Shown here: piece by piece, positions 1 to 34,394 of the stretch | Numbering within the stretch: the first letter of the stretch is position 1 | Layout: the number at the start of each line of letters is the position of its first letter | Origin: an uncultured Nitrospiraceae bacterium | GTDB lineage: Bacteria > Nitrospirota > Thermodesulfovibrionia > Thermodesulfovibrionales > UBA9159 | DNA: 34,394 bases | Direction of reading: 5' to 3' | NCBI GenBank assembly: GCA_947085305.1 | Contig: CAMTVV010000107.1 | Location: forward strand, 1 to 34,394 | Program-made: the position numbers and the translations under genes | The notes under the pieces: generated by a model | The model's database searches: none | What the model was told of the DNA's origin: nothing | What the model saw: the letters and a program-made list of their open reading frames with translations, nothing else

Positions 1-624
1 CACATGGGACTTTCACGGAAAAGCGCAACGGATAAGGTGGTGGAGCTCTTAAAGGCCGTGAAGATCCCCTCTCCTGAGATACGGATGAGGGAATATCCCC
101 ATCAGATGTCAGGGGGGATGAGACAGCGGATAATGATCGCCATGGCTATCGCATGCAACCCTTCCCTTCTCATTGCGGACGAACCCACAACAGCGCTGGA
201 TGTGACCATAGAGGCGCAGATCCTTGAACTTATGAGGAATCTGAGAGAGGAAAGAAATATGGCGGTCCTGCTCATCACTCACGACATCGGAGTAATTGCT
301 GAAAATGCGGAGAGGGCTGCGATCATGTATGCAGGCAGAATCATGGAGATCTCCCGGGTCTCAGGGGTGCTCGAAACACCAAAGCATCCCTACACCATAG
401 GACTTCTGGAATCCCTCCCAAAGCGAAAGGGGATTCCCCTCAAACCTATCCCGGGTTCAGTGCCGAGGCCGGAAGAACTCCCGCCGGGCTGCAAGTTTTC
501 GGACCGGTGCGGATATATGATTCCCGACTGCCGGAAAGAGGAGCCCGCTCTCCGGGAGATTACGCGCGGTCATTTCGCGCGGTGCATAAGGGCTGAGGAG
601 ATGCAGTGGACATTATTGATGTAG
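1..624 (+). CDS. Oligopeptide/dipeptide ABC transporter ATP-binding protein (OppD/DppD type), 5' end outside window
   Basis: The frame of ORF 4..624 is open to the window edge. ABC signature QMSGGMRQR, Walker [14 protein letters not shown]-loop ITHD, and the Opp-type C-terminal extension (KHPYT..LL.S.P) are present. Confidence 0.9.
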
Positions 625-1589
625 TTGACCTCAGGAAATATTTTCCTGTGAAAGCCGGACCCTTTATGAAACAGGGGGCGCTTAAGGCGGTGGACGGGGT
701 GAGTATCTCCATAAGGCAAGGCAAAGTCTTTTCCCTGGTAGGGGAAAGCGGCTGCGGGAAATCCACGGTGGCCAGGCTGGTCCTTAGGCTTATGAAACCT
801 ACCGGCGGAGACATACTGTTTAAAGGAAGCAGGGTCTCCGAACTTGAGGGAGAATCCTTAAGGGCCTTCAGGAAATCGGTACAGATAATATTTCAGGACC
901 CCTTTGCATCTCTTAACCCGAGGATGAAGGTCATTGATACCCTTTCCGAGCCCCTGAAGATCCATAAGATTGTTCCAAAGAAAGAGATTAAGGAAAAGGT
1001 GGTGAGCCTCCTGAAAAGTGTGGGGCTCCAGGCCGACGTGCTGGACCGCTACCCCCACGAATTCAGCGGGGGCCAGAGACAGAGGATATGCATTGCGCGG
1101 GCCCTTGCGGTATCCCCTGAGGTTATCGTGGCTGATGAACCCCTCTCGGCGCTGGATGTATCAATACAGGCTCAGGTGCTGAACATCCTCCAGGACCTGA
1201 AAAAGGAATCGAATATCTCTTTCCTCTTTATCAGCCACGATCTCCGGGTGGTGCAGTATTTCAGCGACGAGGTGGGAGTGATGTATCTTGGAAAGATCGT
1301 CGAAAATGCAAAGGCAGAAGACCTCTTTGATAATCCCCTTCACCCTTACACGGTCGTCCTGCTCTCATCCGCTCCGAAGATAAGGCCGGACGGTCAGAAG
1401 AGGACGATCCTTAAGGGGGATGTGCCGAGTCCCATAGACATACCCGGCGGATGTCCCTTCCATCCGAGATGCCCGAAGAGATTTGATCCCTGTGATACCG
1501 TTGTGCCGCAGTTGAAAGAGCCGGTGGGACACGGATTCAGCGGAAGGCTTGTCTCCTGTCACCTCTGGAATCCCTACCGAGAATACTGA
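606..1589 (+). CDS. Oligopeptide/dipeptide ABC transporter ATP-binding protein (OppF/DppF type)
   Basis: Walker A GESGCGKST, signature FSGGQRQR, Walker B VIVADEPLSALD, H-loop ISHD, C-terminal HPYT motif. GTG start overlaps the upstream ATPase gene by 19 nt. Confidence 0.9.
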   Translation: MDIIDVVDLRKYFPVKAGPFMKQGALKAVDGVSISIRQGKVFSLVGESGCGKSTVARLVLRLMKPTGGDILFKGSRVSELEGESLRAFRKSVQIIFQDPFASLNPRMKVIDTLSEPLKIHKIVPKKEIKEKVVSLLKSVGLQADVLDRYPHEFSGGQRQRICIARALAVSPEVIVADEPLSALDVSIQAQVLNILQDLKKESNISFLFISHDLRVVQYFSDEVGVMYLGKIVENAKAEDLFDNPLHPYTVVLLSSAPKIRPDGQKRTILKGDVPSPIDIPGGCPFHPRCPKRFDPCDTVVPQLKEPVGHGFSGRLVSCHLWNPYREY

Positions 1590-1604
1590 TAAGCTTGAAG
1601 CTCT

Positions 1605-1740
1605 TAATACAAACGCATTAAGTAAGTTGACATAATTCTTTAGTGTTGTCATTCCCGCTTGTCGGGAATCCTTCTTAAAGAAAGATGCCGAACAAGTCGG
1701 CATGACAGAAAATGTAACATTATTTATTGCGTTTGTATTA
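1605..1740. repeat. MITE-like element bounded by inverted repeats and containing two short GC hairpins
   Basis: Exact 13-bp inverted termini: TAATACAAACGCA at 1605-1617 and TGCGTTTGTATTA at 1728-1740, extending imperfectly to about 27 bp. Inside are hairpins ATTCCCG-cttgt-CGGGAAT and ATGCCGA-acaag-TCGGCAT, nested in TGTCAT...ATGACA. Confidence 0.6.
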
Positions 1741-1851
1741 GTTCATCGCTCATGGCGCATGAAAAAGCTCATGGCTCATAGTTCATTGCTCATGGTTTTT
1801 ACTATCAGCTATGAGCTATCAGCCAATTTGCTATGAGCTACTCTTGCTGAA
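1741..1851. repeat. Heptad-periodic inverted-repeat array (GCTCATG-type words)
   Basis: Left arm: gttcatc gctcatg gcgcatg (aaaaa) gctcatg gctcata gttcatt gctcatg. Right arm holds complementary words: tatcagc tatgagc tatcagc ... tatgagc. Lies between the convergent oppF-like and tlpA-like genes. Confidence 0.7.
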
Positions 1852-2355
1852 TTAATGGATTCCCAATACCGCATTGATCTTATCCCGGACATTGGCAGAC
1901 TCCCATTCCTCTTCCCCGAGATATTTCTGAACAATGGCTCCTTTTTTGTCCAAAAGAAACGTGGTCGGCAGGGAAAATACCTTAAATTGTCTTGCCGCCT
2001 TGCTGCCGGAATCCATGAGCACAGGGAAGTCTACAGGGTTCTTGCCGAGAAAATCCTTTACCGGGGATGCGCTCCTGTCAGTCGAAACAGCTACGACAAC
2101 AAGACCCTTGTTGCGGTATTCCCTGTAAAGCCTGTTGAGAGAGGGCATCTCATCCCGGCAGGGAGGGCACCACGTGGCCCAAAAATTTATCAGCACCACA
2201 TTTCCCTTAAGAGAGGACAGAGAGACGGTTTTCTCGTTCATGTTCTTCAGGGTAAACTCGGGAGCCTTTTTCCCCACCAGTTCATCTATGTCCCACGGCG
2301 AGGGAGCTGCCGCGATGAGGAAGAGAAAAGAAAGAACGATCAGGAAATATCTCAT
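1852..2355 (-). CDS. TlpA/ResA-family thiol:disulfide oxidoreductase (secreted thioredoxin-like protein)
   Basis: N-terminal hydrophobic signal MRYFLIVLSFLFLIAAA. Thioredoxin active site WATWCPPC in the typical TlpA context (VLINFWATWCPPCR). Confidence 0.85.
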   Translation of the reverse strand: MRYFLIVLSFLFLIAAAPSPWDIDELVGKKAPEFTLKNMNEKTVSLSSLKGNVVLINFWATWCPPCRDEMPSLNRLYREYRNKGLVVVAVSTDRSASPVKDFLGKNPVDFPVLMDSGSKAARQFKVFSLPTTFLLDKKGAIVQKYLGEEEWESANVRDKINAVLGIH

Positions 2356-2384
2356 GTCACCTCGGAAAACGATAAATTCTTGCT

Positions 2385-2828
2385 TTATTTTACAGCCACA
2401 ATCGGCTCTTTCGCAACATCTTTCTCGTAAGCAATCGTGTTTTTGTTTTGGTCTTTCCGGCTGAATGCCCTGAAAAATTCTCTGGAAGCATTTTTAAACA
2501 CCAAAAACTCTTCGAAATCAAGGGGGAATATTTCAAAAACATATTTTCTTCCAGCCAAACTTTCAGGGAAAATATTTTTCAAATAAAAACTGCTTGATCC
2601 GGTAACGAAAAACTTGATGTCCTGATGATCATGCAGATATTTGACGGCCCTTACGATTGGCGGCATGGCCTGAATTTCGTCAAGAAAGACGTATGTCTTT
2701 TTTCTCGTGTCAATGCCTATTTTTTCAAAGTTAAGAAGGATGTTATTAAAATCAGCTTCTTCAAAGCTGCGCCGGGTTCTTTTTGGAACGGCGCTGGAAT
2801 ATGGAGGGGATGAGCGGGACACTTCCAA
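2385..2828 (-). pseudogene. Fragment of an AAA+ ATPase of the AAA_14/DUF4143 type (lacks Walker A and the C-terminal half)
   Basis: Contains the family's central motifs VFLDEIQ, FVTGSSS, ESLAGR and PLDFEEFL. No GxxxxGK[ST] lies upstream, and the ORF ends about 250 aa short of the full-length paralog at 8603..9799. Confidence 0.55.
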
Positions 2829-3122
2829 TACCGTTCGGCATGATATTTGTCGTTGGCTTTCAATGTTATAACTTACTGATATAACTGGACAATAAGCTAT
2901 ATGCCTTTACGAGGTTTAGTTATGGGGTGGATTGTGACCTACAGGCCGTTTCCACTCAGCAACTGAAATAACCAATTATTTCATATGGTTACATATTCAG
3001 CCTTGGCTGTCAATATTCATGCCGACACTATAGCTTATAGAAAATATCAGAAAATGAATGAAAATGAGGTAAGCATTCAATAAACCAATCGTGCGGATTA
3101 ACAGTAAGGATAACCTTGCTCC

Positions 3123-3296
3123 TCACAGCCGCACCAACGCGACGCCGGCGATACCCTTGAAATGTTTCTTGTCAAAGGTATGGATCTCGCTTGCTCCCTT
3201 TTCCTGAGCAAAAGCGGCGATCTAGGCATCCACAAGATCAATGCCTTTGGTCCGGTACCGCCTCAGGGCAGAACGGACTATCGTATCATCCGGGAC
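3123..3296 (-). pseudogene. PIN-domain (VapC-like) toxin remnant: C-terminal part only, with an in-frame TAG
   Basis: Manual minus-strand translation gives VPDDTIVRSALRRYRTKGIDLVDA*IAAFAQEKGASEIHTFDKKHFKGIAGVALVRL*. This matches the C-terminal PIN pattern (..DA.IAA.A......TFD..F). The N-terminal acidic-residue region is absent. Confidence 0.55.
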
Positions 3297-3531
3297 AGTA
3301 AGTCCCGGCGTATTCTTTTGCCTTCTTTCTTATATCCTCAAAGTCAGCTTGCTGCTGCTTGCCCTTCAGGACTCCCCTGAAATCCTGGAGCGTCTTGGCT
3401 GTTTTGACAACGAGCTTTTCGTCTTCTTTCTCAAAAACCACGATGCTGCCGGTCTGGATATGGAGCAAGTCCCGCACCTCTTTCGGCAGCGTGCTCTGCC
3501 CCTTGGATGTAACCTTTGCAAGCGCTGTCAT
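3286..3531 (-). CDS. AbrB/MazE/SpoVT-family antitoxin (VapB-like), now orphaned
   Basis: MTALAKVTSKGQSTLPKEVRDLL..GS.VVF is the swapped-hairpin AbrB-type motif. ATG at 3531 is preceded by GGAGAGGAAAG. The longer ORF start at 3705 has no support. Confidence 0.75.
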   Translation of the reverse strand: MTALAKVTSKGQSTLPKEVRDLLHIQTGSIVVFEKEDEKLVVKTAKTLQDFRGVLKGKQQQADFEDIRKKAKEYAGTYCPG

Positions 3532-3613
3532 GTCTTCTCTTTCCTCTCCTCTCTGCCTGCCAACCTTCCGAGACCGCATCCCGAAATCTGCTAAACTATA
3601 TTGAAGGTTTTCA

Positions 3614-4399
3614 GTGCATACCGTTGAGTCGCCAGAATCGATTTTGAAGTGTGGGTTAGCCGAGCTTTCCCTCGCATATTCCCACGTCCAGATCAGGACA
3701 TTCATGACCTATCTCTCCGAGCTGAAGAAATGGAACAAGGCGTACAACCTCACTGCCTTAAAAACGGACGAAGATATAATCGTAAAGCATTTCCTGGACT
3801 CGTTACTCTATCTTAAGGCAATACCGGAGGGTGAGGTGAGTGTTATGGATGTGGGAAGCGGCGCCGGGTTCCCGGGAATACCGATAAAGATTGTCAGGCC
3901 TGAGATTGCGATGTATCTTGTAGAGCCGTCGAGGAAGAAGGCGAGCTTCCTGCGCCATATCATCAGCGCCCTCGGACTTGAAAAGATTGAGGTTGTGGAG
4001 AAAAGAATTGAGGAGATCAAAGCATTGTCGGTCGACGTCGCGGTGACGAGGGCCCTGTTTGACATAAGGGATTTCTGCAGGAAGGCATTTCCCTTGCTAA
4101 AAGAAGGTGGAAGGCTTATTGTGAGCAAAGGCCCAAAGGTGAATGAAGAACTGAAAGCAGCAAAGAGGATGGATTATGAGTTATTGACCCTGACCTTGCC
4201 CCCTTCGAAGATAAAACGTTTTATCGTGGTGATTGCCAAAGGAGATCAAGAACCAAAAACAGCAGGAAAACTTAATCCAGCAAGGCTCGACAATGCACAA
4301 TCAAACAGCGCCGACGTATGCGTTAACGCTGAATGCCGCCTGCGAAAAGCCGGATGTAAAGGGTTCGAAGCATGTCCTGGATTTAAGTCAAGAGCCTGA
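3614..4399 (+). CDS. rsmG: 16S rRNA (guanine527-N7)-methyltransferase RsmG (GidB) with about 50-aa C-terminal extension
   Basis: SAM-binding motif VMDVGSGAGFPGIPIKI, then YLVEPSRKKASFL and VVEKRIEE as in GidB. Lies in the synteny rsmG-parA-parB. GTG start, so the exact start is uncertain. Confidence 0.85.
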   Translation: MHTVESPESILKCGLAELSLAYSHVQIRTFMTYLSELKKWNKAYNLTALKTDEDIIVKHFLDSLLYLKAIPEGEVSVMDVGSGAGFPGIPIKIVRPEIAMYLVEPSRKKASFLRHIISALGLEKIEVVEKRIEEIKALSVDVAVTRALFDIRDFCRKAFPLLKEGGRLIVSKGPKVNEELKAAKRMDYELLTLTLPPSKIKRFIVVIAKGDQEPKTAGKLNPARLDNAQSNSADVCVNAECRLRKAGCKGFEACPGFKSRA

Positions 4400-4412
4400 A
4401 AGCCTGCCGTCA

Positions 4413-4428
4413 TGTTCCACGTGGAACA
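4413..4428. promoter_or_regulatory. parS: parS centromere-like site (perfect 16-bp palindrome)
   Basis: TGTTCCACGTGGAACA matches the conserved chromosomal parS consensus tGTTNCACGTGAAACa. Located 14 nt after the rsmG stop. Confidence 0.85.
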
Positions 4429-4649
4429 TTTGCCCCTCCTTCCATTTTCTTGCCTTTTCACCATTTTTTGATACACTGGAAAATAAAACGGCAACCAGGA
4501 GGTTTATATGAGATATTTCTTTTTAATGATAGTTGTCCTGGCGTGGTCTATGAGAAGGCTGACAGGCGTTCATGGGAAGCGATGAAACTGTTTTTTGCCG
4601 AGATATTCAGATAGGGGAATGAGTATAAAAACACGAGGAGGTATTGGAC

Positions 4650-5045
4650 ATGGCAAGGGCTAAGAAGGTAAAACAACTCAGCTTTACCCTGCCGACGAGG
4701 GCGGGACTGCTTTCGGATGTGACCAGCGCCGTTGCAGACGCAAAGGTGAACATCACCGCAATATGCGCTTACGAGATGGCGAAAAACGCTTACTTCATGC
4801 TCGCCACAGACAGCGCTGCGAAGGCGAGGAAATCCCTTGCTTTCCTGAGGATAGGGATCGAAATAGAAGATGTTGTTGTGAAAATGCCTAACAAGGCGGG
4901 AGAGCTGCGGAAGGTGGCGAAAAGGATTGCGGACGCAGGGCTCAATATTGATTACATGTATGGAACTGCGGCAGCGGGAAAATCTTCAATGTGTGTCTTC
5001 AAAACATCAGATGATAAAAAGATGGTTAAGGTGATCAACAAATGA
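4650..5045 (+). CDS. ACT-domain-containing protein (tandem ACT-like halves)
   Basis: Two repeats of the ACT-like pattern (LPTRAGLLSDVTSAVADAKVNI... and MPNKAGELRKVAKRIADAGLNI...). ATG at 4650 lies 8 nt after GAGGAGG; the track start at 4644 is TTG. Confidence 0.65.
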   Translation: MARAKKVKQLSFTLPTRAGLLSDVTSAVADAKVNITAICAYEMAKNAYFMLATDSAAKARKSLAFLRIGIEIEDVVVKMPNKAGELRKVAKRIADAGLNIDYMYGTAAAGKSSMCVFKTSDDKKMVKVINK

Positions 5046-5419
5046 GGCAGGAGAATTTCCCGGAACAGGCTATAAAGAATAGTCACCGCTTATCGCGCCT
5101 GAGGGTTGTGGAGTTGGTCGTTCCAAATAGCACAGTGCAGCAGATTGACTATCTGTTCCACGCCCTTGCCCGGAAGCGCTCAGATCAGTTACACTTAATA
5201 ATATGAGCGTCAAACCCGCAGCCGAAAAAGAGTTCTGTATTCACCTCGAAAAGAGGGTGATCGAGAGGGTGAGCAGGGGGATTCCCATGGATATGAGCCC
5301 CGACCTTGTTCTCCGGGTATGCCATTTCCCTTTGCCTTCTCTGACGGGCATTCAGTGCCGTGTAGCTCTTGATGGCACTCCCTGCCCGCATAGCGGTCCC
5401 TACGGCAACAACTGAAAAA

Positions 5420-5435
5420 TGTTCCACGTGGAACA
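5420..5435. promoter_or_regulatory. parS: parS centromere-like site (second identical copy)
   Basis: Identical TGTTCCACGTGGAACA, 47 nt upstream of the parA ATG. Confidence 0.85.
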
Positions 5436-5482
5436 TTACGCAACCTTGCCCTGCTGCCCTTAACTCTGTTAGAATTACGGCA

Positions 5483-6262
5483 ATGGCCAATATCATTGCC
5501 ATCGTAAACCAGAAGGGCGGGGTCGGAAAGACCACCACTGCTGTTAATCTTGGGGCTTCCCTTGCCCTGGCTGAGAAGGACATCCTCCTGATAGATACGG
5601 ACCCGCAGGGCAATTCCACAAGCGGGCTCGGCATAAACCGTGATGAGATAAAGAAAAGTCTCTATGATGCCTATGCCGGCAGGTGCGTGCCTGACGAAGC
5701 TATTGTGTCCAGCGTCATGCAGCATCTGGATGTTATCCCTTCCACCGTGGATCTTCTCGGCGTAGAGGTGGAACTGGTGGGAAAAGAGGGCAGGGAAAGC
5801 ATTCTTTCCAGGATCATAGCCGACTTAAAAAAGGAGTATAAATACATACTTATCGATTGCCCTCCCTCTCTGGGCTTGCTCTCTCTGAATGCCCTTGTGG
5901 CAGCGAATTCGGTAATCGTGCCGGTTCAATGCGAATACTATGCCCTTGAGGGGCTCAGCCTTCTTACAAGGACTCTGCATCGAGTGAGAAATTCCTTTAA
6001 TCCCTCCCTTGAGATGAAGGGCATCCTTCTTACGATGTTTGATACAAGGAACAGTCTGTCAGAACAGGTTGCTCAGGAAGTGAGAAAGCACTTTGGAGAA
6101 CAGGTATTCGACACTGTGGTCCCCCGTAATGTAACCCTTGCCGAGGCGCCGAGCCACGGCAAACCCATAATCCTTTATGACGCCCGCTCCAGTGGGGCGC
6201 AGAGCTATCTATCCCTGGCAAAGGAGATTCTGAATGAAAACGGCGTTGGGCAGGGGTCTTGA
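5483..6262 (+). CDS. parA: Chromosome partitioning ATPase ParA/Soj
   Basis: N-terminus MANIIAIVNQKGGVGKTTTAVNL (deviant Walker A), ILLIDTDPQGN, ILIDCPPSLG. The upstream extension to 5369 would read through parS and is not homologous. Confidence 0.9.
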   Translation: MANIIAIVNQKGGVGKTTTAVNLGASLALAEKDILLIDTDPQGNSTSGLGINRDEIKKSLYDAYAGRCVPDEAIVSSVMQHLDVIPSTVDLLGVEVELVGKEGRESILSRIIADLKKEYKYILIDCPPSLGLLSLNALVAANSVIVPVQCEYYALEGLSLLTRTLHRVRNSFNPSLEMKGILLTMFDTRNSLSEQVAQEVRKHFGEQVFDTVVPRNVTLAEAPSHGKPIILYDARSSGAQSYLSLAKEILNENGVGQGS

Positions 6263-7061
6263 ATCCCTTCTCCCTGAAAAGACTCAGGAAATCATCAATA
6301 TTGACATCACCAGGATAATCCCCGGAGACCAGCAGCCAAGGAAGGTCTTTAAGGACACAGCCTTGCAGGACATGGCTGCTTCCATAAAGGAAAAAGGGGT
6401 ATTGCAGCCGATCATCGTTTCACGGACAGGGGACGGCGCCTTCAGGCTTATTGCCGGGGAGAGAAGGTGGAGGGCCTCATCCCTGGCAGGACTCAAGAAG
6501 ATACCCGCCATTGTGAAGGAAGTTTCTTCTGCAGATTCCCTCGAGATAGCGCTGATCGAAAACATCCAGAGGGAAGACCTCAATCCTATGGAGACGGCAG
6601 GGGCCTTTAATCGCCTGCTGAAGGACTTTAATCTCACGCAGGAGGAGCTTTCCGTAAAGGTCGGAAAGGACCGGGCAACCGTGGCAAATTATCTTCGGCT
6701 TTTGAAGCTCCCGGAGGAGATAAAGACATTCGTCAATGACGGCTCCCTGAGCATGGGCCATGCCCGCGCCATTCTCTCGATTGAAGGAAAGGCCAACCAG
6801 GTGGAGGCAGCAAGAAGGATAATCCATAAGAGCCTGAACGTCAGGGAGTCCGAAGCCCTTGCGAAAAAATGGAGCGCCGGGGCAAAAAAGAAGACAGTTC
6901 ACCATAAGAAGGATCCGCAGATAGAATCCCTTCAGGAGAAGCTTATCCGGAGCCTCGGCACAAAGGTCCGCATCCACCATAAAGGGAAAAAGGGGAGGAT
7001 AGAGATAGAATACTACTCTCTGGATGAACTGGACAGGCTCTTAGATATTTTGATTCAGTAA
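6234..7061 (+). CDS. parB: Chromosome partitioning protein ParB/Spo0J
   Basis: LGRGLESLLP N-terminal motif, ParB box GERRWRAS, HTH region LTQEELSVKVGKDRATVANYLRLL. Overlaps parA by 29 nt. Confidence 0.9.
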   Translation: MKTALGRGLESLLPEKTQEIINIDITRIIPGDQQPRKVFKDTALQDMAASIKEKGVLQPIIVSRTGDGAFRLIAGERRWRASSLAGLKKIPAIVKEVSSADSLEIALIENIQREDLNPMETAGAFNRLLKDFNLTQEELSVKVGKDRATVANYLRLLKLPEEIKTFVNDGSLSMGHARAILSIEGKANQVEAARRIIHKSLNVRESEALAKKWSAGAKKKTVHHKKDPQIESLQEKLIRSLGTKVRIHHKGKKGRIEIEYYSLDELDRLLDILIQ

Positions 7062-7066
7062 AAGAA

Positions 7067-8473
7067 CTATTTACCTATACAGAACTCGCTGAATATCCTG
7101 TTCAGTATATCTTCTGTCGTCACTGAACCAACGATCTCACCCAGTCTGTCCATGGCATCACGCATCTCCACTGCCACGACTTCAAGAGGCAAAGAAGCTG
7201 TTAAGGCGGAAGCTGCATTGCTGAGAGCATTGACGGCATTGTCAATGGCAACTTTGTGCCTGATATTGGTAACAATGACCCCTGCGCTTTCGTCAAAAAA
7301 ACCCCTGGCTTCTGATTTTTGATTCTTCTTCAAGGATACATCCAGTATCTTCTCCTTCAGCATATCCAGCCCCGCTTCCGTCTTAGCTGAGATTTTCAGT
7401 ATGTATTCAGAATATGGTCTGAGTGTTGATTCAAGATTCCTTTGATTCGGCAGGTCTGACTTGTTTATTGCGATGATGGCCTCTTTCCCCCTGATTTTTT
7501 CGAGGACCGCCATATCCTCATTTTTCAGCGAACAGGTCCCGTCAATGATCCCTATTACCAGATCTGCGTCATCAATGGCCCGGAGACTTCGTATAACGCC
7601 TTCTTTTTCGGCCATCTCATGGGTCTCCCTTATTCCTGCAGTATCCATAATCCTGGTGGGAAGACCATTGATATTGAGGTACTCCTCAAGAATATCCCTT
7701 GTCGTCCCTGCAATTTCAGTCACAATCGCCCTGTCTCTTTTCAGAAGTGCATTGAGCAGAGAAGACTTACCCACATTGGGTCTTCCCACAATGGCAACCT
7801 TAAGTCCCTCGCGGAAGAAACGGCCTTCTTCAAAGCTCTTTGAAAAGGCAAGAAGACTTTTTTCAATATCCCGAACTTCGTTCAGGATACTTTCCATTGA
7901 TGCAGGCTCGATCTCTTCTTCGGGAAAATCTATGTATGCCTCGATATGCGCGCACACAGATAGCAGCCTGTCCCTCAATCCGGTGATCTTTTCGGAAAGC
8001 CCTCCGGAAAGCTGCTCCAGCGCTACCCTTCCCGATTCTTCGGTCTTTGCCCTGATTAGGTCGATCACCGCCTCTGCCTGCGACAGATCAAGCCTGCCGT
8101 TCAGGAAGGCCCTTTTTGTGAACTCCCCTGGTTCTGCAAGCCTCGCTCCATGCTGCAGGACCAGCTCGAGGACCTTTCGCACGGCAAGGATGCCGCCATG
8201 GCAGTTTATCTCGACTACGTCTTCCTTCGTGTAGGTATGCGGCGCCTTCATCACTGCAACGAGTACTTCGTCAATGGTTGTTCCGGCTGAAGGGTTTTTT
8301 ATGAAGCCGTAAGTAAGGGTATGGGATTCCGATTCCTGGAGTTTTCTCCCTTTTGGAGATGAGAAGAGTTTCTCTACGATCGGCAGGGCGTCTTTCCCGC
8401 TCAGCCGCACAATACCAATGCCTCCCTCACCAAGGGGAGTGGAGATGGCTGCGATGGTGTCATCAAGAAACAC
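7067..8473 (-). CDS. mnmE: tRNA modification GTPase MnmE (TrmE)
   Basis: DTIAAISTP N-terminus, G-domain GRPNVGKSSLLN / DTAGIR / NKSDL, C-terminal FCIGK motif. Converges on parB with a 5-nt gap. Confidence 0.92.
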   Translation of the reverse strand: MFLDDTIAAISTPLGEGGIGIVRLSGKDALPIVEKLFSSPKGRKLQESESHTLTYGFIKNPSAGTTIDEVLVAVMKAPHTYTKEDVVEINCHGGILAVRKVLELVLQHGARLAEPGEFTKRAFLNGRLDLSQAEAVIDLIRAKTEESGRVALEQLSGGLSEKITGLRDRLLSVCAHIEAYIDFPEEEIEPASMESILNEVRDIEKSLLAFSKSFEEGRFFREGLKVAIVGRPNVGKSSLLNALLKRDRAIVTEIAGTTRDILEEYLNINGLPTRIMDTAGIRETHEMAEKEGVIRSLRAIDDADLVIGIIDGTCSLKNEDMAVLEKIRGKEAIIAINKSDLPNQRNLESTLRPYSEYILKISAKTEAGLDMLKEKILDVSLKKNQKSEARGFFDESAGVIVTNIRHKVAIDNAVNALSNAASALTASLPLEVVAVEMRDAMDRLGEIVGSVTTEDILNRIFSEFCIGK

Positions 8474-8567
8474 GATGCATTATTATAACCGACGAAGGGT
8501 GCATGGGCATGCTGCCAGTAAGGTGACGCGATTAGGTCGCAGGCTGATTGAAAGTTTAGCTTTCAAT

Positions 8568-8597
8568 TTGACAAACAGGATATTCCACTGTTACAAT
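8568..8597 (+). promoter_or_regulatory. Putative sigma70-type promoter abutting the start codon (leaderless candidate)
   Basis: TTGACA (8568-8573), 18-nt spacer, TACAAT (8592-8597), then 5 nt to ATG 8603. No Shine-Dalgarno sequence. The 8-bp palindrome ATTGAAAG/CTTTCAAT abuts the -35. Confidence 0.5.
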
Positions 8598-8602
8598 GAA
8601 CC

Positions 8603-9799
8603 ATGATTGAGAGGACCCTTGCCGCAAAGCTCCGTTCGCTTGCCGGTGCATTTCCTGTGATCTCCATGACAGGGCCGAGGCAGTCAGGGAAGACAACGCT
8701 CTCGAAGATGGTATTTTCGAAACACCCCTACATCTCGCTCGAAGACCCTGACGAAAGGGATTTTGCCCTTGCCGATCCAAAAGGCTTTTTAAGGAGATTT
8801 CCCAAAGGAGCCATTCTCGATGAAATCCAAAGAGCGCCGGCTATTTTTTCCTACCTGCAGGGCATAGTGGATGCTGACCCTGCCCCGGGCAGGTTTATAC
8901 TGACCGGTTCAAGGCAATTCGATCTCATGCATGAGGTGAGCCAGACACTTGCCGGCAGAGCTGCGGTTGTCCAACTGTTGCCATTCAGCATATCGGAGTT
9001 ATCCGCAAGAAAGCCAGTCGGCCCCTTTAGGATAGATGCACCTGCAGGGTCGACTAAACGACCTTCAGAATCTCTCGAAACCTTTCTCCTTCAAGGTCTC
9101 TACCCGAGGATATATGATAAACAGTTGAACGCACGCGACTGGCTTTCCGCATATTACCAGACCTATGTAGAGCGTGATGTGAGGGAGATTATCAATATCG
9201 GCAATCTGGAAGCGTTTCAGCGCTTCGTGCGTCTCTGTGCAGGAAGGGCGGGACAATTGCTTAATCTTTCCTCGCTTGCGGCTGACGGGGGCATATCCCA
9301 TACAACGGCCCGTCAGTGGATTTCCGTTCTGCAGACAGGGTTTATCGTGTATCTCCTTCCGCCGCATTTCGAAAACTTTTCCAAGCGTCTGATCAAGAGC
9401 CCCAAACTGTATTTTCTCGACACAGGGCTGCTCTGCTATTTGCTAAGAATACAGAAGGCGGAGGAGATTCTTACTCATCCCATGAAGGGGGCGATCTTCG
9501 AGAGTTTTGTGGTATCTGAACTGTACAAAGCCTTTGTTCATCAGGGTGAGACACCTGCATTGTATTACTGGAGGGACAGAACCGGCCATGAGGTGGATGT
9601 GGTGATTGATACCGGGAAAGAGCTAATCCCGGTCGAGATCAAAGCCGGGGAGACCGTAACCGATTCTTTTTTTGAAGGATTGAGGTATTACCGTAGTCTC
9701 GGCAAATCCAGGGTTGGGAATGGAGTTCTTGTATATGCGGGCGAGAAATCGTACGTGAGAAACAGTGTTATGGTTAGGACATGGTTTCAGTGTTCGTAG
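8603..9799 (+). CDS. AAA+ ATPase with C-terminal DUF4143-type domain (function unknown)
   Basis: Walker A GPRQSGKTT, ILDEIQRAP, LTGSRQF, LAGRA, then the long C-terminal domain typical of the AAA_14/DUF4143 family. Confidence 0.8.
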   Translation: MIERTLAAKLRSLAGAFPVISMTGPRQSGKTTLSKMVFSKHPYISLEDPDERDFALADPKGFLRRFPKGAILDEIQRAPAIFSYLQGIVDADPAPGRFILTGSRQFDLMHEVSQTLAGRAAVVQLLPFSISELSARKPVGPFRIDAPAGSTKRPSESLETFLLQGLYPRIYDKQLNARDWLSAYYQTYVERDVREIINIGNLEAFQRFVRLCAGRAGQLLNLSSLAADGGISHTTARQWISVLQTGFIVYLLPPHFENFSKRLIKSPKLYFLDTGLLCYLLRIQKAEEILTHPMKGAIFESFVVSELYKAFVHQGETPALYYWRDRTGHEVDVVIDTGKELIPVEIKAGETVTDSFFEGLRYYRSLGKSRVGNGVLVYAGEKSYVRNSVMVRTWFQCS

Positions 9800-9956
9800 A
9801 GCCCTGAACTTGCCAGGATGTGGGTTCTCGAAAATCTGGAAAAAACAAAAACAGCATGATCTGCTGCCGGCCGCTTGCTCAACTTATGATTGATAATAAC
9901 CTGGGCGCTAGTCCGTTGGCAACATACGAGATTAAGCGAAACAACACATCCCCTTA

Positions 9957-10358
9957 TTACACAAACAAGGCTTCAAAATCTCTTGGAGTTATGATCTTAA
10001 TGTTCTTATATCTTTTTATATCCAGCAGATCAGAGTCTCCTGTCACAAGATAATCCGCCTTTGCCGCCACGGCGCAGGCAATAATATTGTCATCATCAGC
10101 ATCCCGGCAAATGTCCGCGATCTCGATGGTATGTTCAATGACTTGACTAGTCGCTTCACTTACAGGGTCTATCGCCAAAGCTAATTCTTCATGCGAGAGC
10201 CGGAATTTCTTCGAGAGGATGCTCCCAAGTTCCTTAGTAATGTACGGGCATGAAATAAGTGAGAATTCGCCTATGCGCGCCCTGTGCAATAGTCTTGAGC
10301 AAATCCCTTCAGTGATAATCGCCGCAATCAGAACATTTGTATCAAATACGGCAATCAT
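9957..10358 (-). CDS. PIN-domain toxin (putative TA toxin, PIN family)
   Basis: MIAVFDTNVLIAA N-terminus with the first catalytic Asp, and a later YLVTGDSDLL motif. 4-nt ATGA overlap with the upstream antitoxin gene. Confidence 0.8.
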   Translation of the reverse strand: MIAVFDTNVLIAAIITEGICSRLLHRARIGEFSLISCPYITKELGSILSKKFRLSHEELALAIDPVSEATSQVIEHTIEIADICRDADDDNIIACAVAAKADYLVTGDSDLLDIKRYKNIKIITPRDFEALFV

Positions 10359-10573
10359 GATATCGCTTTGAACACATCTTCTTCACTGACCATCCCAAGC
10401 TTCTTTGCTTTTGGGCCGAGTTTTTTCTGCACTGCCTTGAGTTTCATTTCCCACAGGAACAGACTCAGGGATTCCTTAACGATATCACTCTTGTTGCGCC
10501 CGGTACTCCTCGCAACCCTATCAAGTTCCTCGGACATCTTTTCAGGCAGGCTGACGGATAAAACTGTTCTCAT
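10355..10573 (-). CDS. Ribbon-helix-helix (CopG-like) antitoxin
   Basis: 72 aa. The N-terminal segment VLSVSLPEKMSEELDRVARSTGRNKSDIVKESL fits a beta-strand plus two helices. SD AGGAGG lies upstream. Translationally coupled to the PIN gene. Confidence 0.7.
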   Translation of the reverse strand: MRTVLSVSLPEKMSEELDRVARSTGRNKSDIVKESLSLFLWEMKLKAVQKKLGPKAKKLGMVSEEDVFKAIS

Positions 10574-10660
10574 AATGCACCTCCTGTATTACAATACACT
10601 ACAATATTGAAAATTGCAATTTTACCCCGGTTTCTCTGTCTTTGCCGGAAGTTCGCCCAG

Positions 10661-10686
10661 GTCATAAGTGGCGGGCCACTTATGAC
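10661..10686. terminator. Perfect 12-bp-stem hairpin just downstream of the glcD-like gene
   Basis: GTCATAAGTGGC-gg-GCCACTTATGAC lies 8 nt beyond the stop at 10694. No U-tract follows, so terminator function is uncertain. Confidence 0.35.
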
Positions 10687-10693
10687 GCTAACT

Positions 10694-12070
10694 TTACGGA
10701 AAAATCTTCCCCGGGTTCAGGATGTTCTTCGGGTCAAAGAGTTTCTTGATCCCCTTCATCAGGGCAAGCTCGCTTTTCTTGAGCTCCATCCCTATATACG
10801 GCGCCTTAGTGAGCCCCACACCGTGTTCGCCGGATATGGTTCCGCCGAGGCTGAGGGTCAATTTGAAAATATCTCTGACAATGGCATCCGCTTTTCTGTA
10901 TTCCTCCTCATTGGATCTGTCGATCATCAGGTTTACATGGACGTTGCCGTCTCCTGCATGGCCGAAATTAACTATCTTAATCCCAGTATCTTCAGAGAGT
11001 CTCCTCAGGCTGGTGAGCATCTGAGGGATCCTGTCCCTTGGCACCACGATGTCCTCGCCTATCTTTCCCGGACTGATGTGATAGAGGGCAGGGGACACCC
11101 TTCGTCTGCACTCCCATAATCTGTTTCTTGCAGCCTCATCCTCAGCCATGCTCACATCAGCGCCCAGCTTCATGCAGATGTCTGCCACCTTTCCGGCCTC
11201 TTTCTTAATGGCCTCAGGATGTCCGTCCACCTCAATGAGAAGGAGGGCTTCCACGTTGTCAGGGAGGCCCAGAGGCTGGAACTTCTCGACGGCCTTTATG
11301 GCTTCCCTGTCCATGAACTCCAGGGTTCTCGGGATGATCCTTGAGGAAATTATCTGGGATACTGCCTTGCCGGAGGCCTCCAGGTCGGTAAACAGACAGA
11401 GGAGGGTGAGGATGTCCTCAGGGAGGGGAAGGAGCTTCAACCGTATCTTTGTCGCCACTGCCAGGGTGCCTTCAGACCCGACAAGGAGCCTCACAAGGTC
11501 ATAGCCCACCACTCCCTTATATGTTCTGACCCCGACATTGATAATATCTCCACCGGGAAGCACTGCCTCTATCTCCATGACATAATCTTTTGTAACGCCG
11601 TATTTCAAAGCCCTTGGACCCCCCGCATTTTCTGCCACGTTTCCGCCGATGGTGCAGAAATTCATACTGGCAGGGTCAGGAGGGTAAAAAAATCCGTGGT
11701 CTTCCACCTCCCTCTGCAGTCTGCCGTTAATGATCCCGGGCTCCACAAGCACTGTGAGGTTGCCTTTTTCAAGCTCCAGTATCCTGTTCATTTTTTCCAT
11801 GCTCAAAACCACAGAGCCTTTGAGCGGAACCGCTCCACCGGACATGCCTGTGCCGGCGCCACGAGGGACTACAGGTATTCCGTTTTCATAGGCGAACTTC
11901 ATGATCTGAGCCACATGCTCGGTGGTCTCCGGCCAGACGACAGCAGAAGGCGCCCCCTCAAGCCCGCTTGCATCAAAGCCATAGCATACGAGGTCTTCAG
12001 GGTTAGAGGAGCTTTTTATGTGAGGTAGCGCATCGAAGATGTTCATAATAATAGTCGTGACGCGTAACAT
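10694..12070 (-). CDS. FAD-linked oxidase (GlcD / D-lactate dehydrogenase family)
   Basis: FAD-binding PCMH-type region (VVPRGAGTGMSGGAVP) and C-terminal GGTISGEHGVGL motif. The first 8 codons (MLRVTTII) are encoded by a repeat element; the alternative ATG at 12046 (MNIFDAL...) may be the true start. Confidence 0.85.
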   Translation of the reverse strand: MLRVTTIIMNIFDALPHIKSSSNPEDLVCYGFDASGLEGAPSAVVWPETTEHVAQIMKFAYENGIPVVPRGAGTGMSGGAVPLKGSVVLSMEKMNRILELEKGNLTVLVEPGIINGRLQREVEDHGFFYPPDPASMNFCTIGGNVAENAGGPRALKYGVTKDYVMEIEAVLPGGDIINVGVRTYKGVVGYDLVRLLVGSEGTLAVATKIRLKLLPLPEDILTLLCLFTDLEASGKAVSQIISSRIIPRTLEFMDREAIKAVEKFQPLGLPDNVEALLLIEVDGHPEAIKKEAGKVADICMKLGADVSMAEDEAARNRLWECRRRVSPALYHISPGKIGEDIVVPRDRIPQMLTSLRRLSEDTGIKIVNFGHAGDGNVHVNLMIDRSNEEEYRKADAIVRDIFKLTLSLGGTISGEHGVGLTKAPYIGMELKKSELALMKGIKKLFDPKNILNPGKIFP

Positions 12071-12137
12071 GTAATGCGTAACCCGTGATTAACAAAAATC
12101 CCTGAACTCGTCACGCGTCACCTGTCACGTGTTACGG
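12055..12137. repeat. Heptad-periodic inverted-repeat element (CGTRAC-type words), 5 + 4 heptamers
   Basis: Sequence: tcgtgac gcgtaac atgtaat gcgtaac ccgtgat - 18 nt - tcgtcac gcgtcac ctgtcac gtgttac gg. The arms pair imperfectly, and the mismatches between arms are all transitions. Lies between the smc stop and the glcD-like start. Confidence 0.75.
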
Positions 12138-12142
12138 TCTTT

Positions 12143-15100
12143 CTAAGATTCCACAAGTTGCATTGAGATAACCTTCGATACCCCCGGCTCTTCCATGGTT
12201 ATCCCATAAATATAGTCAGCCGCCTCTATTGTTGCTCTGTTGTGAGTCACCACAATGAACTGTATCTTTCCTGCAAGCTCCCGGAGCATCCTCGCAAACC
12301 GGTCGATATTGGATTCATCCAGGGCGGCATCCACCTCGTCGAGGATACAGAGAGGGGACGGTTTTATGAGAAAACTTGCAAACAGAAGAGACAGTGCGGT
12401 AAGGGCCTTCTCTCCACCGGAAAGCAGAGTTATATTCTGGAGTTTCTTCCCCGGCGGTTGTGCTATAATGTCTATGCCGGAAGCGAGGATATTGTTTTCT
12501 TCCGTCAATACAAGTCCGGCCTTTCCTCCGCCGAAGAGAACGGAGAAAACCTCGGAAAACTTTTCATTGAGCTGCTCAAACGCATCCCTCAGTTTTTTCC
12601 GGGTCGTACTGTTTATCTTTGTTATCGCCTCCTCCAGCTCTGCAATGGATTTGTTGAGATCGTCCTGCTGTTGCGTGAGAAACTCATAACGGGTCTTCAA
12701 TTCTTCATATTCATCAAGGGAGGCGAGGTTCACCGGGCCCAGCTCCTGGATCTTTGTCCTTATCTCGGAGAGGCGTTCTTCGTCCTCCGGAGACACGGGT
12801 TCAGCCTCGAAGGTTGCAATCTCGACACCGTAATTCTGACTGATGCCTCCTGACAGGGCTTCGATCCTCAGCCGGTGTTCAGCCATGGAAACGTCCGCCT
12901 CACTGATCGCGGAGGTCAATGAATCCAGCCTGCTGCGATGTGATTTGGATTCCTGCTCTGCGCGGATGAGCTCCTCTGACTCGCTGCGGATGATCTCCCT
13001 GTTCTCCGTTATCACGGTTTTGAGGTTGTCGGCCTTCAGAACAAGTCCCTTGAGCTTGTCATTGTTCTTTTCGATCTCTTCGCTGCACTGCCTTATCCTT
13101 GATTCTATATCTGTTTTTTCCTTTGCCAGAATATCCTGCGTTTTAGCAAGGTCGGCAAGTGTTTCCACGGAAGATTCCAGCTCTTTTCTGATGGATTCTA
13201 TCCGCTCGCGGGATGAGTTCAGCGCTAATCTCAGCTCAGTGATGGATGCCCGTTCCGCTTCATAGCGCTCTTTGTTTTTCGCTATTTCATCCTGTATCGC
13301 GGTTACAAAGCGTTCTGCCCCGGTTTTTGTTGCCGTTATCCTTTCAGCCTCAGATTCTTTTTCCGAAGCGATTGCTTTCAGGGATTCCGTTTCCCTGAGG
13401 ATCTCCTCCTGTTCAATATTGAGAAAGGAGAGTTTGCGGCTTATCCTCTCTTTTTCCTCAATCCGGTTTTCAGCGGTTAATCTCAGGAGGGATATCTCTT
13501 TTTCCCGATGGATTATCGCCGACTCGATATCTTTCAGGGAAGCCAGCTTTTCCTTGTGAGACGTCTCCACGTTTTCTAATGTCTCCCCGAGGCGTTCCAT
13601 CTCATGTTTCTTCTGTTCAATGAGGGATTCCAGCTCCCGTATCTCCCTCTTCCTTTTCAGGATACCTTTCCCCTCGCCCACAGAGACCGCTCCTGACGGT
13701 TCCACTGTCTCGCCGTCCAGGGTCACAAAAGTGAAGTGGGAGTGCCCGGTCCCGAGTGTTTCCGGGAGAAGGGAAAACGCTGCATGGAGATCCTTTACCA
13801 CCAGTATATTGTTCAGGAGATCTTTCAGGACGGCCGAGACACCGTCGAGCTCAGAATGAATGCGCACAAGGTCGGTTGCTTTGCCTACGATGGAGTTGTT
13901 ACCGACGCTCCCCGCACGTTCAATGGGTTTATTCATTGCCGAGGGCGGCACATTGAGAGGGACAAAGGTTGTCCTTCTTATCCCCTTTCCCTTGAGGGAC
14001 GGGGCAGCGGCCGCGATCTCGTCAAAGGACTGAACGATAAAACCGTTTATCTTTTCGGATAACGCGTTCTCAATCGCCTTTTCGTATGCCTCGTCAACAT
14101 CAAGCGCCTCCGCGATGGACGCTATTATCCGAATATCCTCCACGAGGGATTCCCGGGAGAGGTCTTCATGCATTATCTCCCGGAGGGAGTCCAGCCGTGA
14201 AGATGCCGAAGCGAGTTCCTCACGGACCCGCGCTACCGCATTCCGCGCCTCTTCCCCTTTAGACCGGTATCCCTCTATTTCTGCCCTGACAATTTTCGTC
14301 TGTTCATTGAGGAGGAGGATTTCATTATTCTTACTGATGAGCGCTCCGTCGGTTTCCCGGATGCTCGTCTCTACCCGTGAGAGCTGTTCCTTCGCTGTTT
14401 CGGACTCCTTTAGTGTTGCCACATGTTTTCTTTCGAGGTTCTCCATGGATGTCAGGACCCTGCCCGTCTCGTTCCTGAGATGGCTTATTTCTTCCGCTAT
14501 CCTGAAGATCTCTTTCCTCTTCGCTTCTATGATCTCTTCCTTCTCGAAAAGGGATCTCTCCATGGCCTTGACAGCCTCGTTCTTCTCCGCCAGTTCCAGT
14601 TTGAGGCTGTCCATTTCAGACCCCAACTCTCTTTCCGTGGTTTCCAGTTCCTTTTTCCGGTTTTCTGTGGCAGCGATCTTCTGGATAACATCCGATTCCT
14701 GCAGGCTGAGCTTCGTAACGTACTCAGTAAGGTTGGCCCTTTCCGTGGTCGAAACCGCAATAATCCGCTCGGTCTCCGCGATTTCCCTTTCCAGGTCCCG
14801 GAGTTCCAGCGTGAGCGCATCAAGGGATTTCTCTTTATCAAGCAGTTCGATCCGCTTCGTCTCGATAGCGTTCTCGATTGTGCTCAGTGCTGCCCTGACC
14901 ACGGAGTCCGATTCCTTGAGGGAGGTGTAATCGGCCAGGATTTTGTCAAGGGAGTTTCTGAGATCCGAGTAATCCCTCTTTGCTATCTTCATCTCGATGG
15001 ATGTCATCTCAGCGGTGAGCTTCTTGTATCGTTCCGCCTTCCTGACCTGCCTGTCCAGGGAATTGATCTGCCGCTTCACCTCTGTGACGATGTCGTTCAC

Positions 15101-15676
15101 CCTCTGCAGGTTTATGCGGGAAGACTCAAGCTTTGAGAGCGCTTCGGCCTTTCTGGCCTTGTATTTCATGACGCCGGCAACTTCCTCGATGAGGAACCTT
15201 TTCTCCTGCGGCTTGGTATTGATTATCTCGCCTATTCTGCCCTGCTCCAGAATCGAATAACTTTTTATTTCAAGTCCCGTGTCAAGGAACAGGTCTTTGA
15301 TATCCTTGAGCCGGCACTGGTTCCGGTTGATCAGATATTCGCTCTCCCCCGAACGGTACAGTCTTCTGGCCACTGACGTGAGGCTCTGGGAGTCGCCATT
15401 GCCCTGCTCGGGGGAATCAAAGGACAGGAGGAGATTCACCTCGGACATTCCCCTCGGTTTTTTTGTGGCTGAACCGTTGAAAATGACCTCCTCCATCTTC
15501 TCCCCCCTCAGGCTTTTTGCGCTCTGCTCGCCCAGGACCCAGCGGAAGGAATCCACAATGTTGCTTTTTCCGGCGCCATTAGGACCCACGATACACGTGA
15601 TCCCGGGGTGAAGCTGGAAAGAGGTCTTTTCAGCAAAGGATTTGAAACCGATAAGCTCAATCTTTTCTATGCGCAT
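12143..15676 (-). CDS. smc: Chromosome segregation protein SMC
   Basis: 1177 aa. N-terminal Walker A GPNGAGKSN, long coiled coils, a central hinge, C-terminal signature LSGGEKALTALSL and Walker B LCILDEVDAALD. Confidence 0.95.
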   Translation of the reverse strand: MRIEKIELIGFKSFAEKTSFQLHPGITCIVGPNGAGKSNIVDSFRWVLGEQSAKSLRGEKMEEVIFNGSATKKPRGMSEVNLLLSFDSPEQGNGDSQSLTSVARRLYRSGESEYLINRNQCRLKDIKDLFLDTGLEIKSYSILEQGRIGEIINTKPQEKRFLIEEVAGVMKYKARKAEALSKLESSRINLQRVNDIVTEVKRQINSLDRQVRKAERYKKLTAEMTSIEMKIAKRDYSDLRNSLDKILADYTSLKESDSVVRAALSTIENAIETKRIELLDKEKSLDALTLELRDLEREIAETERIIAVSTTERANLTEYVTKLSLQESDVIQKIAATENRKKELETTERELGSEMDSLKLELAEKNEAVKAMERSLFEKEEIIEAKRKEIFRIAEEISHLRNETGRVLTSMENLERKHVATLKESETAKEQLSRVETSIRETDGALISKNNEILLLNEQTKIVRAEIEGYRSKGEEARNAVARVREELASASSRLDSLREIMHEDLSRESLVEDIRIIASIAEALDVDEAYEKAIENALSEKINGFIVQSFDEIAAAAPSLKGKGIRRTTFVPLNVPPSAMNKPIERAGSVGNNSIVGKATDLVRIHSELDGVSAVLKDLLNNILVVKDLHAAFSLLPETLGTGHSHFTFVTLDGETVEPSGAVSVGEGKGILKRKREIRELESLIEQKKHEMERLGETLENVETSHKEKLASLKDIESAIIHREKEISLLRLTAENRIEEKERISRKLSFLNIEQEEILRETESLKAIASEKESEAERITATKTGAERFVTAIQDEIAKNKERYEAERASITELRLALNSSRERIESIRKELESSVETLADLAKTQDILAKEKTDIESRIRQCSEEIEKNNDKLKGLVLKADNLKTVITENREIIRSESEELIRAEQESKSHRSRLDSLTSAISEADVSMAEHRLRIEALSGGISQNYGVEIATFEAEPVSPEDEERLSEIRTKIQELGPVNLASLDEYEELKTRYEFLTQQQDDLNKSIAELEEAITKINSTTRKKLRDAFEQLNEKFSEVFSVLFGGGKAGLVLTEENNILASGIDIIAQPPGKKLQNITLLSGGEKALTALSLLFASFLIKPSPLCILDEVDAALDESNIDRFARMLRELAGKIQFIVVTHNRATIEAADYIYGITMEEPGVSKVISMQLVES

Positions 15677-15945
15677 AACAATCCTGTCATTGACTTATTT
15701 GCAGAATTTTTTTAGTATACCCTCTGTTGAACGGTTATGACAAGCATATATTTTTTTGAGGCGCTTGACGCCCTCATGCCCTCTTTGCAGTTATAGGCGA
15801 CAGATAAATAAGCAATTATGATTTATGGATTAATTTTTTTAATTTGACCGTATACTTATGCATGTATTACCCTTTAGCAATTTCATTTCCAGTCCTATTC
15901 TGTAAATATAAAGGGTTGAAAGAATCAAAATAAAAGGAGGATTTT

Positions 15946-17130
15946 ATGCCAAAGAAGTATGACACCCCCTTATTGGACGAGCTGGAGAAGGGTCCGTTTC
16001 CGAGCTTTGTGACAGAGATCAAGAAGGCGGCAAAAAGAAGCGACATGGCTGCTGACGAGCTTGGCGTGCTCGAAAAATCTTACAGGGACAAACGCGGTTA
16101 CTGGAAACACGGTGGTATCGTGGGCGTCCGCGGTTATGGTTCCGGCGTTATCGGCAGATATTCGTCCCTTCCCGAAGAATTTCCGAATGTTGCAAATTTC
16201 CATACCGTCAGAATCAATTCAACCTCGGGGTTCTTCTACACCTCGAAGTTCCTGAACGAGACGTGCGATATCTGGGACAAATACGGCAGCGGGCTTACCA
16301 ACTTCCATGGTTCGACGGGAGACCTTATCCTCCTCGGAACGACTACTGAAAATCTCGAGCCTATCTTTGCTGAATTCACCTCCCGCGGGTGGGACCTGGG
16401 CGGCTCCGGCTCTGCCATGAGGACCCCGAGCTGCTGTGTCGGCCCGGCACGGTGTGAATGGGCGAACATAAATACCCTTGACATCACCTATAGCATAACA
16501 CAGGAGTTCCAGGACGAGATGCACAGGCCGGCATTCCCCTATAAATTCAAATTCAAGACAGCAGGCTGCGCAGTTGACTGTATCGCATCCATTGCCCGCG
16601 CAGACTGTTCGATCATCGGAACCTGGAAAGGCAAGATTGCCGTTGATCAGGCAGAAGTCGCAGCCTATGCCAAGAAGGGCATGAATATCTCGGAAGAGAT
16701 CGTGAACAGGTGCCCGAGCAAATGCATGAGCTACGACGGCAAAGAATTAAAGATAACGGATGAAGACTGTGTAAGATGCATGCACTGCATCGCGAAGATG
16801 ACAAAGGCGTTAAAGCCGACGGGCGAGAAAGGCGCATCGATTCTCATCGGGAGCAAGGCGCCCTTCGTTATCGGAGCTACCCTCTCATGGGTCATTGTTC
16901 CCTTCATGAAGATGGAGCCGCCCTATGACGAGTTCAAGGACCTCGTCCGGAAGATGTGGGAATACTGGGATGAGCACGGAAAGAACAGGGAGAGGATCGG
17001 CGAGCTGATCATCAGAAAGGGAATGAGGGAGTTCCTTGAGTTTATCGGAGTTGCTCCTGTTCCTCAGCAGGTGAAGGAGCCGAGGAGAGACCCGTTCTTC
17101 TTCTGGACCGAAGAAGATCTGAAGAACTAA
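15946..17130 (+). CDS. dsrA: Dissimilatory sulfite reductase alpha subunit
   Basis: Siroheme-[4Fe-4S] motif C-x5-C...C-x3-C (SCCVGPARC ... GCAVDC) and ferredoxin insert CPSKC...CVRCMHC. Strong SD AAGGAGG. Followed by dsrB and dsrD. Confidence 0.93.
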
Positions 17131-17164
17131 ACGTATAAAGTTTAATAATACAAGGAGGAAGCTT

Positions 17165-18235
17165 ATGTCAGCACCACAGAGAAAGACAGATATCGGACCG
17201 CCTCACTATAAGGATTTCCTGCCGCCCGTGATCCAGAAGAATTACGGCGACTGGAAATATCACGAGATTATCAATCCCGGCGTTATGGTCCACGTGGCCA
17301 ACAGCGGCGATAAGATCTGGACGGTGAGGGTCGCATCGCCGAGGCTTCTGAGCACCGACACCATCAGGGACTTCTCCGCCATGGCCGAAAAGTACTGCGG
17401 CGGCTATATCAGATTTACAACAAGGAACAATGTCGAGCTGCTTGTTTCCGACGAAAAAAATCTCGAGCCTTTGCAGAAGGAGCTGAAGAGCAAGAATTAT
17501 ATGGTGGGCGGCATCGGCCCGAGAGTGAGCAATATCGTCCATACCCAGGGATGGATTCACTGCCATTCAGCGTGTACAGACGCATCCGGTATTGTTAAGG
17601 CGCTGATGGATGAATTTGCAGATTATTTCACAACAAAAGAAACACCCAACAAGGTCAGGCTGGCGGTCGCCTGCTGCGTGAATATGTGCGGCGCGGTCCA
17701 CTGCTCGGATATCGCTGTTGTCGCGATCCACAGAAAAGTTCCGGTTATAGACCACGACAAGATCAAGAACATCTGCGAGATTCCGTCCACAATCGCATCC
17801 TGTCCGACAGGCGCGATAAGCCCGGACCCTGCAAAGAAGAGCGTCAAGGTTAACAACGATAAGTGCATGTACTGCGGCAACTGCTTCACCGTCTGCCCGC
17901 CCATGGAGATCCATGACCCTGAATATGACGGAGTGGCGATCGTGGTTGGCGGTAAAGTCGGGAACCTCAGGTCCAACCCGAAATTCTCAAAGCTGGCTGT
18001 GCCGTTCATCAAGAACAATCCCCCGAGGTGGCCGGAAGTCACCGCAGCGGTAAGAAAGATCTTTGACGCATACATCGCCGGCGCGCAAAAGCACGAGAGA
18101 GTCGGTGAATGGGTTGAGAGGATCGGCTGGGAAAAGTTCTTTAAGGTCACCGGCTTGCCGTTTACCTTCCAGCACATCGATGACTTTGTGATAGCAAGGG
18201 AGACCTTCCGGACGGCGGCAACATTCAAGTGGTAA
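17165..18235 (+). CDS. dsrB: Dissimilatory sulfite reductase beta subunit
   Basis: Paired with dsrA. Cys motifs HCHSAC...[11 protein letters not shown] and ferredoxin domain CPTGA...[24 protein letters not shown]. Confidence 0.93.
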
Positions 18236-18311
18236 GAGAGCAGAGAAGGAAGGGGGGATATTGTCCCCCCTTTGTTTTATTATAATAACTACGTTTAAAC
18301 GGGGTGGCAGA

Positions 18312-18527
18312 ATGGAAAAAGAGGAAGTAAAACAGCGGATATATGCTTTGATCGAAAAGTCAGTAGGGAAAAAGAAACTGAAATCTTCTGATATTCAGAA
18401 GACCATATCTGCAGAAGCCGGCATTTCAAGGGATGAAGTAAAAGATGCATTAAAGGATCTCGTTGACGAAGGCAAGCTCATCTATACCTACTTCGGCGGC
18501 AGTTTTGTAGAGATCCCTCCAAAATAG
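18312..18527 (+). CDS. dsrD: DsrD (small winged-helix protein of reductive-type dsr loci)
   Basis: 71 aa immediately after dsrB. Lys-rich winged-helix-like sequence ending GKLIYTYFGGSFVEI, comparable to the known DsrD C-terminus. The track start at 18261 is a non-ATG extension. Confidence 0.8.
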   Translation: MEKEEVKQRIYALIEKSVGKKKLKSSDIQKTISAEAGISRDEVKDALKDLVDEGKLIYTYFGGSFVEIPPK

Positions 18528-18554
18528 CGGCTTCGGAATTTTGATAGATAACCG

Positions 18555-18594
18555 AAAGGCAGTCCATTTATTGGGTGAACTGCCTTTTTGTTTT
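18555..18594 (+). terminator. Rho-independent terminator after dsrABD
   Basis: AAAGGCAGT - 15-nt loop - ACTGCCTTT, running into TTTTTGTTTT. Confidence 0.7.
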
Positions 18595-18698
18595 CCTTCG
18601 ACCAGCAACCAGGATGCATATCATGAGGAGTCATCCCCTGTCTTTGGCTCCCTGGCATAACCGTATCCAGTTTTTGACACGATTGGTTATAATAAAAA

Positions 18699-20159
18699 AT
18701 GTCGCATAATTATCCGAGATTGGTTATTGCCGGGCTGAAAGGCGGCTCGGGTAAGACGACACTGTCCCTCGGATTAGTCAGGGCTTTGAAGGAAAAAGGC
18801 CTGAAGGTTGTGCCCTTCAAAAAGGGCCCAGACTATATTGATGCGGGCTGGCTTGCCAGCGCTGCAGAACATCCCTGCTACAATCTTGACCCTTTTTTGG
18901 TCGGCAGTGACCGCTTGTTGTCTTCTTTTATCACCCATGCAGGGGATTCGGATATCGCCATTATTGAAGGGAACAGGGGACTGTATGACGGTATGGACGC
19001 AGAAGGGACATACAGCACTGCTGAAGTCGCAAAGCTCCTTCGGTCACCGGTTATTCTCATCGTTGATTGTGCGAAAGTCACCCGCACTGTTGCAGCGATG
19101 ATTCTCGGAGCACAGAGATTTGACCCTGAGATAATGGTCAGGGGCGTTGTTCTGAACCGGATAGCAGGGAGCAGGCATGAGTCAGTGATACGGGCATCCA
19201 TAGAAAAATACTGCGGTCTTCCGGTTCTGGGGGCAATCCCGAGAACCGATTCAGGGGAGTTTCCCGAACGGCATATGGGACTGCTGCCGCATCAGGAGCA
19301 TCCCGATACCGCGAAGGCTATTTCTTTTGTGGAAGAGATCGCCGGGAGGTATCTCGATCTCGACGGTATCCTGAAGATCGCAAGGAGCGTTGAACCATTA
19401 GAAAAAAGCCGTGACGAGTTATCCGTAACGCGTAACGAGTTAAATAATGAGGGTAGTGCGTCTATTGTTCATCACGTATCACGCGTTACGCGTCACGGAG
19501 TAAAAATCGGAGTGGTCAGGGATTCTGCTTTTCAGTTCTATTACCCGGAGAACATTGAAGAGATGAAAGGATGCGGGGCTGATATCGTCGAGTTCAGCGC
19601 ACTTTCAGAGAGGCAGTTGCCTGATATCGATGCCCTCTATATAGGGGGTGGTTTCCCGGAAACTCATGCTATCTCACTTGCAGAAAATACCCGGTTCCGT
19701 GACTCTCTCCGGAACGCCATCGAGGAAGGTCTGCCGGTATATGCTGAGTGCGGCGGGCTTATGTACCTGGGTGAAGGACTTTTGCTCGATGACAGGATAT
19801 ACCCCATGGCGGGCATCTTTCCTTTAGTCTTTTCCCTCGAAAGAAAACCACAGGCCCACGGATACTCTGTTGCGGAAGTGGTGAAGAAAAACCCCTTTTA
19901 TCCTGAGGGAACGATTTTAAAAGGGCATGAGTTCCATTATTCGAAGCCGTGTAATGTCCTTGAGGAGACGAACGGGTTTTCGTATGCCTTCAGGATGAAA
20001 CGGGGACAGGGGATATACGAAAAGATGGACGGCATCTGTTATAAGAATGTCCTTGCCACATATACACACCTCCACGCCTTTGGCGCGCCTGAGTGGGTTG
20101 AAGGTCTGGTCAAAAAGGCCGCAGAATTCAGGGAAAGGAAGGCGTTACGAAAAGTCTGA
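18699..20159 (+). CDS. dsrN: DsrN (cobyrinic acid a,c-diamide synthase homolog; siroheme amidase)
   Basis: N-terminal CbiA-type P-loop GLKGGSGKTT. C-terminal glutamine amidotransferase domain (VRDSAFQFYYPEN, YIGGGFPE, AECGGLMYL). Position after dsrABD. Carries a 90-nt repeat element in the interdomain linker. Confidence 0.88.
   Translation: MSHNYPRLVIAGLKGGSGKTTLSLGLVRALKEKGLKVVPFKKGPDYIDAGWLASAAEHPCYNLDPFLVGSDRLLSSFITHAGDSDIAIIEGNRGLYDGMDAEGTYSTAEVAKLLRSPVILIVDCAKVTRTVAAMILGAQRFDPEIMVRGVVLNRIAGSRHESVIRASIEKYCGLPVLGAIPRTDSGEFPERHMGLLPHQEHPDTAKAISFVEEIAGRYLDLDGILKIARSVEPLEKSRDELSVTRNELNNEGSASIVHHVSRVTRHGVKIGVVRDSAFQFYYPENIEEMKGCGADIVEFSALSERQLPDIDALYIGGGFPETHAISLAENTRFRDSLRNAIEEGLPVYAECGGLMYLGEGLLLDDRIYPMAGIFPLVFSLERKPQAHGYSVAEVVKKNPFYPEGTILKGHEFHYSKPCNVLEETNGFSYAFRMKRGQGIYEKMDGICYKNVLATYTHLHAFGAPEWVEGLVKKAAEFRERKALRKV
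19409..19498. repeat. Heptad-periodic inverted-repeat element (CGTRAC-type) inserted in frame within dsrN
   Basis: Sequence: ccgtgac gagttat ccgtaac gcgtaac gagttaa - 25 nt - tcatcac gtatcac gcgttac gcgtcac gg. Terminal 8-bp perfect stem CCGTGACG/CGTCACGG. Length 90 nt, which is 30 codons. Same word family as 12055-12137. Confidence 0.75.
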
Positions 20160-20160
20160 G

Positions 20161-20805
20161 GTGAGTAATTTGACTTTATTAAAAGAAGAGATTAAGGATG
20201 CTTTGCTAGAAAGAGATTTTGAGAAAATAGTTCGACTTGCTCTTGGAAATAAAAAGGTGTTCAGCATATTGATTTCATTGGCCTATGACAAGGAGGCCCT
20301 TCTCTGCTGGAGGGCGATCGAGGCCATGGGAAAGGCTGCCGGCGCTGTTGCTGAGAAAGACCCTTTGACGGTGAGGAATATCGTTCAGCGACTCATATGG
20401 TCGGTGAGGGAGGAGTCCGGGGGGATTGGATGGAGCGCGCCCGAGATGCTTGGGGAGATAGTCATAAACAGCCCGCTTACCTGTGAGGACATCCCCCCCA
20501 TCATACTTTCATTTCATGAGGAGGAAAGCCTTCTTAAAGGCGTACTGTGGGCCATGGGAAGGATTGTCCATGCGGGGATAAGCGGGATGGAGGGTTCTTA
20601 TGAAGTCGCAAAGGCAGCGCTTAACCATAAAGACCCTTCTGCCAGAGGGCTTGCGCTCTGCGCAATTCCGGAAACAAGAATCGTAGAAACTGCGAACAAG
20701 ATTAAGGATATGATGGCTGATGAGGGAAGGCTTAAAATTTATGAGAACCATGAACTGTTCGAGACACGGGTGGGAGATATCGCCCGGAAGGTATTGAGCC
20801 ATTGA
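20161..20805 (+). CDS. Uncharacterised, apparently helical protein embedded in the dsr locus
   Basis: The ORF frame continues from 20047, but that part overlaps dsrN. Plausible starts are GTG 20161 or TTG 20170 (GAGGTG 5 nt upstream). The sequence looks helix-rich by eye (no prediction run); family not recognised. Confidence 0.6.
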   Translation: MSNLTLLKEEIKDALLERDFEKIVRLALGNKKVFSILISLAYDKEALLCWRAIEAMGKAAGAVAEKDPLTVRNIVQRLIWSVREESGGIGWSAPEMLGEIVINSPLTCEDIPPIILSFHEEESLLKGVLWAMGRIVHAGISGMEGSYEVAKAALNHKDPSARGLALCAIPETRIVETANKIKDMMADEGRLKIYENHELFETRVGDIARKVLSH

Positions 20806-20821
20806 AGGAAAGAGGGGGAGA

Positions 20822-21184
20822 TTGAGGCAAAAAATAAGGGAAGATAAGGATGAAGGGGCGAAATGTCCTTTTTGCGCAACCCTGATTAAGGCTCCGGAGG
20901 AGATAAAGACAGAGTCAGGAAAATTGATCGGCGGCAAATGCTGGTGCGGGGCTGTTTATGTGTGCGACCCCACAGGACATAATGTGGGCGAGGCATATCT
21001 TGATGCCCTTACCCATGCTTGCGGCGGAGACTGGATGAAATTTGATTCCCTGAATTCCGGGGAAACCTACCGCGAAGCTGTTTTTAACTATGACCTGAGA
21101 ACGCATAAATTATGGGAAATTAGGGATGCCCGGAGGGATTATTCCGGGAAGCTCATTTTCATAAAATTGGGTCCAAAAGGATAA
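20822..21184 (+). CDS. Uncharacterised Cys-rich (zinc-ribbon-like) protein embedded in the dsr locus
   Basis: 120 aa with CPFC-x21-CWC-x5-C near the N-terminus. TTG start after a purine-rich GAGGGGGAG. Lies between the preceding unknown gene and dsrC. Confidence 0.55.
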   Translation: MRQKIREDKDEGAKCPFCATLIKAPEEIKTESGKLIGGKCWCGAVYVCDPTGHNVGEAYLDALTHACGGDWMKFDSLNSGETYREAVFNYDLRTHKLWEIRDARRDYSGKLIFIKLGPKG

Positions 21185-21370
21185 AATAATAAACGACTCA
21201 AATTAGCCGATAAGTTATTTTTATTTGACCATATGTGGTATATTGTTTTATTGTGTATAACTTGTTTAGGATATGGCGTCTCATTTACTGAAAGATAGCG
21301 CAGCACGCGGAGGGCGCCCTTCGAGTGGAAGAATCAAAATGCAGAGCACAGAGAAAGGAGGAGTTTTGAT

Positions 21371-21706
21371 ATGCCGACAATTGATTTTCAGGGAAAGCAG
21401 TATGAGGTGGACGAGGATGGGTATCTTGTAAACCTTGATGATTGGAGCAAGGAGCTTGCAGGGCACCTCGCAAAGTTAGAAGAAGTTGAGATGACCGATT
21501 CTCATTGGGAGGTTGTCAACTTCCTGAGAGATTACTACCAGAAATACCAGATTGCGCCGATGATTAAGATCCTGGTAAAGGAAATCGGTAAGGTCATGGG
21601 GCCTGAAAAGGGAAACACGAAATATCTTTATGAGCTCTATCCGGGAGGGCCTGCAAAACAGGCATGTAAAATCGCCGGGCTCCCGAAACCGACAGGTTGT
21701 GTATAG
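21371..21706 (+). CDS. dsrC: DsrC (TusE/DsrC family sulfur carrier)
   Basis: 111 aa ending CKIAGLPKPTGCV, with both conserved C-terminal-arm cysteines. SD AAAGGAGGAG. Upstream region of about 185 nt. Confidence 0.92.
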   Translation: MPTIDFQGKQYEVDEDGYLVNLDDWSKELAGHLAKLEEVEMTDSHWEVVNFLRDYYQKYQIAPMIKILVKEIGKVMGPEKGNTKYLYELYPGGPAKQACKIAGLPKPTGCV

Positions 21707-21815
21707 GTAAAAAAGAAATAAGAAGTAGGAAGTTTTTGCATCTGCTCTTCTCTTTTTCTCTCATATCGCGTCTCTATTCCTACTTCTTTCTTTTCACTTT
21801 AGGGGGGAAGACGGG

Positions 21816-22337
21816 GTGAGTATAGACGCAAGGGGTCTTTTATTAGAAAAGAAATCCGCTCTTCTGGAACGATGGTTTGATATAGTCCTGGAGACGTATC
21901 CGCCCGATTCATCAAGTTTCCTCAAGAATAAGAAAAGGCAGTTCGCTAACCCTGTGGGATATACGATCTCCCGGGGATTGGAACACCTCCTTGATGAGCT
22001 TCTCAGGGAGGGGGAGATGGATGCTGAGAAGATATCTTCCTTCCTCGAAAGCATCATCAGGATCAGGGCAATTCAGGAGTTGACCCCGTCGCAGGCCCTG
22101 GCATTCGTGTTCCGTCTCAAGAAACTGTTGAAAGAGGAGATGGGAAGCGCGGGGACTGCGCGTTCTGAAAAAATCGAGGCGCTTGAGTCCCGGATAGACG
22201 CGATAGCCCTCATCTCTTTTGATCTCTATATGAAATGCCGGGAGAAGATTTACGAGCTGAAAGCGAACGAAGTAAGGAACATGACATTCAGGCTGTTGCA
22301 AAAGGCGAAGCTGGTATGCGAGATCCCCGGCGAGTGA
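21816..22337 (+). CDS. dsrT: DsrT (RsbRD N-terminal domain-like protein preceding dsrMKJOP)
   Basis: Position directly upstream of dsrM. The sequence pattern W.D.VLETYP....FL......FANPVG matches what I recall of RsbRD_N-type DsrT proteins. GTG start. Confidence 0.7.
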   Translation: MSIDARGLLLEKKSALLERWFDIVLETYPPDSSSFLKNKKRQFANPVGYTISRGLEHLLDELLREGEMDAEKISSFLESIIRIRAIQELTPSQALAFVFRLKKLLKEEMGSAGTARSEKIEALESRIDAIALISFDLYMKCREKIYELKANEVRNMTFRLLQKAKLVCEIPGE

Positions 22338-22394
22338 GTAGCCGGCTCGATCAATGGAAGAGATATAATTTAGAACGCAAAAAGAGGTAAGAAA

Positions 22395-23396
22395 ATGGGA
22401 TTCATAGTTGCTTTTTTTGCAGTGGTCATACTCGTTCTGATCGCCCTTGTGGGCGTGAGCGCCGGGAACATGCAGTATCTTTTCGGCGTTGTTATTCCCT
22501 ATGCTGCCATGCTCATTTTCATAACCGGCTTTATTTACCGTGTCCTGAAATGGGGGAGTTCGCCGGTGCCCTTCCGTATACCCACGACCTGCGGACAGCA
22601 GCAATCCCTGCCGTGGATTAAACAGAATAAGATTGAAAATCCCTCTACGATACTCGGCGTAGTCGTAAGGATGGCGCTGGAGGTGTTTCTCTTCCGCTCA
22701 TTGTTCAGGAACCTGAAGACCCAGATGGGTGAGGGCCAGAGGCTCGCTTATGGCGAAGCCAAATGGCTCTGGCTGGCCGGCCTGGCTTTTCACTGGTCCT
22801 TTCTGATCATTTTAGTGAGGCACCTGAGATTCTTCATCCAGAAGGTGCCTGTTCCCATACAGATGATCGAAGGACTTGACAGTTTTTTGCAGATCGGCGC
22901 GCCGCTTTTTTACATCAGCGATGCGGTGATCTTATTGGGGGTAACCTATCTTTTCGTGCGGAGGGTTTTTATTCCGCAGATGCGTTATATCTCTCTCCCG
23001 GCAGACTACTTTCCCCTCTTTCTGATTTTTGGAATTGCAGTTTCCGGCATACTCATGAGGTATTTCCTGAAGACAAATGTTACAGGAGTGAAGGAGTTGG
23101 CAATGGGACTGGTCGGCTTTATTAATCCCGACGCGAAACTCCTTGAGAGCATCGGGGTTATCTTTTATATTCATATCTTCCTTGTAAGCATTCTTTTCGC
23201 CTACTTTCCCTTCAGCAAGCTGATGCACATGGGCGGAGTTTTCCTGAGCCCGACGAGGAACATGGCGAACAACAGTCGCATGAAAAGACACATTAACCCC
23301 TGGAATTACCCTGTGAAAGTGCATACCTATGAAGAGTATGAGGATGACTTCAGGGAAAAGATGAAAGGGGCTGGGATACCAGTGGAAAAGGAGTAA
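22395..23396 (+). CDS. dsrM: DsrM (NarI-like membrane dihaem cytochrome b)
   Basis: Multi-spanning membrane protein with conserved His in the helices, immediately followed by dsrK (2-nt gap). Confidence 0.88.
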   Translation: MGFIVAFFAVVILVLIALVGVSAGNMQYLFGVVIPYAAMLIFITGFIYRVLKWGSSPVPFRIPTTCGQQQSLPWIKQNKIENPSTILGVVVRMALEVFLFRSLFRNLKTQMGEGQRLAYGEAKWLWLAGLAFHWSFLIILVRHLRFFIQKVPVPIQMIEGLDSFLQIGAPLFYISDAVILLGVTYLFVRRVFIPQMRYISLPADYFPLFLIFGIAVSGILMRYFLKTNVTGVKELAMGLVGFINPDAKLLESIGVIFYIHIFLVSILFAYFPFSKLMHMGGVFLSPTRNMANNSRMKRHINPWNYPVKVHTYEEYEDDFREKMKGAGIPVEKE

Positions 23397-23398
23397 CT

Positions 23399-25012
23399 AT
23401 GGCAAAATTTACTGCAAAACCTGATGAACTTGCAAAGATAGATTTCAGACCCCCGAAGACCGGATGGATGGATACCCCGGTCGAGATCAGGGAGCATATG
23501 TTTTGTCACGCCGCAAAACCTAAGGATCTCGAGACAGTCGGTTTCCCTAACGCCCACGAGTGGAGACCGAATGACGAGGACTGGAAACTGCCGGAAAACT
23601 GGGAACGGACGATCCTGGAGGGTATGAAAGACCTTTTGGGGAAATACCGCTCCTTCAGGCTCTTCATGGATATCTGCGTGAGATGCGGGGCCTGCGCCGA
23701 CAAGTGCCATTTCTACATCGGCACCGGAGACCCGAAGAATATGCCTGTTCTCAGGGCCGAACTCATGCGTTCAGTGTATAGAGGAAACTTCACCCTGGCA
23801 GGGAAGATCCTGAGAAAGATCGCCGGAGCAAGGGATCTGACGGTGAATGTGCTGAAAGAGTGGTGGTATTACTTCTTCCAGTGCACTGAATGCCGCCGCT
23901 GTTCCGTATTCTGTCCCTTCGGCATTGACCAGGCCGAAATCACCATGATGGGCAGGGAACTCACCAACCTGCTGGGGTTGAACATCGGCTGGATAGCCGG
24001 CCCTGTGGCAGCCTGCTACATGAAGGGAAACCATCTGGGCCTGGAGCCTCACACCATCACCTCGAGTATGGAATTCTTTGTGGATGATATAGAGACCATT
24101 ACCGGGGTCAGAGTGAACCCTACATTCAACAGGAAGGGCGCTGAGATACTCTTTGTCACCCCCTCCGGCGACCTCTTTGCGAACCCGGGAACGTATACCG
24201 CCATGGGATACCTGATGCTTTTTCATGAACTGGGACTTGACTATACCTGGAGCACCTACGCTTCTGAGGGAGGCAACTTCGGTTTCTTTACGACCAATGA
24301 GATGGCAAAGAGGCTGAACTCAAAAATATATGCTGAAGCAAAGAGGCTTGGGGTGAAATGGATCCTCGGCGGAGAGTGCGGCCATATGTGGAGGATTATC
24401 CAGCAATACATGGACACCTGGAACGGCCCTGCCGATTTTCTTCAGGAACCGGTTTCTCCCATCACCGGCACCAGGTTCGACAATGCGAAGGCTACAAAGA
24501 TGGTTCACATTGCGGAATTTACCGCGGACCTTATCAAGCATGGCAAGATCAAGCTGGATCCGGGCCGCAATGATCACCTGAAGGTGACGTTCCATGACTC
24601 CTGCAACACGTCCAGGGGAATGGGACTGCTGGAAGAGCCGAGATATATCGTTAAGAATGCCTGTAATCATTTCTACGAGATGCCGGAAGACACCATCAGG
24701 GAAAAGACCTTCTGTTGCGGAAGCGGCACCGGATTGAATGCCTCGGAAAATATGGAGCTGAGACTCAGGGGAGGATTTCCGAGGGCAAATGCGGTGAAGC
24801 ACGTCAACGAACATTATGGGGTAAACATGCTCGCCAATGTCTGCGCCATTGACAGGGCTGCCCTGTCGACCTCCATGGATTATTGGGTTCCCGGGGTAGG
24901 TGTTTGCGGTGTTCATGAGCTGGTCGGCAATGCCCTTGTGATGAAGGGAGAAAAGGAGAGGACTCAGGATTTACGCCTTGAACCTCTTCCCGGGAAGGAG
25001 GTTAACGAGTAA
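23399..25012 (+). CDS. dsrK: DsrK (HdrD-like iron-sulfur catalytic subunit)
   Basis: Two ferredoxin-type motifs CVRCGACADKC and CTECRRCSVFCP, plus C-terminal CCG-type Cys motifs (FHDSC..., FCCGSG). Confidence 0.9.
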   Translation: MAKFTAKPDELAKIDFRPPKTGWMDTPVEIREHMFCHAAKPKDLETVGFPNAHEWRPNDEDWKLPENWERTILEGMKDLLGKYRSFRLFMDICVRCGACADKCHFYIGTGDPKNMPVLRAELMRSVYRGNFTLAGKILRKIAGARDLTVNVLKEWWYYFFQCTECRRCSVFCPFGIDQAEITMMGRELTNLLGLNIGWIAGPVAACYMKGNHLGLEPHTITSSMEFFVDDIETITGVRVNPTFNRKGAEILFVTPSGDLFANPGTYTAMGYLMLFHELGLDYTWSTYASEGGNFGFFTTNEMAKRLNSKIYAEAKRLGVKWILGGECGHMWRIIQQYMDTWNGPADFLQEPVSPITGTRFDNAKATKMVHIAEFTADLIKHGKIKLDPGRNDHLKVTFHDSCNTSRGMGLLEEPRYIVKNACNHFYEMPEDTIREKTFCCGSGTGLNASENMELRLRGGFPRANAVKHVNEHYGVNMLANVCAIDRAALSTSMDYWVPGVGVCGVHELVGNALVMKGEKERTQDLRLEPLPGKEVNE

Positions 25013-25416
25013 TGAAACTCTATGACGGCGGTAAAATCATTACCGGGATTATAATCTTTTTCTTTCTGGTGACATTCCCCTTTTTCCTTAATATAGGGAA
25101 GGTAAATGCCAGGCCGGAGCCGAAAATAGATACCCCTGAGATCCAGAAACTGGCGGAGAAGAAGTGCATAGAGCCGAAGGCGTTCATGAGGGCGGAACAT
25201 ATGACATTGCTGAATGACTGGAGAGATGCTGCGGTGCGGGACGACAGGCGGCTTTACGTGAATTCCGAGGGGAAGCAGTTTACCATCAGTCTTCAGAATA
25301 CCTGTATGCATTGTCATTCGAACAAGAAGAAGTTCTGCGACGAATGCCATAACTATGTGGCGGTGAAACCGCACTGCTGGACGTGCCATATAGCGCCGAA
25401 GGAGAAGGAGTCATGA
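25012..25416 (+). CDS. dsrJ: DsrJ (membrane-anchored trihaem cytochrome c)
   Basis: N-terminal anchor helix and three CxxCH motifs (CMHCH, CDECH, CWTCH). 1-nt overlap with the dsrK stop. Confidence 0.9.
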   Translation: MKLYDGGKIITGIIIFFFLVTFPFFLNIGKVNARPEPKIDTPEIQKLAEKKCIEPKAFMRAEHMTLLNDWRDAAVRDDRRLYVNSEGKQFTISLQNTCMHCHSNKKKFCDECHNYVAVKPHCWTCHIAPKEKES

Positions 25417-26237
25417 GTATGAACAGAAGACAATTCCTTAAGATAGCAGGGGTTTCGACTATTCTTGGACTGGGAGGCACATCAGCGCTGAACGCTCTCA
25501 GGGGAAGCGCCCTGGAGGCGTCCCATGTCCTGACCGACGAGAAGGCCCTGAACGCAAAACGGTGGGCAATGGTCATTGATATGAGCAAGTTCAAGACCGG
25601 GGAAGATTACAAAAGAGTCATCAAGGCTTGCCACAGTATCCATAATGTCCCTGATTTGGGAAACCCGAAAGATGAGATCAAATGGATATGGACCGATACC
25701 TTTGCGCATACCTTCCCGAGCCAGCCCAATGAATATATGGAGGAGGGCATCAAGCACAGGCCTTTCATCCTTCTCTGCAACCACTGCGCCAATCCCCCCT
25801 GCGTGAGGGTCTGTCCCACCAAGGCAACTTTCAAGCGGAAAGACGGCATCATTATGATGGACCAGCATCGCTGTATCGGCTGCAGATTCTGCATGGCTGG
25901 ATGCCCTTTTGGGGCAAGAAGCTTTAACTATAAAGATCCGAGACCCTTTCTCAAGGAGGAGAACAAGGAATATCCCACAAGGACCATAGGGGTTGTTGAA
26001 AAATGCACCTTCTGCTTTGAACGGCTTGCAAGGGGTCTTGTCCCGGCATGTGTTGAGGCATCACAGGAGGCTGCGAAGGCAGCAGGGGGAGAACCCGGAA
26101 TGTTTTTTGGAGACCTGGATGACCCCAAATCTGAGGTGAGAAAGCTTCTCGCAACGCGGTACACCATCAGGCGCAAGCCGGAGCTCGGCACAGACCCCAG
26201 TGTTTTCTATGTTGTAGGAGGTGATAAAAATGCTTGA
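25413..26237 (+). CDS. dsrO: DsrO (periplasmic ferredoxin-like 4Fe-4S protein, Tat signal)
   Basis: ATG 25413 follows GGAGAAGGAG and overlaps the dsrJ stop (ATGA). Twin-arginine motif NRRQFLK. Clusters CNHCANPPCVRVCP, CIGCRFCMAGCP and CTFC. Confidence 0.9.
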   Translation: MSMNRRQFLKIAGVSTILGLGGTSALNALRGSALEASHVLTDEKALNAKRWAMVIDMSKFKTGEDYKRVIKACHSIHNVPDLGNPKDEIKWIWTDTFAHTFPSQPNEYMEEGIKHRPFILLCNHCANPPCVRVCPTKATFKRKDGIIMMDQHRCIGCRFCMAGCPFGARSFNYKDPRPFLKEENKEYPTRTIGVVEKCTFCFERLARGLVPACVEASQEAAKAAGGEPGMFFGDLDDPKSEVRKLLATRYTIRRKPELGTDPSVFYVVGGDKNA

Positions 26238-27402
26238 AAAGGCGTTGACAGGAAGCAGAAGCTACTGGACATGGATATTCTTTTTGCTCGCCCTTGTCGG
26301 GATAGGGTTTGTGAACTATCTCTACCAGTTCAAGACCGGTTTGGGAATAACAGGCATGAGCAGGGATGTTTCCTGGGGACTGTATATCGGTCAGTTCACA
26401 TTTCTTGTGGGTGTTGCGGCTTCTGCGGTGATGCTGGTCATTCCTTACTATCTCCATGACTTTAAGAAATTCGGGAAGATAGTTATCCTCGGAGAGTTCC
26501 TTGCTGTTGCTGCTGTCACCATGTGTATCGCGTTCATTTTTGTTGACCTGGGGCAGCCCATGAGGGTGCTGAATGTGATATTGTATCCGACCCCCAAATC
26601 CATCCTTTTCTGGGATATGATCGTTTTAAACGGATATCTGTTCCTTAATATTGTAATCGGCTGGATGACCTTAAGCTCGGACCGTAAAGGGATAAAGCCG
26701 CCAGAGTGGATTAAGCCTCTTATTTACCTTTCAATTCCATGGGCCGTCAGTATACACACAGTCACAGCATTTCTTTATGCAGGACTTCCTGATAGATATT
26801 TTTGGCTGAGCGCACTCACGGCTGCCAGCTTTCTTTCCTCGGCGTTTGCTGCAGGCCCTGCCCTGCTTATAATATTGGCTCTTATCGTTAGAAAATTCAC
26901 TAAATTCGACCCGGGAAAAGAGCCCATTCAGGCGGTGGGAAAGATCGTTACCTATGCCATGATAGCAAATGTATTCTTTCTTGGACTGAAAATATTTACT
27001 GCTGCATACAGTCAGATACCCGGCTACCTTTACCCGATGAAATATCTTTATTTCGGAATAGAAGGGTTCGACAAACTTGTTCCGATAATGTGGGCATCGA
27101 GCATACTTGCTGTGATTTCCCTTGCTATTCTAATTGTTCCAGCATTGCGAAAAAACGAGACAACCCTTGTGCTGGCATGCATAGCGTTGTTTGTATCTTT
27201 ATGGATAGATAAGGGATTTGGTTTTATAGTCGGAGGTTTCGTGCCTAATCCGTTTAAAAAGGTTATGGAGTACTGGCCTACGATGCCTGAAATACTGATT
27301 ACAATAGGGGTGTGGGCATTGGGTTTTCTGGTGCTTACGCTGCTTTACAAGATAGCTGTAACGGTGAGAGAAGAGACCGCAGGGATAGAAATAGAGCACT
27401 AA
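26230..27402 (+). CDS. dsrP: DsrP (NrfD/PsrC-like integral membrane quinone-interacting subunit)
   Basis: Polytopic membrane protein after dsrO. ATG 26230 lies 8 nt after AGGAGG; the track start at 26221 is a GTG inside the SD. Confidence 0.88.
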   Translation: MLEKALTGSRSYWTWIFFLLALVGIGFVNYLYQFKTGLGITGMSRDVSWGLYIGQFTFLVGVAASAVMLVIPYYLHDFKKFGKIVILGEFLAVAAVTMCIAFIFVDLGQPMRVLNVILYPTPKSILFWDMIVLNGYLFLNIVIGWMTLSSDRKGIKPPEWIKPLIYLSIPWAVSIHTVTAFLYAGLPDRYFWLSALTAASFLSSAFAAGPALLIILALIVRKFTKFDPGKEPIQAVGKIVTYAMIANVFFLGLKIFTAAYSQIPGYLYPMKYLYFGIEGFDKLVPIMWASSILAVISLAILIVPALRKNETTLVLACIALFVSLWIDKGFGFIVGGFVPNPFKKVMEYWPTMPEILITIGVWALGFLVLTLLYKIAVTVREETAGIEIEH

Positions 27403-27450
27403 GAGGTATTTTATATAAAATAAGGGGAAAAATTAGGAGGTGATTGCAAC

Positions 27451-27636
27451 GTGTACATGGTTACCGTAGATGCGGCGCAATGCGAGGGCTGCGAGGAGTG
27501 CGTGAATGTCTGCCCCCAGGTTGTGTTCCAGATGAGCGACGCCAAGTCAGACCCGTATCAAACCGCAGAGTGCGTTTTCTGTGAAAGCTGTATTGGGGTG
27601 TGTCCTACAAGCGCCATAACTATAAAAGAGATGTAG
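27451..27636 (+). CDS. 2x[4Fe-4S] ferredoxin
   Basis: 61 aa with CEGCEECVNVCP and CVFCESCIGVCP. SD AGGAGG upstream. Last gene of the dsr transcription unit. Confidence 0.85.
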   Translation: MYMVTVDAAQCEGCEECVNVCPQVVFQMSDAKSDPYQTAECVFCESCIGVCPTSAITIKEM

Positions 27637-27656
27637 GATAAAGAAAGAAGAGCAAT

Positions 27657-27689
27657 AAAAAGGGGATGCAGAAAAGGCATCCCCTTTTT
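27657..27689. terminator. Bidirectional rho-independent terminator between ferredoxin and tusA
   Basis: AAAAA-GGGGATGC-agaaaag-GCATCCCC-TTTTT, an A-tract and a T-tract flanking an 8-bp GC-rich stem between convergent genes. Confidence 0.8.
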
Positions 27690-27739
27690 ATTTATCAAAG
27701 AGAAAGGGCAGGTCTAAAAAGAAGCAAGTTATCCTTCTC

Positions 27740-27991
27740 CTATGACTTCCGTATATAGAGTTCCCAGTAACCCTTGTCCTCGAGTTTGACGGCCTCGAAC
27801 TTAAACCCTTGCTTCTCACAATAGCGGGGGATGGAATCCTCTGCCGAAGCCGGAGCATCGCACAAAATCTTGAGTATCCCCCCGCTCGGCAGCTTCTCAA
27901 CAGCTTTTTTTGCCAGAACCAAGGGGTAAGGGCATACCCTCCCAAGGACATCAAGTGTCTCTGTAGGCGTTGTACTGCTCAGTTCTCCCAT
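27740..27991 (-). CDS. tusA: TusA-family sulfurtransferase
   Basis: 83 aa with LDVLGRVCPYPLVLAKKA (the CPxP active-site motif of TusA/SirA). Confidence 0.85.
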   Translation of the reverse strand: MGELSSTTPTETLDVLGRVCPYPLVLAKKAVEKLPSGGILKILCDAPASAEDSIPRYCEKQGFKFEAVKLEDKGYWELYIRKS

Positions 27992-28001
27992 ACATTCCTC
28001 C

Positions 28002-28415
28002 TTAAAAGAATAGAAGATGGTTCGATGAGTCCATCTCCTTCATAATCTCGCTGAAGGCTACAATATTTGCCCTGGTCTCACCTCCGATGTCCTCTGCATC
28101 CATGATCAGAGCATCTTCGGAAATTCCGAACTTTTCCACATCCTCTTTACAGATCAGGACCTTTAAATCAAGGAGGAGGGCGTTTTTCAAGTGCTGCTCA
28201 AGGCTTGTTACGCCATATGTATTCATGGCCGTCTGATTCCTCAGACAGTTTAACACACCGTCGCCGATAAAGGCCAGAACCGGTTCCACGTTGTCGCCGT
28301 CCTCAAGATATATCTCCACTGTCTGGCTCGCGATGGCGTGGGTTAACGCCAGTCTCGAGGCCTCTGTCTTATAGGGAAGGCTTTTTACTACGAATGCGAA
28401 TTTCTTGATAGCCAT
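28002..28415 (-). CDS. DsrF/TusC-like protein (DsrE/DsrF/DsrH superfamily)
   Basis: Pattern FAFVV...P....LA...A......V..F..GDGV..L...Q...........L..LD..V.ICKEDVEKFGI resembles TusC/DsrF. ATG 28415 lies 8 nt after AGGAGG and 1 nt after the upstream stop. Confidence 0.7.
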   Translation of the reverse strand: MAIKKFAFVVKSLPYKTEASRLALTHAIASQTVEIYLEDGDNVEPVLAFIGDGVLNCLRNQTAMNTYGVTSLEQHLKNALLLDLKVLICKEDVEKFGISEDALIMDAEDIGGETRANIVAFSEIMKEMDSSNHLLFF

Positions 28416-28416
28416 A

Positions 28417-28779
28417 TTAATCACCTCCTATATGAAGTACCTTGTCTGCGCTGAAACAGCTTGCAAGATACCAGTCCATGCTGTGGCGTTTCCATCCTTC
28501 CATGGTGTCTTCTTTATGGTATCCCCTCGCCTCAGCACACGCCTCACAGGCAGTAGCCTGAAAATTTCCCGTTGCAAAGAGCTCCTTGAGTTTCTTTTCC
28601 AGCGCAGAATAGTCCTTAAAAGCCCTTTGGCCCTTTTTCGAGAGCATTGTTGCATTCCCCGATACCCAGAAATCAACCTTATGTCCCTTCTTTATTGCGG
28701 CCTCGGACAACTTTACGGTAAAGTCGAGGGACAGAGAACCTACTAGTGAAGAGAAAACGCCGATGGTTAATTTAGCCAT
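28417..28779 (-). CDS. DsrE/TusD-like protein
   Basis: 120 aa. Contains ATACEACAEARGY, resembling the Cys-containing active-site segment (C..C...RG) of DsrE/TusD. Confidence 0.7.
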   Translation of the reverse strand: MAKLTIGVFSSLVGSLSLDFTVKLSEAAIKKGHKVDFWVSGNATMLSKKGQRAFKDYSALEKKLKELFATGNFQATACEACAEARGYHKEDTMEGWKRHSMDWYLASCFSADKVLHIGGD

Positions 28780-28788
28780 GATGACCCC

Positions 28789-29085
28789 CTATATCCATAT
28801 TATCTTCTCGTATTCATTGAAAATCAGGTCTACGAGATCATTGTAAGTTATAGCCTTGATCCTGCCGTCAATATCTGTTTCCGCGAAGCCCCTTGTCTGT
28901 AAGTCTTCTGCAAGCGCATAGAGATGAGGAGACTTCTCCAGTATCGCAGATTGTTTTCCGGCCTCTTTCACTTTCGCATGATAGACCCCGTTGCTGACGA
29001 GGATAATGCCAAGCGTATCAGCCTCTAATCTCAATAAGGTATCGTCCATATTCCTGAAGTCGCTGACAAGCACGCCTAATTTCAT
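28789..29085 (-). CDS. DsrH/TusB-like protein
   Basis: 98 aa from ATG 29085 (AGGAGG 7 nt upstream). LVSNGVYHA, LYALAEDLQTRGF and a C-terminal ..DLVDL......IIWI parallel DsrH/TusB. No cysteine is present. Confidence 0.65.
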   Translation of the reverse strand: MKLGVLVSDFRNMDDTLLRLEADTLGIILVSNGVYHAKVKEAGKQSAILEKSPHLYALAEDLQTRGFAETDIDGRIKAITYNDLVDLIFNEYEKIIWI

Positions 29086-29419
29086 GAAACACCTCCTGGA
29101 AATATTTTTTTGGGAGTGCAATTTTATATCACCTGGAGAGATAAATTGTAAATAAAAAATCCTTTATAAATTCATTAATAATTGTTATAACTTACAATAT
29201 GAAGTGTGATATCACGATGAGAAAGGGCAATCCGCACAGGCCGGCAGCGGTTTTTATACATGCGACAGCCCTCACATTCCTGGTAATTGCTTGACAAATG
29301 AGGAGTAATGCTGTAAATGTAATAAGAGACTTTGATAGGAACGTTCACGGTCTTGCGGGGATGTTCATTTAAGGGCTGGTTTCCGGCCTTTATGAGATAA
29401 TAAATAATGGAGGATGGTC

Positions 29420-29839
29420 ATGGCGAGTAAGAAATTGCAGGATATGCTCAATGATGCAATTGCAAGGGAGATTCAGGTTAGCATTCAGTATATGTGGCAG
29501 CATGTTATGATCAGGGGTATCAATGCCGAATCCGTCGGCGGTGTTTTCAAAGGCATTGCAATCACGGAAATGAAGCATGCAGAGGCTATCGCTGAGAGGC
29601 TTGATTATCTTGGGGGAGTGCCGACCACAAAGCCGACACCCATAGCCATAGGGAAAACAGCGAAAGAGATGCTCCAGATTAATAAGAAGGCAGAGGAAGA
29701 TGCAATGAAACTCTACAGGGAGATTGTTGCCGTGGCCGCCAGGGACGGGGATGTTGTGACCAGAAAGCTTTTTGAGTCTATCCTTTCTGATGAAGAGGGC
29801 CATCATAACACATTTATTACCCTGTTAGAAAAGGATTAG
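29420..29839 (+). CDS. bfr: Bacterioferritin
   Basis: Di-iron ligand pattern E...E-M-K-H...E...E-E-G-H (AREIQ, TEMKHAE, EEDAMKLY, DEEGHH), including the haem-ligand Met in EMKH. ATG 29420 lies 6 nt after GGAGG. Confidence 0.85.
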   Translation: MASKKLQDMLNDAIAREIQVSIQYMWQHVMIRGINAESVGGVFKGIAITEMKHAEAIAERLDYLGGVPTTKPTPIAIGKTAKEMLQINKKAEEDAMKLYREIVAVAARDGDVVTRKLFESILSDEEGHHNTFITLLEKD

Positions 29840-29958
29840 CGAAAATTGTTCTTCAATGGTTATCCGGCGGCTTTAGGATAACAGGCAGTTTTCATCCTCC
29901 GGCGACCGGATTAGGAGTTAAGTGTAAAACCCCAAGGTTCATGCCATATAATTATGTC

Positions 29959-29994
29959 TTGACAAATAGTAGCAATTCCTATATAGTAGCAATT
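29959..29994 (+). promoter_or_regulatory. Consensus sigma70-type promoter with embedded 12-bp direct repeats, abutting the Fur-family gene start
   Basis: TTGACA (29959-64), 17-nt spacer, TATAGT (29982-87), then 7 nt to ATG 29995. ATAGTAGCAATT occurs twice (29966-77 and 29983-94), with starts 17 bp apart. Confidence 0.6.
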
Positions 29995-30450
29995 ATGAAT
30001 AAAGTCGCTTCCAAGAAAGCAAACGGCTATAACGAGTTTTTCAAGGAGAAATGCAGGGAAAACAATCTCAAGTTCACACCGCAGCGCTTTGCCGTTTACC
30101 AGGAGCTCCTTAAGTCACGAGATCATCCTTCCGCGGATGTCATCTTCAGGAGATTACGAAAACTCTTCCCCAACATATCTCTTGATACAGTGAACAGAAC
30201 GCTCCTGACCTTTTACAAAGTCGGAATTGCGCAGATTGTTGAGGGCTCCGGAGCGCCAAAGCGCTTTGACGCCAACAGAGATCAACATCACCATTTCAGG
30301 TGTATGAGCTGTAACGGCATCATTGACGTTTATGGAGACTCTTTTGACAACATCAAAATCCCGGAGGAGATTAAGCGGCAATTTATTGTAATGAACAAAA
30401 CCGTGCATCTGGAAGGTATTTGCGACAAATGCAGGGGCAAGCCCCGATAG
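29995..30450 (+). CDS. Fur-family transcriptional regulator (PerR-like by context)
   Basis: KFTPQRFAVYQEL winged-helix start, HHHF metal site, CxxC pairs CMSCNG and CDKC. The promoter lies inside the longer ORF (29941), so 29995 is preferred, with no SD (leaderless candidate). Confidence 0.8.
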   Translation: MNKVASKKANGYNEFFKEKCRENNLKFTPQRFAVYQELLKSRDHPSADVIFRRLRKLFPNISLDTVNRTLLTFYKVGIAQIVEGSGAPKRFDANRDQHHHFRCMSCNGIIDVYGDSFDNIKIPEEIKRQFIVMNKTVHLEGICDKCRGKPR

Positions 30451-30479
30451 AAGCCAAGCTTCACACGGGGCAAGCATAA

Positions 30480-30584
30480 GGTGAAACCGCGGAGGATGGC
30501 AGGAACTCTTTAGATGCCGGGTTTGAGGATCTTCCATCAGACTGGAAATGCCCGGTATGCAATGCTCCAAAGAGCGCATTGTAA
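30480..30584 (+). pseudogene. Rubredoxin remnant (C-terminal half only, no start codon)
   Basis: Manual translation: GETAEDGRNSLDAGFEDLPSDWKCPVCNAPKSAL*. It has the second CPxCG-like knuckle and the FEDLPDDW motif of rubredoxin. The first CxxC and any start codon are missing, and TAA lies immediately upstream in frame. Confidence 0.65.
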
Positions 30585-30609
30585 CAAATAGGATAAAGGA
30601 GGAAATTAA

Positions 30610-31194
30610 ATGAAAAAAACCATTGAAAATTTAACAAAGGCATTCATAGGAGAAAGCCAGGCACGAAACCGTTATACCTTCTATGCGAAGACCGCACAGA
30701 AGGAAGGCTTTGATCAGATTGCGGAGATATTCCTTGTTACGGCTGACAATGAACGGGAGCATGCCAAATGGCTCTTCAGGCTGATCAATGAACTTAAACA
30801 AAAGCAGGAAGAGAAACTGGATGAAATAATCGTGGAAGCGGCAGCGCCTACAACCCTCGGTACCACTGCCGATAATCTCAAAGCGGCGATCAGGGGAGAA
30901 CATTATGAATACACTAAAATGTATCCTGAATTTGCGGATATTGCCGAAAAGGAGGGATTTCCCGCCATTGCCGCACGCCTGCGGTCGATTGCCAAGGCAG
31001 AAGCGCATCACGAAGAGAGATACAGGAAGCTATTAACGGAAGTTCAAGGCAATACCGTATTCAGGAAAGACAAAAAATGCGACTGGGTATGCAGAAAATG
31101 CGGTTATGTCCATGAAGGGGAAGCGCCGCCGGAAAAATGCCCGTCCTGCGATCACGAGTCAAGCTATTTTCAAATTAAATGTGAAGAATATTAA
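30610..31194 (+). CDS. rbr: Rubrerythrin
   Basis: [18 protein letters not shown]-terminus, di-iron ExxH motifs ([14 protein letters not shown]), C-terminal rubredoxin-like CRKCG...CPSC. Confidence 0.92.
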
Positions 31195-31319
31195 TGACGA
31201 CAGATAAAGAGGAAAATGGCCGAATTACTGATTATCCTGAAAAACAATGTTCCCTTGGAGCATACATGCTAAACGTTTTTTGGCCAGTGTATAGCTGAGG
31301 ATTATACCAGGAGAAAAAA

Positions 31320-31454
31320 ATGGTGCAACTTGGAGAAAAGTACAAATGCAATATCTGCGGCAATGAAGTGGTCGTAACAAATGCCGGCGCAGGGGCACTT
31401 GTCTGCTGCGGAGAACCGATGGATAAAATTGGAGAAGATTTCGAATGCAAATAG
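31320..31454 (+). CDS. Desulforedoxin-like small iron protein (44 aa; below the ORF-track cutoff)
   Basis: [44 protein letters not shown]. It has the desulforedoxin pattern YKCxxCGxxVxV...G.LVCCG..M. SD AGGAG lies 8 nt upstream. Confidence 0.75.
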
Positions 31455-31493
31455 GAAAGATTCATGCAAAAACAACAAAAGGCTGGAGGGCTC

Positions 31494-32708
31494 ATGAAGG
31501 CTGTTGAGATTAAAAACAGGATATACTGGGTAGGCGCAATTGACTGGGCAGTGCGGGATTTTCATGGCTATGCAACGCCCCGGGGCACAACCTACAATAA
31601 TTATCTTGTCATGGACGATGAGATAACCCTGCTCGATACTGTCAAGTATGACTTTTCAGATATTACCATCAAAAACATCAGCAGTGTGGTAGATCCTTCA
31701 AGGATAAAGAATGTGGTGATCAACCATATCGAGAATGACCATGCCACGAGTCTCGATAGAATCATGGAGCTGGCCAAAAACGCTACCATCTATATCACCG
31801 AGAAGGGCAAGAAGGGACTCCAGAGGTTTTTTGATACATCAAAATGGAGTATAAAGGTGGTGAAGACGGGGGATACGTTATGCATAGGAAAAAGGACGCT
31901 CCTCTTCATCGAGACCCCGATGATACACTGGCCGGATTCCATGATGACGTACATACAGGAAGAGAAAATCCTCATAAGCCAGGACGGGTTTGGCCAGCAT
32001 ATTGCATCCGCGTTGAGGTTCGACGATGAATTTGTCACCTGCGAATCCATGTCGGAGCTGGAAGACGCAGTGATTGATTACTACGCAAACATCCTCATGC
32101 CTTTTGGGCAGCTGATAAAGAACAAAATTGCGGATATTCAGAAATTGGGCCTGGAGATAGAGATCATCGCGCCTGACCATGGGATCATCTGGAGGGCAAA
32201 TCCACAGAAAGTCATGCAGGCGTATCTCGACATGGCAGGAGGCAAGACAAATCTAAGCGTTCCGATCATATATGACACCATGTGGCAAAGCACCGAAAAG
32301 ATGTCGCTGCCCATCATGCAGGGGATAAAAGACGAAGGGGTTGATTGTAAGGTCATCAAACTGAGGGCCACACCCATGAGTGTTGCCATCAAAGAGTTCT
32401 GGAAATCCAGGGGATGCCTCATCGGAACTCCTACGCTTAATAATATCATGTATCCTACCGTAGCCGAATTCCTCACTCACTTGAGGGGACTCAGGCCGAA
32501 AAACCGGATTATGGGCGCCTTCGGAAGCTTTGGCTGGGGCGGCGGCGCAGTGAAGGACGCATATGAAGAGTTTAAGAGGATGGGCCTCGAAACCTTTGAG
32601 CCGGGATTGCAGATTCTCTATCGGCCATCCCTGGAAGATGAGGGAAAGTGTTATGACTTCGGAAGGGAGTTCGCAAAAAAGGTAAAGGAATATCATTCCA
32701 AATTCTGA
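31494..32708 (+). CDS. Flavodiiron protein (FprA / rubredoxin:oxygen oxidoreductase type)
   Basis: IYWVGAIDWAVRDFHGY...GTTYNNYLV N-terminus, metallo-beta-lactamase-like HIENDH motif, C-terminal flavodoxin-like domain. The start at 31494 matches homolog N-termini; 31464 is the alternative. Confidence 0.9.
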   Translation: MKAVEIKNRIYWVGAIDWAVRDFHGYATPRGTTYNNYLVMDDEITLLDTVKYDFSDITIKNISSVVDPSRIKNVVINHIENDHATSLDRIMELAKNATIYITEKGKKGLQRFFDTSKWSIKVVKTGDTLCIGKRTLLFIETPMIHWPDSMMTYIQEEKILISQDGFGQHIASALRFDDEFVTCESMSELEDAVIDYYANILMPFGQLIKNKIADIQKLGLEIEIIAPDHGIIWRANPQKVMQAYLDMAGGKTNLSVPIIYDTMWQSTEKMSLPIMQGIKDEGVDCKVIKLRATPMSVAIKEFWKSRGCLIGTPTLNNIMYPTVAEFLTHLRGLRPKNRIMGAFGSFGWGGGAVKDAYEEFKRMGLETFEPGLQILYRPSLEDEGKCYDFGREFAKKVKEYHSKF

Positions 32709-32754
32709 GAGGAGCCAATGGACAAAGCTTGAAATTGCTCAATAAGGAGGGATA

Positions 32755-32838
32755 ATGACGAAGTCAGAAAAGAATCTTGCGGAGGCATTATGTCCCGTAT
32801 GTAAGTCAAAGAAGCAGGCATTCAAAAAGGTTGACTGA
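32755..32838 (+). CDS. 27-aa mini-ORF resembling the fused N- and C-termini of a rubrerythrin
   Basis: MTKSEKNLAEALCPVCKSKKQAFKKVD. SD AAGGAGGG lies 4 nt upstream. The stop overlaps the next ATG (TGATG). Coding status unproven. Confidence 0.4.
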   Translation: MTKSEKNLAEALCPVCKSKKQAFKKVD

Positions 32839-33422
32839 TGAAGGTGTTCGCCTTTCAAGGCAGTCCGAGGGTAGATGGAAATACCGAAATTCTGCTCAGG
32901 GAGACGTTAAGAGCTATAGGAGAATCCTTGCATGAAATTCACGTGTTCACGTTGAATGGCATGAATATCAAACCATGCCAGGATTGCGGAGGCTGCGATA
33001 AGACCGGAACGTGCATCATCAATGATGATATGAACGATGTCTACCAGGCGATACGGGAGGCTGACAGGATTATACTCGCCTCACCTATTTTTTTCTTCGG
33101 CCTGAGCGCACAGGCAAAGATCATGATTGATCGGTGCCAGGCCTTCTGGTGCGAGAAATATCTTCTAAAGAGACCTGTCCCGGCAGATCCTCATGGGAGA
33201 AAAGGACTGCTCTTGTTGGTCGGAGGCATGAAAAAAGAGATCGGCATCCAATGCGCAGAGGCAACAGCAAAGGCATTTTTCAGAACCATAAGCATTCCGG
33301 AACACGGGACGCTGAGCTTCCTGGGCATTGATGCCAAAGGAGCAATCTTTGAGCATCCTGAAGCATTAAAGGCTGCATATGACGCAGGCAAAGAGCTCAT
33401 GGCGACAGAGGGAAAGGGCTGA
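32838..33422 (+). CDS. Iron-sulfur flavoprotein (NADPH-dependent FMN reductase / flavodoxin-like fold)
   Basis: MKVFAFQGSPRVDGNTE flavodoxin-like start, compact Cys cluster CQDCGGCDKTGTC typical of Isf proteins, ILASPIFFFG FMN-binding segment. Confidence 0.85.
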   Translation: MKVFAFQGSPRVDGNTEILLRETLRAIGESLHEIHVFTLNGMNIKPCQDCGGCDKTGTCIINDDMNDVYQAIREADRIILASPIFFFGLSAQAKIMIDRCQAFWCEKYLLKRPVPADPHGRKGLLLLVGGMKKEIGIQCAEATAKAFFRTISIPEHGTLSFLGIDAKGAIFEHPEALKAAYDAGKELMATEGKG

Positions 33423-33568
33423 ATCTTCCCGAAGACCGGGAGAGAACCTCAGGAACATCACAGCACAAGAAGCCTTTTCGCAAGTTTACAAAAAATCTTA
33501 TTTTATGGTAAAACTAATATCATTGCATGGGAAAGGCTGAACGCCCTCTAAAGCTCGTCGTTTATTCT

Positions 33569-33642
33569 TGGGGAGTCGTCCAATGGCAGGACGGCAGACT
33601 CTGGATCTGCTTATAGGGGTTCGAATCCTCTCTCCCCAGCCA
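33569..33642 (+). tRNA. tRNA-Gln (anticodon CTG), CCA encoded
   Basis: Manual cloverleaf: acceptor TGGGGAG/CTCCCCA, D arm GTCC/GGAC, anticodon arm GCAGA-CT CTG GA-TCTGC, T arm AGGGG-TTCGAAT-CCTCT, discriminator G, CCA. Confidence 0.9.
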
Positions 33643-33726
33643 TTTTAGCCGTCAGCTTTCAGCGGTCAGCTTTTAGCCGGATGGTTTAAGTTTTTTGCTG
33701 ATTGCTGAATGCTAATAGCTGATTGC
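33643..33726. repeat. Heptad-periodic inverted-repeat element (TCAGC-type words), 5 + 4 heptamers, between two tRNA genes
   Basis: Sequence: ttttagc cgtcagc tttcagc ggtcagc ttttagc - 19 nt - gctgatt gctgaat gctaata gctgatt gc, followed by TTTTTTT. Begins at the nucleotide after the CCA of tRNA-Gln. Confidence 0.75.
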
Positions 33727-33736
33727 TTTTTTTATT

Positions 33737-33812
33737 GGTCCCATCGTCTAGTGGCCTAGGACGTGGCCCTCTCAAGGCTAAAACACGGGTTCGACTCCCG
33801 TTGGGACCGCCA
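33737..33812 (+). tRNA. tRNA-Glu (anticodon CTC), CCA encoded
   Basis: Manual cloverleaf: acceptor GGTCCCA/TGGGACC, D arm GTCT/GGAC, anticodon arm TGGCC-CT CTC AA-GGCTA, T arm ACGGG-TTCGACT-CCCGT, discriminator G, CCA. Confidence 0.9.
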
Positions 33813-33862
33813 ATAAAATCAAGGTGTTACACGGTTTCAGTATGTGTCGCCCCATCCGAACG

Positions 33863-34048
33863 TTATAAAAACGTGATATTCAGTCTTGAAACGGCGCTTC
33901 TCAATGAATCCATAGTGAGGTGCGCGTAACGCTTCGTCATCCTGAAATCCTTGTGACCGAGCAGCTTCGATATCGAGTGCAGGCACCACATCTTTTTGCT
34001 GAAATATTGAGTTGAAAAATTCATCTCCATCGGTTTTCTGCTGACCAA
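33863..34048 (-). pseudogene. Tyrosine recombinase (phage-type integrase) C-terminal remnant
   Basis: FSTQYFSKKMWCLHSISKLLGHKDFRMTKRYAHL matches the integrase C-terminal box (..LLGH.....T..YaHl, with the catalytic Tyr). Upstream catalytic residues are absent or degenerate, and only about 60 codons remain. Lies next to the tRNA-Glu gene. Confidence 0.6.
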
Positions 34049-34127
34049 CGCAGAATAAGCTCAGATCATAGTTGATGTCGAGAGGTTTTATGTTGACAAA
34101 ATAACTATTGCGTGGTTAAATTGTAAC

Positions 34128-34394
34128 CATGATAAAGAGGCATCTTTCTGCTGATATAGTCGAATCCCTGAAGCATTTCCCCGTTGTCCTTCTCACAGGG
34201 GCAAGACAGGTCGGCAAATCCACCTTGGCACAGAAACTGTCCGGGGCGGGATGGGATGCTGAATACCATACGCTCGATAACCGTGTTGTGCTGGATGCGG
34301 CATTAAAAGACCCTGACGGTTTTATCAGCGGGACACCGACCCCTGCGGTCATAGATGAAATCCAGAGGGCGCCTGACCTCATGCGCGCCATAAA
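34128..34394 (+). CDS. AAA+ ATPase of the DUF4143 family, 3' end outside window
   Basis: Manual translation: MIKRHLSADIVESLKHFPVVLLTGARQVGKSTLAQKL...VIDEIQRAPDLMRAI. Walker A and the DEIQ box match the 8603 paralog. Open to the window end. Preceded by TTGACA-17 nt-TTAAAT-7 nt-ATG. Confidence 0.75.

Follow-up and report, generated by a model that had tools for sequence, protein, structure and literature searches.

Paired convergent heptanucleotide arrays as dispersed hairpin elements in a Thermodesulfovibrionales genome

The STRR sequences of heterocystous cyanobacteria are tandem heptanucleotides that come in several word families per genome, lie mostly between genes and are tolerated within them. 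The usual description is of single direct arrays, and the heptamers lengthen helix P12. Inverted heptamer pairs are few in Nostoc (Rehm et al., PMC4692102), and it is in Xanthomonas and Geobacter metallireducens that convergent pairs of heptanucleotide arrays, the class treated here, are already described. X. campestris and X. axonopodis each carry 70–75 convergent pairs of GGGAATC heptamer arrays per genome, capable of forming stem-loops (Rehm 2015, PMC4692102). Most of these arrays consist of four 7-nt units; they are dispersed, mostly intergenic and not linked to insertion sequences, and their position is usually kept between species while their length varies (PMC4692102). G. metallireducens has eight pairs of opposite-strand sites, each made of five tandem heptanucleotides of the form MTYCTGA, along with 24 pairs of four tandem octanucleotides (Aklujkar 2009, PMC2700814). 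The distance between partners varies and the pairs are intergenic, for example between proB and proA; they appear only in supplementary alignments as "class 3" and "class 1" multicopy sites, and were read without a test as sites for IHF/HU or a global regulator (PMC2700814).

A second relevant group comprises the REP, BIME and REPIN sequences. These are dispersed hairpin repeats, often inverted dimers, found mainly between unidirectional and convergent genes and sometimes within genes; they have been suggested to affect mRNA stability and to act in termination. The first-pass annotation of the DNA studied here suggested STRR as the nearest analogy, which pointed in the right direction, since STRR are related tandem heptamer arrays. 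It also held the repeats to be unlike known organisations. That judgement stood against REP/BIME and MITE elements, but it was overstated, as the Xanthomonas (PMC4692102) and Geobacter (PMC2700814) pairs match. We analysed the whole 34,394-nt stretch, here called the window, a dsr locus from an uncultured sulfate reducer, which contains the following features.

Element D, 1741–1851: larger variant with the word pair GCTCATG/CTATGAGC; 7 left units interrupted by AAAAA, right arm looser
glcD-like FAD-linked oxidase gene, 10694–12046, minus strand: conserved start ATG at 12046
Element A, 12056–12138: 83 nt, made of 5 units, an 18-nt spacer, 4 units and GT
Element A left arm, 12056–12090: CGTGACG CGTAACA TGTAATG CGTAACC CGTGATT
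Element A spacer, 12091–12108
Element A right arm, 12109–12138: CGTCACG CGTCACC TGTCACG TGTTACG GT
SMC gene, 12143–15676, minus strand: stop codon 4 nt upstream of element A on that strand
dsrN, 18699–20159, plus strand: CbiA/CobB-like amidase gene in the dsrABDN cluster; element B lies within it
Element B, 19409–19498: 90 nt, made of 5 units, a 25-nt spacer and 4 units, with the word CGTRAC as in element A
Element B parts: left arm 19410–19444, spacer 19445–19469, right arm 19470–19497
tRNA-Gln(CTG), 33569–33642, plus strand: element C starts one base after its CCA end
Element C, 33643–33726: 5 units, an 18/19-nt spacer and 4 units, with the word TCAGC/GCTGA
Element C parts: left arm 33643–33677, spacer about 33678–33695, right arm 33696–33726, followed by a T7 tract at 33727–33733
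tRNA-Glu(CTC), 33737–33812, plus strand: 10 nt past element C

The window was searched with a word-blind detector requiring 28-nt arms with at least 18 of 28 positions complementary, a lag autocorrelation of at least 24 of 42 and a spacer of 0–60 nt. At lag 7 it matched exactly four intervals (1737–1834, 12051–12141, 19407–19508 and 33642–33732), while lags of 5, 6, 8, 9 and 10 gave zero matches in the window and 40 dinucleotide-preserving shuffles gave a mean of 0.025 matches per shuffled window. A relaxed version with 21-nt arms found no extra loci in the window, where 7 was also the sole period to reach 20 of 28 lag matches. TRF called period-7 arrays in elements B, C and D; inverted arms were returned for B and D by one inverted-repeat search and for all four loci by the word-blind detector. 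Each element has at least three to four tandem 7-nt units, and its same-word arrays lie on opposite strands, 18–25 nt apart, close enough to form a stem-loop. On both strands, elements A–D fold better than their shuffles (z −3.2 to −5.1). Autocorrelation and folding, both proposed in the first-pass annotation, thus upheld its view of four loci with one design, sharing geometry and not sequence. One of the four lies between tandem genes, one between tRNA genes, one between convergent genes and one in a coding linker.

Several described families were considered and set aside. At the gathering score, Rfam 15 matched only the two tRNAs in the window and no curated RNA family for the elements. REP and REPIN units are 20–40 nt long, have stems of 8–9 bp, bear a GTAG or CGTC tag and lack an internal 7-nt period, whereas the window elements have periodic arms of 28–35 nt and no unpaired tag; the description of CGTC-tagged REPs does not fit them either. 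Membership of the cyanobacterial STRR was rejected on host (Nitrospirota, Thermodesulfovibrionales, judged by the best matches of its proteins) and on words, which differ from those of STRR. The heptamer of Xanthomonas contains a GGG run and folds into G-quadruplexes in vitro (PMC4692102), and the G-quadruplex heptamer type GGGNATC needs a run of at least three Gs per unit; no such run occurs in CGTRAC, TCAGC or GCTCATG, the words of the window, and this excludes quadruplex formation as a property common to the class. The window differs from Xanthomonas further in phylum and in that several words coexist within 34 kb. The octanucleotide pairs of Geobacter match 8-mer variants that we saw in relatives, but the Geobacter words differ from those of the window.

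The architecture is widespread. In 1.33 Mb from 80 Nitrospirota, Desulfobacterota and other genomes, we counted 36 hairpin arrays at lag 7; lags 6 and 8 gave 6 and 12, respectively. At least 120 metagenome contigs, of 34–74% GC, had the inverted CGTGAC design, with several copies per sample that have common non-periodic inner stems. As to carriage by phages, in IMG/VR the inverted CGTGAC pattern had 0 matches and a 4-unit direct pattern had 33, mostly plain tandem arrays. Each genome has several heptad word families, some relatives carrying GGGATCA or GGGATTA hairpins, and the copies of one family occupy unrelated sites; CGTRAC copies number two in the 34-kb window and three in about 36 kb of a sister genome, counting these stretches only. 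The 5 + 4 layout, taken at first for a fixed rule, is not one: among 82 CGTGAC-type elements the mode was 4 + 4 (24 cases), 5 + 4 occurred in 6, and arms in other genomes vary between about 2 and 6 units. What had been recorded independently in Xanthomonas, Geobacter and cyanobacteria is, on these data, a single widespread architecture, which extends to Nitrospirota, Desulfobacterota and many uncultured lineages.

In the reading that we prefer, and to which we give a probability of about one half, the window loci are widespread dispersed heptad-pair hairpins that undergo 7-nt slippage, are copied to gene ends, may act there as 3′-end punctuation and are mostly passengers. The unit is two convergent arrays of some 3–6 tandem heptanucleotides of one word, and either strand can form a long imperfect hairpin. 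Slipped-strand events of 7 nt would let arrays grow, shrink and lose register, and entire hairpins would be duplicated into further gene-end sites, without a transposase close by. Once settled, a hairpin would be transcribed along with the upstream gene, and its stem-loop could serve as operon or 3′-end punctuation, for example as an exonuclease barrier or processing site, akin to REP/BIME. Most copies would be tolerated passengers, and some, such as element A, would be held by selection. To judge from sequence, any role of the elements in RNA or punctuation is a putative one.

Element A occupies the spacer that separates the stop of SMC from the start of glcD on the minus strand, and folds at −28 to −31 kcal/mol (z −3.2/−3.5). 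The locus had been identified correctly in the first-pass annotation, with coordinates one base early (12055–12137 for 12056–12138). In a comparison of one genome pair, the window and L081, the spacer at 12047–12142 is identical at 95 of 96 positions, while the flanking genes are 89–90% identical. For the same pair, 12050–12149 has 2 differences where adjacent coding DNA has 5–8 per 50 nt (P ~3e-4 at the average rate), and conservation covers both the loop and the arms. The spacer is more variable elsewhere. The copy of element A is decayed in L087 and also in L085, where its loop encloses an 8-mer-periodic hairpin; L088 has a different palindromic repeat and L084 no element. These nested and loop insertions resemble the lengthening of P12 by STRR heptamers.

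The element also distorts the glcD start call, as the first-pass annotation had noted in assigning it the first 8 codons of the longest open reading frame. That frame does begin at ATG 12070, inside element A. The N-terminus MNI(L/F)DALPH is kept in L081, L084, L085 and L088 and places the start at 12046, so the longer call gains 8 false codons; gene calls in relatives are likewise extended or split by such hairpins.

The mismatches in the stem were examined for a bias toward RNA. The outer 27 pairs of element A contain 7 mismatches, three G·T, three A·C and one T·C; six are of the transition type, where the first-pass annotation had counted all as transitions. Because G·T and A·C are split 3:3, neither RNA strand is favoured, and a strand preference based on wobble pairs can be dismissed. 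A test for compensatory changes, which had also been proposed, was run on 7 orthologues of element B and gave no net covariation: the term was positive (penalising), and broken pairs were as many as compensated ones. The hint toward RNA that had been drawn from wobble pairs thus fails on both counts, and selection on an RNA structure in element B is unsupported.

Element B lies in frame within dsrN, a placement absent from the first-pass annotation. It contributes about 30 codons to the linker between the two Pfam domains of DsrN, CbiA (residues 8–193) and GATase_3 (residues 269–462). Orthologues are present in L081, L242, L086, L087, L243 and L244, and heptad tracts were found in about 16 of about 70 DsrN linkers from many lineages. 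Within genes, copies survive only in a permissive linker. This recalls the Rickettsia palindromic elements (RPE), families of about 100–150 nt that lie in frame in protein genes and have no heptad periodicity; the shared trait of RPE, element B and the DsrN linker tracts is palindromic or periodic DNA read in frame where the protein is permissive to it. Such insertions make proteins such as DsrN look more variable than they are.

Element C occupies the entire spacer between tRNA-Gln and tRNA-Glu. In the sister genome L246 the same spacer holds a CGTRAC hairpin in place of TCAGC, 76% identical to element B from end to end and including the leader AAAAGAC, and in L247 and L248 the spacer is empty, consisting of 3 nt (GAT). 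For L245, a candidate heptad hairpin whose loop would enclose a gene was rejected, as there is only an 11-bp outer inverted repeat and the periodic tracts are non-complementary. Among close relatives, then, copies appear, vanish and replace one another at fixed spacers. A strong barrier at element C would be harmful, with the flanking tRNA genes 3 nt apart in a relative, and this counts against a punctuation role. The filled, replaced or empty tRNA spacer, the conserved element A and the recurrently invaded DsrN linker are cases well suited to studying how these repeats move and function.

The tRNA spacer also bears on whether each element arose where it stands, a gene-end hairpin expanding by 7-nt slippage while intrastrand templated repair mirrors the other arm, so that the geometry reflects mutational bias. 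In most bacterial genomes the long simple repeats are most often heptanucleotides, for which a polymerase-footprint explanation has been proposed in work cited in PMC4679880. Slippery registers and the occurrence of different words, even of periods 7 and 8, at the same site in relatives fit such an origin. The G-rich arm is 5′ on either strand in 30 of 35 elements (p = 2e-5, arms assigned by register), and this is equally in keeping with local origin, since ordinary hairpins in the same loci are biased likewise (72:29) and G-first chirality is not specific to the class. However, the empty tRNA spacer of just 3 nt offers no seed hairpin to expand, the end-to-end alignment of the L246 hairpin with element B, leader included, argues for copying from elsewhere, and independent origins would predict far less recurrence of the same words, both in one genome and between phyla, than is seen. 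We regard repeated local origin as very unlikely.

Placement was examined in 96 intergenic copies, with gaps to neighbouring genes of typically 3–30 nt. Seventy-one were in tandem spacers, 17 in convergent and 8 in divergent ones, a deficit of the last against a background of 19% (p = 0.004). Downstream of a gene or tRNA, copies fill nearly all of the spacer; they are under-represented between divergent genes. The convergent and divergent shares, 18% and 8%, compare with 16% and 7–8% in Xanthomonas (PMC4692102). A/T tracts are enriched at element flanks. In tandem spacers they lie downstream in the direction of transcription in 7 cases and upstream in 8, with none in 53 of 71, and a simple terminator scan flagged none of the four window loci. 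A classic hairpin-plus-U terminator is thereby rejected, although element C is followed by a T7 tract.

Complementarity between the arms holds for the word and not heptad by heptad. Registers shifted by 7 or 14 nt pair at 15–19 of 28 positions, against 19–20 in the best register, and the seventh base of each unit is mostly mismatched, a state that selection on stem stability alone would not preserve. These properties would suit arrays that are sites in double-stranded DNA, with each heptad bound by a small dimeric protein that polymerises on 7-bp repeats or the paired arrays bound by a nucleoid protein, and with hairpin potential a by-product of the convergent arrangement: shifted registers pair almost as well as the best one, the seventh base is unconstrained, and the loop of element A is conserved together with its arms. 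Direct and inverted 7-bp heptads, WATCACW, are the binding sites of the omega repressor of inc18 plasmids, and units similar to this word, CATCACG, occur in element B and L086. A similar proposal was made for the Geobacter pairs, guessed to be sites of an IHF/HU-type global regulator (Aklujkar et al., PMC2700814). Nonetheless, three unrelated words in 34 kb and dozens across genomes would call for many dedicated proteins, and the window shows no candidate associated with the elements, whether of the ribbon-helix-helix type or another. The elements are also depleted from divergent, promoter-bearing spacers, where operators are expected, and copies of the metagenome family retain complementary non-periodic inner stems with changes on both sides. 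Protein-binding arrays are accordingly quite unlikely as the general explanation.

The same comparisons raise the question of mobility. The elements could be purely selfish, miniature elements of the MITE or REPIN kind that a transposase encoded elsewhere moves in trans, without host function, their placement marking harmless sites. Presence, absence and replacement at identical sites in close relatives, paralogous copies at unrelated sites, the hairpin nested in a hairpin in L085, families with multiple copies per sample and the decay of element B and of the L087 copy of element A all speak for this. RAYT transposases go with GTAG REPs, and no RAYT or other Y1 transposase was found in the window; one Y1_Tnp/RAYT-like gene adjoins glcD in the relative L085, but its flanks have no heptads; in the window and relatives, the co-occurrence check suggested at the outset yielded this single gene. 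In 2.6 Mb of loci no heptad arms flanked a transposase, and comparison of filled with empty sites revealed neither a target-site duplication nor a fixed terminal tag, which removes the elements from the MITEs. Moreover, the REP families of Di Nocera, with 8–9-bp stems and GTAG/CGTC tags, are unlike the window elements, the Xanthomonas heptamers show no IS association (Rehm et al., PMC4692102), and element A is better conserved than the neighbouring coding DNA. We therefore consider wholly selfish elements somewhat unlikely, and prefer dispersed hairpins that are mostly passengers, with some retained.

A bolder reading would make the elements a class of mobile palindromes that occurs across phyla and lacks a transposase. 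Copying by template switching during replication would place them in gene-end spacers, tRNA 3′ ends, the loops of older hairpins and permissive protein linkers, slippery 7-nt registers would help, and a subset such as element A would be recruited for a conserved host role in operon punctuation. We think this unlikely as a whole.

Element D is the largest of the four and folds with a z of −5.1. It lies between a plus-strand ABC-transporter ATPase gene and a minus-strand AhpC/TSA gene, which converge on it, and its word pair recurs in two hairpins of a Desulfobacterales MAG (L080).

The window is an entire 34.4-kb contig. Its best protein matches are to uncultured Nitrospirota/Thermodesulfovibrionales, and it carries dsrA, dsrB, dsrD, a CbiA-like dsrN and then the remaining dsr cluster, with SMC, a glcD-like oxidase, mnmE, parAB and rsmG upstream. 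The grouping of rsmG (gidB), parA, parB and mnmE at 3614-8473, a short distance from SMC, makes it probable that the contig comes from near the chromosomal origin of replication. The first-pass annotation had claimed a shared heptad-periodic inverted-repeat design at four loci. Precisely these four were returned at lag 7 by a word-blind detector (two 28-nt arms, at least 18/28 complementary, spacer 0-60 nt, summed lag-k autocorrelation at least 24/42), which gave a mean of 0.025 loci in 40 dinucleotide-preserving shuffles and zero loci in the window at lags 5, 6, 8, 9 and 10. Period 7 stood out among periods 4-12, and a looser three-unit detector added no loci in the window.

Heptad hairpins of the window
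Element A, 12056-12138: CGTRAC; fills the 96-nt spacer from the SMC stop to the glcD start
Element B, 19409-19498: CGTRAC; forms 30 in-frame codons of dsrN, between the CbiA (residues 8-193) and GATase_3 (269-462) domains
Element C, 33643-33726: TCAGC/GCTGA; starts at the base after the tRNA-Gln CCA end and stops 10 nt before tRNA-Glu; T7 follows
Element D, 1741-1851: GCTCATG/TATGAGC; between convergent ABC-ATPase and AhpC genes

All four elements folded better than shuffles on both strands, and none matched an Rfam family. The unit counts first assigned to them are correct; the coordinates of element A required adjustment to the extent listed here. Its arm mismatches had been described as all transitions, which holds for six of seven, and because these comprise three G.T and three A.C pairs neither transcript strand is favored. 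The longest glcD ORF does begin within element A, at 12070; relatives conserve a start at 12046. Displacing the arms by 7 or 14 nt left 15-19 of 28 positions paired, versus 19-20 in the best register. Complementarity therefore operates at the level of the word, which fits arrays that keep slipping.

The family was correctly seen as one defined by geometry and not by sequence, and the comparison with STRR, repeats reported inside the RNase P RNA gene of cyanobacteria, is apt. The organization had also been set apart from that of REP/BIME, CRISPR and typical MITEs; the window elements belong to a kind already known from Xanthomonas and Geobacter, from which they differ in their lineage, new for the class, and in words that are not G-rich. 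Xanthomonas genomes contain 183-186 GGGAATC heptamer arrays each, including 70-75 convergent inverted pairs, mainly of four units; 16% lie between convergent and 7-8% between divergent genes, position is kept between species in 83%, the majority are transcribed, no link to IS elements was found, and the function was not known to the authors (Rehm et al. 2015, PMC4692102). Geobacter metallireducens has eight opposite-strand pairs built of five tandem heptanucleotides each, plus 24 pairs with four octanucleotides, for which the authors' guess was IHF/HU sites (Aklujkar et al. 2009, PMC2700814). That the arrays act as double-stranded protein-binding sites seems to us improbable. A review of heptamer direct repeats relays that, of the long simple repeats in bacteria, heptanucleotides were found to be the most common (MacGregor 2015, PMC4679880); our literature search returned no paper tying them to Nitrospirae or Thermodesulfovibrio.

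Eighty GTDB dsrN loci totaling 1.33 Mb, from Nitrospirota, Desulfobacterota and a small number of others, contained 36 lag-7 hairpin arrays; lag 6 gave 6 and lag 8 gave 12. GGTTCAA, GGGATCA, GGTGTCA, TAGGCNA and GAGTTCG are common to several phyla; the element D word (GCTCATA/TATGAGC) forms two hairpins in a Desulfobacterales MAG, and that of element C (GGTCAGC/GCTGAAA) is present in a deltaproteobacterial MAG. A metagenome scan for the inverted CGTGAC design with at least 3+3 units yielded at least 120 contigs; the 80 analyzed range from 34% to 74% GC. These elements occur in several copies per sample, with non-periodic inner stems in common and variable loops. The proposal of a fixed 5+4 layout did not survive this comparison: among 82 CGTGAC elements (80 from metagenomes plus A and B) the mode is 4+4, and only 6 are 5+4. 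In viral contigs the word occurs mostly as plain tandem arrays, and the inverted design was not found.

Occupancy of the tRNA-Gln/tRNA-Glu spacer differs among relatives, including L246, from the same genome as the dsrN locus L081.

Occupants of the tRNA-Gln/tRNA-Glu spacer
Window: TCAGC hairpin, 94 nt
L246: CGTRAC hairpin, 99 nt
L245, 10806-11235: PF05635 ORF between 11-bp inverted ends
L247/L248: GAT only

Within ~10-20% divergence, this spacer is empty, filled, or filled by another family. The L246 hairpin can be aligned with element B over its full length (74/97), and the alignment takes in an AAAAGAC leader also found at element A. Members of the CGTRAC family occupy three sites that are unrelated. 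Because the empty spacer is only 3 nt, local expansion there is excluded; repeated local origin of the elements at large is, in our judgment, very unlikely. The elements are dispersed hairpin-forming repeats made of slippage-prone heptads, and new gene-end sites would be reached by copying from elsewhere. No target duplication is visible at the filled and empty spacers compared. This is a widespread class, for which the window locus provides clean filled/replaced/empty comparisons. The third type of occupant, the L245 ORF, is 114 residues long and belongs to the '23S rRNA intervening sequence protein' family; it is flanked by short periodic tracts and by the inverted ends (ACAGATAGAGA / TCTCTATCTGA), which are mismatched at the last pair.

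Element A is unusually well preserved. Its 96-nt spacer is identical at 95/96 positions between the window and L081, whose DsrN proteins are 89% identical; identity is lower in glcD (90.3%), in SMC (89.3%) and in a second intergenic region (89.5%), and third codon positions differ by 20-23%. The low-divergence stretch covers the element only, with 2 differences in 12050-12149 versus 5-8 in every 50 nt to each side, and is not a recombination tract. In this one genome pair, element A at least appears to be kept by selection. As arms and loop are both unchanged, the constraint could lie in either.

Occupants of the SMC-glcD spacer in other relatives
L087: decayed copy
L085, 3230-3335: decayed CGTRAC arms, with an 8-nt-period hairpin (GTATCAGA / TTTGACAC) in the loop
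L088: different palindromic repeat
L084: plain, 27 nt

In L085 one periodic hairpin is therefore nested in another; twelve other 8-mer-periodic hairpins occur in the 80 genome loci. The L088 occupant is a ~80% identical copy of a non-periodic palindromic repeat, TGTTGTCATTCCCGCTTGTCGGGAATCC...GCCGAACAAGTCGGCATGACAGA, that directly adjoins element D in the window (1643-1709, within the inverted repeat 1605-1633 / 1712-1740). Purely selfish elements mobilized in trans we regard as doubtful. A RAYT/IS200-like partner elsewhere in the genome had been suggested; the 34.4-kb window contains no transposase. In L085, glcD is adjoined by a Y1_Tnp gene (~715-1586; IS200-like/RAYT-like) whose product ends in a C-terminal HTH, and we saw no heptad arrays flanking it.

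Element B was found in seven relatives, down to ~70% DsrN identity. Between the window and L081 it diverges by 10%, as do its surroundings, and relatives' copies show no net covariation; from these alignments, it may be read as a tolerated relic. Lag 7 is the strongest lag in the DsrN linker of ~16 of ~70 lineages, with differing words, a period unexpected for coding DNA. The periodic linkers include hairpins, among them those of L001 (TAGGC) and L011 (GGGATTA), and direct arrays that encode 7-residue peptide repeats, such as the tandem QQPVTSN of L073. The interdomain linker varies from ~20 to ~70 residues across lineages (L001-L088; window 19398-19517 and equivalents). In the relative P0022 (L244), DsrN is lengthened to 519 residues by an additional insert (~1310-1375) that precedes the heptad element and has the motif GGGACAGTCCC twice.

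The elements are tolerated where promoters and proteins stay unbroken. Of the 96 copies in intergenic DNA, 71 lie between tandem genes, 17 between convergent and 8 between divergent ones, against a background of 19% divergent (p = 0.004), and gaps to adjoining genes are usually 3-30 nt. The G-rich arm is 5′ in 30/35 elements (p = 2e-5), an arrangement that reads alike on either strand. Perfectly paired, non-periodic hairpins of 10 bp or longer in L001-L088 and the window share this bias (72:29; 72/101 skewed cases), so it is not special to heptad elements; clear bidirectional A-tract/T-tract terminators also have the G-rich arm 5′ (19:5). A/T tracts are enriched at element flanks (52% versus 22% at low GC; 20% versus 5.5% at high GC). 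The data nonetheless argue against classic termination, a reading we discarded: in tandem spacers a tract lies downstream 7 times and upstream 8 times, and the majority of elements have none. By analogy with REP/BIME, the most economical function would be an RNA role, as a 3′-end barrier or processing site in operons.

The metagenomes also contain a family of ~100-nt near-perfect palindromes (GGGGACATTTGACACGTGACATGTGACGCGTGACGTTTGACATCC...) with (GACNNGT)n arms. It has different flanks in four contigs (L134, L140, L162, L191) from three samples, two contigs sharing one, and looks like a multi-copy element.

Follow-up and report, generated by a model that had tools for sequence, protein, structure and literature searches.

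The dsrN gene studied here contains, in frame, a 90-nt palindromic element made of heptanucleotide units, and a sibling element occurs between genes of the same contig. This raises the question of how such a repeat can reside within a core enzyme gene whose reading frame stays open, and whether it is there because it is tolerated, selected as nucleic acid, mobile or removed before the protein is made. We approached this question in the window, meaning the whole 34,394-nt stretch of DNA that was analysed, and in related loci. We consider it probable that the element is a resident heptanucleotide-array hairpin repeat that occupies the disordered linker of DsrN and is translated through.

Results

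The host open reading frame (18699–20159, plus strand) is uninterrupted and encodes a CobB/CbiA-type a,c-diamide synthase of 486 amino acids, as indicated by the NCBIfam model NF002204/TIGR00379, Pfam and synteny; the product includes the stretch KSRDELSVTRNELNNEGSASIVHHVSRVTRHGV. The gene was identified as dsrN from the gene order dsrA-dsrB-dsrD-dsrN...dsrC-dsrMKJOP in relatives. Pfam domain limits place CbiA at residues 8–193 and GATase_3 at residues 269–462, and the element (19409–19498, plus strand) lies in frame between them, confirming the position in the interdomain linker given in the original prediction. Its translation corresponds to linker residues ~238–268. The segment was said to span exactly 30 codons; its total length is indeed 90 nt, but it is not codon-aligned, running from the third base of Ser238 to the second base of Gly268. 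Conceptual translation of this region contains the peptide stretch SVTRNELNNEGSASIVHHVSR.

The left arm (19409–19443) consists of five direct units of NCGTRAC type (ccgtgac, gagttat, ccgtaac, gcgtaac and gagttaa). It is followed by a 25-nt spacer, or loop (19444–19468), and by a right arm (19469–19498) of four inverted units of GTYACGN type (tcatcac, gtatcac, gcgttac and gcgtcac) plus GG, all on the plus strand and all as first described. The perfect 8-bp terminal stem also holds, as the terminal 8-mers CCGTGACG and CGTCACGG are exactly complementary. A repeat finder reports an inverted repeat with arms at 19409–19438 and 19469–19498 (30 nt, 70% complementary), or of 19 nt and 89% in a slipped register, and TRF detects a period-7 array at 19479–19497. 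The predicted RNA fold of the element has an energy of −35.2 kcal/mol (z −3.5). With up to one mismatch, CGTRACNCGTRAC has eight matches in the window, all inside 19409–19498 or 12055–12137, against 0.08 expected from shuffles; none of 100 shuffles reached eight.

Pattern matches and comparison identify 12055–12137 as a sibling element, which shares the CGTRAC/GTYACG word and the direct plus inverted design. It lies between the stop of smc (12143) and the likely start of an FAD-oxidase gene (~12046), both on the minus strand; it is kept in L001 and L002 and missing from the syntenic spacer of L086. The 34-kb contig contains one intergenic and one coding copy of the word. The proposed sharing of words and architecture applies to the arms, which are 69% and 78% identical, but not to the spacers, which are unrelated (20% identical). 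Recent conversion between the two copies is not supported, as their arms are 69–78% identical to each other versus 90% to the L001 ortholog. Two further palindromic heptad elements use other words. The first (1741–1842) has GCTCATG units followed by ATGAGCT/ATCAGCT units, sits between convergent oppF-like and peroxiredoxin genes, contains period-7 arrays at 1767–1795 and 1802–1823 (TRF) and folds at −41.3 kcal/mol (z −5.9). The second (33643–33727) has NNTCAGC units followed by TGCTGAN units, with TRF arrays at 33643–33679 and 33695–33727, and fills the spacer between the tRNA genes at 33569–33639 and 33737–33809. Three different heptad words are thus found side by side in one 34-kb window.

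The codons formed by the element bear on whether it is translated. When 12055–12137 is threaded through the dsrN frame, the aligned stretch acquires two stops, TAA as its codon 5 and TGA as its codon 12. In dsrN, units 2 and 5 (gagttat and gagttaa) carry TTA at the positions where a canonical unit would read TAA or TGA in frame. TTA stands at both stop-prone codons in five of the six full-length copies compared; L089 has TCG/TCA and L088 is without the second codon. The right-arm orientation (GTYACGN) contains no stop in any of the three frames, and the frame stays open because the element length is a multiple of three. Avoidance of TAA and TGA at the stop-frame units would have no rationale in an untranslated segment, and we therefore predict from these codons that the 90 nt are translated as part of DsrN.

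The same evidence argues against removal at the RNA level, which had been suggested at the outset, as it does against the wider notion that an intron or intein is removed before the protein is made. An Rfam scan of the whole window matched two tRNAs only, with no intron and nothing over the element, whose 90 nt fall far below the size of an intron. The 30 residues are without intein motifs and too short for an intein. The element recurs in NCBI, Logan and JGI assemblies that are independent of one another, which contradicts an assembly artefact. We regard this group of explanations as effectively refuted and their probability as negligible.

In an AlphaFold model, pLDDT is below 50 over ORF residues 237–264 and about 90 in the two flanking domains. 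Counts of codons with non-synonymous and with synonymous changes range from 6:2 to 16:2 in the element, whereas the remainder of dsrN gives 48:80 to 106:165. The linker is hypervariable, the distance from ERHMG to AFQFYYPE being 68–117 amino acids across 40 close homologs and ~70 genome loci. The low pLDDT and the dominance of non-synonymous changes favour tolerance in a disordered linker among the three explanations originally offered.

At least six related lineages of Thermodesulfovibrionia (L001, L084, L085, L088, L089 and L090) carry an orthologous element in DsrN, and these relatives reach down to ~69–76% protein identity; a scan of genome contigs returned DsrN relatives at up to 64% identity. 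Ortholog length is nearly constant, with five alignable at 100 nt. The dsrN copy is therefore old, and neither a recent nor a unique colonisation.

This constancy also bears on the idea of a contingency locus, in which DsrN would be phase-variable because adding or dropping a single 7-nt unit puts the glutaminase domain out of frame and so inactivates it. In favour of this idea, units of 7 nt do not add up to whole codons, and arrays close to perfect occur in some lineages, such as GAGCAAC x4 in L057. In Haemophilus, phase variation is driven by heptanucleotide SSRs (PMC8262952, PMC12721329). However, the dsrN units match imperfectly (77–86%, TRF), and the three near-identical strains P0002, P0121 and P0122 all have the 30-codon length, differing by substitutions only and showing, in this small sample, no variation in unit number. 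Across diverged orthologs, length is essentially constant and unit counts are kept, except for a 6-nt deletion in L088 that preserves the frame. We consider phase variation very improbable.

The site turns over, as three close relatives have exchanged the element for other short-period repeats: L086 and L087 have unrelated words and L003 has 8-mers. L003 is 97–100% identical to the window outside a foreign tract of ~240 nt that spans the linker, and in L086 and L087 the differences are found only within the linker. The pattern is that of allelic homologous recombination in L003 and of linker-confined changes in L086 and L087, as judged from these alignments. We found neither an empty site nor a target-site duplication, as every close relative has some repeat there; the shortest DsrN linkers are ~19–20 residues shorter. 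A clean, lineage-specific insertion of 30 codons into a conserved linker does not describe this site, given that the linker is hypervariable, the element is orthologous in relatives and an empty site was not found. For the same reason, the dsrN copy may have arisen either by insertion or by growth in situ.

Heptad arrays are frequent in DsrN linkers generally. We identified 7-nt arrays in 16 of 73 linkers from loci of two phyla, Nitrospirota and Desulfobacterota, with lineage-specific words such as ATTAGGG/CCCTAA in L022, ATAGGCN/ATNGCCT in L004 and GAGCAAC x11 in L057. Arrays of the GTYACG word are also in frame in genes for an IleRS-type aminoacyl-tRNA synthetase, LpxK, TsaD, Pol III delta' and a histidine kinase, and arrays of other words are in frame in a helicase-like ORF of L013 and in a second DsrN loop of L022. 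The description of the colonisation as unusual is therefore not upheld. The linker word recurs close by in its own locus in the window, L057, L058 and L074, and non-heptad hairpin repeats occupy the DsrN linkers of L008, L020 and L061.

We counted 15 lag-7 arrays in the linkers (7.8 kb in total), 43 in non-ORF DNA (137 kb) and 17 in ORF DNA (1.29 Mb), a non-ORF share of 43/75, corresponding to a linker density ~6-fold that of non-ORF DNA and ~145-fold that of other ORF DNA. At lags 5, 6, 8, 9 and 10 the linkers have 0–2 arrays; another count by lag gave 36 arrays at lag 7, one at lag 5, five at lag 8 and one at lag 9. Linker occupancy did not correlate with the number of flank arrays (p = 0.22). 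The DsrN linker is, on these counts, a recurrent landing or retention site across Nitrospirota and Desulfobacterota, and the ~6-fold excess over non-ORF DNA hints at something beyond relaxed constraint.

Such a hot spot could be accounted for by a mobile, non-autonomous element resembling a MITE or REPIN, if it transposed into the linker from a copy elsewhere and was mobilised in trans by an enzyme recognising the hairpin or the word, with existing hairpins as targets. Same-word copies are dispersed in the contig and in more than 120 metagenome loci, the architecture is palindromic, and conservation of the word is expected from enzyme recognition. The syntenic counterpart of the intergenic element 12055–12137 in L087 retains the outer arms around a different interior; possible outer-unit remnants also flank the linkers of L087 and L086. 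In addition, the DsrN linker of L008 contains, in frame, a complex non-SSR palindromic element of the family of window 1645–1707, which slippage cannot make. Against mobility, the absence of a detected empty site or target-site duplication extends to the flanks of 19409–19498 and 12055–12137, where we found no direct duplication. The arms act as inverted repeats, but the 20% identity of the two spacers is unlike copies of one MITE, which would have common internal sequence. No transposase or RAYT gene was detected in the window, the sole candidate being a weak Y1_Tnp match in L087 (882–1586) without adjoining heptads, and only 9 of 120 metagenome arrays have the canonical inverted partner within 90 nt. 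Transposition into the linker is, in our judgement, improbable.

Conservation of the arms is harder to explain by tolerance. At third codon positions, orthologs show an identity of 0.80 and 0.77 in the two arms, 0.51 in the spacer and 0.48 in the rest of the gene, and the third positions invariant in four lineages are 15/23 in the arms versus 81/417 elsewhere (Fisher p = 5e-6). The arms are thus conserved per nucleotide rather than per codon. As the arms are not neutral, a pure tolerated-passenger model fails to predict their conservation. The pattern suggests that the heptad word itself may be maintained, either through conversion or re-seeding within the family or through selection at the level of the nucleic acid.

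Alternatively, the arrays may be selected cis-acting elements, either hairpins in mRNA or single-stranded DNA or rows of 7-nt sites for single-strand-binding proteins, which in dsrN would tune translation, co-translational interdomain folding or mRNA decay, with coding being incidental. This explanation, which we consider unlikely, draws its plausibility from arm conservation independent of codon position, a spacer that behaves like neutral third positions and a linker array density above that of non-ORF DNA. Fold stability is significant in the window, L001, L085, L022 and L004 (z −3 to −5), and all four window elements occupy positions that are probably transcribed, one at a 3' end, one in a 5' leader, one in a tRNA spacer and one inside a CDS. 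PMC4679880 discusses the case of CspB, for which each cold-shock protein monomer has been described as taking one heptamer. On the other side, RNAalifold on six orthologs did not support covariation (term +0.5), only one of 22 pairs showing a compensatory double change and many pairs being broken, and in both L084 (z −1.5) and L089 (z −0.2) the long hairpin has decayed. Close relatives substitute unrelated words (L086 and L087) or 8-mers (L003), the arrays of L057, L021 and L063 are purely tandem without an inverted arm, and the three words in one 34-kb window mean that no single sequence-specific reader fits. A further version is that the arrays are no passengers but previously unrecognised word-specific cis-elements, forming rows of 7-nt sites on single-stranded RNA or DNA, or hairpins, that sulfate reducers repeatedly place in the dsrN linker. 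The sequence coding for the disordered tether would then also serve to regulate or process the dsr transcript. The arm conservation, the neutral spacer and the linker density are compatible with this version, which we consider doubtful.

Discussion

We return to the probable explanation of a resident heptad-array hairpin repeat that is translated through the DsrN linker. Its design would be that of direct NCGTRAC units, an arbitrary loop and inverted GTYACGN units, and the source genome and many environmental bacteria would carry such repeats, mostly between genes. Arrays may arise and be reshaped genome-wide by slippage and hairpin-associated processes, persisting only where protein constraint is minimal. 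In DsrN, the repeat could be tolerated because almost any sequence of ~15–60 residues may serve as the tether between the ATPase and glutaminase domains.

If this is correct, short-period hairpin repeats can live for a long time inside an essential-pathway gene by occupying a disordered tether and losing only the bases that form stops. The DsrN linker may serve as an easily aligned marker for repeat birth, replacement and recombination across two phyla of sulfate and sulfite reducers. Its length and sequence are unfit for phylogeny or function calls, recombination of the tract being evident in L003. Loops of an IleRS-type synthetase, LpxK, TsaD and other proteins contain peptides (VTRHASR, VTSHESR and VTGYGLR, among others) that are best read as translated GTYACG arrays, not as motifs. 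Should the arm conservation reflect function, the element would represent a new kind of dual-use coding sequence.

Among known systems, the element is akin to heptanucleotide long SSRs and to in-frame palindromic repeats of the Rickettsia type. It also resembles REP, BIME and REPIN sequences in having two inverted arms of ~30 nt around a spacer (~80–100 nt overall), in the intergenic location of copies, often at gene 3' ends, and in the presence of several families per genome. In contrast to those, neither arm is a palindromic REP by itself, we saw no head of GTAG type, and the window is without a RAYT gene. Elhai and colleagues reportedly described, in 2008, small dispersed repeats of Nostoc that nest in heptamer arrays. 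They are similar in that short repeats lie inside one another, as in the outer arms and new interior of L087, and differ in organism and sequence.

Heptanucleotide long SSRs include cyanobacterial STRR, TAACTGA in Beggiatoaceae (PMC4679880) and GGGAATC in Xanthomonas and Nostoc (PMC4692102), and passages of both papers cite Mrazek et al. 2007 for the over-representation of 7-nt units. According to these passages, long SSRs share with our arrays the 7-nt units in short, imperfect arrays of 2–6 copies, the genome-specific words and probably the mostly intergenic location, as well as occasional inverted pairs forming potential stem-loops (PMC4692102) and the restriction of orientation by stop codons inside ORFs (PMC4679880). 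The arrays described here differ in typically comprising direct and inverted sets around a loop, in the several words per genome, in the stable translation of a copy inside a core enzyme and in the use of one protein linker as a hot spot across phyla. The hosts, Nitrospirota and Desulfobacterota, are phyla not named in the excerpts of PMC4679880 and PMC4692102 considered. In the literature on heptamer repeats of Beggiatoaceae, Xanthomonas, Nostoc and Haemophilus, we found no report on sulfate reducers or dsrN. As in long SSRs, lag 7 stands out from lags 5, 8 and 9, and tandem 7-nt units exceed chance by TRF, by the matches to the unit word and by the lag-7 excess.

Rickettsia palindromic elements (RPE) were reportedly described by Ogata and colleagues in 2000 as in-frame repeats in protein-coding genes. 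RPE are discussed in PMC1779305 and in the MITE review PMC10969869. They have complex sequence with conserved interiors and no 7-nt units, and they occur in a different phylum and lifestyle, whereas only the arms, that is the word, are common to the copies described here. The likeness lies in a dispersed palindromic repeat of ~100 nt that is in frame in genes and translated while sparing the fold. As in RPE, the repeat is found both in non-coding DNA and in unbroken ORFs, and the encoded peptide is predicted to lie outside the folded core, in the low-pLDDT stretch between the two Pfam domains.

Host gene and architecture of the element

The gene that carries the element (ORF 18699-20159) encodes a CobB/CbiA-type a,c-diamide synthase and is named dsrN because of the arrangement dsrA-dsrB-dsrD-[ORF 18699-20159]...dsrC-dsrMKJOP; family and gene order bear out the name originally given to it. 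The element (19409-19498) encodes residues about 238-268 of DsrN, which fall between the Pfam CbiA domain (8-193, then a helical extension) and GATase_3 (269-462). At 18249-18273, directly after dsrB, the sequence GAAGGGGGGATATTGTCCCCCCTTT and a T-rich tail behind it give a strong terminator-like hairpin. This hairpin extends over the opening bases of the listed dsrD ORF (18261) and may be an attenuator separating dsrAB from the downstream genes. The contig also carries a gidB, parA, parB and mnmE cluster (3614-8473), a grouping typical of origin-proximal chromosomal regions, and is therefore ordinary chromosome rather than a mobile element.

The left arm of the element consists of the heptamers ccgtgac, gagttat, ccgtaac, gcgtaac and gagttaa, followed by 25 nt and then by tcatcac, gtatcac, gcgttac, gcgtcac and gg. 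The 8-mers at the two termini are exact complements, and a repeat finder reports inverted arms of 30 nt with 70% complementarity, or 19 nt at 89% in a slipped register. Allowing at most one mismatch, CGTRACNCGTRAC matches eight times in the window, always within this element or that at 12055-12137, versus 0.08 matches expected from shuffles. TRF independently called a period-7 array at 19479-19497, plus three other places in the window. These results establish the predicted heptad element as real. As for its being a copy of the intergenic element at 12055-12137, the word pattern is indeed shared but the two copies have unrelated interiors. On the criteria examined, the element does not qualify as a MITE, for this last reason and for lack of a target-site duplication.

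The window holds four heptad palindromes built from three different words (1741-1842, 12055-12137, 19409-19498 and 33643-33727). The first adjoins a non-heptad palindromic element, GTTGTCATTCCCGC...GGGAATCC...CCGAACAAGTCGGCATGACAG (1605-1740), whose core (1645-1707) is nested in a larger 29-nt inverted repeat. On the minus strand, roughly 9 nt separate the end of the 12055-12137 element from the likely FAD-oxidase ATG downstream of it (12046-12137), with no obvious Shine-Dalgarno sequence between them; this placement recalls the start-proximal TAACTGA repeats described in PMC4679880.

Translation and disorder of the linker

In whatever frame three consecutive canonical CGTRACN units are read, they contain TAA or TGA, which rules out a canonical left arm within a gene; the right-arm orientation (GTYACGN) has no stops in any frame. 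When the intergenic copy is threaded through the dsrN frame, TAA and TGA fall at exactly two codons, both of which are TTA (Leu) in dsrN. Among the six full-length copies that were compared, five have TTA at both codons; L089 has TCG and TCA there, and in L088 the second codon is deleted. An AlphaFold2 model, for which 40 homologs were used, is confident in both the CbiA and GATase_3 domains and drops below pLDDT 50 over residues 230-257 of P0001, a shorter protein (ORF residues 237-264). Codons with non-synonymous versus synonymous change number 6:2 to 16:2 within the element, and 48:80 to 106:165 in dsrN outside it. The suggestion that the segment is removed at the RNA level is unsupported, as is removal from the protein, and the Rfam matches of the window are two tRNAs only. 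The element thus appears to be translated, and sits in what the model predicts to be a disordered tether.

Age and nucleotide-level conservation

The linker is hypervariable across DsrN (68-117 residues between two conserved motifs, ERHMG and AFQFYYPE). The related loci L001/L002, L084, L085, L088 and L089 (88, 75, 78, 75 and 70% protein identity to the window, respectively, in a close-homolog alignment) share this element in an identical register, and their spacers can be partly aligned with that of the window; L090 (69%) has a shorter version. This distribution contradicts a recent lineage-specific insertion. Upstream of its element, L090 also has an extra in-frame linker block of about 30 codons (about 1300-1390) containing two copies of GGGACAGTCCC. 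In a neighbor-joining tree computed with the linker removed, the linker type of the window is scattered among relatives with other linkers.

In distant ortholog pairs, four-fold degenerate sites of dsrN have reached saturation (identity 0.32-0.44), and element identity among orthologs is 0.62-0.82. Ortholog identities at codon positions 1/2/3 are 0.77/0.68/0.80 in the left arm, 0.73/0.73/0.77 in the right arm, 0.62/0.70/0.51 in the spacer and 0.84/0.88/0.48 in the rest of dsrN. Third positions invariant in four lineages make up 15/23 in the arms versus 81/417 elsewhere (Fisher p = 5e-6). The arms are therefore held at the nucleotide rather than the amino-acid level, a pattern that does not fit a pure passenger. 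A functional cis-element in the linker seems to us improbable and would be the interesting outcome. We found no covariation in the hairpin, which has become less stable in L084 and L089; the signal therefore fits word-level maintenance, spread of the cassette by recombination more recently than the gene diverged, or re-seeding from copies of the family.

The DsrN linker as a hot spot

We scanned DsrN loci from representative genomes of Nitrospirota and Desulfobacterota, taking at most 10 kb of flank per locus (1.39 Mb in the first set). Four-unit arrays numbered 36 at lag 7, versus 1, 13, 5 and 1 at lags 5, 6, 8 and 9. Lag-7 arrays numbered 15 in 7.8 kb of DsrN linkers, 43 in 137 kb of non-ORF DNA and 17 in 1.29 Mb of other ORF-covered DNA; other lags gave 0-2 arrays in the linkers. 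Counting the last three loci added, 16 of 73 linkers have an array, and linker occupancy shows no correlation with array number in the flanks (p = 0.22). In DsrN generally, the linker is a hot spot for such repeats.

The words are lineage-specific: ATTAGGG paired with CCCTAA in L022 (a model example of the direct-loop-inverted layout), ATAGGCN with ATNGCCT in L004, TCAGTNG in L013, GAGCAAC in L057 (11 units, purely tandem), CGCAACY in L021 and ATTACGA in L007. The linker word recurs elsewhere in the same locus in four cases: the window, L057, L058 and L074. Non-heptad repeats also occupy this site, namely an in-frame copy of the complex palindromic family of window 1645-1707, where it is intergenic, in L008 (about 10735-10835) and G/C-rich hairpin repeats in L020 and L061. 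The L022 DsrN has a second in-frame heptad array (CCCCTTA units, 10210-10251) in a CbiA-domain loop, reading TPYPLPLTPFH in place of a short HAEGSD.

Close relatives record turnover. L003 is 97-100% identical to the window across most of dsrN, but some 240 nt surrounding the linker (alignment columns about 551-790; L003 about 7140-7380) are foreign, being unlike the window, L001, L086 and L087, and contain a GTCACCGC-type linker. The informative sites form a clean 3...3/1...1/3...3 mosaic, and the gene is a recombinant into which allelic recombination brought the tract. L086 and L087 match the window to the linker edge on both sides and have a different short-period palindrome (GGGCA/GGACA-type units); here the change is confined to the linker.

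The intergenic element at 12055-12137 behaves likewise at its syntenic site: the window and L001 have it, and L086 lacks it. The corresponding smc/FAD-oxidase spacer of L087 (3210-3360) retains the outer CGTMATG-type arms around two different period-8 arrays, GTCAAAGT and TGATACTC, which suggests nesting or replacement inside a pre-existing hairpin. Near its dsr locus, L087 encodes a 234-aa protein with a weak Y1_Tnp (IS200/RAYT-like) match (882-1586); no heptad arrays flank this gene.

In-frame arrays in other genes

Searching metagenomes for three canonical CGTRAC units returned at least 120 loci. Among the matches listed, host organisms have 37-71% G+C, and arrays inside real genes read the stop-free orientation as VTRHASR, VTSHESR or VTGYGLR. 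Hosts among these matches include a histidine kinase and four genes with in-frame GTYACG arrays: a class I (IleRS-type) tRNA synthetase (Anticodon_1 domain region; L106 7164-7183, VTSYELR), LpxK (L138 6985-7004, VTGYGLR), TsaD (L147 915-934, VTGHGLR) and DNA polymerase III delta' (L176 587-606, VTRHASR). L013 has further in-frame arrays on the minus strand (17626-17698 and 20610-20645) in a helicase-like ORF of 1073 aa and its 367-aa neighbour, both identified by eye from the sequence, with peptides such as EHRDRKTENRKQKTKK. In-frame heptad arrays are not confined to DsrN.

Relation to known systems

We favor, with some reservation, the view that the element is a heptad-array hairpin repeat which is translated and tolerated in a disordered tether, and that this site time and again acquires, retains and swaps repeats of this sort. 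The original reading was broadly correct; the element has a longer history and a wider distribution than was supposed, and is of a more ordinary kind. According to published reports, 7-nt units are over-represented among bacterial long SSRs, and word-specific heptad families with occasional inverted pairs are known, cyanobacterial STRR among them. Also described are GGGAATC repeats in Xanthomonas and Nostoc (PMC4692102), TAACTGA repeats in Beggiatoaceae, whose orientation inside ORFs is limited by stop codons (PMC4679880), and the Rickettsia RPE, in-frame palindromic repeats in protein genes (PMC1779305, PMC10969869). The dsrN element combines the 7-nt units of a heptanucleotide long SSR with an RPE-like in-frame palindrome. 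New with respect to these systems are a hot spot that spans phyla within a single protein linker, turnover seen directly, and a nucleotide-level constraint that lacks an explanation.
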